46,057 nucleotides of DNA. Source: Candidatus Binatia bacterium. Its GTDB lineage: Bacteria; Chloroflexota; Limnocylindria; Limnocylindrales; CSP1-4. The number at the start of each line of letters is the position of its first letter. The stretch's first letter is position 1. Under the pieces are notes generated by a model. The model worked only from the letters and a program-made list of their open reading frames with translations, was not told the origin of the DNA and searched no databases. The stretch covers positions 1-46,057 of the forward strand of contig DATLYV010000028.1 of the NCBI GenBank assembly GCA_035574535.1, read 5' to 3'. Below, piece by piece: positions 1 through 46,057 of the stretch. The position numbers and the translations under genes were made by a program.

Positions 1-1
1 G

Positions 2-949
2 TCGGTCTCGGTCGAGGCCCTCGTCGCCGCGGGTCACGACGTCGTCGCCCTCGACAACCTCGCCACTGCGACCGGCACGGCGAACCTCGCCGGTGCGGAG
101 CTCGTGGTCGGGACGTACACCGACCGCCCCTTCATGGCCGACCTCCTCCGCGACCGCTCGATCGACGCCATCCTCCACTGCGGCGCCCGCTCGCTGGTCG
201 GCGAGTCGGTTCGCGAGCCGGCGCTGTACTTCCGGGAGAACGTCGCGGGCGGCATCGCGATGCTCGAGGCGATGCGCGACGCCGCGGTCGACCGGCTGGT
301 CATCTCGTCGACCGCCGCCGTCTATGGCATCCCCGAGGCGACGCCGATCCCCGAGGACGCGCCGCTCCGACCGATCAACCCGTACGGCGAGTCGAAGCGC
401 TCGCTCGAGGCGGCCGCCGCGTGGTTCGCCCGGGCCTACGGCATGCGCGTCGCCTCGCTGCGGTACTTCAACGTCGCGGGCGCGTCGGCGACGAACGGCG
501 AGCGCCACGACCCTGAGACCCACCTCATCCCGAACGTTCTCGCCGCGGCCGAGGGCGGCCCGCCGCTGACGGTCTTCGGCACGGACTACCCGACCCCGGA
601 CGGCACGGCGATCCGCGACTACGTCCACGTCCTCGACCTCGCCGACGCGCACCGCCGGGCGCTCGAGGCGACCGCGGAGGGCGACGAACGCACGCTCGAG
701 CCGCTGTTCCTGAATCTCGGCAGCGGCGAGGGGCTCAGCGTGCGCGACGTGCTGCACGGTGCGGAGCGGGTGATCGGGCTGCGGGTCCCGCACGGCTACG
801 GCCCGCGCCGCGAGGGCGACCCACCCGTGCTGGTGGCCTCGATCGAGCGGGCACGGGAGGTCCTGGGCTGGGAGCCGGTCCGATCCAGCCTCGAGGAGAT
901 GGTCGCCTCGGCCTGGGCCGAGCGCCGCGCGCGGCCCGCGGCCGCGTAG
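2..949 (+). CDS. galE: UDP-glucose 4-epimerase, 5' end cut by window edge
   Basis: The frame is open from the window start. Typical GalE motifs are present: STAAVYG, NPYGESK (the YxxxK catalytic region), LRYFNVAG and IRDYVHVLDLADAH. Stop codon at 947-949. Confidence 0.9.
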   Translation, partial: SVSVEALVAAGHDVVALDNLATATGTANLAGAELVVGTYTDRPFMADLLRDRSIDAILHCGARSLVGESVREPALYFRENVAGGIAMLEAMRDAAVDRLVISSTAAVYGIPEATPIPEDAPLRPINPYGESKRSLEAAAAWFARAYGMRVASLRYFNVAGASATNGERHDPETHLIPNVLAAAEGGPPLTVFGTDYPTPDGTAIRDYVHVLDLADAHRRALEATAEGDERTLEPLFLNLGSGEGLSVRDVLHGAERVIGLRVPHGYGPRREGDPPVLVASIERAREVLGWEPVRSSLEEMVASAWAERRARPAAA

Positions 950-1036
950 CCCGCGGGCGTTCCGCCGTCCTGGCGCGGGCCGCCCTCCCTGGACTGGCTT
1001 CCGCGTCGGCGGGGGCCGTCGGAGATGGTCAAGTCT

Positions 1037-1108
1037 CCCGTGTGGCGGGGATCTGGCAAGCGGATCCGGCACAGCGGCCGGATAACCCCGCGTGGCGGGG
1101 ATCTGGCA
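1037..1108. repeat. Two copies of a 22-bp direct repeat CCCG(T/C)GTGGCGGGGATCTGGCA (1037-1058 and 1087-1108), 50-bp period, in the convergent galE/MFS intergenic region
   Basis: Read directly from the sequence, with 1 mismatch between copies. The second copy contains a short CCCCG/CGGGG hairpin. Confidence 0.6.
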
Positions 1109-1144
1109 GACACGGGGTGCGCGGGCTCCGAGAACGGGCCCGAG

Positions 1145-2539
1145 CTAGTGCCGCGCCGGGCCGGGGACGTCGTAGGCGGGGATCAGGTGCTCCGGCGGCG
1201 GGCTCGCGCCCTCCACGTCGCCATCGCCGTCCGGCTCCGAGGGCGGCTCCGGCACGCCGCGGAGCAGCAGCATCCCGATCGCCATCAGAACGAGGAAGCT
1301 CAGGATGCCGACCTGGTACGCGCTCTTGCCCCAGCCCGCGTCGAGCAGCACCGACACGGTCGTCCCGTACAGGATCGGGCCGGTCACGGCGCTGAACTTC
1401 CCGGCCAGCCCATAGAGCCCGAAGAACTCGCCGATCTTGTCGCGGGGCGAGAGCCGAAGCATGAACACCCGGTCGGACGTCCAGACGCCGCCGAGCCCGG
1501 AGCCCAGGAGCAGGCCAGCGGCCAGGAACGTCGGGAACTCGAGGACCGCGCCCGCGATCACCAGCCCGACGCACCACGAGGCGAGCACGTACTGCAGCGT
1601 CCGCTTCGGGCCGATCCGCTCGACCAGCCAGCCCCACCCGAAGCTCGCCGCCACCGCCGCGACCGTCAGCCCGAGCAGCAGCAGGTTGACCTGGCCCTGC
1701 GTCAGCCCGATCGCCTCGACCGCGAACACGCCCATGATCACGATCACCGTGTTGACCGGGTCGGTGTACACGAACCGGGCGACCAGGAAGCGGAGGAGCC
1801 CCGGAACCGCCCGGGCGTCGTCGAGCGTGGTCCGGATCTGGCTCCACGACGCGAGCGCATCGCCGACCCGGAATCGGTACTCGCTGGTCTTCGGCTCGCG
1901 GACGGCGAGGAAGATCGGAATCGCGAAGATCGCATACAGCGCGGCGGCCATGAAGAACGTCAGGCTCGTGGCGCCCGAATCGGTGAGCAGGATCAGCAGC
2001 GCGATGACGATCGTGCCCACGTACCCGATCGCCACGCCGAGCCCGGACACCAGGCCCCGCGTCGCGGGCTTCGACACCACGGGCAGCGTGGCGTCGTAGT
2101 AGATCAGCGCCGCCTGGTACGAGAAGTTGGCGATCGTGAACAGCCCGAGGCCGATGAACGACAACACCGAGCCGCCGCCGGCGAGCAGCCCGATGAGCGC
2201 CGTCGCGATGATCGTCTGGGCCGTGAAGAACAGGAGGTACGGCAGCTTTCGGCCGCCGCGATCGGACATCGCCCCGAGCACCGGCGACACGAGCGCGTTC
2301 AGCCCGACGGACGCGGCGTTGGCGATCCCGAACCAGAACTGGCCGTCGGCGGCGCCGAGGCGGGACGCGTCCGTGACCCACAGGCCCATCGCGTAGGACA
2401 CGATCGCGTAGCTGTAGATCGTGTTCGCGAAGTCGTAGAGCGCCCACGCGACCGGGACGCCGGCCCGGCCCGACGGCGTCAGCGCCGCCAGCCGCGCGAT
2501 GAACCCGAGCCCGCGCCCACCAGATGCCGCCGTCGCCAT
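1145..2539 (-). CDS. MFS transporter, UMF1/Atg22-like family
   Basis: This is the C-terminal 464 aa of the 1010-aa track ORF, starting at the ATG at 2539 (MATAASGG...). It is a multi-pass hydrophobic protein with YDFANTIYSYAIVSYAMGLW and FFGLYGLAGKFSAVTGP motifs typical of Atg22-like MFS proteins. The upstream part of the ORF is antisense to the GT gene. Confidence 0.8.
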   Translation of the reverse strand: MATAASGGRGLGFIARLAALTPSGRAGVPVAWALYDFANTIYSYAIVSYAMGLWVTDASRLGAADGQFWFGIANAASVGLNALVSPVLGAMSDRGGRKLPYLLFFTAQTIIATALIGLLAGGGSVLSFIGLGLFTIANFSYQAALIYYDATLPVVSKPATRGLVSGLGVAIGYVGTIVIALLILLTDSGATSLTFFMAAALYAIFAIPIFLAVREPKTSEYRFRVGDALASWSQIRTTLDDARAVPGLLRFLVARFVYTDPVNTVIVIMGVFAVEAIGLTQGQVNLLLLGLTVAAVAASFGWGWLVERIGPKRTLQYVLASWCVGLVIAGAVLEFPTFLAAGLLLGSGLGGVWTSDRVFMLRLSPRDKIGEFFGLYGLAGKFSAVTGPILYGTTVSVLLDAGWGKSAYQVGILSFLVLMAIGMLLLRGVPEPPSEPDGDGDVEGASPPPEHLIPAYDVPGPARH

Positions 2540-2701
2540 CGATGCGCCCTCCCGCGGCGGATCATAGGCCCGCGGCTTCGGTGAAACCTGCCCGCCGCGG
2601 CGGCCCGAACACACCGCCACTCGACCCAGGGCGCGCGAGATGCGTCCTTGGCATGCGCTCGTCGTGGGGCCTCGGGCCGGATCGGTGGTACGGTGGACCG
2701 G

Positions 2702-4258
2702 ATGCTCGAGCCCGTGCTCACGCCGGCCATCCGAGAGGAGATCGCCCGCCTCGAGCGGGCCGACATCATGGTCGGCATCCCGAGCTTCAAGAACGCGACG
2801 ACGATCGGCTACGTCGTCCGCGCGGCCCAGGCCGGCCTCGTCCAGTACTTCCCGGACCTGCGCCCCGTCGTGGTCAACTCGGACGCCGGCTCGCCCGACG
2901 GCACCGGCCGCGTCGTCATCGAGACCGAGCCGCCCGACTACATCGAGCGGATCCTCCTCGTCCGGCCGACCAACAAGCTGGCGCGGGTCTCGCTCACGTA
3001 CCCCGAGATCGACGGGGTCGGCGGCAAGGGAGCCGCGCTGCGAACGATCTTCGAGATCGCGGCGGCGCTGGATGTCCAGGCGCTCGTCGTGGTCGACAGC
3101 GACCTGCGGTCGATCGGGCCGGAGTGGATCGAGCTCCTCGCCGGGCCGATCCTCAAGGGCGGCTACGACTACGTCGCCCCGCTGTACGCCCGCCACAAGC
3201 ACGACGGCACGATCACGAACAACGTCACCTATCCGCTGACGCGGGCGCTGTACGGCATGCGCATCCGCCAGCCGATCGGCGGCGACTTCGGCGTCTCGGG
3301 CGACCTCGTGCGCCACTACCTCCAGGCGGGCGACTGGACGCCGGAGGTCTCGAAGTTCGGGATCGACATCTGGATGACGACGCTCGCGCTGTCGGGCGGC
3401 TTCGCGGTCTGCCAGGCGCGCCTCGGCGCCAAGGTCCATGACCCGAAGGACCCCGGCGCGGACCTCGGCCCGATGTTCCGCCAGGTGGTGACCACGATCC
3501 TCCGGCTGGCCGTCGCGAACGCCGACCGCTGGACCCAGGTCCACGGCTCGCACGACGTCCCGAACTACGGGTTCGAGCGGATCGTCGACCCGCCGCCGCT
3601 CGAGATCAACGTCCTGCGGCTCCTGTCCGAGTTCCAGGCCGGCGCCGTGACGATGGGCGACACGTGGCGCCAGATGCTCGCCCCGGACACCGCGGCCGCC
3701 GTCCTGGGCCTGGCCGACGAGGCCGGCCGCATCGCCGACCACGTGCGGAAGGTGGTCGAGGCGGACGCCCCGGGCAGCGAGCGGCCGTCCACTGCCGCGA
3801 TGGCCGCCGCGGCCGCCGGGTTCGCCTTCCCCGACGCCACGTGGGCGAGGGTCATCTACGACCTCGTCATCACGGCCCGGGAGGAGCCGGCCCGGCTCGA
3901 GGAGTACGTGACGTCGCTCGTGCCGGTCTACTTCGGGCGGGTGGCGAGCGCGGTGATCGAGAACCGCGACCTCCCGACTGATCGGGCCGAGGAGAGCGTC
4001 GAGCGGCAGGCCCGCGAGTTCGAACGCCTGAAGCCGTACCTCGTCGATCGGTGGGGGAAGAGTTTGGCGGCGAGCGCCGAGGCGGGCGCCGCGGCCGGTG
4101 TCGGAGCCGGCGCGACGAACGGGTCCGCCACCGCCAAGGGCGAGGGCAAGGGCAAGGGTGCGGACGGCGCCGGTCATGCCGGCACAGGTGCCTCGGCGGC
4201 CGGCGGCGACCTCGGCGCCGAGGCGGATCGCCTGGGCGGCAGCGTGGCCGGGCGATGA
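2702..4258 (+). CDS. Glycosyltransferase (GT-A-like N-terminal domain), possibly a glycosyl-glycerate-type synthase
   Basis: The N-terminus IMVGIPSFKNATTIGYVV resembles the first beta-alpha-beta of GT2-like enzymes. A DxD-like VVVDSDL motif is present. The stop overlaps the start of the GpgS fusion gene (ATGA at 4255-4258). The start could alternatively be at 2648. Confidence 0.6.
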   Translation: MLEPVLTPAIREEIARLERADIMVGIPSFKNATTIGYVVRAAQAGLVQYFPDLRPVVVNSDAGSPDGTGRVVIETEPPDYIERILLVRPTNKLARVSLTYPEIDGVGGKGAALRTIFEIAAALDVQALVVVDSDLRSIGPEWIELLAGPILKGGYDYVAPLYARHKHDGTITNNVTYPLTRALYGMRIRQPIGGDFGVSGDLVRHYLQAGDWTPEVSKFGIDIWMTTLALSGGFAVCQARLGAKVHDPKDPGADLGPMFRQVVTTILRLAVANADRWTQVHGSHDVPNYGFERIVDPPPLEINVLRLLSEFQAGAVTMGDTWRQMLAPDTAAAVLGLADEAGRIADHVRKVVEADAPGSERPSTAAMAAAAAGFAFPDATWARVIYDLVITAREEPARLEEYVTSLVPVYFGRVASAVIENRDLPTDRAEESVERQAREFERLKPYLVDRWGKSLAASAEAGAAAGVGAGATNGSATAKGEGKGKGADGAGHAGTGASAAGGDLGAEADRLGGSVAGR

Positions 4259-6183
4259 CCGCCGAGCGCCCGCTGCCGATGCGGATCGTCATCCCGGTGG
4301 CAAATCCCGCGACCGCGGAAGAGCTCATCCGGCTCGGGTCGGACCTGCTCGACCCGCGACGCGGCGAGCTGACCGCGCTCGGGATCGTCGAAGTGCCCGA
4401 GGGCATGCCGCTGTCCGAGGGCGCGACCCGCGCCCGCCACGCCAGGCGCCTCCTCCAGCGCGTCCTGGACTTCGTGCCGCCAGGCACGCGCATCCACCCG
4501 ATCGTCCGCATCGGCCGTCACGCCGCGGAAGGGATCGTCGAGGCCGCCGCCGAGCTGGAGGCGGACCTCCTCGTCTTCGGCTGGGGCGGCAAGGCCCAGG
4601 GCACCCGCGGCGAGGGGCTCACCTCGCCGTTCTCCGCGACGATCGACGAGGTCCTCCGTGAGTCGCCGTGCGACATCGCCGTCGTGAAGCAGCGCGGCGT
4701 CCGGAACCTCAAGCGCGTCGTCGTCCCGGTCCGCGGCGGCCCGCACGCCGAGCTGGCCCTCCAGGTCGGGAGCGCCATCGCCAACCGCCATGAGGCGACC
4801 CTCACCGCGCTCCACATCGTGCCGCCGGGCATCACCGTCGCCGTCCGGGCCCAGGCGGAGCGCGCACTCGCGGCCTTCGTGAAGCAGCACGTCTCCGGCA
4901 AGGTCGAGACGCTCGTCCAGGAGGCCTCGAACGTCCGGGCCGCGATCCTCCGGGAGGCAGACCGCTCGGACATCGTCGTGATGGGCGCCGCGGCGGCGAC
5001 CGCGACGAACGGCAGCGCCCACCCCTTCGGGGCCCTGCCCGAGGCGATCGCCACCCGGTCGCAGACGACCGTCGTCGTCGTCAAGACGCGCGACCCGATC
5101 GGGCGCCAGACGTTCGAGCAGCTCGCCACCCGCGCCGAGTCCCTCGTCGCCGCCGACCGCGCCGCGGAGGAATCCCGCGCCGTGCCGGCCCGGGTCGAGC
5201 GGTGGTTCGGCGAATCGAACTTCCACCACCACGAGTTCGCCGACCTGCGCCGCCTGACACAGCTCAAGGAGAAGCAGGGCGTCACGATCAGCCTCGTCCT
5301 CCCGACCCTCAACGAGGAGGAGACGATCGGACCGATCGTGCGCCGGGCGGTCCGCGAGATGGTCGGGCGGGTGCCGCTCCTCGACGAGGTCCTCGTGATC
5401 GACTCCGCCTCGACCGACCGGACCCGCGAGATCGCCGAGGCCGAGGGCGCCCGGGTCGTGCTCCACCAGGACGTCCTGAGCCGCTACGGCAGCTTCAAGG
5501 GCAAGGGCGAGGCGCTCTGGAAGTCGCTCTACGAGACGACCGGCGACCTGATCGTCTGGGCGGATACGGACGTGAAGAACTGGCACCCGCGGTTCGTCTA
5601 CGGGACCCTCGGGCCGCTGCTGCACGAGCCGCGCCTCCAGTACGTCAAGGGCTACTACCAGCGCCCGATCGTCGAAGGCGGCGTGCTCCGCGAGGGCGGC
5701 GGCGGTCGCGTGACGGAACTGGTGGCGCGCCCGCTCCTCAACCTGTTCTTCCCGGAGCTGTCGGGCTTCATCCAGCCGCTGTCCGGCGAGTACGCCGGTC
5801 GACGGTCGACGCTCGAGCAGATCCCGTTCTTCACCGGCTACGCGGTCGAGATCGGGCACCTCGTCGACATCGCCGAGCGGGCCGGGCTCGACGGGCTCGG
5901 CCAGGTCGATCTCGAGCGGCGGGTCCACCGGAACCAGGAGCTCGAGGGGCTGTCGCGGATGTCGTTCGTGATCCTCCAGGCCGTGATGAAGCGGCTCGAG
6001 GAGCGGCGCAAGGCGCGCCTGTTCGCCGAGCTCGGCTCGACGATGAAGCTGCCGCGCTCCGGCAAGGGCCGCCTCTCGCTCGAGGTCATCGAGCTGGCCG
6101 ACATGGAGCGCCCGCCGATGGTCCGCATCCCGGAGTACCTGGAGCGACGGCAGACGGCGGTCGCCGGCACCGTCATCGGCTAG
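4255..6183 (+). CDS. gpgS: Two universal-stress-protein (USP) domains fused to glucosyl-3-phosphoglycerate synthase
   Basis: The N-terminal ~300 aa hold two USP-like repeats (IVIPVANP...LLVFGWGG and VVVPVRGG...IVVMGAA...VVVVK). The C-terminal ~320 aa have GpgS-like motifs: LVLPTLNEEETIG, VIDSASTDRT, GKGEALW, WADTDVKNW and GGGRVTEL. Confidence 0.8.
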   Translation: MTAERPLPMRIVIPVANPATAEELIRLGSDLLDPRRGELTALGIVEVPEGMPLSEGATRARHARRLLQRVLDFVPPGTRIHPIVRIGRHAAEGIVEAAAELEADLLVFGWGGKAQGTRGEGLTSPFSATIDEVLRESPCDIAVVKQRGVRNLKRVVVPVRGGPHAELALQVGSAIANRHEATLTALHIVPPGITVAVRAQAERALAAFVKQHVSGKVETLVQEASNVRAAILREADRSDIVVMGAAAATATNGSAHPFGALPEAIATRSQTTVVVVKTRDPIGRQTFEQLATRAESLVAADRAAEESRAVPARVERWFGESNFHHHEFADLRRLTQLKEKQGVTISLVLPTLNEEETIGPIVRRAVREMVGRVPLLDEVLVIDSASTDRTREIAEAEGARVVLHQDVLSRYGSFKGKGEALWKSLYETTGDLIVWADTDVKNWHPRFVYGTLGPLLHEPRLQYVKGYYQRPIVEGGVLREGGGGRVTELVARPLLNLFFPELSGFIQPLSGEYAGRRSTLEQIPFFTGYAVEIGHLVDIAERAGLDGLGQVDLERRVHRNQELEGLSRMSFVILQAVMKRLEERRKARLFAELGSTMKLPRSGKGRLSLEVIELADMERPPMVRIPEYLERRQTAVAGTVIG

Positions 6184-6205
6184 CGTCGGAAGCGGCGGCT
6201 CGCGC

Positions 6206-7387
6206 TTGCGGGTTCTCATCGCGCCCGACTCGTTCAAGGGCTCGCTGACCTCCGTCGAGGTCGCGACGGCGCTCGCGTCCGGGTGGCTGGAGGCGCGCCC
6301 ATCCGACGAGGTGCTGCTGGCGCCGCTCGCCGACGGCGGCGAAGGCACGCTCGTGGCGATCGAGGCGGCGGGCGGCTGGTCGTGGCGCGAGACGCGGGTC
6401 ACCGGGCCGGACTTCTGGCCCGTCACGGCTCGCTGGCTCGTGTCGCCGGACGGGCGGCGGGCGGTGATCGAGATGGCCGCGGCCTCCGGGCTCTCGCTGG
6501 TGGCACCCGGTGAGCGCCGGACCACCCGGTTCACGACGATGGGCACGGGCGAGCTCATCCGCGCCGCATTTGACGCGGGTGTCCGCGACATCACGCTGGG
6601 CATCGGCGGGTCCGCGACCACGGATGGCGCGGCCGGGATCCTGGCGGCCCTCGGGGCGGTGGTCCGCGGCGCGGACGGGTCGCCGCTGGCCGAGCCCCCC
6701 GCCGCGCCCGTGCCGACGCAGCTCGCCGGGGCGACCTCGGTCGACCTCGCCGGCCTCGACCCGCGCCTCGCGGAGGTCGATCTCCGGATCGCCTGCGACG
6801 TCACGAACCCGCTGCTCGGCCGCAGCGGCGCGGCCGCGGTCTACGGCCCGCAGAAGGGCGCAACGCCGGACGAGGTCACGTCGCTGGACGCCGCCCTCGC
6901 GACGTACGCCGACGCCCTGGAGGCCGCTACCGGCCGCCGGGAGCGCGACACGCCGGGCGCCGGCGCCGCTGGGGGGACGGGCTTCGGGCTGCTGTGCCTC
7001 GCGGGCCGTTTCCGATCGCTCCGGCTGGTCCCCGGCATCGAGGTCGTGATGGAGGCGGCGGACTTCGCGGGCAAGCTGGCCTCCGCTGACCTCGTGATCA
7101 CCGGCGAGGGGCGCATCGACGCCCAGACGGCCTTCGGCAAGACGGCGCTCGGGGTGGCACGGCGCGCGAGCGAGGCTGGCGTCCCGTGCGTCGCCGTCGG
7201 CGGGGGCGTCGATCCGGCGGGCGAGGCGGTGCTCGCGGAGCTCGGCGTTCCGACCATCGGGGTCACCGAGGCGCCGATCGACCTCGAGGCGGCGATGGCC
7301 GCGGGCGCGGAGCCGGTCCGGCGCTGCGGGCGACGGATCGCACGGCTCGTGCGCCTGGGGCTGTCCCTCGGCGAGAGCACCCCGTAG
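6206..7387 (+). CDS. Glycerate kinase
   Basis: TTG start. Family motifs present: IAPDSFKGS, LADGGEGT, GIGGSATTDGAAG and ITGEGRIDAQT. Confidence 0.85.
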   Translation: MRVLIAPDSFKGSLTSVEVATALASGWLEARPSDEVLLAPLADGGEGTLVAIEAAGGWSWRETRVTGPDFWPVTARWLVSPDGRRAVIEMAAASGLSLVAPGERRTTRFTTMGTGELIRAAFDAGVRDITLGIGGSATTDGAAGILAALGAVVRGADGSPLAEPPAAPVPTQLAGATSVDLAGLDPRLAEVDLRIACDVTNPLLGRSGAAAVYGPQKGATPDEVTSLDAALATYADALEAATGRRERDTPGAGAAGGTGFGLLCLAGRFRSLRLVPGIEVVMEAADFAGKLASADLVITGEGRIDAQTAFGKTALGVARRASEAGVPCVAVGGGVDPAGEAVLAELGVPTIGVTEAPIDLEAAMAAGAEPVRRCGRRIARLVRLGLSLGESTP

Positions 7388-7398
7388 TCTTGGCCGCC

Positions 7399-8232
7399 AT
7401 GCCAATGAGCACGGCCCGGAAGTCGACCGCACGGAAGGGGCCGAAGCGCCGCAAGGCCAACCCCTACCTCGCCTGGGCGAAGGGCCTGGAGCGCCGCCGG
7501 CCGGGCCTCGTCGACTTCACGCTCACGCGGCTGCGCGAGCTCTACGGCCCCCAGCCGTGGGTCCGGCGCTGGGACCCCACGAGCGAGCTGGTGATGACGA
7601 TCCTCACCCAGAACAGCGCCGACATCAACGCCGAGCACGCGTTTGTGGAGCTGCGCAGGGCGTACCCGTCGAAGCTGCCGCCCGAGGAGCACAGGCCGGG
7701 GCCGGGCTGGGGCGGGGTCGGGTTGCCGCCGGGGCCGCCGCCGGACTGGGCCGCGATCGACGCGGCGCCGCTGGAGGAGCTGGTCGAGGTCATCCGGCCG
7801 GGGGGCCTGCCGAACCAGAAGGCCAAGGGCATCAAGGCGGCCCTCCGATCGCTGCACGAGGCGCGAGGCGACTACTCCCTGGAGTTCCTCGGCGAGATGT
7901 CGGCGCTCGACGCCCGCAACTGGCTGACGAGCATCAAGGGCGTCGGCGTGAAGACCGCCTCGGTCGTGCTGCTGTTCTCGTTCGGGCTGCCGCTCATGCC
8001 GGTCGACCGGCACGTCGAGCGGGTCGCGCGCCGCGTCGGGCTGCTCCCCGCCAAGGCCAACGCCGCGGAGGCCCACGATCACTTCCTCGCGATGCTCGCG
8101 CCGGAGCAGATGCACGAGGCCCACGTCAACCTCATCCGGCACGGCCGGCTCGTCTGCCACGCCCGCAACCCGGCCCACGACCGCTGCCCGCTCCGCGAGC
8201 GCTGCCGCTTCTACGACCCGAAGGCGCCCTGA
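7399..8232 (+). CDS. nth: Endonuclease III-like HhH-GPD DNA glycosylase
   Basis: Contains an HhH motif (LTSIKGVGVKTASVVLL), the catalytic-region PVDRHV, and a C-terminal Fe-S cluster loop C-x9-C-x5-C with His at the position of one Cys. The ATG at 7399 lies inside the longer track ORF. Confidence 0.75.
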   Translation: MPMSTARKSTARKGPKRRKANPYLAWAKGLERRRPGLVDFTLTRLRELYGPQPWVRRWDPTSELVMTILTQNSADINAEHAFVELRRAYPSKLPPEEHRPGPGWGGVGLPPGPPPDWAAIDAAPLEELVEVIRPGGLPNQKAKGIKAALRSLHEARGDYSLEFLGEMSALDARNWLTSIKGVGVKTASVVLLFSFGLPLMPVDRHVERVARRVGLLPAKANAAEAHDHFLAMLAPEQMHEAHVNLIRHGRLVCHARNPAHDRCPLRERCRFYDPKAP

Positions 8233-8247
8233 CCCGACGAATCCCGC

Positions 8248-8985
8248 GTGTATCCTCCGGCCATGCTGAGCGGCTGGCGGGGCGAGACGGCGCCGCGCAT
8301 CCTCCTCGTCGACGACGACCCCAACCTGCTCGTGCTCCTGGCGGACCAGCTGCGCGCTGACGGCTTCGAGATCCAGACCGCGCGCGACGGCGAGGAGGCG
8401 CTGCGGCGCCTCGAGGCGGCCTGGCCCGACCTCCTCCTGATCGACATGATGATGGCGCGCATGGACGGGCTGACCTTGGCCCGCGAGGTCAAGGCCCGCG
8501 CCGACCTGCCGATCATCGTCCTCTCGGCTATCGATACCGCGGACTCCAAGGCCGACCTGCTCGAGGAGGTCGCGGAGGACTACGTCACCAAGCCCTACCA
8601 CTACCCCGAGCTGCGGGCGCGGATCATGCGCGTCCTGCGCCGCATCGGCGACAAGGTCCCACGCCGCGAGCTCGTGCTCGGGCCGGACCTGTCGCTGGAG
8701 CTGCGCCGCAGGACCGCGACCGTCCGCGGCCAGGCCGTCCAGCTGACTCCGACGGAATCACGCCTGCTCTACGCCCTCGCGGCGAACCTCGGCAACACCG
8801 TCTCCACAGAGACGCTCCTCGACCGCGGCTGGGGCGACACGGACGACGCCGATCCCTCCTACGTCTGGGTCACGATGCGCCGTCTGCGCCAGAAGATCGA
8901 GCCGGACCCGGACCACCCGATCCACCTCGTGACCGTCCGCGGCGTCGGCTACCGCCTGGTCAGCCGCCAGGGCCAGTCGTCGTGA
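8248..8985 (+). CDS. OmpR-family response regulator
   Basis: Receiver domain (ILLVDDD, LLLIDMMM..MDG, KP) followed by a winged-helix domain (LTPTESRLLYAL, VRGVGYRL). Alternative ATG start at 8263. Confidence 0.9.
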   Translation: MYPPAMLSGWRGETAPRILLVDDDPNLLVLLADQLRADGFEIQTARDGEEALRRLEAAWPDLLLIDMMMARMDGLTLAREVKARADLPIIVLSAIDTADSKADLLEEVAEDYVTKPYHYPELRARIMRVLRRIGDKVPRRELVLGPDLSLELRRRTATVRGQAVQLTPTESRLLYALAANLGNTVSTETLLDRGWGDTDDADPSYVWVTMRRLRQKIEPDPDHPIHLVTVRGVGYRLVSRQGQSS

Positions 8986-10442
8986 GCGCCGCCGGCCGGC
9001 GCCCGATCGACCGGTCGGCACCGCGGCCCGAGCCGCAGCGGATCGGGTCGCGCCTGTCGTTCCGGGCGAGGCTGACGGCCGGCCTCGTCGCGGGGTCCGT
9101 GCTGCCGCTGGCGGCGTTCGGCATCGTCCTGATCGTGATCGAGGAAACCCGGACGGGCGGCCTCGACGCGACCTTCGGCGGGGTCGTGCTGTTCGTGCTC
9201 GCCGCGGCCGTGATCTTGGCCGTGCTGTTCGCGTACATCCTCGCGAGCAGCCTCACCGCACCCCTGCGGGCGGTCTCGCGGGCGGTCGAGCGGACGTCAA
9301 CGGGCGACCTCTCGGTGCGCGTCGAGGTTCCCGGCGACGACGATCTGGCCCGCCTGGTCGAGAGCCACAACCGGCTGGCGGTCGACCTCGAGCGGCGCAA
9401 CGAGGAGCTCGGGCGGATCCTGCTCGCGATCGGCGAGACCTCGCCGCGCGACGGCCTCGATCGACTCCTTGCCCAGGCGACCCGGAGCGCTCGGGAGGCG
9501 TTCGGGATGATCGACGCCCGCATCGTGCTGGGCGACCCGACGATGGTGCCGGTCGAGGAGGACATCCCGGGCGAGCCGCGCCCGGTCCGAGCCGTCCTCG
9601 CCCTGCCCGACGAGCGGCTCGGCGTGCTGGTCGGGCACCTCCCGGCGACGCGGAAATGGGACCCAGCCGACCAGGACCTGCTGGAGCTCTACGCCAGCGA
9701 GGTCGCCGTCGCGATCCGGAACATCGAGCTGTTCGCTCAGGTCGAGCGCCAGGCGCAGCAGCTCATGGAGCTCGACAAGGCCAAGGACGAGTTCCTCCGC
9801 GGCATCAGCCACAACCTCCAGACGCCGCTGACGAGCATCCGGGCGTACGCCGAGCAGATGGGCTCCGAGCGGCCGGACCCGCGCCTCTCGATCATCGTCG
9901 AGCAGTCCGACCGGCTCTACCGGATCGTGCGGCAGCTGATGTCCGCCTCGCGCCTCGAGGCCGGCACGCTGCGGCCCGCGAAGGAGGTGCTCGCGCTCGC
10001 GCCGCGGATCCGCCGGGCGTGGGACGCGCTGGGGGCGACGGAGGTCCCGTTCGAGCTGGTCGACGACGCCGAGGGCTGGCTCGCAATCGCGGACCCGGAC
10101 CAGCTGGACCAGGTGCTCTGGGCGCTGCTCGACAACAGCGCTCGATACGCCGGGGGCGCGGCGATCCGGGTCCGCGTGGCGCCCCGCCCGGACGAGAAGC
10201 TCCTCGCCGTGACGATCGCCGACGAGGGGCCCGGCGTGAAGCCGGAGGACCGCGACCGCATCTTCGAGCGCTACGAGCGCGGTGCCGCGGGCGCGAGCGC
10301 CGAGGGCACGGGCCTGGGGCTGTACGTGTCGCGACAGCTCTGCCGCGCGATGGGCGGCGACCTCGTCCTGGAGCCCGCCGATCCCGATCGGCCGGGGGTT
10401 GCGTTCACCGTCACGCTGCCGGGGGAGCCGCCCGAGGCGTAG
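8982..10442 (+). CDS. Sensor histidine kinase (TM-HAMP-GAF-like-HisKA-HATPase)
   Basis: The GTG start overlaps the response-regulator stop (GTGA). H-box FLRGISHNLQTPLTSI, N-box LLDNSARY, and G-boxes DEGPGV and GTGLGLYV. Confidence 0.9.
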   Translation: MSAAGRRPIDRSAPRPEPQRIGSRLSFRARLTAGLVAGSVLPLAAFGIVLIVIEETRTGGLDATFGGVVLFVLAAAVILAVLFAYILASSLTAPLRAVSRAVERTSTGDLSVRVEVPGDDDLARLVESHNRLAVDLERRNEELGRILLAIGETSPRDGLDRLLAQATRSAREAFGMIDARIVLGDPTMVPVEEDIPGEPRPVRAVLALPDERLGVLVGHLPATRKWDPADQDLLELYASEVAVAIRNIELFAQVERQAQQLMELDKAKDEFLRGISHNLQTPLTSIRAYAEQMGSERPDPRLSIIVEQSDRLYRIVRQLMSASRLEAGTLRPAKEVLALAPRIRRAWDALGATEVPFELVDDAEGWLAIADPDQLDQVLWALLDNSARYAGGAAIRVRVAPRPDEKLLAVTIADEGPGVKPEDRDRIFERYERGAAGASAEGTGLGLYVSRQLCRAMGGDLVLEPADPDRPGVAFTVTLPGEPPEA

Positions 10443-10468
10443 GGCAGAGCCCGGACGCCGGGTCGCGC

Positions 10469-10612
10469 CGCGCGCCCCCCTTGATTGGCGCGCCCCCGCC
10501 TTGACCGACGCGCCCCGCTCGACCTGCTCGACCGCTCTGCCCTCGGCCGGCCCCGGCCCCCCTCGGTCCGCCCCGTCGGCCCGCCCCATCGGCCCGCCCC
10601 ATCGGCCCGCCG
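10469..10612. repeat. Two blocks of short tandem direct repeats: a ~19-20 bp unit GCGCGCCCCC..TTGA..G about 3 times at 10469-10524, and a 13-bp unit TCGGCCCGCCCCA about 3.8 times at 10564-10612
   Basis: Read directly from the sequence. Lies in the ~280-bp non-coding gap between the HK and the Tad-like operon. Confidence 0.6.
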
Positions 10613-10724
10613 GCCTAGCCGGCCTACCCCGGAGGTCCTCCCCGGCCAGTACGACTGGCTGGTGCGGGGTCGAACCAATGGCAAGGTGACGGGAAAGGTG
10701 CCCTGCGGAACCTTTGAGCCGTCG

Positions 10725-11648
10725 ATGAGAACCCGTCCCCAGTCCCGCGCGATCGAGTCTCGCGTGCGCGTCGTCGCGCGCTGGTCGAGCGCGTCCGCGA
10801 CGGCATCGTCCAGCCGCCATGCGAGCCCTTCGGAGGCGCCGACGACGCGCCGGAAGAACCGTGGCCAGAGCCTCGCCGAGTTCGCCCTGACCCTCCCGAT
10901 GCTCCTCCTGATGGTGCTGTTCGGGCTCGACTTCGGGCGGGTCTTCCTTGGCTGGGTCGCGCTCACGAACGCCGCCCGCGAGGCCGCCAACTACGCGGCC
11001 ATGAACCCGGCCGCCTGGACCAGCCCGTTCGACCTCGAGATCCAGGCCGAGTACGAGCGCCTCATCCAGACCGAGGCGTCGAACATCGACTGCACCCTCG
11101 AGTCACCAATCTCCGGACCCTCGTTCCCGGACGGGACCGGGATCGGGGCGCCGGCGAAGGTCGAGCTGTCGTGCGCGTTCGACCTCATCACGCCGTTCAT
11201 CGCGCTCCTCACCGGCAATCCGATCCCCGTCAGTGCCGATTCGGCGTTCCCGATCCGCGCCGGGCTCATCCAGTCCGTGCCGCTCGAGACCCCGACACCG
11301 GCCCCGACCGCCAGCCCGACGCCCGCGGCGACGGGTACCCCCGCCCCGACCGCGGTCGCCACGGTCGGCCCGGGCGCCACCCCGACGCCGACGCCCGGCC
11401 CGTCTGCGACGCCCACGCCCCAACCGACGCCGACGCCCTCGCCGACCCCGGCGACGTGCACCGTGCCGAGCCTCCTGAACCTCCAGACCAACAAGGTCGC
11501 GCAGGCATGGCAAGCCGCCGGGTTCACCGGGACCGTCGTCTACTTCCCGCTCGTGCCGCCGCACTACCGCGTCGCGTGGCAGAGCCTGACCGTCGGTTCG
11601 TCGGTCGTCTGCACGAGCGGGGTGACCGTCCGGAGCACGGTGCCGTGA
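10725..11648 (+). CDS. TadE-like pilus-assembly protein with Pro/Thr-rich linker and C-terminal PASTA-like domain
   Basis: TadE N-terminal signature RGQSLAEFALTLPMLLLMVLFGLDFG. A PT-rich linker follows. The C-terminus CTVPSLLNLQTNKVAQAWQAAGFTGTVV...QSLTVGSSVVCTSGVTV resembles a PASTA repeat. The start is uncertain (ATG 10725 or GTG 10764). Confidence 0.7.
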   Translation: MRTRPQSRAIESRVRVVARWSSASATASSSRHASPSEAPTTRRKNRGQSLAEFALTLPMLLLMVLFGLDFGRVFLGWVALTNAAREAANYAAMNPAAWTSPFDLEIQAEYERLIQTEASNIDCTLESPISGPSFPDGTGIGAPAKVELSCAFDLITPFIALLTGNPIPVSADSAFPIRAGLIQSVPLETPTPAPTASPTPAATGTPAPTAVATVGPGATPTPTPGPSATPTPQPTPTPSPTPATCTVPSLLNLQTNKVAQAWQAAGFTGTVVYFPLVPPHYRVAWQSLTVGSSVVCTSGVTVRSTVP

Positions 11649-12151
11649 GCGCCCTGCGCCCGATCCGCCGCCGGCGCACGACGCCGATCGCTCGCGGCCA
11701 GAGCCTGGTCGAGTTCGCGCTCGTCTTCCCGATCATCGTCCTCGTCGTCGTGGCCTTCGTCGAGGTCGGACGCGCGGTCTTCGCCTGGAACACCATCGCC
11801 AACGCCGCCCGGCAAGGCGCCCGGGTCGCGGCGGTGAACCAGCTCGCCGACGTCACCGAGTGCGACGAATCCCGCCCGATCGAGGACCCCTACGATCCGC
11901 ACTGGTCGTTCAAGGGCTGCGCCCTCGTCGCGGCGAAGACGCTCGGCCTGACCGGGTCGAATGTGAGCGTCGCCTACAGCGCCCCGCCCGGCACCACCGT
12001 CGAGTGCTCCCCGACGTTGCACGTCGGCTGCATCGCGGCGGTCACCGTCACCTACGACTTCGAGGTCTCGACGCCGTTCGTCAACTGGATCATCGGCCCC
12101 TTCACGATGAGCCAGACCTCCGAGATGCCCATCGAAAGGGTCTTCCCATGA
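11645..12151 (+). CDS. TadE-like protein
   Basis: The GTG start overlaps the upstream stop (GTGA). Signature RGQSLVEFALVFPIIVLVVVAFVEVG. Confidence 0.75.
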   Translation: MSALRPIRRRRTTPIARGQSLVEFALVFPIIVLVVVAFVEVGRAVFAWNTIANAARQGARVAAVNQLADVTECDESRPIEDPYDPHWSFKGCALVAAKTLGLTGSNVSVAYSAPPGTTVECSPTLHVGCIAAVTVTYDFEVSTPFVNWIIGPFTMSQTSEMPIERVFP

Positions 12152-13497
12152 GCTCGTCCATCGACCGACCCGCGCACCGCTTCCCGGCCCGCGCAGCCCG
12201 GCCCCGGCGCAGCGACGGCGAGTCGGGCCAGGCCATCGTCGTGATGCTCGGCGCCATCCTGCTGTCGGTCGCCCTCGTCGCGACGATCGTCGACGGCGGG
12301 AACGTCTTCGCCCAGCAGCGAGTGACCCAGAACGGCGTCGACGCGGCGGCCGAGGCCGGGGCCGTGCTGCTCGCCGAGCGCCTCGCGGGCGCGAACGAGC
12401 CCTCGGGCGGCTGGGACATCAACATCGCCGTGCGGATCCTGCAGGTGGCCGAGGCCAACGGGATCACGGTCCAGGCCGCGTACTACACGGACATCTGCGG
12501 CATCCCGCTCAAGGCTGACGGCTCGGCGGCGATCGACACCGACTCGCGCAAGGAGGACCTGGCCGCCGCCCTCCAGGTCGGCAACGGCGCGCACATCCTG
12601 CCCGGCGGCGCGGCGACGGCGCCGGACTGCCCCAACCGGCTCGTCGGTCCGGTGGCGGGCGTCATGGTCGTCGGCGAGAAGGAGATCGCCGCCTACATCG
12701 CGGGCGCCATCGGGATCAACACGTTCCTCATCCGGACCCGCGCGACCGCGGTCGCCGGCTACATCCAGAGTTACTGCGACGCGAGCGAGGGCAAGTACTG
12801 CGCCCTCCTGCCGGTCGCGTTTCCGACCTCGATCATCGTTTGCAACGGCTCGAACAAGCCGCTCGACACCGGCGAGCCGTGGAAGTTCGGGATCGTCTAC
12901 AAGATCCCGCTGTGCCAGGCGAGCCCGGGCAACGTCGGCTACCTCGACTGGGACCCGCCGGCGGGCGGCACGGGCGAGGTCGTCTGCTCGATCCTCACCG
13001 CGGACAATCCGGCCATCGACCTGCCGTCGTGGCAGTACGTCACCGCGACCGGCAACTCGAACGGCGGCGGCGGCAAGTGCGGCATGTCGATCGAGGAGGC
13101 CATCCGGACCTACGACGGCAAGACGGTCCTGGTCCCGCAGTTCGACCTGAGCTGCAACCCGTCGAACGGCTCGTCGCCCGACAGCACGGAGCCCGCGGTG
13201 ATCACGCCGCCGAACTACGGCTGCCCGTCCGGCGCGCTCGGCGGCAACGGCTCGAACCAGTGGTACCGGATGCCGAGCTTCGCGTTCCTCCAGCTGTGCT
13301 CGCCATCGACGGCGGGCTGTGGGGGACTCCATGGTGCGTACATCTCCGGCAACAACAGCGCCATCTGCGACGCGGGCAACGGCGCGACATCCTGCCTCGT
13401 GGCCAGGTTCGTGCACATCATGGCGACGGGCACGGTCGGCGCCGGCGTGGGGTCCGGGACGGGCAACAAGGCCGTCGGGGTGCAGCTCATCAAATAG
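12148..13497 (+). CDS. TadG-like protein (Tad N-terminal domain, large extracellular region)
   Basis: ATGA overlap with the upstream gene. The N-terminus GESGQAIVVMLGAILLSVALVATIVDGGNVF is typical of the TadG-like N-terminal domain. Confidence 0.7.
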   Translation: MSSSIDRPAHRFPARAARPRRSDGESGQAIVVMLGAILLSVALVATIVDGGNVFAQQRVTQNGVDAAAEAGAVLLAERLAGANEPSGGWDINIAVRILQVAEANGITVQAAYYTDICGIPLKADGSAAIDTDSRKEDLAAALQVGNGAHILPGGAATAPDCPNRLVGPVAGVMVVGEKEIAAYIAGAIGINTFLIRTRATAVAGYIQSYCDASEGKYCALLPVAFPTSIIVCNGSNKPLDTGEPWKFGIVYKIPLCQASPGNVGYLDWDPPAGGTGEVVCSILTADNPAIDLPSWQYVTATGNSNGGGGKCGMSIEEAIRTYDGKTVLVPQFDLSCNPSNGSSPDSTEPAVITPPNYGCPSGALGGNGSNQWYRMPSFAFLQLCSPSTAGCGGLHGAYISGNNSAICDAGNGATSCLVARFVHIMATGTVGAGVGSGTGNKAVGVQLIK

Positions 13498-13554
13498 TTG
13501 GGCGGCCCGTCGCGCCACCCGCCGCGACGATCGCGATCGGGTAGCCTTGCCGCC

Positions 13555-14115
13555 GTGCCGACCCGCGAGGACGCCTGGAACCTGCTCTGCGAGTGGACGC
13601 AGACCGACGCGCTGCGCCGCCACGGGCTCGCGGTCGAGGCGGCGGTCGCGTGGTACGGGCAACACAAGTTCGGGATCAGCGGCGACGAGCTCGAGGTCTG
13701 GCGCTCCGCCGGGCTCCTCCACGACTTCGACTACGAGCGCTACCCGGACAGCCACCCCATGCGCGGCGCCGACGAGCTGCGCGCGCGGGGCTACCGCGAG
13801 GACGTGGTCGAGGCGATCCTCGGCCACGGGGACCACACGGGCGTCCCGCGGACGAGCCTCCTCGCCAGGACCGTCTACGCCTGCGACGAGATGACCGGCT
13901 TCGTCATCGCGGTGACCTACGTTCGCCCGAACCGCAGCCTCGACGAGGTCGACGTCCGCTCGGTCACGAAGAAGATGAAGGACAAGGGCTTCGCCCGCCA
14001 GGTGCCGCGCGACCAGCTGACGAAGGGCGCCGAGGAGCTCGGCGTGCCGTTCGACGAGCACGTCATGAACGTGGTCGAGGGCCTCAAGACGATCCGGGGC
14101 GAGCTCGGGCTCTGA
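13555..14115 (+). CDS. HD-domain metal-dependent phosphohydrolase
   Basis: Contains GLLHDFDYE (the HD motif) and AILGHGDHTG. GTG 13555 is preferred over the TTG at 13498. Confidence 0.8.
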   Translation: MPTREDAWNLLCEWTQTDALRRHGLAVEAAVAWYGQHKFGISGDELEVWRSAGLLHDFDYERYPDSHPMRGADELRARGYREDVVEAILGHGDHTGVPRTSLLARTVYACDEMTGFVIAVTYVRPNRSLDEVDVRSVTKKMKDKGFARQVPRDQLTKGAEELGVPFDEHVMNVVEGLKTIRGELGL

Positions 14116-14305
14116 CGCCGGCACGGCGATCGACGGACTGGACCGGCCCGCGGCCCGGTCGGCTCATCCCAGCTCGAAGGTCTCACCCTGAAGACCCGGC
14201 CGACCGGCCAGCGGCGAAAGCTTCTCCACGAGCGACCGCCGGCGAGGAGCAGGACCGTCTGGCAGACGCGTTGCTCCAACCTCGCGTGGGGCGAGAGCCT
14301 CGGGC

Positions 14306-14367
14306 CATCGCCTATAATCCCCGACCCGGGCCGACATAGCTCAGCGGTAGAGCAGCTGTTTTCGTAA
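14306..14367 (+). repeat. attL-like remnant: promoter-like element (TATAAT at 14313-14318) plus the first ~38 nt of tRNA-Thr(CGT), 14330-14367, with a 1-nt T insertion in the anticodon-loop region
   Basis: The 32 nt GCCGACATAGCTCAGCGGTAGAGCAGCTGTTT and the following CGTAA are identical to 19394-19431. Upstream, CATCGCCTATA is also shared with 19371-19381. Confidence 0.8.
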
Positions 14368-14531
14368 GTCTCCCGCGCTTTGCGTAGTGCCACCCCGAGT
14401 GGCGGCTACGCACAAGTCGGCACACTTATCTGCTGAAAGCGCGAGACCCCGACCACCGCAGACGGTCGCTGTGGCCTGGCCCGCTCCCGGGCTACTCCGG
14501 ACACTCGGATGGGTCGGTCGTGATCGCCAAC

Positions 14532-15165
14532 CTAGCGGGTCGTGCCGCCGGCCTGCTCCTCCGCGGCGGCGAGCAAGCGATCTAGCTGCGACCAGTTCGT
14601 TCGTAGATCCTTCGCGTGGTAGCGGCCGACCTCGCCTGAACGCAGGAACCATGCCTCCAACCAAGCGAGCTCACCTCGGGAGATCTCCACGGCAGCTAGC
14701 GTGGCTTTGGCCAGAAGGCTCGCCGAACGCTTGCGCAGCTGAAGGCCCGCTCGATCCACAGGAGGCGGAGTCCAGGCCCGGAGTCATCCTCCGAGGAGTA
14801 GACCGAGCGGCAGGCACAACTGGTGTTCGCGCCACGTGATCACCCCTGTCGGCGACGTGAATGCTGATTCCATGAAGCGGGCGCTTGAGCGTCGGTCAAT
14901 GGCCAGGAACCGCTCGAGCATCGGCTTGAGGTCGCGGCGGCGTTCTGCCTTCCAAGGCCGTCATCTCGCGCCCAGTGATGACTCGATCGAATGCTGCCCA
15001 AAGCGCGGCAGGGGATCGCTCGGCTTCATAGAAGGGTTGCGCGGCGGAGTACACCCAGCCGCGCTGCGGAAAAAAGAACCCCTTGCCTGCCCGAGCTGAG
15101 AGGTCCCGGTCAGGGTTCCGACTCAGGGCAACGATGTCAGCCGCACCGAATGGCCGATCAAGCAT
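14532..15165 (-). pseudogene. Decayed gene downstream of the Ubl/E1/E2-like operon (one apparent frameshift and one in-frame TGA)
   Basis: An 89-aa ORF (15165-14896) starts 1 nt inside the stop of the upstream gene (TGATG). Protein-like reading continues in another frame (AERRRDLKPMLERFLAIDRRSSARFMES...). It is interrupted by a TGA at 14784-14786, then continues in the same frame as the 14532-14759 ORF. No family recognised. Confidence 0.4.
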
Positions 15166-15554
15166 CAGGCGCGATCATCGCTGAAGGCCGCCCGAATTGC
15201 GCTTTCGAGCCGGGCTCCGAGTCGCCGGACGATGCCGCCGTTGCGCGCTGGTCGGCGGCCCGGAAGATCACCCCGCCCGGACCGGTCCCACGCAGCCACG
15301 AAGCGGTCACCCTCGATGAAGTAGTGCGATCGACAGTCGTGGGCGCCATTCCGGATGGATGGGTGGATCGACACAGTCTCGCCGTCGAAGATGAGGTTCC
15401 AACTCCCAGGTGCGAAAGGGGTGACGACCTTGCGCTCGCAGCCGGGGCAGCGGTGGACCGCAGTCGCATACGGGAGACAGACGTAGAGGGTGTCGGCTTC
15501 GATCTCGACAGGGATGACTGGGACGAAGACGTGAGTGAGCTGGCCGCCGATCAA
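15165..15554 (-). CDS. DUF6527-like Zn-ribbon protein with E2-like HPS-x7-C motif (candidate E2-type conjugating enzyme)
   Basis: The TTG start overlaps the E1 stop (TTGA). Contains CPGC...C.SH putative metal ligands. HPSIRNGAHDC has the same spacing as the eukaryotic E2 active site HPNINSNGSIC. The family name is recalled from gene neighbourhoods with ThiF and multiubiquitin genes and was not searched. Confidence 0.65.
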   Translation of the reverse strand: MIGGQLTHVFVPVIPVEIEADTLYVCLPYATAVHRCPGCERKVVTPFAPGSWNLIFDGETVSIHPSIRNGAHDCRSHYFIEGDRFVAAWDRSGRGDLPGRRPARNGGIVRRLGARLESAIRAAFSDDRA

Positions 15555-16726
15555 CCGAGGTCTCCGTTGACGATCTCGTTCTGGTCGATCACGTAGATCG
15601 CGTTGTGCTCATCGACAAGGTCACGATAGAAGCCGAGGTGCCTCTTCCAACGGATCACGGCCAGAGCCGCATTGAGAGCGTTCAGATCGGCGATCTGGAT
15701 GTTGAGCCGATAGTCATTGTCCGGACCCGGATCGGCGAGACTGATGCGGCCACGGTCGGCCATCGGCTGCCTCGGATGGCTCATCGTCACTCGAACGATG
15801 CCGCCCAACGCGTCGCCGTCCTGCGCGACCCCCATCCCGAGGTCAATATATGGGATCCCGGCCTCCTCGAGCCTGCTGATGACCAGCTGCTTGGCGGCAC
15901 CCCGATCGATGGCGACGAAGACGAAATCCGCCCCGAGCAACTCCTCGACCGTTTCGAGGTCGAGGGCGTACGGGTGGGCGATCACGTTCGTGTGCATGGC
16001 CCGGTACTTGGCGGCGAAGTACTCGGCTTTGTTCGGCCCGCCGCGAAGCTCGTTTTTCGACGCCGCCCCGGGCGAGCGGAAGGCATTGTGCTGACGGAAC
16101 CGGTCGCCGTCGTAGACGTCGATCTGTCGGACCGGCGTCTTCGCCACCAGATCCAACACGTACGAGCCGCTCCCGCCGCAGCCCACGATGACGATCCGTG
16201 CCTGGCGGAGCTCGTCCATCAGCGCGGTGATCCTTGCCCTGGTCGCAGAGCTGTCGACGTACTCGAACGGCGAGTCGTCCTCGGGCTCCTCGACGAAATC
16301 GAAGGTCATCGGCGTGGCCCCAGGTTCCAGGACCGCCGCCGGCCCGGAGATCGCGAGCGCGTACCGCGACATCTTCGCGTGGTAGTCGGCGTATCCACCG
16401 GCCGGCTTGCTCGAGAAGGTCCTGTCGACCACCAGATCCTCGGCCAGCGACTGCACCGAGGCGCCGCCGCCAAGACGGAGCGGCTGGCCATCGACATCGC
16501 ATGGGGCGTCGCCTGACCAGAGGACGACGTGGTCGGTCGGCTTCGTCGTCCTGTCCCCATCCAACTCCAGGGCGCTGACGAGTCGGCCCCGCAGCACTTC
16601 GCGCGTCGCGGTGACGTAGGGGATGTGGTCGACGACCAGGTACCCGGTGCGGTGAATGAAGACCTCGTAGCCGTCCTCCCGGAGCCGCTCGAGGTCCGGG
16701 CTACGACTCAGTTGCGTCGTAGACAT
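15551..16726 (-). CDS. ThiF/E1-like adenylyltransferase with ~150-aa N-terminal extra domain
   Basis: Rossmann nucleotide-binding motif IVIVGCGGSGSYVLD followed by YDGDRFRQHNAFR, as in E1/ThiF/MoeB. The N-terminal domain contains H66...PC76 (DHVVLWSGDAPCD). Confidence 0.85.
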   Translation of the reverse strand: MSTTQLSRSPDLERLREDGYEVFIHRTGYLVVDHIPYVTATREVLRGRLVSALELDGDRTTKPTDHVVLWSGDAPCDVDGQPLRLGGGASVQSLAEDLVVDRTFSSKPAGGYADYHAKMSRYALAISGPAAVLEPGATPMTFDFVEEPEDDSPFEYVDSSATRARITALMDELRQARIVIVGCGGSGSYVLDLVAKTPVRQIDVYDGDRFRQHNAFRSPGAASKNELRGGPNKAEYFAAKYRAMHTNVIAHPYALDLETVEELLGADFVFVAIDRGAAKQLVISRLEEAGIPYIDLGMGVAQDGDALGGIVRVTMSHPRQPMADRGRISLADPGPDNDYRLNIQIADLNALNAALAVIRWKRHLGFYRDLVDEHNAIYVIDQNEIVNGDLG

Positions 16727-16985
16727 TGAAGACCATGCCCTTGTGGACCGGGACCTCCTGGCCAGCCACGAGCGTTCCCTTCTGGGAGCTTTCGCCCCGG
16801 GCGTAGGTCACCACGATCACCACGTTGGGCCCGGTCGGCGGGTTCCCGTCGTACGCCAGCTCGACGACCTGCTCGTACGAGAGCTTCTTCTCATGCACCA
16901 CGTGCGGGGTGCCATTGACCACGATCTCGATGCTCGTCTCGTGGGGTCCGTGTCCGGCCGCGGACGCGGCCACTTCCATGGTCAC
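16701..16985 (-). CDS. Small beta-grasp ubiquitin-like protein (multiubiquitin-type domain)
   Basis: 94 aa. IEIVVNGTPHVVHEKKLSYEQVVELAY...TLVAGQEVPVHKGMVFNV matches my recollection of the single-repeat multiubiquitin domain pattern. GAGGAG RBS 9 nt upstream. The 3' end overlaps the E1 start by 26 nt. Confidence 0.65.
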   Translation of the reverse strand: MTMEVAASAAGHGPHETSIEIVVNGTPHVVHEKKLSYEQVVELAYDGNPPTGPNVVIVVTYARGESSQKGTLVAGQEVPVHKGMVFNVYDATES

Positions 16986-17012
16986 TGCTTTCTCCTCTGC
17001 TGGATGGTCTAG

Positions 17013-17207
17013 CTAGCGCCCTTCGCGGATGCTGGTCTTGCGGTGGCGAGCGACGGTCGCGTCGGTGACGAACCGGCCGCTGATGGCGGAACGGTTCCCC
17101 TTGCCATTGCTTGGGACGGTCTGGGTGACCGTCGTCTTCGGGCGCCGAGCCGCGGTCGCCCGCGACACGAACCGTCCAGTGATCGCTGACCGATTGATCT
17201 TGCTCAT
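17013..17207 (-). CDS. Small basic protein made of two tandem ~27-aa repeats
   Basis: The internal ATG at 17207 is preceded by AAGGAG. The repeats are NRSAITGRFVSRATAARRPKTTV and NRSAISGRFVTDATVARHRKTSI. First gene of the minus-strand operon. Confidence 0.55.
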   Translation of the reverse strand: MSKINRSAITGRFVSRATAARRPKTTVTQTVPSNGKGNRSAISGRFVTDATVARHRKTSIREGR

Positions 17208-17377
17208 CTCGTGCTCCTTGATCGGGCGGGCATCGGTGCCATCCTGGACTGCGTCCGCCATCCGCCAACCGACAGGGGTGTCTGTGGACTTGTTACGGTA
17301 TTATACGAGCCAGTAACTGTTGCGTAACTACCATACCACGTGGTTCCGTCGTAACGTCAAGCCACGAAAGGAGGTGC
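17208..17377. promoter_or_regulatory. Divergent control region between the Ubl operon and the XRE-M78 gene, with operator-like repeats
   Basis: AT-richer than its surroundings. GTTAC-N16-GTAAC inverted repeat at 17292-17317 spans TATTATAC. Further GTAAC copies at 17324-17328 and 17351-17355. Perfect 10-bp palindrome ACCACGTGGT at 17335-17344. AAAGGAGG RBS before the GTG at 17378. Confidence 0.4.
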
Positions 17378-18607
17378 GTGACGTCTGGACTAGGGACTCG
17401 CCTCGTGGCCGCCCGGGAGACCCGCAGGCTCCCCCAAGACACGGTCGCTGGGCTACTCGGCGTTAGCCGGGTCATGGTTTCCTACTGGGAGCGCGGGCAG
17501 CGACGTCCGAGCGAACAGACCCTCGAACGGCTGGCGACCCTGTACGGTGTGCCGCTCGCAGTGCTCGTGGATCCCAACATTCCATTGCCGGGGTCGCCCG
17601 TCATACCGGGCGCTGATCTCGTGACCCTTCTGTTCCGGGACGCGGAGAGCGGCATTGACGCGGCCGCCGAGTCGGGGCTCGAGGACTTCGTCCGATTCCT
17701 CGACACCTATGCCGACTTGCTGGAGCGGCTCGATGTCGCCGGATACCCGCTACGGCAGTCGCCGTTCTCCATCCGGAAGGGCTTCATCGGCCGGGACGAT
17801 ATCCGCCGGAAGGCCGAGGAAGTCCGCGACTGGCTCCGCCTTGGGCTCGGACCGGTCGGCGATCTCACGGGTGTCCTCGATGATGCCGGCATCACCGTGT
17901 ATCGGACCGCGCTCGGCGCTGACCTGCAGCACGGCGTATCCGGAGCATTCCTGAACCATCCCCGACTCGGGATGTGCATCGCCGTCAACCTCGAGACCAC
18001 GCCGGGTCGACAGGTCTTCACGATCGCCCACGAGCTAGCGCATGCGCTCTACCACAGCCACCGCGACGGCCAGGTCGTGAGCTACTGGGGCCGTCAGGAC
18101 GAAAAGGAGCGGTTCGCGGATGCCTGGGCCGGAGAATTCCTCGTCCCGCAGGAGGGCTTGCGCCGAGCGAGCGAGAGCCTAGGAATCAAGAACGTGACGA
18201 CCGCCGATGAGGCGGTCCACCTCCAGCGGCTCTACGGCGTCTCATACGGGATGATGCTGGTCCGGCTCCTTCAGGCCAACTTGCTGAGCGCGGAGACGTA
18301 TGACGCCGTCAAGGGTGCTCGACCGGTGGCGATCGCATCGGCCCTGGGCTACGCAGTCCATCCAGAGGAGTGGCGCCAAGACCCTGCCCGTTGGCGGTTG
18401 GAGCGGTTCCCGCGTCGGTTCATCCGCGCGTTGACGACAGCCCTGCGAGACGGCCGGATCAGCCCAAGCTCTGCTGCGTCGCTTACAGGTCTGACCGTCG
18501 ATGAGATGGCCGAGCTCATGACCCCACCAGCAGGCAACGGAGACGCGCAAGCCGTCCAGGAGCAGCGCGAGTTCGCCGGTGTCCGACAGCGCGTCGCCGC
18601 CGCCTGA
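17378..18607 (+). CDS. XRE-family HTH fused to ImmA/IrrE-type (M78) zinc metallopeptidase
   Basis: N-terminal HTH (LVAARETRRLPQDTVAGLLGVSRVMVSYWERGQRRPS). HEXXH motif in FTIAHELAHALYH, followed by ERFADAWAGEFLVP. Confidence 0.85.
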   Translation: MTSGLGTRLVAARETRRLPQDTVAGLLGVSRVMVSYWERGQRRPSEQTLERLATLYGVPLAVLVDPNIPLPGSPVIPGADLVTLLFRDAESGIDAAAESGLEDFVRFLDTYADLLERLDVAGYPLRQSPFSIRKGFIGRDDIRRKAEEVRDWLRLGLGPVGDLTGVLDDAGITVYRTALGADLQHGVSGAFLNHPRLGMCIAVNLETTPGRQVFTIAHELAHALYHSHRDGQVVSYWGRQDEKERFADAWAGEFLVPQEGLRRASESLGIKNVTTADEAVHLQRLYGVSYGMMLVRLLQANLLSAETYDAVKGARPVAIASALGYAVHPEEWRQDPARWRLERFPRRFIRALTTALRDGRISPSSAASLTGLTVDEMAELMTPPAGNGDAQAVQEQREFAGVRQRVAAA

Positions 18608-19223
18608 GACCCCGGTCGTCTTCGACACCGTCGTCGTCAACTACTTCCTCGCAGCTGGCGAGGTCGAGCTCCTGACCCAGCTGTTTGGGCAGCCCTTGCG
18701 TGTCCCCCGAGCGGTCTTCGATCCGGATGAGGAGGACTCCGAACGCGAAGAGGCGATGAGCGAGCTTCGACGCGGTCTGCACCTCCACAGACGCCGGGTG
18801 GCTGACAAGGCCACGGCGCCAGAATTGCGAGACAAGTCGATCCGGGCACTGCCGCACTTTGAACGATTGCCTGGATTGTTCGAGTCAGTGACGATCGCGG
18901 TGCTTGACATGGATGCCGCGGAGCTGCGGCGCTATGCAGAGATGCGTGACCCGAAGCTGGCGGCCACCTTCGGCACGGTTCTGGGCCTGGGCGCCGGCGA
19001 GGCGGCAATGCTCGCGATCTGCGAGAACAGGAAGTGGGTCCCGGCAACAGACGACTCGGATGCGATCACCGTGGCCAAGCGGCTGCTGCCGGGCGTTAGG
19101 CCGCTACGGATCCGGGCGATCCTCCGCCGAGCAATCGACGCAGGGCTGATCGATCTCGGAGCAGGGCGCCGACTTCACCAGACGATGCGGGAACTTGGCT
19201 TCTGGGACACCGGTCAACTGTAG
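18579..19223 (+). CDS. PIN-like domain protein (putative nuclease/toxin-like partner)
   Basis: The GTG start overlaps the upstream gene by 29 nt. Acidic residues sit at PIN-like positions: VVFDTVVVNYF, GAGEAAMLAIC and PATDDSDAI. Confidence 0.55.
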   Translation: MSDSASPPPETPVVFDTVVVNYFLAAGEVELLTQLFGQPLRVPRAVFDPDEEDSEREEAMSELRRGLHLHRRRVADKATAPELRDKSIRALPHFERLPGLFESVTIAVLDMDAAELRRYAEMRDPKLAATFGTVLGLGAGEAAMLAICENRKWVPATDDSDAITVAKRLLPGVRPLRIRAILRRAIDAGLIDLGAGRRLHQTMRELGFWDTGQL

Positions 19224-19393
19224 GGATCGCTCCGGACCAAGCGGGGTCATCCTCGTCGTCAACCACGCCGGCCAGGGTCGGAAGTTATCTGCTGAATCCG
19301 GCTCCGCTACAGGTCCGACGCGGCGAGACCAGTTCCCGTCTGCCCATGGCTTTGAGCAGCTGTTTGAACTCATCGCCTATACTCGCCCCTCGG

Positions 19394-19468
19394 GCCGACA
19401 TAGCTCAGCGGTAGAGCAGCTGTTTCGTAAACAGCAGGTCCTCGGTTCAAATCCGAGTGTCGGCTCCA
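19394..19468 (+). tRNA. tRNA-Thr, anticodon CGT, CCA encoded
   Basis: Folded by hand. Acceptor GCCGACA/TGTCGGC, D stem GCTC/GAGC, anticodon stem GCTGT/ACAGC with loop TTCGTAA, T stem CTCGG/CCGAG with loop TTCAAAT. Length 75 nt. TATACT -10-like hexamer at 19378-19383. Confidence 0.9.
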
Positions 19469-19710
19469 GCCCCCCTCTTCATTCGCCCGCCCAGGCGGTC
19501 GCGCGTCGGCGTCCTCCCATGCCCGCGAGCTTCGGCTCGAGGCAGCCAACGGCGACGAGCAGGCAATGGCCGCGGGGAACCCGTCGAAGCCCGTCGTGTC
19601 GGGCGGCCGAGGGGAGCACGGCCCAAGGCGACCTCGAGCGCCGCCGAGCCGAGGTGTGCGAGGACGAGGGCAAGGGAGCCGACGCGCCGGAATGGACGAG
19701 GAGGCCGTCG

Positions 19711-21918
19711 CTACGGGCTCGAGCTGACGGGCGCGCCGACGGGCTCGACGCCCGGAGGGCCGAGTCGCAGCCCGCGGAGGAGCTGGGCGTTGAGGGCGAC
19801 GATGATCGTCGAGACGCTCATCGCGATCGCGCCGACGGCCATCGGCAGGTCGATCCCCCACGGCACCAGGACCCCGGCCGCGACCGGGATGGCGACGAGG
19901 TTGTAGCCGGTCGCCCAGACGAGGTTCTGGAGCATCTTCCGGTAGGTCGCGCGCGAGAGCTCGATCGCCCCGACGACGTCGCGCGGGTCGCTCCGGACGA
20001 GCACGATACCGGCCGACTCCACGGCCACGTCGGTCCCGGCGCCGATCGCGATCCCGACGTCGGCCGTGGCCAGCGCGGGCGCGTCGTTGACGCCGTCGCC
20101 GACCATCGCGACCCGCCGCGCGCCCGACTGGAAGCGCCGGACCGCGGCAGCCTTGTCGGCGGGGAGGACCTGCGCGGCGACCTCGTCGATCTCGAGCCGC
20201 CGCGCGACGGAGTCGGCGACCGCCTGGCTGTCGCCGGTGATCATCGCCACCCGCAGGCCGAGGTCGTGGAGCCTGCGCACCGCGTCCGCCGACTCCGGCC
20301 GGATCTCGTCCTCGAGGCCGAACGCGCCGACGATCCGGCCGTCCGCGACGACGTGCAGGACGGTCCGGCCCTCGGCGGCCCACGGCGCCGTCGCGGGGAG
20401 CGGCTCGAGACCGAGCTCCGCGAGGAGCTGCGGGCCACCGACGGCCACGGTCCGGCCGTCAACGGTGGCGCGCGCCCCCCGGCCCGGCAGGCTCTCGAAG
20501 CCGGTCGCGGCGGGGACCTTTAGACCCCGCTCCGTGGCGGCCGCGACGATGGCCCGCGCCAGGGGATGCTCCGAGTCCGACTCGACCGCGGCGGCCAGTC
20601 GCAGCAGCTCGGCCTTGGTGCCCGCGTCGCCGCCCTCGGCGCCGGTGTCGCCCACCGTCGCCATCGCCGTCACGGCGTGCCGCCCTCGCGTCAGCGTGCC
20701 CGTCTTGTCGAAGATGACGACGTCGAGCTCGCGCGCCCGCTCGAGCGCGAGCCGATCCTTGACGAGCAGCCCGTTGCGCGCGCCCAGCGACGTCGAGATG
20801 GCGATGACGAGCGGGATCGCGAGCCCCAGTGCGTGCGGGCAGGCGATGACGAGGACCGTCGCCGTCCGGACGAGCGCGCCCTCCCGATCGCCCGCGAGCC
20901 ACCAGAACCCGAGGGTCAGCGCGCCCGCGACCAGCGCGACGTAGAAGAGCAGCGCCGCCGCGCGATCCGCGAGCGCCTGGGCGCGCGACGCGGACAACTG
21001 GGCCGCCTCGACCAGCCGCATGATCCCCGAAAGCGCGGTCGCCTCCCCGACCGCCTCGACGCGCACCCGCAGGCTGCCGCCGGCGGCGACCGTCCCGGCG
21101 ACGACCCGGTCGCCCCTGGCCTTCGGGACCGGCCTCGACTCGCCGGTGATCATCGACTCGTCGAGGTCGGCCTCGCCGTCGAGCACCTCGCCGTCGGCGG
21201 GCACCCGACCGCCCGGCCGCACCAGCACGACGTCGCCGGTCGACAGTGCGGACAGCGGAACCGTCTCGGTCCGTCCGTCGACCGCCCGCTCCGCCGTGTC
21301 GGGGAGCAGCTCGGCGAGGGCCGCGAGGGAGCCGCGCGCCTGCTCGATCGACCGCATCTCCAGCCAGTGGCCGAGGAGCATGATCGTGATGAGGGTCGAC
21401 AGCTCCCACCAGATCTCGACCTCAAACAGGCCGAGCGTGGCTGCCGCGCTCGTCGCGAAGGCGACCACGATCGCGAGCGAGATGAGGGTCATCATCCCGG
21501 GCTGCCGATCGGCCAGCTCGCGGCGTGCGCCCCGCAGGAACACCAGACCGCCGTAGAAGAACAGGATCGTGCCGCCGAGCGCCGGGATCAGTTCCGAGCC
21601 CGGGAACCGGGGTGCCGCGTAGCCGATCCACGCCTGGATGTCGTCGCTCCAGGCGAGGACGGGCAGGGTCAGGAGGAGGCTGAGCCAGAACCGGTCGCGG
21701 AAGCCGGCGACGGAGTGGCCCTCGTGGCGATCGTGCGCCGCGTGGCGGTCACCGGTCGCGTGACGGTCACCGGTCGCGTGACGCCCGTGTGCCGCGTTCG
21801 CGGCTGCAGGTGCCGGCGCAGATGTCGCGACCTGCGGCGCGTGAGACGAACCCTCGTGCGCGTGCTGCGCACCTTCGTGCGAGCCGTGGCTTTCGTGCGC
21901 CGACGGGTGGTGGTCCAT
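19711..21918 (-). CDS. copB: P1B-type heavy-metal ATPase, CopB-like (His-rich N-terminus, CPH motif)
   Basis: Contains DKTGTLT, a TGES-like ITGESRP, GDGVNDAPAL, and the transmembrane motif CPHALGLAIP (CPH rather than CPC). The N-terminus is rich in His (HESHGSHEGAQHAHEGSSH, HATGDRHATGDRHAAHDRHEGH). Confidence 0.85.
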   Translation of the reverse strand: MDHHPSAHESHGSHEGAQHAHEGSSHAPQVATSAPAPAAANAAHGRHATGDRHATGDRHAAHDRHEGHSVAGFRDRFWLSLLLTLPVLAWSDDIQAWIGYAAPRFPGSELIPALGGTILFFYGGLVFLRGARRELADRQPGMMTLISLAIVVAFATSAAATLGLFEVEIWWELSTLITIMLLGHWLEMRSIEQARGSLAALAELLPDTAERAVDGRTETVPLSALSTGDVVLVRPGGRVPADGEVLDGEADLDESMITGESRPVPKARGDRVVAGTVAAGGSLRVRVEAVGEATALSGIMRLVEAAQLSASRAQALADRAAALLFYVALVAGALTLGFWWLAGDREGALVRTATVLVIACPHALGLAIPLVIAISTSLGARNGLLVKDRLALERARELDVVIFDKTGTLTRGRHAVTAMATVGDTGAEGGDAGTKAELLRLAAAVESDSEHPLARAIVAAATERGLKVPAATGFESLPGRGARATVDGRTVAVGGPQLLAELGLEPLPATAPWAAEGRTVLHVVADGRIVGAFGLEDEIRPESADAVRRLHDLGLRVAMITGDSQAVADSVARRLEIDEVAAQVLPADKAAAVRRFQSGARRVAMVGDGVNDAPALATADVGIAIGAGTDVAVESAGIVLVRSDPRDVVGAIELSRATYRKMLQNLVWATGYNLVAIPVAAGVLVPWGIDLPMAVGAIAMSVSTIIVALNAQLLRGLRLGPPGVEPVGAPVSSSP

Positions 21919-22132
21919 GTCCAGGGGATCATGCGCCGCGGCTCCCTGGCGCGCCTGATTCAGGCCGGCGCCACGCTCAGCGCCGACGCGCCGCGCGCTC
22001 CCGGAGCACCGTCACGGACGCCGCGGGGGCCGCTACGCGACCGGCTCCGCCTCGGGGGCCGGCTGACCCGTGTAGAACGCTGTCGTGTTCGCAACCATGC
22101 GGGCCGCGGTTGCCTCGTCGAGGCCGGGCGCG

Positions 22133-22151
22133 GGCCCGCCGCGGGCGGGCC
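22133..22151 (-). terminator. GC-rich hairpin immediately downstream of the CapA-like gene
   Basis: GGCCCGCC-GCG-GGCGGGCC gives a perfect 8-bp stem 9 nt after the stop. No U-tract, so the call is only tentative. Confidence 0.3.
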
Positions 22152-22159
22152 GGGTTGAT

Positions 22160-23827
22160 TCAGGGCAGGTAGTCGAGGTCTGAGCAGAGCGCGCCCGAGC
22201 TCGACGGCTCGCACGACTTGAAGATCCGGTTCAGCACGTAGCGACCGTCCCCGAGTGGATCGATGAGCGGCGGCCGAGCACCGCCGATGATCACGTACGG
22301 GTGCAGCCGGACGTTGGCGAGCCGGACGCCGACGAACTTCTGCTCGAGGATCACGCCCTCCTGGAGATCCTGGAAGAAGTCCTGCCCGTAGACGTAGTTG
22401 CCCGGGCTGGCGAGGACGACCGAGACGTCGGCGCCGTTCGGGCGCAGGAACATCGGCCCGGCGACGTGGGTGCCGGCGCCGACGACGTGGTCGCAGCCCT
22501 CCTCGAAGAACATCTCCATCTGCCCGACCTGCTTCGGCAGGAGGTTGTCGTGGTACTCGCGGCCGCCCCACCACTGGGGGTCGCACATGATCACGTCGGC
22601 CCCGGCCTCGCGGGCCCGGCGCACCCCCTCGCGGATGTTCGCGCGGGTGATCCACGGGACGCCGGCGGTGTCCTCGTCCGCGCGCGCGACGCCGCCGACG
22701 TCGTTGACGGCGATGAACGCGACCTTGACGCCGGCGACCTCGACGTACGCGGGCTCGATCGCCTCGTCGAGGTTCATCCCGAGGCCCGTGCGGCCGACCC
22801 CGTGCGTGTCGAGCAGGCGCAAGGTCGACCGGATGCCCCGGACGCCCTTGTCGCTCATGTGGTTCGCGGCGAGGTAGACGACGTCGATGCCGAGGATGTC
22901 CTTCCACTCGGGGATGACCGCCTCGGGGACCGACAGCACGACGCCGCGGAACGGGTTCGGCACGTACTCGTCGGTCGGGAGGATCGGGCACTCGTGGTCT
23001 GCGATCGCGACGTCGGCGCGGCGCTGGAGCAGCCCGATCGCACCGTCGTTGCCAGTGGCGCGCGGCTCGACCCAGAGGTTCTGGTCGATGCCCGGCGGCG
23101 GGTTCGGGTTGAGGCGCGGCGGCCGGATGTACTCGGCCGTGCCCCCGCCGAAGACCCAGTCCCAGCCCTTGCCCCGCGTGACCGCCTCGCGCGCCGCGTA
23201 GCGATCGGAGCAGAGGCTCCCGATCGAGGTCATCGTCCAGACCTGCGAGGGGTCGTAGGCGGTCCAGGTCGGGTCGAGCTCGACCTCGCCGGTCGCGCGA
23301 CCGGTGATCGGGTACGGCAGGCCGCGGGCCTCGGGGTCGCCGAACAGGTCCGGCCCGAAGAGCCCGAACGGGCCGTCGCCCTCGATCGGGAGGACCTTCG
23401 TCGCCGGCTGCACGAGTCCCGGCGGCAGGAGCGCGACGAGCTGCTGGTCGTCCTCGATCGCGGCGGCGACGTCCTGCGGCGGGATGCACTCGGCGCCGGA
23501 CGTGAGCGCGGGCGCGTCGACGACGATGCCGCAGGGGATGACCAGCTCGCCTGCGCTCGCCAGCGCCTCGAGCTCGTCCAGCCCGATCACGCCCTTCCGC
23601 GTCCGCACGCCGGTCACGACCGCGAGCGGGAAGGTGGTCGGGGCGGCGGTGGTCGGGCTGGGCGCTGCGGTGCTCGGCGCGGTCGTCGGCCGGGACGAGG
23701 CCTGGCCGGTGGGGCCGGGCGTGGGATGCCCGGGCGCCGGGGGCTGCGACGGCGCGGGGTTCTGGCACCCGGCAAGCGCCACGATGACGGCGAGAGCGAC
23801 GCTTCGGAGCGTCGTCGGGGTCTGCAC
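22160..23827 (-). CDS. CapA/PGA_cap-family metallophosphatase-like lipoprotein
   Basis: Lipobox LAGC after a signal peptide. Family motifs LAANHMSD, PQWWGGREY and GAGTHV. Confidence 0.8.
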   Translation of the reverse strand: MQTPTTLRSVALAVIVALAGCQNPAPSQPPAPGHPTPGPTGQASSRPTTAPSTAAPSPTTAAPTTFPLAVVTGVRTRKGVIGLDELEALASAGELVIPCGIVVDAPALTSGAECIPPQDVAAAIEDDQQLVALLPPGLVQPATKVLPIEGDGPFGLFGPDLFGDPEARGLPYPITGRATGEVELDPTWTAYDPSQVWTMTSIGSLCSDRYAAREAVTRGKGWDWVFGGGTAEYIRPPRLNPNPPPGIDQNLWVEPRATGNDGAIGLLQRRADVAIADHECPILPTDEYVPNPFRGVVLSVPEAVIPEWKDILGIDVVYLAANHMSDKGVRGIRSTLRLLDTHGVGRTGLGMNLDEAIEPAYVEVAGVKVAFIAVNDVGGVARADEDTAGVPWITRANIREGVRRAREAGADVIMCDPQWWGGREYHDNLLPKQVGQMEMFFEEGCDHVVGAGTHVAGPMFLRPNGADVSVVLASPGNYVYGQDFFQDLQEGVILEQKFVGVRLANVRLHPYVIIGGARPPLIDPLGDGRYVLNRIFKSCEPSSSGALCSDLDYLP

Positions 23828-23988
23828 GGCGCCATGCTATCGGCGGTCGCGGCGAAGGGCGCGCGGGGCCCACGGCGGGGGCGCGGGCCCGGAGCGTGGA
23901 CCGGAGCGCGATCGGACGATCGAAATCGGACGATCGATCGGGCGCCTCGCCGACGCGACGACCGAACCCTCGATAGGCTCCAGTCTCG

Positions 23989-25059
23989 ATGCGCCGACCT
24001 CCCGCACCACGCGCATTCCTCCTCGCCGTCGTCCTCGGCCTCGGGATGCTCGGCACGCCCGGGGGTGGACCCGGCCCGGTCGCGGGGGTCGGGCCGCTGC
24101 CGGAGTGCCGCCTCGACGACATCCTCACCGAACCCCGCGGCTACGACGACTGGGCGATCACTCAGGTCGACTGGATCCTGACGCTCGGCAGGGACTACCG
24201 GCCACCGGACCTGGTCAACGTGCGCGACGCCGGGGTCCGCGGCAGCGGGCTGATCCGGAAGGTCGCCTTCGATGACCTCGAGGCCATGGCCGCCGCGGCC
24301 GAGAAGAACGGCACGCCGCTCGTCAGCTGGAGCGCGTTCCGCGGCTACAACCAGCAGCTCAAGCTGTTCAACGGCTACGCCGGCTGGAACGGCGAGCGCT
24401 ACACGAACTTCGACGGCGCGGTGACGTTCTCGGCGCGGCCCGGACACTCCGAGCACCAGACGGGCCTGACGATCGACTTCGTCGGCGTCGGCGACACCGG
24501 CCTGACGAGCAACTGGGAGGTCACGCCCACCGGCGGCTGGATGGCCAGGAACGCTTGGAAGTACGGCTGGCTCATGAGCTACCCGCAGGGCAAGAAGGGC
24601 GTCACGTGCTACCGCTACGAGCCGTGGCACTACCGCTACGTCGGCCGGGACCTCGCCGCGAAGATCCACGACTCCGGCCTGACGATCCGCGAGTACCTCT
24701 GGGCGCACTACACGCAGGTCGACCCGGCGTGCGTGGCCCTGCCTCCGCCGCCGCTGCAGACGCCCGGGACGCCGCGGTCCTGCGCCCTGGCGGCGCCGAC
24801 CCCGACCCCGGAGCCGCAATCCACGGCCGCATCCACCACCGAGCCGACCGGTGCGCCGTCGTCGCTGCCGCCGGCAGAGACGCCGGCGGCGTCCGTGCCG
24901 GGCTCGCCCACGTCGGGCCCGGCCGCCACACCGAGCACCGCCCCCACCGGCGTCCTCGGGCAGGCGCTGCCGATCGGGGTCGGTGTCGTGCTGGCGGTGG
25001 CCGCGCTGCTGGCCTTCTGGCTGTGGCGCTCGTCGGGGCGCGCCCGGCGCCGCTGGTAG
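23989..25059 (+). CDS. VanY-type (M15B) D-alanyl-D-alanine carboxypeptidase with Pro/Thr-rich linker and C-terminal TM anchor
   Basis: Motifs SAFRGYNQQ, SEHQTGLTIDF and EPWHYRYVG. N-terminal signal sequence. C-terminal hydrophobic helix followed by RSSGRARRRW. Confidence 0.8.
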   Translation: MRRPPAPRAFLLAVVLGLGMLGTPGGGPGPVAGVGPLPECRLDDILTEPRGYDDWAITQVDWILTLGRDYRPPDLVNVRDAGVRGSGLIRKVAFDDLEAMAAAAEKNGTPLVSWSAFRGYNQQLKLFNGYAGWNGERYTNFDGAVTFSARPGHSEHQTGLTIDFVGVGDTGLTSNWEVTPTGGWMARNAWKYGWLMSYPQGKKGVTCYRYEPWHYRYVGRDLAAKIHDSGLTIREYLWAHYTQVDPACVALPPPPLQTPGTPRSCALAAPTPTPEPQSTAASTTEPTGAPSSLPPAETPAASVPGSPTSGPAATPSTAPTGVLGQALPIGVGVVLAVAALLAFWLWRSSGRARRRW

Positions 25060-25128
25060 GCAGCGTTCCCGGTCTCGGCGGCGGCTGGCCATCGAGTGCG
25101 CCGCCCCGGGTGCGACCCCCGCGCGAGT

Positions 25129-25149
25129 TATTGCGACTGAGTCTCGATA
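25129..25149. promoter_or_regulatory. Imperfect palindrome TATTGCGAC-TGA-GTCTCGATA upstream of the Fur-family gene (candidate Fur/Zur box)
   Basis: The 9-bp arms match 7/9. AT-richer than its surroundings. It lies directly before a TAGCAT -10-like hexamer and about 18 nt before the ATG. Confidence 0.3.
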
Positions 25150-25166
25150 GCTGCTAGCATCGGACG

Positions 25167-25595
25167 ATGGTCGATGCCGCGACGATCGTCGACGCCCTCG
25201 AGGGAGCCGGGTACCGGCTGACCGCGCCGCGTCGCGCACTCGCCGGGCTGATCGCGAGCCGGGGCGGCCACTTCACCGCGGAGAACCTCCTGGGCGAGTC
25301 GCGACGGCGGCGGCTCGGCGTCACGCGCGCCACGGTCTTCCGCTCCCTCGACGTCCTCGCGGACCTGGGCATCGTCGAGCGCCTCGACCTTCCGTCGGGC
25401 GAACACGCGTTCGTCGCCTGCGAGCCCGTCCATCACCACCACATCGTCTGCTCGTCGTGCGGCCGCTCCACCGAGGTCGAGGACAGCGGCCTGGAGGCCG
25501 TGGCGGCCCGGATCGCCCGCGACACCGGCTACCGCATCGACACCCACCGGCTCGAGCTGTTCGGGCTCTGCCCGACCTGCCGCTCGGCCGCCTGA
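25167..25595 (+). CDS. Fur-family metalloregulator (Zur-like by context)
   Basis: Winged helix (ATVFRSLDVLADLGIV), HHHHIVCSSCG and a C-terminal CPTC motif. Immediately upstream of a ZIP transporter gene. Confidence 0.85.
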   Translation: MVDAATIVDALEGAGYRLTAPRRALAGLIASRGGHFTAENLLGESRRRRLGVTRATVFRSLDVLADLGIVERLDLPSGEHAFVACEPVHHHHIVCSSCGRSTEVEDSGLEAVAARIARDTGYRIDTHRLELFGLCPTCRSAA

Positions 25596-25617
25596 GGCGA
25601 GGCGCCGCCGGACGACG

Positions 25618-26445
25618 ATGCATCCCGCCACCATCCTGCCGTTCTTCTCGACGCTCCTCGGCGGCTTCGCGGCACTGCGGCTGCGACACCGGCTGCACGC
25701 GCTCATGGCGATCGCCGCGGGCATCGTGGTCGCCACCGCGGTGGCGGACCTCTTCCCCGAGGCCTGGGAGCTGGTGGGCGAGGGCGGCGCGCTGGCCATG
25801 GGCACCGCCGCGGTCGTCGGGTTCATCGGCTTCAGCCTCCTCGAGGCGTTCATCCACCAATCGAGCTTCGAGCACGCCGGCACGCGCGGCCATGTGCACG
25901 CCCATGGCCCGCACACGCACGAGCCCGCGCACGAGCACGAAGACCACGACCACGACGCGGCGCGCGAGGCGGTCCTCGCCGCAGGCTCGGCCGCGCGGCC
26001 GGGCCTGCTCCGCCTCCTCCCGCCGACCAGCCTGGTGGTCCACAGCGCGTTGGACGGGCTGATGATCGGCGTGGCCTTCCAGGCCGGTGACGAGACCGGC
26101 CTGATCGTGCTGCTCGCGGTGCTGTGCCACGACTTCGCCGATGGGATGAACGTCGCGACGGTCGCCCTCGAGGCGGCCCGCGGCGTCCGGCTGGCGGTGG
26201 TGTTCGTCCTGCTCGACGGGCTCGCCGCGCCGCTCGGCGGCGCGGTCAGCGGCCTCGTCTCGATCGACGACCGGACGCTCGGCCTGCTGCTCGCAGGCTT
26301 CGGCGGAGTGTTCCTGGCCATTGGCGCGGGCCACCTGCTGCCGGAGTCGCAGCACCGCGACCCGAGCCGCGGCCCGGTGATGGTGGCGCTCGCCGCGGGC
26401 GGTGCGGTCGTGGCCCTGGCCGCGCGGGCGATCGCACCGGCGTAA
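25618..26445 (+). CDS. ZIP-family divalent metal transporter (ZupT-like)
   Basis: Multi-pass membrane protein with a His-rich loop (HVHAHGPHTHEPAHEHEDHDHD) and the motifs HSALDGLMIGVAF and LCHDFADG. Confidence 0.85.
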   Translation: MHPATILPFFSTLLGGFAALRLRHRLHALMAIAAGIVVATAVADLFPEAWELVGEGGALAMGTAAVVGFIGFSLLEAFIHQSSFEHAGTRGHVHAHGPHTHEPAHEHEDHDHDAAREAVLAAGSAARPGLLRLLPPTSLVVHSALDGLMIGVAFQAGDETGLIVLLAVLCHDFADGMNVATVALEAARGVRLAVVFVLLDGLAAPLGGAVSGLVSIDDRTLGLLLAGFGGVFLAIGAGHLLPESQHRDPSRGPVMVALAAGGAVVALAARAIAPA

Positions 26446-26470
26446 GGTTCGGTCGATCAAGGAGGGAGTC

Positions 26471-26866
26471 ATGCACGACAGCGCCGACGGCCTCGGGCCG
26501 ATCATGCAGATCCTGGTCCCCGTCTCGGACGTCGACCGCGCGGCGACGTTCTACGAGGAGATCCTCGGCCTGCACCCGCTCTTCCGCTACCCGGGCAACG
26601 CGTTCTTCGACGTGGACGGCATCCGCCTGTACCTCGCGAGCCCGACCGAGGACGACTTCCTGGGCCGCACGACGATCTACTTCCGGGTGGCGGACGTCAC
26701 GGCGACGCTGGAGCGCCTCGAGGCGGCGGGCGCCACGGTCCGCGAGCGCCCCGAGATCGTGTTCGGGACGGACGACTACGACCTGTGGCTGGCGTTCGTC
26801 CAGGATCCCGACGGGAACAACATCGGGCTGATGCGCGAGGCGCCGAAGGGGCTCGCCGCGGGCTGA
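26471..26866 (+). CDS. VOC/glyoxalase-family protein
   Basis: The ATG is preceded by AAGGAGGGA. FYEEILGL...LWLAFVQDPDGNNIGL is typical of a glyoxalase/bleomycin-resistance fold. Confidence 0.75.
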   Translation: MHDSADGLGPIMQILVPVSDVDRAATFYEEILGLHPLFRYPGNAFFDVDGIRLYLASPTEDDFLGRTTIYFRVADVTATLERLEAAGATVRERPEIVFGTDDYDLWLAFVQDPDGNNIGLMREAPKGLAAG

Positions 26867-26891
26867 GCCGTCGACCGGTCGGCCGAGACGC

Positions 26892-28022
26892 TCAGCCCTT
26901 GGCCGCCGCCACAGTCGCCGGGGCGCGGTCCTCGTGCTGGTCGCGCTCCTCCTCCGTCGGCGTCTCGACGGCCGCCGGGTCGATCGGGACGGGCGTCTCG
27001 CGGGCCTGCAGGCGGTCGAGGACGACGGTCGCGCCGGCGACGATCGGCACGGCCACCACCGCGCCGAGGATGCCGCCGACGGTGCCGCCGACGAGCAGGC
27101 TGACCAGCACGAGGAACGGCGACAGCCCGACGCTGTTGCGCATGACGATCGGGACGAGGACGTTGCCCTCGATCAGGTGGATGAAGAAGGAGACACCGAT
27201 CGTGAGGACGACCGCCTCCGGGCCGAGCGTCGTCGCCACGAGCACGGCAGGCACGGCGCCGATGACGGGCCCGACGATCGGGATACTTTCGGTCAGCGCC
27301 GCGATGAGTGCCAGCAGCAGCGCCGCCGGCAGCCCGAGCAGGTTGTACGCGATGCCCGTGGCGACGCCGATCGTGGCCATCAGGATCAGCTGGCCCCGGA
27401 CCCACAGGCCGAGGCGCGACTCGACCTCGTTCCACGCGTCCCGGATGCCGGCCCGCCGGTCGTGCGGCAGGAAGGCGAGTGCGTAGCGCTGCAGCCGCGG
27501 CCGCTCGGTGAGCCAGAAGAAGACCATGAACAGCAGCGTCACCAGGGCCGCGGCAACCTGCCCGACGACGATCCCCGCCTCCACGATGCTGTCGCCGTCC
27601 GGGCCCTGGCCGGGCCGGAACGGCGCCTGGACCGCGTCGATGAGTGCGCCGACGCCCTGCGCGAGGAGCTCCGGTCGCAGCTGCTCGCTCCACGCGCGGA
27701 CCTCCTCGAGGAACGCCGGGAAGCGGCCGAGCGCCGCACCGAGCTGGACCGTCGCAGCGGGCACGATGAACACGGCGATCGTGACGACGCTGACCAGGAA
27801 CACCGCGTAGACGAGCACGATCGCCAGCCCCCGGCCGATGCCGGTCCGGGCGCGGATCGCCGAGACGACCGGCTCGAGGGCCGCCCCGAGCAGGACAGCG
27901 AGGAAGACGAGGAGCAGGACGTCGCGGGCCGCCGACGCGACCGAGGCGAGCATGAGGATGGCCCCGACCCCGATCGCGAGCCCGGCGCCACGCGCCGCCC
28001 AACTCACCGTCTCCGCGCGCAT
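26892..28022 (-). CDS. AI-2E family transporter (PerM/UPF0118)
   Basis: Eight-ish TM segments. The conserved C-terminal block is ESIPIVGPVIGAVPAV...IEGNVLVPIVM. Start chosen at the ATG at 28022 (alternative 28088). Confidence 0.85.
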   Translation of the reverse strand: MRAETVSWAARGAGLAIGVGAILMLASVASAARDVLLLVFLAVLLGAALEPVVSAIRARTGIGRGLAIVLVYAVFLVSVVTIAVFIVPAATVQLGAALGRFPAFLEEVRAWSEQLRPELLAQGVGALIDAVQAPFRPGQGPDGDSIVEAGIVVGQVAAALVTLLFMVFFWLTERPRLQRYALAFLPHDRRAGIRDAWNEVESRLGLWVRGQLILMATIGVATGIAYNLLGLPAALLLALIAALTESIPIVGPVIGAVPAVLVATTLGPEAVVLTIGVSFFIHLIEGNVLVPIVMRNSVGLSPFLVLVSLLVGGTVGGILGAVVAVPIVAGATVVLDRLQARETPVPIDPAAVETPTEEERDQHEDRAPATVAAAKG

Positions 28023-28182
28023 CCAGCCCTCCCAGGCACATTGCAACGGCCACCGCGTCCTCGCGACCCCATGGCGTGCGAGCGCCATCGTGGGGATCGG
28101 GGGTGCGCCGGCGGATCGGCGCGGGGGCCCCGCTCGTTGCAGTTCCGTCGCGGCGCGGCCGCGCAGCCGCGCGTCGCGCCGG

Positions 28183-29532
28183 TCAGGCGCCGGTCGCGGC
28201 CTCCATCTCGGCGATCCGCCGGGCGAGGAAGGCCCGCTCGACATCGTTCGAGGTCAGGGCGAGCGCGGTCCGGTAGGCGGCCGCGGCGTCCGCCGCGGCC
28301 CCGAGCCGCCGCAGCAGGTCGGCACGCGCTGCGTGGTAGTACGGGTAGCCGGTCAGCAGCGGCTCCGACGCGAGCGCGTCGAGGATCGCCAGCCCTGCTG
28401 CCGGGCCCTCGCGCATCGCCACCGCGACGGCCCGGTTCAGCTCCACCACCGGCGAGGGCGCGAGCTCGGCCAGGCGGCCGTACAACGCCGCGATCTGGGG
28501 CCAGTCGGTTTCGGCGGGCGTCGCGGCCGTGTCGTGGAGCGCGGCGATGGCCGCCTGGAGCTGGTACGGCCCAGGGCGGCGCGGCCGGCCGGCCCGGATC
28601 GCCCGGTCCAGCAACGCGGTTCCCTCGGCGATTTCGGCCGCGTCCCAGCGCCCGCGGTCCTGGTCCTCGAGCACCACCAACGCCCCGCCGGGGTCGGTGC
28701 GCGCGTCGCGTCGGGCGTCGTGGAGGAGCATCAGGGCCAGCAGGGCGAGGACCTCGGGCTCGTCCGGCATGAGCGCGGCGAGCATCCGGGCGAGGCGAAT
28801 CGCCTCGGACGCCAGCTCGCGCCGCACGAGCGCCTCGCCCGCGGTCGCGCTGTAGCCCTCGTTGAAGACGAGGTAGAGGACCCGCAGGACCGCGTCGAGC
28901 CGCTCCGGCAGGACCTCCGGCGGCGGCACGCGGTAGGGAATGCCGGCCTCGCGGATCTTGCGCTTCGCGCGGACGAGCCGCTGCGCGAGGGTCGGCTCGG
29001 GCACGAGGAAGGCCCGCGCGATCTCCGGCGTCGTCAGGCCCCCGAGCGTCCGGAGCGTGAGGGCGACACGCGCGTCGGGCGCCAGCGCGGGATGGCAGCA
29101 GGTAAAGATCAGGCGCAGCCGGTCGTCGATGCCGTCCGTGTCGCTCGCCTCCTCGCCGCCGGTGCCGCGATCGAGCGCCGCCTCGACCCTCGCCTGCTGC
29201 TCAAGCGCCCGCGTCTTCTCGGCGAGGATCCGCCGCCGCCGCAGCCGATCGATCGCCCGGTTGCGCGCGGTCGTGGTGATCCACGCGCCGGGATTCGCCG
29301 GCACGCCGTCGACCGGCCAGACCTCGAGCGCCCGGGCGAAGGCGTCCTGGACCGCCTCCTCGGCGAGGTCGAAGTCGCCGAAGACGCGGATCAGGGTCGC
29401 GACGGCCCGCCCGGACTCCTCGCGGAAGACCCGGTCGACGACGTCGTGGGCGGTGCTCAGACCGGGAATTCCCCGGCGTCGAAGTCGACCACCGGCCGGA
29501 CCTCGACCGAGCCGACCTTCGCGCCGGGGCAC
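28183..29532 (-). CDS. ECF-like sigma-70 family factor with long C-terminal TPR-like extension (YCII-associated type)
   Basis: Sigma region 2 (AEEAVQDAFARALEVWP, PGAWITTTARNRAIDRLRR) and region 4 (LRTLGGLTTPEIARAFLVPEPTLAQRLVRAKRKI). The nearest canonical in-frame start is the GTG at 29532. The conserved sequence begins at a CTG at 29460 that overlaps the YCII stop. Confidence 0.85.
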   Translation of the reverse strand: MPRREGRLGRGPAGGRLRRRGIPGLSTAHDVVDRVFREESGRAVATLIRVFGDFDLAEEAVQDAFARALEVWPVDGVPANPGAWITTTARNRAIDRLRRRRILAEKTRALEQQARVEAALDRGTGGEEASDTDGIDDRLRLIFTCCHPALAPDARVALTLRTLGGLTTPEIARAFLVPEPTLAQRLVRAKRKIREAGIPYRVPPPEVLPERLDAVLRVLYLVFNEGYSATAGEALVRRELASEAIRLARMLAALMPDEPEVLALLALMLLHDARRDARTDPGGALVVLEDQDRGRWDAAEIAEGTALLDRAIRAGRPRRPGPYQLQAAIAALHDTAATPAETDWPQIAALYGRLAELAPSPVVELNRAVAVAMREGPAAGLAILDALASEPLLTGYPYYHAARADLLRRLGAAADAAAAYRTALALTSNDVERAFLARRIAEMEAATGA

Positions 29533-29834
29533 GCCGCCGCCAGCTCGAGGGCCTCGTCGAGGTCCTTCGCCTCGATCAGGTAGAACCCGCCGAGGGCCTC
29601 CTTCGTCTCGGCGAACGGCCCATCCGTGGTGAGGGTCCTGCCGTCGCGGACGCGGACCGTGGTCGCGCTGGTCACGGGCTTGAGGGCCTCGCCGCCGACG
29701 AACGCGCCGCGGCTGCGGAGCAGCTCGCCGTAGGCGTTGTACTCCTCCATGACCTGCTGGACGACCGCCATGTCGGGCGGCTCGGGTGACGGGTTCGCGG
29801 TGTTCTCGTCGTAGATGAGCACCAGGTAGCGCAT
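29457..29834 (-). CDS. YCII-related (DGPF-motif) protein
   Basis: MRYLVLIYDE...DGPFAETKEALGGFYLIEA signature. GGAGGAGG RBS upstream. Confidence 0.85.
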   Translation of the reverse strand: MRYLVLIYDENTANPSPEPPDMAVVQQVMEEYNAYGELLRSRGAFVGGEALKPVTSATTVRVRDGRTLTTDGPFAETKEALGGFYLIEAKDLDEALELAAACPGAKVGSVEVRPVVDFDAGEFPV

Positions 29835-29985
29835 CGAACTCCTCCTCCGGCGGCGCCCTTCGCCGCCCCTTCGATGCATCGACGTACGGGTTCGGCGCGA
29901 ATCGACAGGGCCGGACGACGTCCGCGCGGGCAGCGCCGGCGCGCCGTTCCGGGTACCCCGGGCGGGCCACGGTAGCATCGCGTCC

Positions 29986-31536
29986 ATGCCGAAGGAGCAG
30001 GAGGTCCTCCGGATCGGCGACCGCGAGGTCACGGTCACGAACCCGTCGAAGGTGTTCTTCGAAGCGACGGGCGCGACGAAGCTCGACCTCGTGCAGTACT
30101 ACCTGGCCGTCGCGCCGGGCGCGCTCGTGGGCGCGGGCGGGCGGCCGATGGCCCTGAAGCGCTTCGTCAACGGCGCCGCCGGCGAGGCGTTCTTCCAGAA
30201 GCGGGCGCCGGAGAACCGGCCATTGTGGCTGCGCACGGTGACGCTGTCGTTCCCGTCGGGTCGGACGGCCGACGAGATCGTCGTCGACGATGCGGCGGGC
30301 CTCGCCTGGGTCGTCAACCTCGGGTGCATCGACCTGAACCCGCACCCGGTCCGCGCGGACGACCTCGACCACCCGGACGAGCTGCGGGTCGACCTCGACC
30401 CGGTGCCGGGCGTGCCGTGGTCGCAGATCCGCGACGTCGCGATGGTCACGAAGGAGGCGCTCGAGGCGGTCGGGCTCGTCGGCTGGCCGAAGACGTCGGG
30501 CTCGCGCGGGATCCACATCAACGTCCGGATCGAGCGTCGCTGGACGTACCCAGAGGTGCGCCGGGCCGCGCTGGCGATCGCCCGCGACGTCGAGCGCCGG
30601 GCACCCTCGATCGCCACGAGCAAGTGGTGGAAGGAGGAGCGCCACGGCGTCTTCCTCGACTACAACCAGAACGCCAAGGACCGGACGGTCGCGTCGGCCT
30701 ACTCCGTCCGGCCGCTCCCGGACGCCCGCGTCTCGACGCCCCTGTCGTGGGACGAGGTGCCGACCTGCGAGCCCGAGGCATTCACGATGGAGACGGTGCC
30801 GAAGCGGTTCGCCGAGATCGGCGATCCGGGCGCCGGGATCGATTCGGCCCCGGGGTCGCTCGAGGCCGTGCTGGAGCTCTCGCGCCGGCACGAGGCCGAG
30901 GGCCTGGGCGACGCACCATGGCCGCCGAACTACCGCAAGCAGGCCGGCGAGCCGCCGCGGGTCCAGCCGTCGCGCCAGCGGCGGCCGCGGGAGGCCTACG
31001 ACACCCCCGAGGCCGAGGCGGAGCGCGAGAGGCGACGCGCGGCGCTGGAGCGGCGCTTCCTCGAGGAGGCGGAGCGGCGAGCGGCGGCGCGAGCGGCGGG
31101 GCAGCCGGTCGCGTCGCGACCCACGCCGACAGGCCGGCGGCGCTCGAACGTGCCGGTGATCGAGATCGCCCGGGCGAAGACGAAGGCCGAGGCGCTCGGG
31201 GGACTGGAGCGCTGGAAGGCCCGCCACCCGAAGGCCGCCGCGGCGCTCGAGGAGGCCGACGTCCTCGTCGACGGCATGCGCGGCCGCTCCTCGCTCTGGT
31301 ACCGGATCCGCGTGAACCTCACCCACGTCCCCGAGGCGGACCGGCCGGAGCAGGAGCCGCTCGAGATCGACTACGACCCGTGGGCCGAGTACGTCTTCCC
31401 GGACCGCTCCGGCCAGCTCGAGCGGGCGCCTCGCCGGAAGAAGCGCAACCCAGCGGTGAACTCACCATCGCCGGACCCCGTGGACTCGCGTTCGCCCGGC
31501 CCGGATGACGCCTCGTCGCGCGACCCCGCGAGCTGA
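29986..31536 (+). CDS. LigD-type NHEJ polymerase/primase domain protein with ~200-aa C-terminal extension
   Basis: Motifs KLDLVQYY, FFQKR, IDLNPHP, ELRVDLDP, KTSGSRGIHI and FLDYNQN. The extension after about aa 300 is Arg/Glu-rich, followed by a folded-looking segment VIEIARAKTKAEALGGLERWK...LWYRIRVNL. Confidence 0.85.
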   Translation: MPKEQEVLRIGDREVTVTNPSKVFFEATGATKLDLVQYYLAVAPGALVGAGGRPMALKRFVNGAAGEAFFQKRAPENRPLWLRTVTLSFPSGRTADEIVVDDAAGLAWVVNLGCIDLNPHPVRADDLDHPDELRVDLDPVPGVPWSQIRDVAMVTKEALEAVGLVGWPKTSGSRGIHINVRIERRWTYPEVRRAALAIARDVERRAPSIATSKWWKEERHGVFLDYNQNAKDRTVASAYSVRPLPDARVSTPLSWDEVPTCEPEAFTMETVPKRFAEIGDPGAGIDSAPGSLEAVLELSRRHEAEGLGDAPWPPNYRKQAGEPPRVQPSRQRRPREAYDTPEAEAERERRRAALERRFLEEAERRAAARAAGQPVASRPTPTGRRRSNVPVIEIARAKTKAEALGGLERWKARHPKAAAALEEADVLVDGMRGRSSLWYRIRVNLTHVPEADRPEQEPLEIDYDPWAEYVFPDRSGQLERAPRRKKRNPAVNSPSPDPVDSRSPGPDDASSRDPAS

Positions 31537-31748
31537 TGCGCCACCTCCGCGCGTCGATCCAGATCGCTGCCCCACCCCAAGCTGTCTGGGACCTCGACGC
31601 CGACGTCGAGGGGTCCGTCGAGTCGGTGCCAATTGCCGAGGACGATGTCCTCCGCGTGGTCCAGCTCCACGCCGACGAGGTACGCCGTGTACCCGAAACT
31701 GTCGGCGATCAGGAGGCAGGAGCGCTCGACGGGGTTCACGCTGGCCAC
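31371..31748 (-). CDS. Hypothetical protein (coding strand and boundaries uncertain)
   Basis: Between 31680 and 31800, positions congruent with this frame's third codon position are about 90% G/C by hand count, versus about 60% for the competing plus-strand ORF. The translation is protein-like (NPVERSCLLIADSFGYTAYLVGVELDHAEDIVLGNW). Its 3' 165 nt would overlap the LigD-pol gene. Confidence 0.3.
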   Translation of the reverse strand: MASVNPVERSCLLIADSFGYTAYLVGVELDHAEDIVLGNWHRLDGPLDVGVEVPDSLGWGSDLDRRAEVAHQLAGSRDEASSGPGERESTGSGDGEFTAGLRFFRRGARSSWPERSGKTYSAHGS

Positions 31749-31795
31749 GCGGATGGTACGGAGCGTGATCTTCGCGGGATCAACGCCCGGCGCCG

Positions 31796-32167
31796 TCAGC
31801 GGTCCTTCCGCTCGATGTTCCGAATGCCCTCGTGGATCCCGAAGAACACGACGACGATCTCCATCACCACGCGCCAGTAGAGGTTGCCGAGCAGCAAGAT
31901 GAGCAGTCCGCCGAGCAGGCCGCTGCCGAGACCGAAGCGCGTCGAGCCGAGGATCGCTCCGAGGGCCGCGAGCGTGATCAGCCCGGCCCCGATGATGTAG
32001 ACGACCTTCACGACCACCGGCGTCACCATGTACCGGAAGTTGAAGAAGTCGCCCCATGAGAAGCGCCTGCCATCAGCCGAAGGCACCGGCGCGGGCGCCT
32101 GCCACGCGACCGGCGGCCGCTGTTCCGCGGGCGGCGGGGTTGGCATCGAGGTCGATCCCTGGTCCAT
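31796..32167 (-). CDS. DUF4282-family membrane protein
   Basis: Contains FSWGDFFNFRYMVTPVVVKVVYIIG and LYWRVVMEIVVVFFGIHE. GGGAGGG RBS before the ATG at 32167. Confidence 0.7.
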   Translation of the reverse strand: MDQGSTSMPTPPPAEQRPPVAWQAPAPVPSADGRRFSWGDFFNFRYMVTPVVVKVVYIIGAGLITLAALGAILGSTRFGLGSGLLGGLLILLLGNLYWRVVMEIVVVFFGIHEGIRNIERKDR

Positions 32168-32180
32168 CGCTGTTCCCTCC

Positions 32181-32702
32181 CTACTTTCCGTACTTGAACG
32201 GATAGACCACCCAGGCATCGGTCGAGACGGCGAAATGGTCGGGCACCGAGCGGACCTTCGATCGCTCCGGCTTGTAGTGCAGGACCGCGGTCGTCGGGAT
32301 GCCGCCGCCCATGCGAACGCGCTCGATGACCGCCTGGATGGTCGTCCCGGTGTCCCATACCTCGTCGACGATGAGGACGCGCTTGCCGTGGAGCAGCGGA
32401 TCCGACGGGAACTGGAAGAACATCGGCTGGTCGGCGACCTGGCCGTGCTCGTCGTAGAAGGCCACGGCGGCCACGAGGATGTCCCGGATCCCGAGCAGGT
32501 ACGCCAGCATCCCGGCCGGCACGAGGCCGCCGCGAGTGATGCAGAGCATGACGTCGTACTCGCCGCGGACCTGCTCGGCGAGCTGCTTCACGAGGGTCTC
32601 GAGCTTCGCCCAGTCGACGACGTCCTTCTCGACGAACGTCGCCTCGAGCGGGGTCGACCCGGGGGCGGTCGACGCGCCCGCGCGCGGCTCCCCGCCGCTC
32701 AC
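32181..32702 (-). CDS. Phosphoribosyltransferase (purine PRTase-like)
   Basis: PRPP-binding loop VLIVDEVWDTGTT, plus ITRGGLVPAG. The GTG start overlaps the ligase stop (GTGA). Confidence 0.8.
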   Translation of the reverse strand: MSGGEPRAGASTAPGSTPLEATFVEKDVVDWAKLETLVKQLAEQVRGEYDVMLCITRGGLVPAGMLAYLLGIRDILVAAVAFYDEHGQVADQPMFFQFPSDPLLHGKRVLIVDEVWDTGTTIQAVIERVRMGGGIPTTAVLHYKPERSKVRSVPDHFAVSTDAWVVYPFKYGK

Positions 32703-33805
32703 ACGCTCACCCCGAAGATCTTCTCGAGCTCGTAGGCCGCCGTCTCCTCGAGCTGGTCGTAGCGGCAGTCCTGCGGCCGCTTGTCGGTGCGCCACCGGAC
32801 GAAGGTCGTCGCGTGGCGAAAGCGGTCGCCCTGGAGGTGGTCGTAGGCGACCTCGGCGACGCGCTCCAGCCGCAGCGGCTCCCAGGACAGGTCCTTGCCC
32901 CGGTTCCAGCGCGACGTCGCCCCAGGCAACCGCTGGCCGGACGCGTCGGCCGCACCGTACTCGGCCCACTCGGCCCATTCCTTCCACGGGTGACCGTCCA
33001 GAGCGTTCTCGCGCAGCGGCTCGAGCTCCCTGGCGAGCGCGGCCCGCCGGTCCCACGAGAACGAGCTGGTGACGCCGACGTGGTGCAGCTTCCCGGTATC
33101 GTCGAACAGCCCGAGCAGCAGCGAGCCGACGTGCGTCCCCGGCCCGATCTTGTGCCACCGAAAGCCCGCGACCGCGCAGTCGGCCGTGCGTTGGTGCTTG
33201 ATCTTCAGCATCGCCCGCTTGCCGGGCTGGTACGTGCCGTCGAGCCGCTTCGCGATGACGCCGTCGAGCCCGGCGCCCTCGAAGCGGTCGAACCAGTCGG
33301 CCGCGGTGGCGCGGTCGGTCGTGGCGGGCGTCAGGTGGATCGGCGGCTTCGCCCGCGCGCCGAGGTCGTGCTCCAGGAGCGCCCGACGCGCCCCCTGCGG
33401 GGTGCCGCGGAGGTCCCGGTCGTCGAGCGCGAGCACGTCCCATGCGACGAACGAGGCGGGCGACTGCTCGGCCAGCATCCGGACCCGCGATTCCGCCGGG
33501 TGGATTCGGAGCAGCAGGGCCTCGAACTGCAGGCCGCCGTCGGCCGCGATGACGATCTCGCCGTCGAGGACGCAGCGCTCCGGGATGGACGCGCGCAGCG
33601 GCGCCTCCAGCTCCGGGAAGTAGCGGTTGAGGGGCTTGAGGTCGCGCGACTGGATGTAGACCTCGTCGCCGTCGCGGAAGACCAGGGCACGGAAGCCGTC
33701 CCACTTCGGCTCGAACAGCCAGCCGTCGCCCTCCGGGAGCGCGTCGCCGGCCTTGGCCAGCATCGGCTCGATGGGGGGGTCGAAGGGGAGCTGCATCGCC
33801 GTCAC
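32699..33805 (-). CDS. ATP-dependent DNA ligase (LigC/LigD ligase-domain type)
   Basis: Adenylation motif I EPKWDGFR, plus LDGEIV, FVAWDVL, GVIAKR and MLKIKH. Confidence 0.9.
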   Translation of the reverse strand: MTAMQLPFDPPIEPMLAKAGDALPEGDGWLFEPKWDGFRALVFRDGDEVYIQSRDLKPLNRYFPELEAPLRASIPERCVLDGEIVIAADGGLQFEALLLRIHPAESRVRMLAEQSPASFVAWDVLALDDRDLRGTPQGARRALLEHDLGARAKPPIHLTPATTDRATAADWFDRFEGAGLDGVIAKRLDGTYQPGKRAMLKIKHQRTADCAVAGFRWHKIGPGTHVGSLLLGLFDDTGKLHHVGVTSSFSWDRRAALARELEPLRENALDGHPWKEWAEWAEYGAADASGQRLPGATSRWNRGKDLSWEPLRLERVAEVAYDHLQGDRFRHATTFVRWRTDKRPQDCRYDQLEETAAYELEKIFGVSV

Positions 33806-33818
33806 GGTACCCCGGCGG

Positions 33819-34574
33819 TCAGGAGAACGCCGCCCGCGCGGCGTCGAACAGGCGGATCAGGACCGGGGCGAGCACGATCCCGGGCAGGAAGTTCGCGAGC
33901 CGGACCTGCTTGAGGTCGAGCAGCCGGAGCCCGACGCCCAGGAGCATCACGCCCGCCACGGCCGTGACGACGAGGATCGTGACCTCGTCGAAGAAGCCCT
34001 GCAGCAGGAACGCCCCGAGCGCGATCCCGCCCTGGACGACGAGGACGGTGATGATCGAGAGGTACACGCCGGCGCCGAGCGCCGCCGCGAACGCGACGCT
34101 CGCGACCCCGTCCAGGAGGGACTTGGTGGCGAGGAGCGTGATGTCGCCTCGGAGCCCGTTGTCGAGGCTGCCGAGGATGGTCAGCGGCCCGATGCAGAAG
34201 ACGACGCTGGTCGTCACGAAGGCCTCCGCGACGCGGGTCGGCCGGTCGCCGGCGCCGCGGGAGCTCGCGAGGCGACGCTGGAACCATGCGCCGAGGCCCT
34301 CGAGGCGGTCGTGGAGCCGGAGCCACTCCCCCACTGCCACGCCGAGCAGCAGCCCGCCGAGCACCGCGAGCGAGTCCTCCGGTCGGGCGGCCGGGTCCTG
34401 GAAGACCTGGAGGGCCATCGACATCGCGATCGCGAGGGTGAACAGCCCCAGGCCGGTGGTCAGGCTCTCGCGGAGCTGCGCCGACACCCGCGCCGCCGCG
34501 ACGAGCCCGATCGTCGTCCCGATCGCGACCGCGACGGCGTTGAGGATCGTGCCGGACAGCGCGTCGAAGATCAT
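33819..34574 (-). CDS. DUF554-family membrane protein
   Basis: GTILNAVAVAIGTTIG...FCIGPLTILGSLDNGLRGD...LLATKSLLDGV is typical of the YdfK/YqgA-like DUF554 family. Start at the internal ATG at 34574. Confidence 0.8.
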   Translation of the reverse strand: MIFDALSGTILNAVAVAIGTTIGLVAAARVSAQLRESLTTGLGLFTLAIAMSMALQVFQDPAARPEDSLAVLGGLLLGVAVGEWLRLHDRLEGLGAWFQRRLASSRGAGDRPTRVAEAFVTTSVVFCIGPLTILGSLDNGLRGDITLLATKSLLDGVASVAFAAALGAGVYLSIITVLVVQGGIALGAFLLQGFFDEVTILVVTAVAGVMLLGVGLRLLDLKQVRLANFLPGIVLAPVLIRLFDAARAAFS

Positions 34575-34668
34575 CGCGGCATGGTAGAAGGCTCCAACGC
34601 GGCCGGGCGGGGCTGCGATGTCCCTGTCAGCGCGGCAGGTCGAGGCTGGGGCCCAAGGAGGCGATGCC

Positions 34669-34812
34669 ATGCCAGCCAAGACCGAGAAGCAGCGCAAGTT
34701 CATGGGCGCCGAGCTCCAGCGCAAGCGCGAGGGCAAGAAGACCCGGACGGGGATGAGCGAAGCGGAGCTCGAGAAGATGGCCAGCAAGGACGACAACAAA
34801 GGCAAGGACTAG
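34669..34812 (+). CDS. DUF3008-family small basic protein
   Basis: MPAKTEKQRKFMGAELQRKREGKKTRTGMSE signature. AAGGAGG RBS upstream. Confidence 0.7.
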   Translation: MPAKTEKQRKFMGAELQRKREGKKTRTGMSEAELEKMASKDDNKGKD

Positions 34813-34869
34813 GCACGCGGCCATGGCGAGTCGTCCTGGCGGTCGACGCGGCCGGTCGCCGGGCGGTCG

Positions 34870-35784
34870 CTAGCGGTCTGGCGCCTCGCGAGAGGGCCGC
34901 GCAGGCGGCTCGAACGACTGCAGGAGGCGCCAGAACGCACGGGCGGCGTCGTTGCGCTGCTCCTCGTCGAGCGAGCGGATCGCGACGATGCGGCGCTCGA
35001 TCGGCGGGCTGCCGATGAGGTCGATCCGTCGGAGGCTGCCGTCGCGCAGCTCGGTCGCGACCGCCGTCGTCGGCAGCAGCGCGACGCCGAGGCCCGCGAG
35101 CACCATCTGCTTCGCCGCGTCGATGTGGTCGAGCTCGAGGACGCCGCGCGGGAACGACCCGGCCGGCCGGAAGAGCGCGCTCGTCAGATCGTAGTAGCTC
35201 GACGTCCGGTCGAACAGGATCAGCCGCGCGTCGCGCAGCCGGTCGATGGTCACGCGGCGCTGCCGCGCGAGCGGGTGCCCCGGGTCGACGACCAGGACCA
35301 GCTCGTCGTCGTAGAGGACCATCGTCTCGAGCGCCGGGTGGTGGAGCTCCCGGACGAGGCCGATGTCGACGTCGCCGCGAACGACCATCTCGAGCACCTG
35401 CTCCGAGTGGCCGGTCCGGACGCTCAGTCGGACCTCCGGATTGGCCTCCTCGTACCGCACCAGCAGGCCTGGCAGGACGTAGGTGCTGATCGCGGGCGCC
35501 GCGCCGAGCACGAGCTCCTCGACGGCCGGGAGACGCTCGATGGCGCTGGCGCCGTCGCGGAGCGCACGCATCGCCCGCTCGGCGTAGGGCAGGAAGGCGC
35601 GGCCCGCGTCGGTCAGTGCCATGCCTCGGCGGCCGCGGCGGAACAGCGGCGCCCCGACCTCGGCTTCAAGCGCGCGCAGCCGCGCGGTGAGCGCGGGCTG
35701 GGTGATGAACAGCGATTCCGCAGCGCGGCTGAGATTCCCGCGACGGGCGACCTCGAGGAAGCCTTCGACCTGTGCCAGCTGCAT
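34870..35784 (-). CDS. LysR-family transcriptional regulator
   Basis: N-terminal HTH (FLEVARRGNLSRAAESLFITQPALTARLRALE) and a LysR substrate-binding domain. Confidence 0.9.
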   Translation of the reverse strand: MQLAQVEGFLEVARRGNLSRAAESLFITQPALTARLRALEAEVGAPLFRRGRRGMALTDAGRAFLPYAERAMRALRDGASAIERLPAVEELVLGAAPAISTYVLPGLLVRYEEANPEVRLSVRTGHSEQVLEMVVRGDVDIGLVRELHHPALETMVLYDDELVLVVDPGHPLARQRRVTIDRLRDARLILFDRTSSYYDLTSALFRPAGSFPRGVLELDHIDAAKQMVLAGLGVALLPTTAVATELRDGSLRRIDLIGSPPIERRIVAIRSLDEEQRNDAARAFWRLLQSFEPPARPSREAPDR

Positions 35785-35844
35785 GCGGCGCGCCTCGACC
35801 GACGTTGCGCCCGCGTGGCCGGACGCTCAAGGTTGCGCTGGACC

Positions 35845-35859
35845 ATAACAGATGCTTAT
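35845..35859. promoter_or_regulatory. LysR-type T-N11-A box (ATAACAGATGCTTAT) in the divergent intergenic region
   Basis: An AT-rich dyad (ATAA-N7-TTAT) within a GC-rich spacer between the LysR gene and the small-ORF/ICL-like operon. Confidence 0.35.
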
Positions 35860-35962
35860 GGCTGCAATCCAGCAGTTCGATTGGACTTGATACATCCGGC
35901 CAGGCACCGTGGCGTCCTCGCGGGCCGCCCCTGGCCCGCGACTTGTCCCGAGGAGGCTCGCG

Positions 35963-36268
35963 ATGACCATCACGGCCCCGACGAAGATCACGATCGAAGT
36001 GCACCCGGCCACGGGCCCGGGCGCCGACGGCTCGGCCGGAGCCGCGGTCATCCGGGTCATCCCGGAGCCGCTGCTCGACGTCGACGCAACGCGGCACGAC
36101 GGGTCGCCGCGCCTCGCCTCGCAGCCGGTCGTCGAGCGTGCGCCCGTCGCGCCGCGGGTGGTTGCGGCCGAGTCGCGGATCGAGCAGCCGGTCCCCGCGG
36201 CGTACGACCCCGGCGAGTGCCGCTGCCTCGACGACGAGGACTGCGCCGCCGACCACGCGAACGAGTAG
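35963..36268 (+). CDS. Hypothetical 101-aa protein, first gene of the ICL-family operon
   Basis: GAGGAGG RBS. Very high GC3 throughout. Stop lies 4 nt before the next ATG. No family recognised. Acidic Cys-containing C-terminus DPGECRCLDDEDCAADHANE. Confidence 0.55.
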   Translation: MTITAPTKITIEVHPATGPGADGSAGAAVIRVIPEPLLDVDATRHDGSPRLASQPVVERAPVAPRVVAAESRIEQPVPAAYDPGECRCLDDEDCAADHANE

Positions 36269-36272
36269 CGCC

Positions 36273-37478
36273 ATGGCCACGATGAACGCCGCGCCGCAGG
36301 CGCCGACGTCGCCACGGCCGCAGGCGTCGCCGCGGGCGCACGACACGCGTGCCCGCGAACTCGCCCCCACGCCGCTGCTGCCGGAGGGCTTCGAGGTCCC
36401 CGTCTCGCGCTGGATCCACCCGGCGACGCGCTTCCGCGAGCTGCTCCGCACGGAGCCGTACCTGTTCGGCCCGGGCGTCTACGACCCGATGGGCGCCCAG
36501 CTCGTCATGTACCACGGCTTCAAGGCCGTGTACTTCAGCGGCTACTCGTTCGCGATCGGCCACCTCGGCACGACCGACATGGACCTCTACAGCGGCCCGG
36601 AGATCGCCGACGGCGCCCGGCGCACGGTCAGCGCCCTCCGCAAGTTCCAGCTGACCCAGGCGGTCGGCGACCCGGGGAAGGGCATCCCGCCGCGCCACCT
36701 CGACATCCCACCGGTCGTGGTCGACATGGACGCCGGCTACGGGAACATCTTCAACGTCCAGCGCCAGACGGAGCTGCTGGTCACCGCCGGTGTTGCCGCG
36801 GCTCACCTCGAGGACCAAGTCCTTCCGAAGCGCTGCGGACACATCGGCGGCAAGGCGCTCGTGCCGGCGCAGGAGATGGTCGGCAAGCTCCGGATGATGC
36901 GGGCCGTCGCGGACGACCTGGGCGTCCCCGACTTTTCGATCATCGCCCGGACTGACGGCCTCTCCGCTGTCGACGCGCCCGAGCCGACACGCGGCCTCGA
37001 GCTGGCGATCGAGCGGGCGTGCCGCTACCTCGACACGGGCATCCCAGACCTCGTCTGGTGCGAGTTCCCGACCTCTGACCGCGGCCCGGTCGAGGAATTT
37101 GCCGCGGCCGTCCGGCGGCGCTTCCCCGATGCGCGCTTCGCGTTCAACTGGTCGTCGTCGTTCAAGTGGTACCTGGACCCGGACCCGCTGACGTTCGAGC
37201 AGCTGGGCGAGCTCGGCTTCGCGTTCATCTTCATCACGCTCGGCGGGCAGCACGCGGCTGGCCACGGGCTGTCGACGCTGCTCGCGGCGATGGCCGAGCG
37301 GCGGGAGCAGGGCTACATCGAGCTGCAGCGGCGCGAGTTCGAGGCGGGCGCCGACATCCCGACGCGCTCGCACCACGAGTTCAGCGGCGTGCCGTACCAC
37401 CACGAGGTCGGCAAGGCCTTCGACGCGGCCCGGCTCGGCCGGGAGTTCGAGGAGCTGCCCGAGGAGAAGGTCGTCTAG
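36273..37478 (+). CDS. Isocitrate lyase / PEP mutase superfamily protein (ICL-like KRCGH motif)
   Basis: Contains YFSGY, VDMDAGYG, HLEDQVLPKRCGHIGGKALVP and IIARTD. Confidence 0.85.
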   Translation: MATMNAAPQAPTSPRPQASPRAHDTRARELAPTPLLPEGFEVPVSRWIHPATRFRELLRTEPYLFGPGVYDPMGAQLVMYHGFKAVYFSGYSFAIGHLGTTDMDLYSGPEIADGARRTVSALRKFQLTQAVGDPGKGIPPRHLDIPPVVVDMDAGYGNIFNVQRQTELLVTAGVAAAHLEDQVLPKRCGHIGGKALVPAQEMVGKLRMMRAVADDLGVPDFSIIARTDGLSAVDAPEPTRGLELAIERACRYLDTGIPDLVWCEFPTSDRGPVEEFAAAVRRRFPDARFAFNWSSSFKWYLDPDPLTFEQLGELGFAFIFITLGGQHAAGHGLSTLLAAMAERREQGYIELQRREFEAGADIPTRSHHEFSGVPYHHEVGKAFDAARLGREFEELPEEKVV

Positions 37479-37522
37479 GCACCTGGCCGGTCGATGCGGT
37501 CGCCCGCGGCTAACCTGCCCGG

Positions 37523-38494
37523 GTGACCACCGAACCCGAGGCCGCCGCCGCGGCCGACGCGCTCGCTCCCGCCGGCATCGCTCCCGACGCGCTCGCTCCC
37601 GACGCGCTCGCTCCCGACGCCAACCGGGCCGACGCCTCCGCATCCGAGTGCGTCGACGCGGAAGCCCCCGACGGCACGCGCTACGACGAGCTCGCCGAGA
37701 GCTACGTCCGCCACTGGGCCCCGGTCCTGCGCGAGGCGGCGCTCGGCGTCCTCGACCAGCTCGCGCCCGAGATCGAGGCGGCCGACGGCCGGGAGCTTCG
37801 CCTGCTCGACGTCGGCGCCGGGACGGGCATGCTTTCGCTCGCGGCGCTGCGGCGCTGGCGCAACGTCCGCGTCACCGGCATCGATCCGTCGGCGGGAATG
37901 CTCGAGGTTGCGCGCCGAACGGCCGCCGAGGAGCTCGCTCCCGAGGCCGCCGCGCGCTTCCGGACAGCGGTCGCCTCCGCCGAGGAGCTGCCCGACGACC
38001 TCGGCCGCTTCGACGCGGCGATGTCCTCGTTCGTCCTCCAGCTCGTCCGGAATCGAACGGCGGCCCTGCGTGCGGTTCACCGCGTGCTCGTCCCGGGCGC
38101 ACCGTTCGCCTGGGTGAGCTGGCTGCGGACGGATCGGCCCTTCGAGCCGGATCGCATCGCGAACGAGGTCCTCGACGACTTCGGCTTCGACCCGCCAGAG
38201 CCCGGCGATGGCCCGGACGACTTCGCCTCGGTCAATGCGGCCGCGGCGGTCATGCGCAAGGCCGGCTTCCACGACATCCGCGCCTGGCCGGCCGAGACCA
38301 CCTTCGCCTGGGACCCCGAGGGCTACCTCGGGTTCCTGACCGAGTTCGACGAGGCCTCGCTCTTCGACGACCTCGACGCCGACGAGCGCGCCGACATCGA
38401 GGGCCGCATCCTCGACGGCCTCCGCGGCCTCACCCCCGACGACCTGACCCTCTGCCTCCCGGTCGTCTACGTGACGGGCCGCACCCCCGCGTAG
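37523..38494 (+). CDS. Class I SAM-dependent methyltransferase
   Basis: Motif I LLDVGAGTGMLS, motif post-I VTGIDPS, and VLVPGAPF. GTG start. Confidence 0.85.
   Translation: MTTEPEAAAAADALAPAGIAPDALAPDALAPDANRADASASECVDAEAPDGTRYDELAESYVRHWAPVLREAALGVLDQLAPEIEAADGRELRLLDVGAGTGMLSLAALRRWRNVRVTGIDPSAGMLEVARRTAAEELAPEAAARFRTAVASAEELPDDLGRFDAAMSSFVLQLVRNRTAALRAVHRVLVPGAPFAWVSWLRTDRPFEPDRIANEVLDDFGFDPPEPGDGPDDFASVNAAAAVMRKAGFHDIRAWPAETTFAWDPEGYLGFLTEFDEASLFDDLDADERADIEGRILDGLRGLTPDDLTLCLPVVYVTGRTPA
37557..37616 (+). repeat. Four tandem 15-bp units (GACGCGCTCGCTCCC; one variant) inside the methyltransferase 5' end
   Basis: Read directly from the sequence. In frame, encoding DALAP/AGIAP pentapeptide repeats. 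Confidence 0.7.
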
Positions 38495-38832
38495 CCGGCT
38501 GCCAGCCCGGCTTCCGTGACGGGACCGCCGCAGGCTGGCCCACGGGCCCCGTCTCGGGCGCGATCGACGGCCGTGGACCCCGTCGACCGGCTTGCCGGCC
38601 TGGACGCGGCGTCGGCGTCATGCAACCCGGGCTGCCAGCCCCGCGCCTCGGAATCGACGGTGCTGCGCAGCGTCAGCCGGATCGGACGCACGGCGATCGG
38701 CGAACCGCACCGCGGTGATTGCCCCAGAGGCATCGCCATCGGAGGACGGGTCCAGAACGCGCTGTTCGAGGCGGCCGCCGCCAACGCAACGGCGCCCCAC
38801 GAGCGAGGCGCCCGCCGCGACCGGCCGGGAGG

Positions 38833-39537
38833 TTACCCCTCCCCGCCCTCCGATGACTCGCCACCACCGGCCTCGGCGCCAGCAGCGCCCGCGCCGGCCT
38901 CGGCGGCACCCTCCTCGCCCTCGGCGGCCTCGCCCTCGGCGGCCTCGGCCACCACCGGCTCCTCCTCGACGCGCGGCGGCAGGACCTTGGCCACGACCTC
39001 GTCGCCGTCGGTCAGGAGCGTCGCGTCGGACGGGATCTCGAGGTCGCGGACGTGGATCGCGTCATCGAACGTGCGGAGCGACTCGATCGAGTAGTGGATC
39101 GACTGCGGCAGGTGATCCGGCAGCGCGCGCACCCGGACGTGCTCGAGCGACCGCAGGAGCGTCCCGCCGCCCTTGTCGATCGCGTCGGAGACGCCCTCGG
39201 CCACGAGCGGCACGTCGACCGTCAGCTCCTCGGTCATCCGCACGACGTACAGGTCGACGTGCAGCGGACGACGGGTCACGCGGTGGGTCTGGACGCCGTG
39301 AATGAGGACCGGTGTCGGCTTGCCGCCGTCGACCGTCAGGTCGATCAGGGCGTTGACCCCGGCGTGCTTGCGCAGCTGCTCGAACTCGTGGGCGTCGACG
39401 GAGACGGAGTCGGATTCGAGACCGCGACCGTAGACGACGGCCGGCAGGCGGCCGGCGGCGCGCAGGTGGGCGACCTTTTTGCCCTTGATCGCGCGGCGCT
39501 CGGCGGCGAGCTTCGGGCGGGCGGGAGCGGCGGACAT
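38833..39537 (-). CDS. rplY: 50S ribosomal protein L25 / general stress protein Ctc, with acidic C-terminal tail
   Basis: Contains KGKKVAHLRAAGRLPAVVYG and HVDLYVV. Start at the internal ATG at 39537 of the long track ORF. Confidence 0.9.
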   Translation of the reverse strand: MSAAPARPKLAAERRAIKGKKVAHLRAAGRLPAVVYGRGLESDSVSVDAHEFEQLRKHAGVNALIDLTVDGGKPTPVLIHGVQTHRVTRRPLHVDLYVVRMTEELTVDVPLVAEGVSDAIDKGGGTLLRSLEHVRVRALPDHLPQSIHYSIESLRTFDDAIHVRDLEIPSDATLLTDGDEVVAKVLPPRVEEEPVVAEAAEGEAAEGEEGAAEAGAGAAGAEAGGGESSEGGEG

Positions 39538-39594
39538 GCGGAAATGGGCCTCCGGAGGGATCGATCGGGCGGGTAACCCTACCATGAGCCGGAC

Positions 39595-40293
39595 ATGGCC
39601 GCCACGATCCTGATCGTCGAGGACGAGCACGCGGTTGCGCGTGGGATCCAGTACGCCCTCCAGCAGGAGGGCTACGAGGTGGCCCTTGCCCGCTCGGGCG
39701 AGGAGGGCCTCGAGATGGCCACCACCGGCGCGCCGGACCTCGTCCTGCTCGACGTCCGCCTCCCCGGCATGGACGGCTTCGAGGTGCTCCGCCGGCTCCG
39801 CGCCGCCGGCACGAAGGCGCCCGTGCTCATGCTCACCGCCCGCGACGAGGAGGTCGACAAGGTCATCGGCCTCGAGCTCGGCGCCGACGACTACCTGACC
39901 AAACCGTTCGGACTGCGCGAGCTCCTGAGCCGGATCAAGGCGCTGCTGCGCCGGGCCTACGGCGACCTCGCGGACGCGGCCGGCGGGCGCGTGATCCGGC
40001 ACCGCGACCTGCTCATCGACCTCGACCGCCGGCGCGTCCAGCGCGGCGACCGCCGGATCAGCCTGACCCCGACCGAGTTCGAGATCCTCCGCCACCTCGC
40101 GAGCAAGCCGGGTCGCGTCTACACCCGCGCCGAGCTGCTCGACCTGCTGCGTGACTACGAGGCCCTCGACCAGGACGAGAAGACCATCAACGTCCACGTC
40201 AGCCACCTGCGCGACAAGCTCGAGGACGACCCGACGCACCCGGCGTTCGTCCAGACGATCCGCGGTGTCGGGTACGCGTTCGCCGAGCGTTGA
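39595..40293 (+). CDS. OmpR-family response regulator
   Basis: Contains ILIVEDE, LVLLDVRLPGMDG, LTARD, DDYLTKPF, and the winged helix LTPTEFEIL...IRGVGYAF. Confidence 0.9.
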   Translation: MAATILIVEDEHAVARGIQYALQQEGYEVALARSGEEGLEMATTGAPDLVLLDVRLPGMDGFEVLRRLRAAGTKAPVLMLTARDEEVDKVIGLELGADDYLTKPFGLRELLSRIKALLRRAYGDLADAAGGRVIRHRDLLIDLDRRRVQRGDRRISLTPTEFEILRHLASKPGRVYTRAELLDLLRDYEALDQDEKTINVHVSHLRDKLEDDPTHPAFVQTIRGVGYAFAER

Positions 40294-41899
40294 GGCTCGG
40301 CCGGAGAATCGAGCGGAGGGTCGCGTCGACGCGCTCGCCGACGGCCTCGCCCCCAGGACCTTCCAGGGCCGTCTGACCCTGGCCTTCGTCGCCGTCGTGG
40401 CGGTGACGCTCGGCCTGGTCGGGCTGCTGGTGGTCAACCGGCTCGGCGCGTACTTCGACCAGCAGCAGCGGGACGAGCTCCAGGCCCGCGCGGACAGCGT
40501 CGCACGGTTCGTGATCGACACGGCCCAGAACGCGGCGACGGTCCGGCCGGTCGTGACGCCGGACGGCGAGCTCGACCCGGTCGTCGCCCTGGAGCTCTCG
40601 AAGGCCTCCCAGTTGCGGTTCATCGCCGACCGGCTGGCCCAGGCCGACGTCCAGTTCCGGATCGGGACGCTGGAGGGCGACACGTTCGTCGCGGCGATCA
40701 ACGGCTCGTTCACCGCCGAGCACGCCGCGCAGCCGCAGGGCGGCCAGACAGAGGAGCCGATCGTCAGCGACACCGTCCGCCTGGAGAACCGGGCCGCGAC
40801 CCCGCCCTACGCGGTCGAGGTCACGCTGGTCAGCCCGTTCACGTACCGCGCGACGGCGATCCAGAACGTCACTGGCCTGCTGGCGATCATCGGCCTGATT
40901 GCGCTCGCCGTCGCGGTCGTCGTCGCCGCGGCGCTCACGCGGCGCATCACGACGCCGCTGCGCCGCCTCACCGAGGCGAGCCGCGACCTGGCGGAGGGCG
41001 ACTTCGCCCGCCGCGTGCCGATCGAGGTCATCGAGGACGGCCCGATCGAGCTGTCGAAGCTGGGCCTCCAGTTCAACGTCATGGCCGAGCGGCTCCAGGA
41101 GAGCATCGAGATCATCCGCCGCGACCGCGACCGCAGCCGCGAGTTCCTGGCCGACGTCTCCCACGAGCTGCGGACGCCGATCGCCGCGCTCCGCACCTTC
41201 AACGAGCTGCTCACCGAGGGCGCCGCCGACGATCCCCAGGCCCGCGCCGAGTTCCTCGAGACGAGCCGCGCGCAGCTGGAGCGGCTGGACTGGCTGGCCC
41301 AGAACCTGCTCGAGCTCTCGAAGCTCGATTCCGGCCTCGTGCTCCTCGACCTCCGGCCGGAGGACCTCCGCTCGTCCGTGGAGCAGGCCGTGGAGCAGTC
41401 CGCGGCCACGGCCCGGCGCCGCGGCGTGGAGCTGACGGTGGGCGTGCCGGAGACGCCGATCCCGTTGCGCCACGACCCGGTCAGGATCGGGCAGGTCGTG
41501 ACGAACCTCGTGGGCAACGCGATCAAGTTCACGCCGCGCGGCGGCCGCGTGCGGGTCGAGGTCAGCCCGGAGGCGCGCGGGGCCGCGTCGATCACCGTCG
41601 CCGACACGGGGATCGGGATCGAGCCCGCGGAGCTGCCGCGGATCTTCGACCGCTTCTTCCGGGGCTCGCGGGCCGCCGAGGCGCGCGGGAGCGGCAGCGG
41701 GCTCGGCCTGGCGATCGTGCGGAGCATCGTCGAGATGCATGGCGGGACGGTCACGGTCGAGAGCCGGCCGGGGGCGGGCAGCACGTTCCGCGTCACGCTC
41801 CCGGCGAACCCGCGACCGCCCGCGACGGCGCCGTCGGCGAGCGTGGCGGAAACTTCACCCGCAGCCGCCCAGAACCTGAACCCTGAACCCGCACCCTAG
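40265..41899 (+). CDS. Sensor histidine kinase (TM-periplasmic-TM-HAMP-HisKA-HATPase)
   Basis: H-box FLADVSHELRTPIAAL, N-box VTNLVGNAIKFT, and G-boxes DTGIGI and GSGLGLAIV. No ATG lies near the first TM. The GTG at 40265 (29-nt overlap with the response regulator) is the nearest canonical start. Confidence 0.85.
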   Translation: MSGTRSPSVEARPENRAEGRVDALADGLAPRTFQGRLTLAFVAVVAVTLGLVGLLVVNRLGAYFDQQQRDELQARADSVARFVIDTAQNAATVRPVVTPDGELDPVVALELSKASQLRFIADRLAQADVQFRIGTLEGDTFVAAINGSFTAEHAAQPQGGQTEEPIVSDTVRLENRAATPPYAVEVTLVSPFTYRATAIQNVTGLLAIIGLIALAVAVVVAAALTRRITTPLRRLTEASRDLAEGDFARRVPIEVIEDGPIELSKLGLQFNVMAERLQESIEIIRRDRDRSREFLADVSHELRTPIAALRTFNELLTEGAADDPQARAEFLETSRAQLERLDWLAQNLLELSKLDSGLVLLDLRPEDLRSSVEQAVEQSAATARRRGVELTVGVPETPIPLRHDPVRIGQVVTNLVGNAIKFTPRGGRVRVEVSPEARGAASITVADTGIGIEPAELPRIFDRFFRGSRAAEARGSGSGLGLAIVRSIVEMHGGTVTVESRPGAGSTFRVTLPANPRPPATAPSASVAETSPAAAQNLNPEPAP

Positions 41900-41905
41900 A
41901 CCCAG

Positions 41906-43339
41906 ATGACCGACCAGCCCTTCGACACGGACGCCGCCTCGCGCCCCACCGAGCCCTACCCCATGTCGCCGGCCTCCGAGCGCCCGTCCGGTGCGCCCCA
42001 CGGATCGACGACCTCCACGACAGCGACGTCGGCGCCCTCGCCCCCGCCGCCCGCCGCGACCTTCTCGCCGACGCCGCAGCCGCGGCCGGACTGGGCCCGC
42101 TCCGCGTGGGACGATCCGGCGCCGAGCCCGCCGCCGGTCGCGACGGCCCCGGTGGGCCGGGATGCCTCTGGGCGCAACGAGCTGCCGCCGCGCGGCAACG
42201 GCCTCGGGCAGCTTTTGGCCGTGGCGGCCCTCAGCGCCGTGCTGGCCTCCGGCGGCACCGTGCTGCTCCTCCAGGGCACCGGCGCGCTCGACCCCGCCGG
42301 CAGCGCGCCGACCGCGACCCAGCAGCCCCTGGCCAGCCGCGCGCCCGCCCTGATCGACCAGAACTCGGCCGTCGTCCAGGCGGCCGCGACGGTCAGCCCG
42401 GCGGTCGTCCGGATCATCGTCGAGGGCGTCAGCACGGATATCTTCGGCGGCCCGATCCCGGAGACCGGCGTCGGCTCGGGGATCATCTACGACGCGAACG
42501 GCTGGATCCTGACCAACAAGCACGTCGTCCAGACGGCCGACGGCTCGACCGCCACGCGCATGACCGTCGAGCTCAAGGACGGCCGCGAGTTCCAGGGCCG
42601 CGTCTACGGCATCGACACCCTCACCGACCTCGCGATCGTCAAGATCGACGCGACCGGCCTCCCGACCGCCCCGATCGGGCGGTCGGCGGACATCCGGGTC
42701 GGCCAGCTCGCGATCGCGATCGGGTCGCCGCTGGGCACCTACACGAACACGGTCACGACCGGGATCATCTCGGCCACGGGCCGGACGGTGCGCGTCAGCG
42801 CGGACCAGCAGCTGACGAACCTCATCCAGACCGACGCCGCGATCAACCCCGGCAACAGCGGCGGTCCGCTCCTCGACGCGGCGGGCTCGGTCATCGGAAT
42901 CAACACCGCCGTCGAGCGCGACTCGACCGGCATCGGCTTCGCCATCCCGATCGACATCGCCCGCCCGATCATGCAGCAGGCACTGCTCGGCCAGGAGCTG
43001 GCCCGGCCGTACGTCGGGATCCGCTACCAGCCGATCGACATGAAGCTGAAGAACGACGAGAACCTGCCGGTCGATCACGGGGCGCTGATCGGGCCGGCGG
43101 TGGCGCGCGACGGCTCGCAGCTCCCGGCGATCGAGCCCGGGAGCCCGGCGGACGAGGCGGGTCTGCGCGACGGCGACATCATCCTCGCCATCGAGGGCCA
43201 GACGATCGACGCGGAGCACCCGCTCGACGCGGTCCTCACGAGCTTCGCGCCCGGTCAGACAGTCAAGCTCGCGGTCCTGCGCGACGGCAACGAGATGGAG
43301 GTCAGCGTCACGCTCGGGACGCGGCCAGAGAACCTCTAG
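41906..43339 (+). CDS. HtrA/DegP-family serine protease with PDZ domain
   Basis: Catalytic triad contexts TNKHVV, DLAIVK and GNSGGPL. C-terminal PDZ (GDIILAIEGQ). The stop overlaps the folB stop (CTAG). Confidence 0.9.
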   Translation: MTDQPFDTDAASRPTEPYPMSPASERPSGAPHGSTTSTTATSAPSPPPPAATFSPTPQPRPDWARSAWDDPAPSPPPVATAPVGRDASGRNELPPRGNGLGQLLAVAALSAVLASGGTVLLLQGTGALDPAGSAPTATQQPLASRAPALIDQNSAVVQAAATVSPAVVRIIVEGVSTDIFGGPIPETGVGSGIIYDANGWILTNKHVVQTADGSTATRMTVELKDGREFQGRVYGIDTLTDLAIVKIDATGLPTAPIGRSADIRVGQLAIAIGSPLGTYTNTVTTGIISATGRTVRVSADQQLTNLIQTDAAINPGNSGGPLLDAAGSVIGINTAVERDSTGIGFAIPIDIARPIMQQALLGQELARPYVGIRYQPIDMKLKNDENLPVDHGALIGPAVARDGSQLPAIEPGSPADEAGLRDGDIILAIEGQTIDAEHPLDAVLTSFAPGQTVKLAVLRDGNEMEVSVTLGTRPENL

Positions 43340-43728
43340 CCGCGCGCGCCGTCGTTCGGCCGCTCGCCGCGGACCCGGCGGATCTCAACGCCCGCGTGAT
43401 CGAGCGGCCCGCCCAGTCGGACCTCCGGCTTCCTGACCCGGACGACGACCTCGTCCACGAGCGAGTGGCCGCCGAGGACCTCGTGGGCGATCGCCTCGGC
43501 CAGGGCCTCGATGAGGTTGAACGTCGTCGACTCGACGACCTGGCGGACCGTGTCGTAGACGCCGCGATAGTCGACCGTCCGCGCGAGGTCGTCCTCGAGA
43601 CCGGCGGGCTGGACGTCGAGGGTCATCTCGACGTCGACCTCGAACCGCTGCGGCGTCACCTTCTCCCAGTCGTTGACGCCGTGGCGCGCCTGGAAGGCCA
43701 TGTTCGCGAGGACGACGCGGTCGGTCAT
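43336..43728 (-). CDS. folB: Dihydroneopterin aldolase
   Basis: Contains ARHGVNDWEKVTPQRFEVDVEM and VDYRGVYDTV. ATGA overlap with folP. Confidence 0.9.
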   Translation of the reverse strand: MTDRVVLANMAFQARHGVNDWEKVTPQRFEVDVEMTLDVQPAGLEDDLARTVDYRGVYDTVRQVVESTTFNLIEALAEAIAHEVLGGHSLVDEVVVRVRKPEVRLGGPLDHAGVEIRRVRGERPNDGARG

Positions 43729-44612
43729 GGCGCCCTGCCTCGCACGATTGCGTCGGCCATGCGGGCCGTGCGGACGTTCGGCCGGACGTCGTGCACCCGG
43801 ACGATGTCGACGCCCTGGGCGATGCCGAGCGCGGTGGTCGCGAGGGTGCCCTCGAGCCGCTCGTCGGGGGGCAGGTCGAGGACCTTGCCGATGGTCGACT
43901 TGCGGGACGTGCCGAGAAGGATCGGCCGGCCGAGCGTCCGCAGCTCGCCGAGGCGGCGCAGCAGCTCGAGGTTGTGCTCGGCGGTCTTCCCGAACCCGAT
44001 CCCCGGGTCGAGGATGACGTCCGTTTCGGGGACGCCGGCGCGGCGGGCCTGCTCGATCGCGCGTCGCAGGTCCGCGATGACCTCCGGCACGAGATCGTCG
44101 TAGGCGGGCTCGGCGCGGTTGTGCATCAGGACGATCGGCACGCCGCGGGCGGCGGCAATGCGGACGAGGGTGTCGTCCGGCGAGACGCCCCAGACGTCGT
44201 TGATCGCGTCGGCGCCGGCCTCGAGAGCCGCCTCGGCGACCGCGGGCTTGGTCGTGTCGATCGTCACCGGGACGTCGGGCAGGACCTCGCGGACGGCGCG
44301 GACCACCGGGATCGTCCGCTCCAGCTCCTCGCGCTCGTCGACCGGGGCGTGGCCGGGTCGGGTCGACTCGCCGCCGATGTCCAGGAGGTCAGCGCCCTCG
44401 GCGGCCATCCGGCGCGCCTGCTCGACCGCCCGCTCGACGGGGCTGGTGGCGCCAACGGGTCCGCCCGTCGGCCCAGCCTCCGCGAGGAGGCCGTCGCCGG
44501 AGAACGAGTCGGGCGTGACGTTGAGGATCCCCATCACGAACGTCCGCTCGCCCCAGCGGAACGTCCGCGGGCCGATCCGGGTCACGCCCAACGGCGAGGG
44601 CTGCGTCGCCAT
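43725..44612 (-). CDS. folP: Dihydropteroate synthase
   Basis: Contains MGILNVTPDSFSGDG, DIGGESTRPG, INDV and SRKS. Confidence 0.9.
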   Translation of the reverse strand: MATQPSPLGVTRIGPRTFRWGERTFVMGILNVTPDSFSGDGLLAEAGPTGGPVGATSPVERAVEQARRMAAEGADLLDIGGESTRPGHAPVDEREELERTIPVVRAVREVLPDVPVTIDTTKPAVAEAALEAGADAINDVWGVSPDDTLVRIAAARGVPIVLMHNRAEPAYDDLVPEVIADLRRAIEQARRAGVPETDVILDPGIGFGKTAEHNLELLRRLGELRTLGRPILLGTSRKSTIGKVLDLPPDERLEGTLATTALGIAQGVDIVRVHDVRPNVRTARMADAIVRGRAP

Positions 44613-44619
44613 GACCGCC

Positions 44620-46044
44620 TCATGCGACCGCGACGTCGTCGGGGTCTCGGACGAGCGGGTCGTCGACCCAGCGCCGCCGCGCCTCGCCGACCAGGTACAG
44701 CGAGCCCGCGACGATGACCGGCCCCGCCGCGGCCCGGAGCGCGCGATCGAGCGCCTGCCCGACGTCCGCCACGACGGTGACCGGCGTGTCCGGGGCGACC
44801 GCCCGCCAGGCCCGCGCCAGGTCCGGGGCGGGAAGCGCCCGCTCGCCCGCGACCTGGGTCGCGATCACGTGCGCGCCCGCCACCGTCTGCGTCCCCCCGA
44901 GCGCCTCCGTGCGCGCGAGCGCCCGGAGGATCCCGTCGACGTCCTTGTCGCCCATCGAGCCGAGGACGAGCGTGACGGCGCCCGGCTCGAGGTGCGGCCG
45001 GAGGTCGTCCAGCGCCGTGGCCAGCGCGGCGGCGCCCGCCGGGTTGTGCGCGCCGTCGAGCAGCACGTCGCGACCCCGAACCCGCAGCAGCTCCAGGCGC
45101 CCGGGCCAGCGCGCGCTCGCGTAGCCCACCCGCCGGGCGTCGTCGGCCACGACGGCGATGCCCGCCTCCTCGAGCGCATCCAGGACCGCGTCCGCCACGG
45201 CGGCATTCTGGGCCTGGTGGCGGCCACGGAGCGAGATCCGCGTCGGGCCGAGGCGGGCGAGCTCGACCTCGATGCCATCGCGATCGACGGCGAGGATCCG
45301 CGGCTCCTCGACGACGCGGAGCGGCGCCCCGACCCGCAGCGCCCGCCGTCGGATGACCCGCAGCGCGTCGCCGGTCGCGGCGGTCACCGCCACGTCCCCG
45401 CGCTCGATGATCGCGGCCTTCTCCTTCGCGATTGCCTCGATCGTCGAGCCGAGCCAGGCCATGTGGTCGAGGGCGACGTTCGTGATCGCAGCGACCCCGC
45501 CGTCCCACGCGTGCGTCGCGTCGAGCCGCCCGCCGAGCCCGACCTCGACCAGCGCCACGTCGATGCCCTCCTCGGCGAACCACCGGAACAGCATCGCGGT
45601 CAGCAGCTCGAACTCGGTCGGCGGACCGTGGCGCCGCTCGACGTGGTCGGCCACCTCCAGGACGTCGCCGACGAGCGCCGCGAACGTCACCGGATCGATC
45701 GGCCGGCCGTCGATCTCCATCCGCTCCCGGTAGGACACCAGGTGCGGCTTGGGGGTCGACCCGACGCGGACGCCGGCGGCGCGCAGTGCGCTCCCGGCCA
45801 GCGCCAGGACGCTGCCCTTGCCGTTGGTCCCGCCGACGAGCGCTCCGCGAACCCGCAGCTGGGGATCGCCCAGCGCCTTCAGAAGGGCCCTGGTCCGTGT
45901 CAGTCCCAGCCGCACCCCGAAGCGGCCGCGCTCCGCGAGCGCCCGGACGGCGGCGTGGTACGCGCGCGCCGCGGCCGGATCGAGGGTGGCGGCCGCCGCG
46001 GCAGCGGCCTCGGCAGCCCGGTCGGCAGGCCGATCGGCAGGCAC
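44620..46044 (-). CDS. folC: Folylpolyglutamate synthase / dihydrofolate synthase
   Basis: P-loop GGTNGKGS, the Mur-ligase-type central domain ITNVALDHMAWLG, and DGAHNPAG. Confidence 0.85.
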   Translation of the reverse strand: MPADRPADRAAEAAAAAAATLDPAAARAYHAAVRALAERGRFGVRLGLTRTRALLKALGDPQLRVRGALVGGTNGKGSVLALAGSALRAAGVRVGSTPKPHLVSYRERMEIDGRPIDPVTFAALVGDVLEVADHVERRHGPPTEFELLTAMLFRWFAEEGIDVALVEVGLGGRLDATHAWDGGVAAITNVALDHMAWLGSTIEAIAKEKAAIIERGDVAVTAATGDALRVIRRRALRVGAPLRVVEEPRILAVDRDGIEVELARLGPTRISLRGRHQAQNAAVADAVLDALEEAGIAVVADDARRVGYASARWPGRLELLRVRGRDVLLDGAHNPAGAAALATALDDLRPHLEPGAVTLVLGSMGDKDVDGILRALARTEALGGTQTVAGAHVIATQVAGERALPAPDLARAWRAVAPDTPVTVVADVGQALDRALRAAAGPVIVAGSLYLVGEARRRWVDDPLVRDPDDVAVA

Positions 46045-46057
46045 GTCGGCGGGCCCC

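Follow-up and report, generated by a model that had tools for sequence, protein, structure and literature searches.

The islet and its genes

The window, that is, the whole stretch of 46,057 nucleotides analysed, carries a cluster of minus-strand genes on a tRNA-bounded islet, with two further genes lying divergently to them. The features are given in order of their coordinates.

14306..14410, plus strand: left islet boundary, where the promoter-proximal region and the 5' half of the tRNA are duplicated (direct repeat)
14559..15162, minus strand: pseudogene of an uncharacterised protein of ~217 aa (tblastn)
15165..15554, minus strand: bubE, 129-aa DUF6527 Ser-His protease with the predicted dyad Ser66/His77 (Pfam, alignment)
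15551..16726, minus strand: bubBD, predicted 391-aa E2-E1 fusion (Pfam and NCBIfam matches, conservation, AF2)
16250..16699, minus strand: DUF6791 (predicted E2) domain of BubBD, residues ~10-159 (Pfam PF20590)
Within bubBD, minus strand: ThiF-type adenylation domain, residues ~168-370 (Pfam PF00899)
16701..16985, minus strand: bubA, 94-aa Ubl with a single Multi_ubiq beta-grasp domain and the C-terminus ...FNVYDATES (Pfam, PDB match)
17013..17207, minus strand: twin-repeat gene, 64 aa, with ATG at 17207 and AAGGAG before the start
17208..17377, no strand: intergenic region from which the Bub operon and the XRE-M78 gene diverge (palindrome, TATAAT)
17378..18607, plus strand: fusion of an XRE helix-turn-helix and Peptidase_M78, 409 aa, HELAH motif (Pfam, PADLOC)
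18579..19223, plus strand: XRE-M78 partner, 214 aa, possibly PIN-like; 29-nt overlap with the XRE-M78 gene
19394..19468, plus strand: intact tRNA-Thr(CGT), right islet boundary (ARAGORN; Rfam tRNA, 72.6 bits)

The GC content of the islet is 64-67%, as against 70-76% in its flanks, and its ends share a perfect direct repeat of 35 nt, positions 14327-14361 being 100% identical to 19391-19425. At the left boundary the identity stops in the anticodon loop, beyond which lies a degenerate pseudo-3' half; this copy was recognised as a tRNA by neither ARAGORN nor Rfam. The loci L089 and L090 have the complementary junction, in which it is the 5' half that is degenerate and the 3' half attached to it that is 98% identical. 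The lower-GC islet at a tRNA gene that had been proposed in a sequence-only reading of this DNA is borne out, and it is a 5.06-kb remnant, devoid of an integrase, of an element targeting the anticodon loop of tRNA-Thr(CGT).

That reading had also described five tightly coupled minus-strand genes, and both its gene content, gene for gene, and the 27-nt gap, 26-nt overlap, TTGA overlap and TGATG overlap were recovered exactly (open reading frames 17013-17207, 16701-16985, 15551-16726, 15165-15554 and 14896-15165, together with 14532-14759); the cluster is real. Four of the frames, namely the twin-repeat gene, bubA, bubBD and bubE, are uninterrupted and translationally coupled. The 26-nt overlap of bubA and bubBD is kept throughout the Bub loci listed, and the order BubA-BubBD-BubE is conserved elsewhere: out of 80 other genomes, 78 have BubA and 79 have BubE in this arrangement. 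The trio is carried by 129 plasmids; among species-representative genomes, the closest BubBD is only 53% identical. In comparison with two relatives, dN/dS amounts to 0.12-0.29 across the three core genes (bubA, 0.12-0.29; bubBD, 0.12-0.16; bubE, 0.20-0.25) and to 0.12-0.53 across four genes, including the twin-repeat gene (0.22-0.53), which points to purifying selection.

The region downstream of bubE had been taken for a decayed fourth gene. Its decay is confirmed by tblastn of a 217-aa protein from a related contig (L083:11960-12613), which gave two HSPs, in frames -1 and -2, with a joint E of 3e-16; the lesions are a frameshift, placed between ~14957 and 15004, and a stop codon in frame at ~14778-14780. 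The decayed gene is not a Bub component; its counterpart is missing from 80/80 other Bub loci. The pseudogene has no match in Pfam or PADLOC.

The conjugation and deconjugation proteins

BubA had been read as a beta-grasp protein of the multiubiquitin type, in agreement with its matches to Pfam Multi_ubiq PF14452 (E=3.6e-14) and, in the PDB, to beta-grasp domain number three in the Ubl of the E. coli ZDHYS365 Type II Bub system (9cd2, E=3.9e-8). Ser is the C-terminal residue in all 78 BubA homologues found upstream of bubBD (78/78). The presence of this Ser in every Type II BubA examined is a family-wide observation that bears on mechanism.

BubBD is matched by DUF6791 (PF20590, E=1.6e-48), by ThiF (PF00899, E=8e-16) and by NCBIfam PRK06153.1-4 (469 bits; cutoff 352); with both the GCGGSG and the DRFRQHN motif present, the ThiF/E1 adenylation domain noticed earlier stands. 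What had been described as an E1 with an extra domain is indeed a fusion, but the extra domain, DUF6791, would be the E2 itself, an assignment drawn from the literature and from the order of secondary structure elements in the AF2 model (pLDDT 85.5; N-terminal helix, beta-meander, long helix). Sequence profiles of this domain detected no similarity to solved E2s, including Citrobacter BubB, or to UBE2D2, and a whole-chain Foldseek search with the BubBD model gave matches to E1 structures only. The best PDB match was Citrobacter BubCD (E=2e-12), ahead of PaaA, MccB, UBA5 and ThiF, and it is to this solved protein that the E1 domain is nearest both by sequence and by structure. Among 191 unique homologues, H66 and S105 of the E2 domain are conserved in 191 each and K107 in 187, while of the E1 positions R217 is found in 191 and Y339 in 190; the window BubBD carries all five. 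The offsets of S105, R217 and Y339 from E. coli S106, R219 and Y342 (1, 2 and 3, respectively) are in line with the alignment indels. A crossover-loop Cys is absent from residues 300-345 of the window protein.

The product of bubE matches Pfam DUF6527 PF20137 (E=2e-18). The motif HPS-x7-C, on which an E2-like role had been based, is present; the E2 role does not hold, as the motif consists of the predicted nucleophile Ser66 and the zinc ligand Cys74, with His77 coming after it. Both Ser66 and His77 are present in the window BubE and, across 76 aligned BubE proteins, the former is found in 76/76 and the latter in 75/76. DUF6527 as an E2 was rejected, since BubE of the published Bub system is a Ser-His protease with a zinc site (bioRxiv 10.1101/2024.11.21.623953). 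The operon had further been thought to be free of a JAB or any other recognisable deconjugating peptidase. A JAB/JAMM peptidase was indeed not matched in any islet ORF on either strand, but with DUF6527 being the BubE protease, the operon does carry a recognisable deconjugating peptidase.

The zinc knuckle of the window BubE reads H-R-C-P-G-C (consensus H-K-C-C-C-G-C), with Cys74 completing the site; the published C4 pattern (C-x-C-x-C ... C) is not kept, in that the window protein and its clade have three Cys and one residue fewer. This CPGC variant is common to L081, L083 and L085. The variation concerns a structural feature and leaves the catalytic dyad unaffected; the fourth zinc ligand may be His72, which is specific to the clade, or else the invariant His34. 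The C-terminal tail of the window BubE is unrelated to the tails of its relatives.

By definition (Ye, Gong, Chambers and Corbett, bioRxiv 10.1101/2024.11.21.623953), Type II Bub operons comprise BubA, the E2-E1 protein BubBD and BubE (DUF6527) but no JAB peptidase. With its Multi_ubiq, ThiF and DUF6791 matches, the locus is the ubiquitination-like Ubl/E1/E2 operon on a tRNA islet that had been suspected; the view that it is not assignable to a characterised type has to be given up in favour of Type II Bub (6E.2), described biochemically in 2024-2026. Family membership, intact catalytic-position residues, purifying selection, conserved synteny and the mobile context are shown by the data, and we consider it highly probable that the locus is an intact Type II Bub operon (formerly 6E.2/DUF6527), of an already described kind, plus one extra small gene.

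This extra gene encodes two copies of RSAI[ST]GRFV-x6-A-x-RHPxT[ST]V. A homologous 64-aa ORF is located immediately 5' of bubA in every close relative examined (L081, L082, L083/84 and L085), but the gene was not found in 80/80 more distant Bub loci. The unnamed family has 52 close members and ~1,130 cluster representatives, and its members occur away from Bub, too. While there is no match in PDB, Pfam or PHROG, the AF2 model (pLDDT 86) has the fold 2x(beta-beta-alpha-beta). The twin-repeat gene is accessory to this Bub subclade; its product might act as a small DNA-binding autoregulator, as an adaptor, or as a partner directing or sensing BubA conjugation. That it is a genuine fourth component of a Type II Bub subclade, and that this component, the CxxC-type BubE and the fused XRE-M78/PIN-like module would jointly define a new Bub sub-variant, is put forward as a tentative and rather doubtful proposal.

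Regulation and proposed chemistry

The divergent intergenic region contains an imperfect palindrome at 17323-17356 (CGTAAC...GTTACG) and, read by eye on the minus strand, TATAAT at 17300-17305; a consensus promoter scan of this region found none. Pfam confirms the XRE-M78 neighbour (HTH_31/HTH_3 plus Peptidase_M78, E=6e-18), and in PADLOC the protein is matched by RmrA (E=5e-28), capP (E=2e-16) and capH (E=8e-8). The partner gene directly follows the XRE-M78 gene in 8/8 metagenome loci, and its product has the invariant residues D16, GEAA140-143 and TDD157-159. The label "PIN" given to this product earlier finds weak support, as the window protein has no Pfam match and single homologues match DUF3368 (E=0.012) and PIN (E=0.1).

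By analogy with CapH+CapP, which is found in 31% of Bub operons (Ye et al., bioRxiv 10.1101/2024.11.21.623953), the XRE-M78 fusion is a candidate regulator of the Bub operon; the divergent promoter would probably be under its control, with repression being lifted by DNA damage or phage infection. A capP-like M78 peptidase also lies upstream in close relatives. It is a serious possibility, albeit not the favoured one, that the XRE-M78 gene makes up, along with its PIN-like partner, an independent RosmerTA-like module, of the toxin-antitoxin type or for defence, which lies beside Bub by chance. The RmrA match and a weak match to the NCBIfam "spr1629 family repressor/antitoxin" are in line with such a module, as are the overlap of the two genes, which stay together at all loci compared, and the occurrence of the pair at L090 without a Bub gene within 550 nt upstream. 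When the window is compared with L089, identity amounts to 86% for the pair but to only 62% for BubBD, which implies separate histories of the modules; homology of the XRE-M78 module with L089 and L090 begins at 17290-17319, and that of the Bub module ends at 17224. On the other hand, the divergent arrangement recurs at L089 with a different Bub cassette, the capP and capH models also match the XRE-M78 protein, CapH+CapP accompanies 31% of Bub operons, and the partner is matched by PDC-S70 only (E=1e-5) and not by the RmrT model in PADLOC. The XRE-M78/partner pair forms a separate, shuffled module, and it is clear from the data that at the tRNA-Thr hotspot Bub cassettes shuffle independently of HTH-M78 regulator modules. 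A regulatory role and a toxin-antitoxin or defence role of the pair are not mutually exclusive.

For the chemistry of the Type II Bub proteins, the mechanism is transferred by homology from the E. coli ZDHYS365 and Citrobacter systems of Ye et al., which are the only ones for which ATP-dependent conjugation via oxyester intermediates has been described (bioRxiv 10.1101/2024.11.21.623953). The ThiF-type domain of a BubBD dimer would bind ATP via G182-x-G184-G185-x-G187, D206/D208 and R217, and the C-terminal carboxylate of BubA, provided by Ser here and in all relatives examined, would be adenylated. Tyr339 of the crossover loop would attack the adenylate to give a BubA~Tyr oxyester, from which BubA would be passed to the N-terminal E2 domain, onto Ser105 in its FSSKP motif, with Lys107 and His66 assisting, and from there to the amine of some target. 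Eventually, BubE, with its Ser66-His77 dyad and zinc-stabilised beta-sandwich, would cut the conjugates and thereby restrain the pathway. As is the case for this chemistry and for the regulation, we infer any stress or anti-phage role; a biological role, including an anti-phage one, has been demonstrated for no Bub operon (PMC13373217).

Out of 191 Type II BubBD proteins, 190 share Cys76 of the E2 domain, part of a Pro-Cys pair that is invariant, and this near-invariance is left unexplained by the oxyester model. This family-wide observation bears on mechanism. Cys76 is located 10 residues after the invariant His66; in E2s of the UBE2D type, the catalytic Cys stands at the same distance from the histidine of HPN. 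A thioester instead of an oxyester, with Cys76 rather than, or in addition to, Ser105 carrying BubA as in canonical E2s, is nevertheless unlikely: Ser105 is invariant, Cys76 may be structural, and, according to Ye et al. (bioRxiv 10.1101/2024.11.21.623953), S106A in E. coli BubBD abolishes BubA-BubA conjugates and the pathway does without catalytic cysteines.

The missing integrase, the frameshifted adjacent gene, the non-canonical zinc site of BubE and its deviating C-terminal tail could also indicate that the operon is a relic without activity which decays on a dead islet, as the pseudogene did. With all four ORFs intact and coupled, the catalytic-position residues in place and the low dN/dS values, this is very unlikely; moreover, the CPGC variant is clade-wide and, hence, not a private lesion of the window BubE. 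A ThiS/MoaD-type sulfur-carrier system (ThiF/MoeB) for cofactor biosynthesis can practically be dismissed, as the weak ThiF/MoeB match (TIGR02356, 38 bits; cutoff 275) and the MoeB score (15.7; cutoff 266) are far under the curated cutoffs, BubBD, although ThiF structures are among its structural matches, is matched best by the Bub E1 both in structure and in sequence, BubA ends in Ser and not in Gly-Gly, and the setting is a mobile, low-GC islet without thiamine or molybdopterin genes or a rhodanese domain.

Comparison with known systems

Among the known bacterial relatives of ubiquitination, Bub operons diverge most, and the locus leaves the overall picture of them unchanged. Bil (BilABCD) and Type II CBASS Cap2/Cap3 are likewise bacterial conjugation systems with E1 and E2 that reside on defence islands; the presence of a Ubl is shared with Bil, the fusion of E2 and E1 with Cap2. 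Both employ catalytic cysteines and a JAB peptidase, however, and CBASS conjugates a CD-NTase. Type II CBASS was rejected for the window, which has neither CD-NTase nor JAB; of the PADLOC E1-E2 models, only the Rossmann segment matches BubBD (E=8e-9).

With Type I Bub (6E.1, Citrobacter BubAB/BubCD/BubE, PDB 9ea4 and 9eav) the locus shares the DUF6527 protease, the Multi_ubiq Ubl and the crossover-loop Tyr, and the best structural match of its E1 adenylation domain is found there (E=2e-12). Type I is composed of Ubl-E2 and JAB-E1 fusions, though, whereas in the window the predicted E2 is fused to the E1 and JAB is absent; Type I BubA ends in Gly after processing, the encoded C-terminus of the window BubA in Ser. 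This type was rejected, with BubA being a 94-aa protein without an E2 domain and the N-terminal domain of the E1 being DUF6791 and not JAB.

As to the regulator, an XRE HTH and an M78 metallopeptidase divergent from a defence-type operon are also features of CapH+CapP and of RosmerTA RmrA; unlike in these, the domains are fused in one predicted 409-aa protein, which is coupled to a conserved 214-aa partner.

Summarizing, the closest correspondence is with Type II Bub of E. coli ZDHYS365 (PDB 9cd2). Both have a Multi_ubiq Ubl, DUF6791-ThiF and DUF6527 in the same order and without JAB, the positions of the E2 Ser, Lys and His, the E1 Arg and Tyr and the BubE Ser and His match, and the element is inserted in a tRNA gene, a location reported for Bub operons (Ye et al., bioRxiv 10.1101/2024.11.21.623953), with an HTH/M78 regulator adjoining. 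In contrast to the three beta-grasp domains of E. coli BubA, there is one in the window BubA; the BubE knuckle is CPGC instead of CCCGC, the 64-aa twin-repeat gene is added upstream, and the place of the regulator is taken by a single HTH-M78 fusion paired with a PIN-like protein, in a high-GC host. The locus thereby contributes a compact high-GC example with a single-domain Ubl, and a conserved accessory gene which might help in finding partners or targets of Bub conjugation.

Assignment of the operon

At this locus a Type II Bub operon is well preserved; it is a further example of an already described type. Ye, Gong, Chambers and Corbett, who renamed the "6E/DUF6527" operons Bub, describe Type II as consisting of BubA (the Ubl), BubBD (an E2-E1 fusion) and BubE (DUF6527), with a JAB peptidase usually absent (bioRxiv 10.1101/2024.11.21.623953). 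The window operon agrees with this gene for gene.

Genes of the operon, with Pfam-type family matches
17013-17207, minus strand: twin-repeat gene, ORF of 64 aa
16701-16985, minus strand: bubA, 94 aa; Multi_ubiq, E=3.6e-14
15551-16726, minus strand: bubBD, 391 aa; DUF6791, E=1.6e-48, and ThiF, E=8e-16
15165-15554, minus strand: bubE, 129 aa; DUF6527, E=2e-18
14896-15165, then 14532-14759, minus strand: ORFs of the decayed fourth gene

The five close-packed minus-strand genes, with a 27-nt gap, a 26-nt overlap and TTGA and TGATG overlaps, were found exactly as the sequence-only reading had described them, and profile searches gave matches to Multi_ubiq, ThiF, DUF6791 and DUF6527, all families it had named or proposed for checking. 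BubBD also exceeds the curated cutoff of NCBIfam PRK06153.1-4. The longest ORF of the twin-repeat gene reaches 17261, but the ATG at 17207 is the start indicated by its relatives and by an AAGGAG box. Plus-strand ORFs across 14341-15596 and at 18242-18640 are without Pfam matches and were treated as spurious; a consensus scan of the islet for promoters gave no site.

From the Type II match it follows that the "extra domain" of the E1, DUF6791, is the E2, and that DUF6527 is no E2 but a Ser-His protease bearing a zinc site. The sequence-only reading was thus right about ubiquitin-like conjugation, but it mislabelled these two components and missed the characterised type, having considered the locus unassignable from sequence alone. 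Its "E2-like" HPS-x7-C motif corresponds to Ser66 and Cys74 of BubE, followed by His77. PADLOC (2023) did not identify the system because it gave only partial E1-E2 (Rossmann) matches for BubBD and none for BubA and BubE. PMC13373217 treats the biological function of Bub as an open question.

The expected conservation of gene order was borne out in a sample of 80 loci from species-representative genomes: BubA lies upstream of BubBD in 78/80 and BubE downstream in 79/80, with the same overlap. Relatives of BubBD number more than 4,600; the trio occurs on 129 plasmids, as counted by RefSeq names, and a BubBD homologue was found in 0 of 50,697 phage records. Against two relatives, whose BubBD proteins are 87% and 78% identical to that of the window, dN/dS is 0.12-0.29 for BubA, BubBD and BubE; judged from these ratios, the operon is under purifying selection.

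The accessory twin-repeat gene

What remains of interest at the locus is the accessory twin-repeat gene, together with two family-wide features. The 64-aa protein consists of two copies of RSAI[ST]GRFV...RHPxT[ST]V, and all close relatives examined (L081, L082, L083/84 and L085) have its gene immediately upstream of bubA. Another member, P0138, probably accompanies the 54%-identical BubBD P0029; none of the 80 more distant Bub loci has the gene. Nucleotide homology among the close relatives is confined to 15285-17224, so that the mobile unit comprises the twin-repeat gene, bubA, bubBD and the core of bubE. In those relatives the cassette is surrounded by genes for a serine recombinase (Resolvase), DNA methyltransferases, Eco57I-type restriction-modification and SNF2 or DEAD helicases (L081 9675-11225; L081 1-4173 and 15090-17179; L083 1-3606). 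Such surroundings are typical of defence islands and are missing from the small islet of the window.

Nor is the family tied to Bub: three more distantly related members have unrelated neighbourhoods. An exhaustive profile search gave about 1,130 cluster representatives of this unnamed family, nearly all of 60-75 aa; the proteins P0121-P0319 are among its members. In one longer member, P0285, Pfam recognises a fused TetR_N HTH domain, and the N-terminal part of another, P0251, appears HicB- and HTH-like by eye only. AF2 confidently predicts a 2x(beta-beta-alpha-beta) fold, for which no structural relative was found in the PDB. Searches of Pfam, NCBIfam, PADLOC and PHROGs with the protein gave nothing significant (best phrog_27016, E=0.007), and what BFVD turned up, tiny phage proteins matching a single repeat, did not reach significance. 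The protein may act in regulation or bind nucleic acids, but this is no more than a best guess. The conserved Lys of each repeat was considered as acceptor of BubA and rejected, since N, R, G, Q or S occupies this position in many homologues.

The tRNA-Thr islet and its other genes

The operon lies, as had been noted, in a lower-GC tRNA islet, with a GC content of 64-67% between 14 and 19 kb versus 70-76% outside. The right end is formed by an intact tRNA:

19394-19468, plus strand: tRNA-Thr(CGT)

At the left boundary (14306-14410) the promoter-proximal region and the 5' half of this gene are repeated. The stretch 14327-14361 is identical to 19391-19425; identity stops in the anticodon loop and a degenerate pseudo-3' half follows. 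Neither ARAGORN nor Rfam calls the left copy a tRNA. In two metagenome loci, L089 (5180-5270) and L090 (2520-2616), a degenerate 5' half is followed by a joined 3' half 98% identical to that of the same tRNA-Thr, and this junction is placed after the same PIN-like gene. It is complementary to the left boundary in the window, which implies that in this element family the anticodon loop of tRNA-Thr(CGT) is the target. No integrase is encoded in the 5.06-kb islet and its right-end tRNA is intact; this copy is therefore a remnant or has undergone rearrangement. The attachment-site structure is unusual, both in the window, where the intact tRNA stands on the right (region 19371-19468) and the 5' half with its pseudo-3' half on the left, and in these relatives. 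An attP derived from a complete tRNA-Thr gene, with subsequent gene conversion or rearrangement, is suggested.

Outside the islet, three overlapping plus-strand ORFs (10485-11648, 11171-12151 and 11860-13497; together 10485-13497) have N-terminal segments that resemble TadE/TadG pilus-assembly proteins by eye only, e.g. GQSLAEFALTLPMLLL and GQSLVEFALVFPIIVL. Just past the tRNA, a 735-aa minus-strand ORF (19711-21918) contains the P-type ATPase motifs DKTGTLT, GDGVNDAP and CPH and a His-rich N-terminus; read by eye only, it probably encodes an exporter of copper or heavy metals.

The decayed fourth gene is real, albeit unrelated to Bub: a 217-aa protein of L083 can be aligned over 14559-15162, in two frames with one internal stop, and the gene is absent from every other Bub locus (80 loci). 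No family match was obtained for it or its 217-aa relative. In L083 (11155-12613 for both genes) the intact gene comes immediately after an antitoxin gene of the HTH plus SocA/Panacea kind and may therefore encode the uncharacterised toxin of a PanA-type pair.

As to the adjoining genes, the identification of the XRE-M78 protein stood, while the PIN nature of its partner is weakly supported, a PDB profile search and Pfam giving no confirmation. The XRE-M78 fusion (409 aa) matches PADLOC RmrA (E=5e-28), capP and capH, and the 214-aa partner follows it in 8/8 metagenome loci. The pair fits a controller of the CapH/CapP type, which is found with 31% of Bub operons (bioRxiv 10.1101/2024.11.21.623953); a self-standing toxin-antitoxin or defence pair fits equally. 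In L089 the pair, at 86% identity to that of the window, faces a Bub cassette of only 62% identity that has no twin-repeat gene, and in L090 it faces a different cargo (minus strand, 1-450). With cargos differing in this way, the pair is a separate module that recombines with them. The first ORF of the L090 cargo, within which the contig ends, has a weak, sub-threshold match to the ubiquitin-like YukD family (E=0.045).

Active-site residues and comparison with known Bub systems

Conservation of BubBD was counted over 191 unique sequences at the positions corresponding to published catalytic residues, and the window protein has all five.

Conservation of catalytic residues in BubBD
His66, assists the E2 Ser: 191/191
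Ser105, E2 nucleophile: 191/191
Lys107, assists the E2 Ser: 187/191
Arg217, adenylation: 191/191
Tyr339, crossover loop: 190/191

In the AF2 model (pLDDT 85.5) as well as by sequence profile, the nearest solved protein to the E1 part is Citrobacter BubCD (Foldseek E=2e-12), with PaaA, MccB, UBA5 and ThiF behind. The whole-chain Foldseek search gave E1 matches only, dominated by this part. A profile of the E2 domain found no solved E2 among all PDB sequences, and hhalign gave no match to UBE2D2; the UBC fold attributed to the N-terminal domain is a point that rests on Ye et al. A Pro75-Cys76 pair (Cys76 at 16499-16501), 10 residues after the invariant His66, is present in 190/191 homologues. 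The published model describes a pathway free of catalytic cysteines (bioRxiv 10.1101/2024.11.21.623953).

Within Type II, the zinc knuckle reads H-K-C-C-C-G-C in other BubE proteins but H-R-C-P-G-C in the window and its clade, where it is shorter by one residue and has one Cys ligand fewer.

Variant positions in BubE
15438-15455, minus strand: residues 34-39, knuckle variant
15331-15342, minus strand: residues 72-75, with His72

The whole clade shares the change, which is a variant and no sign of decay. The clade also has a His72 that other clades lack; placed two residues ahead of Cys74, it may be a compensating ligand swap.

At its C-terminus BubA reads ...FNVYDATES* in the window (last codon 16701-16703), the consensus being ...FNVTATDKS*. 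Whereas processed BubA of Type I is reported to end in Gly, Ser is the last residue in 78/78 Type II homologues recovered among the 80 more distant loci, a point on which two Bub preprints make no comment; the E1 of Type II Bub would then adenylate a C-terminal Ser.
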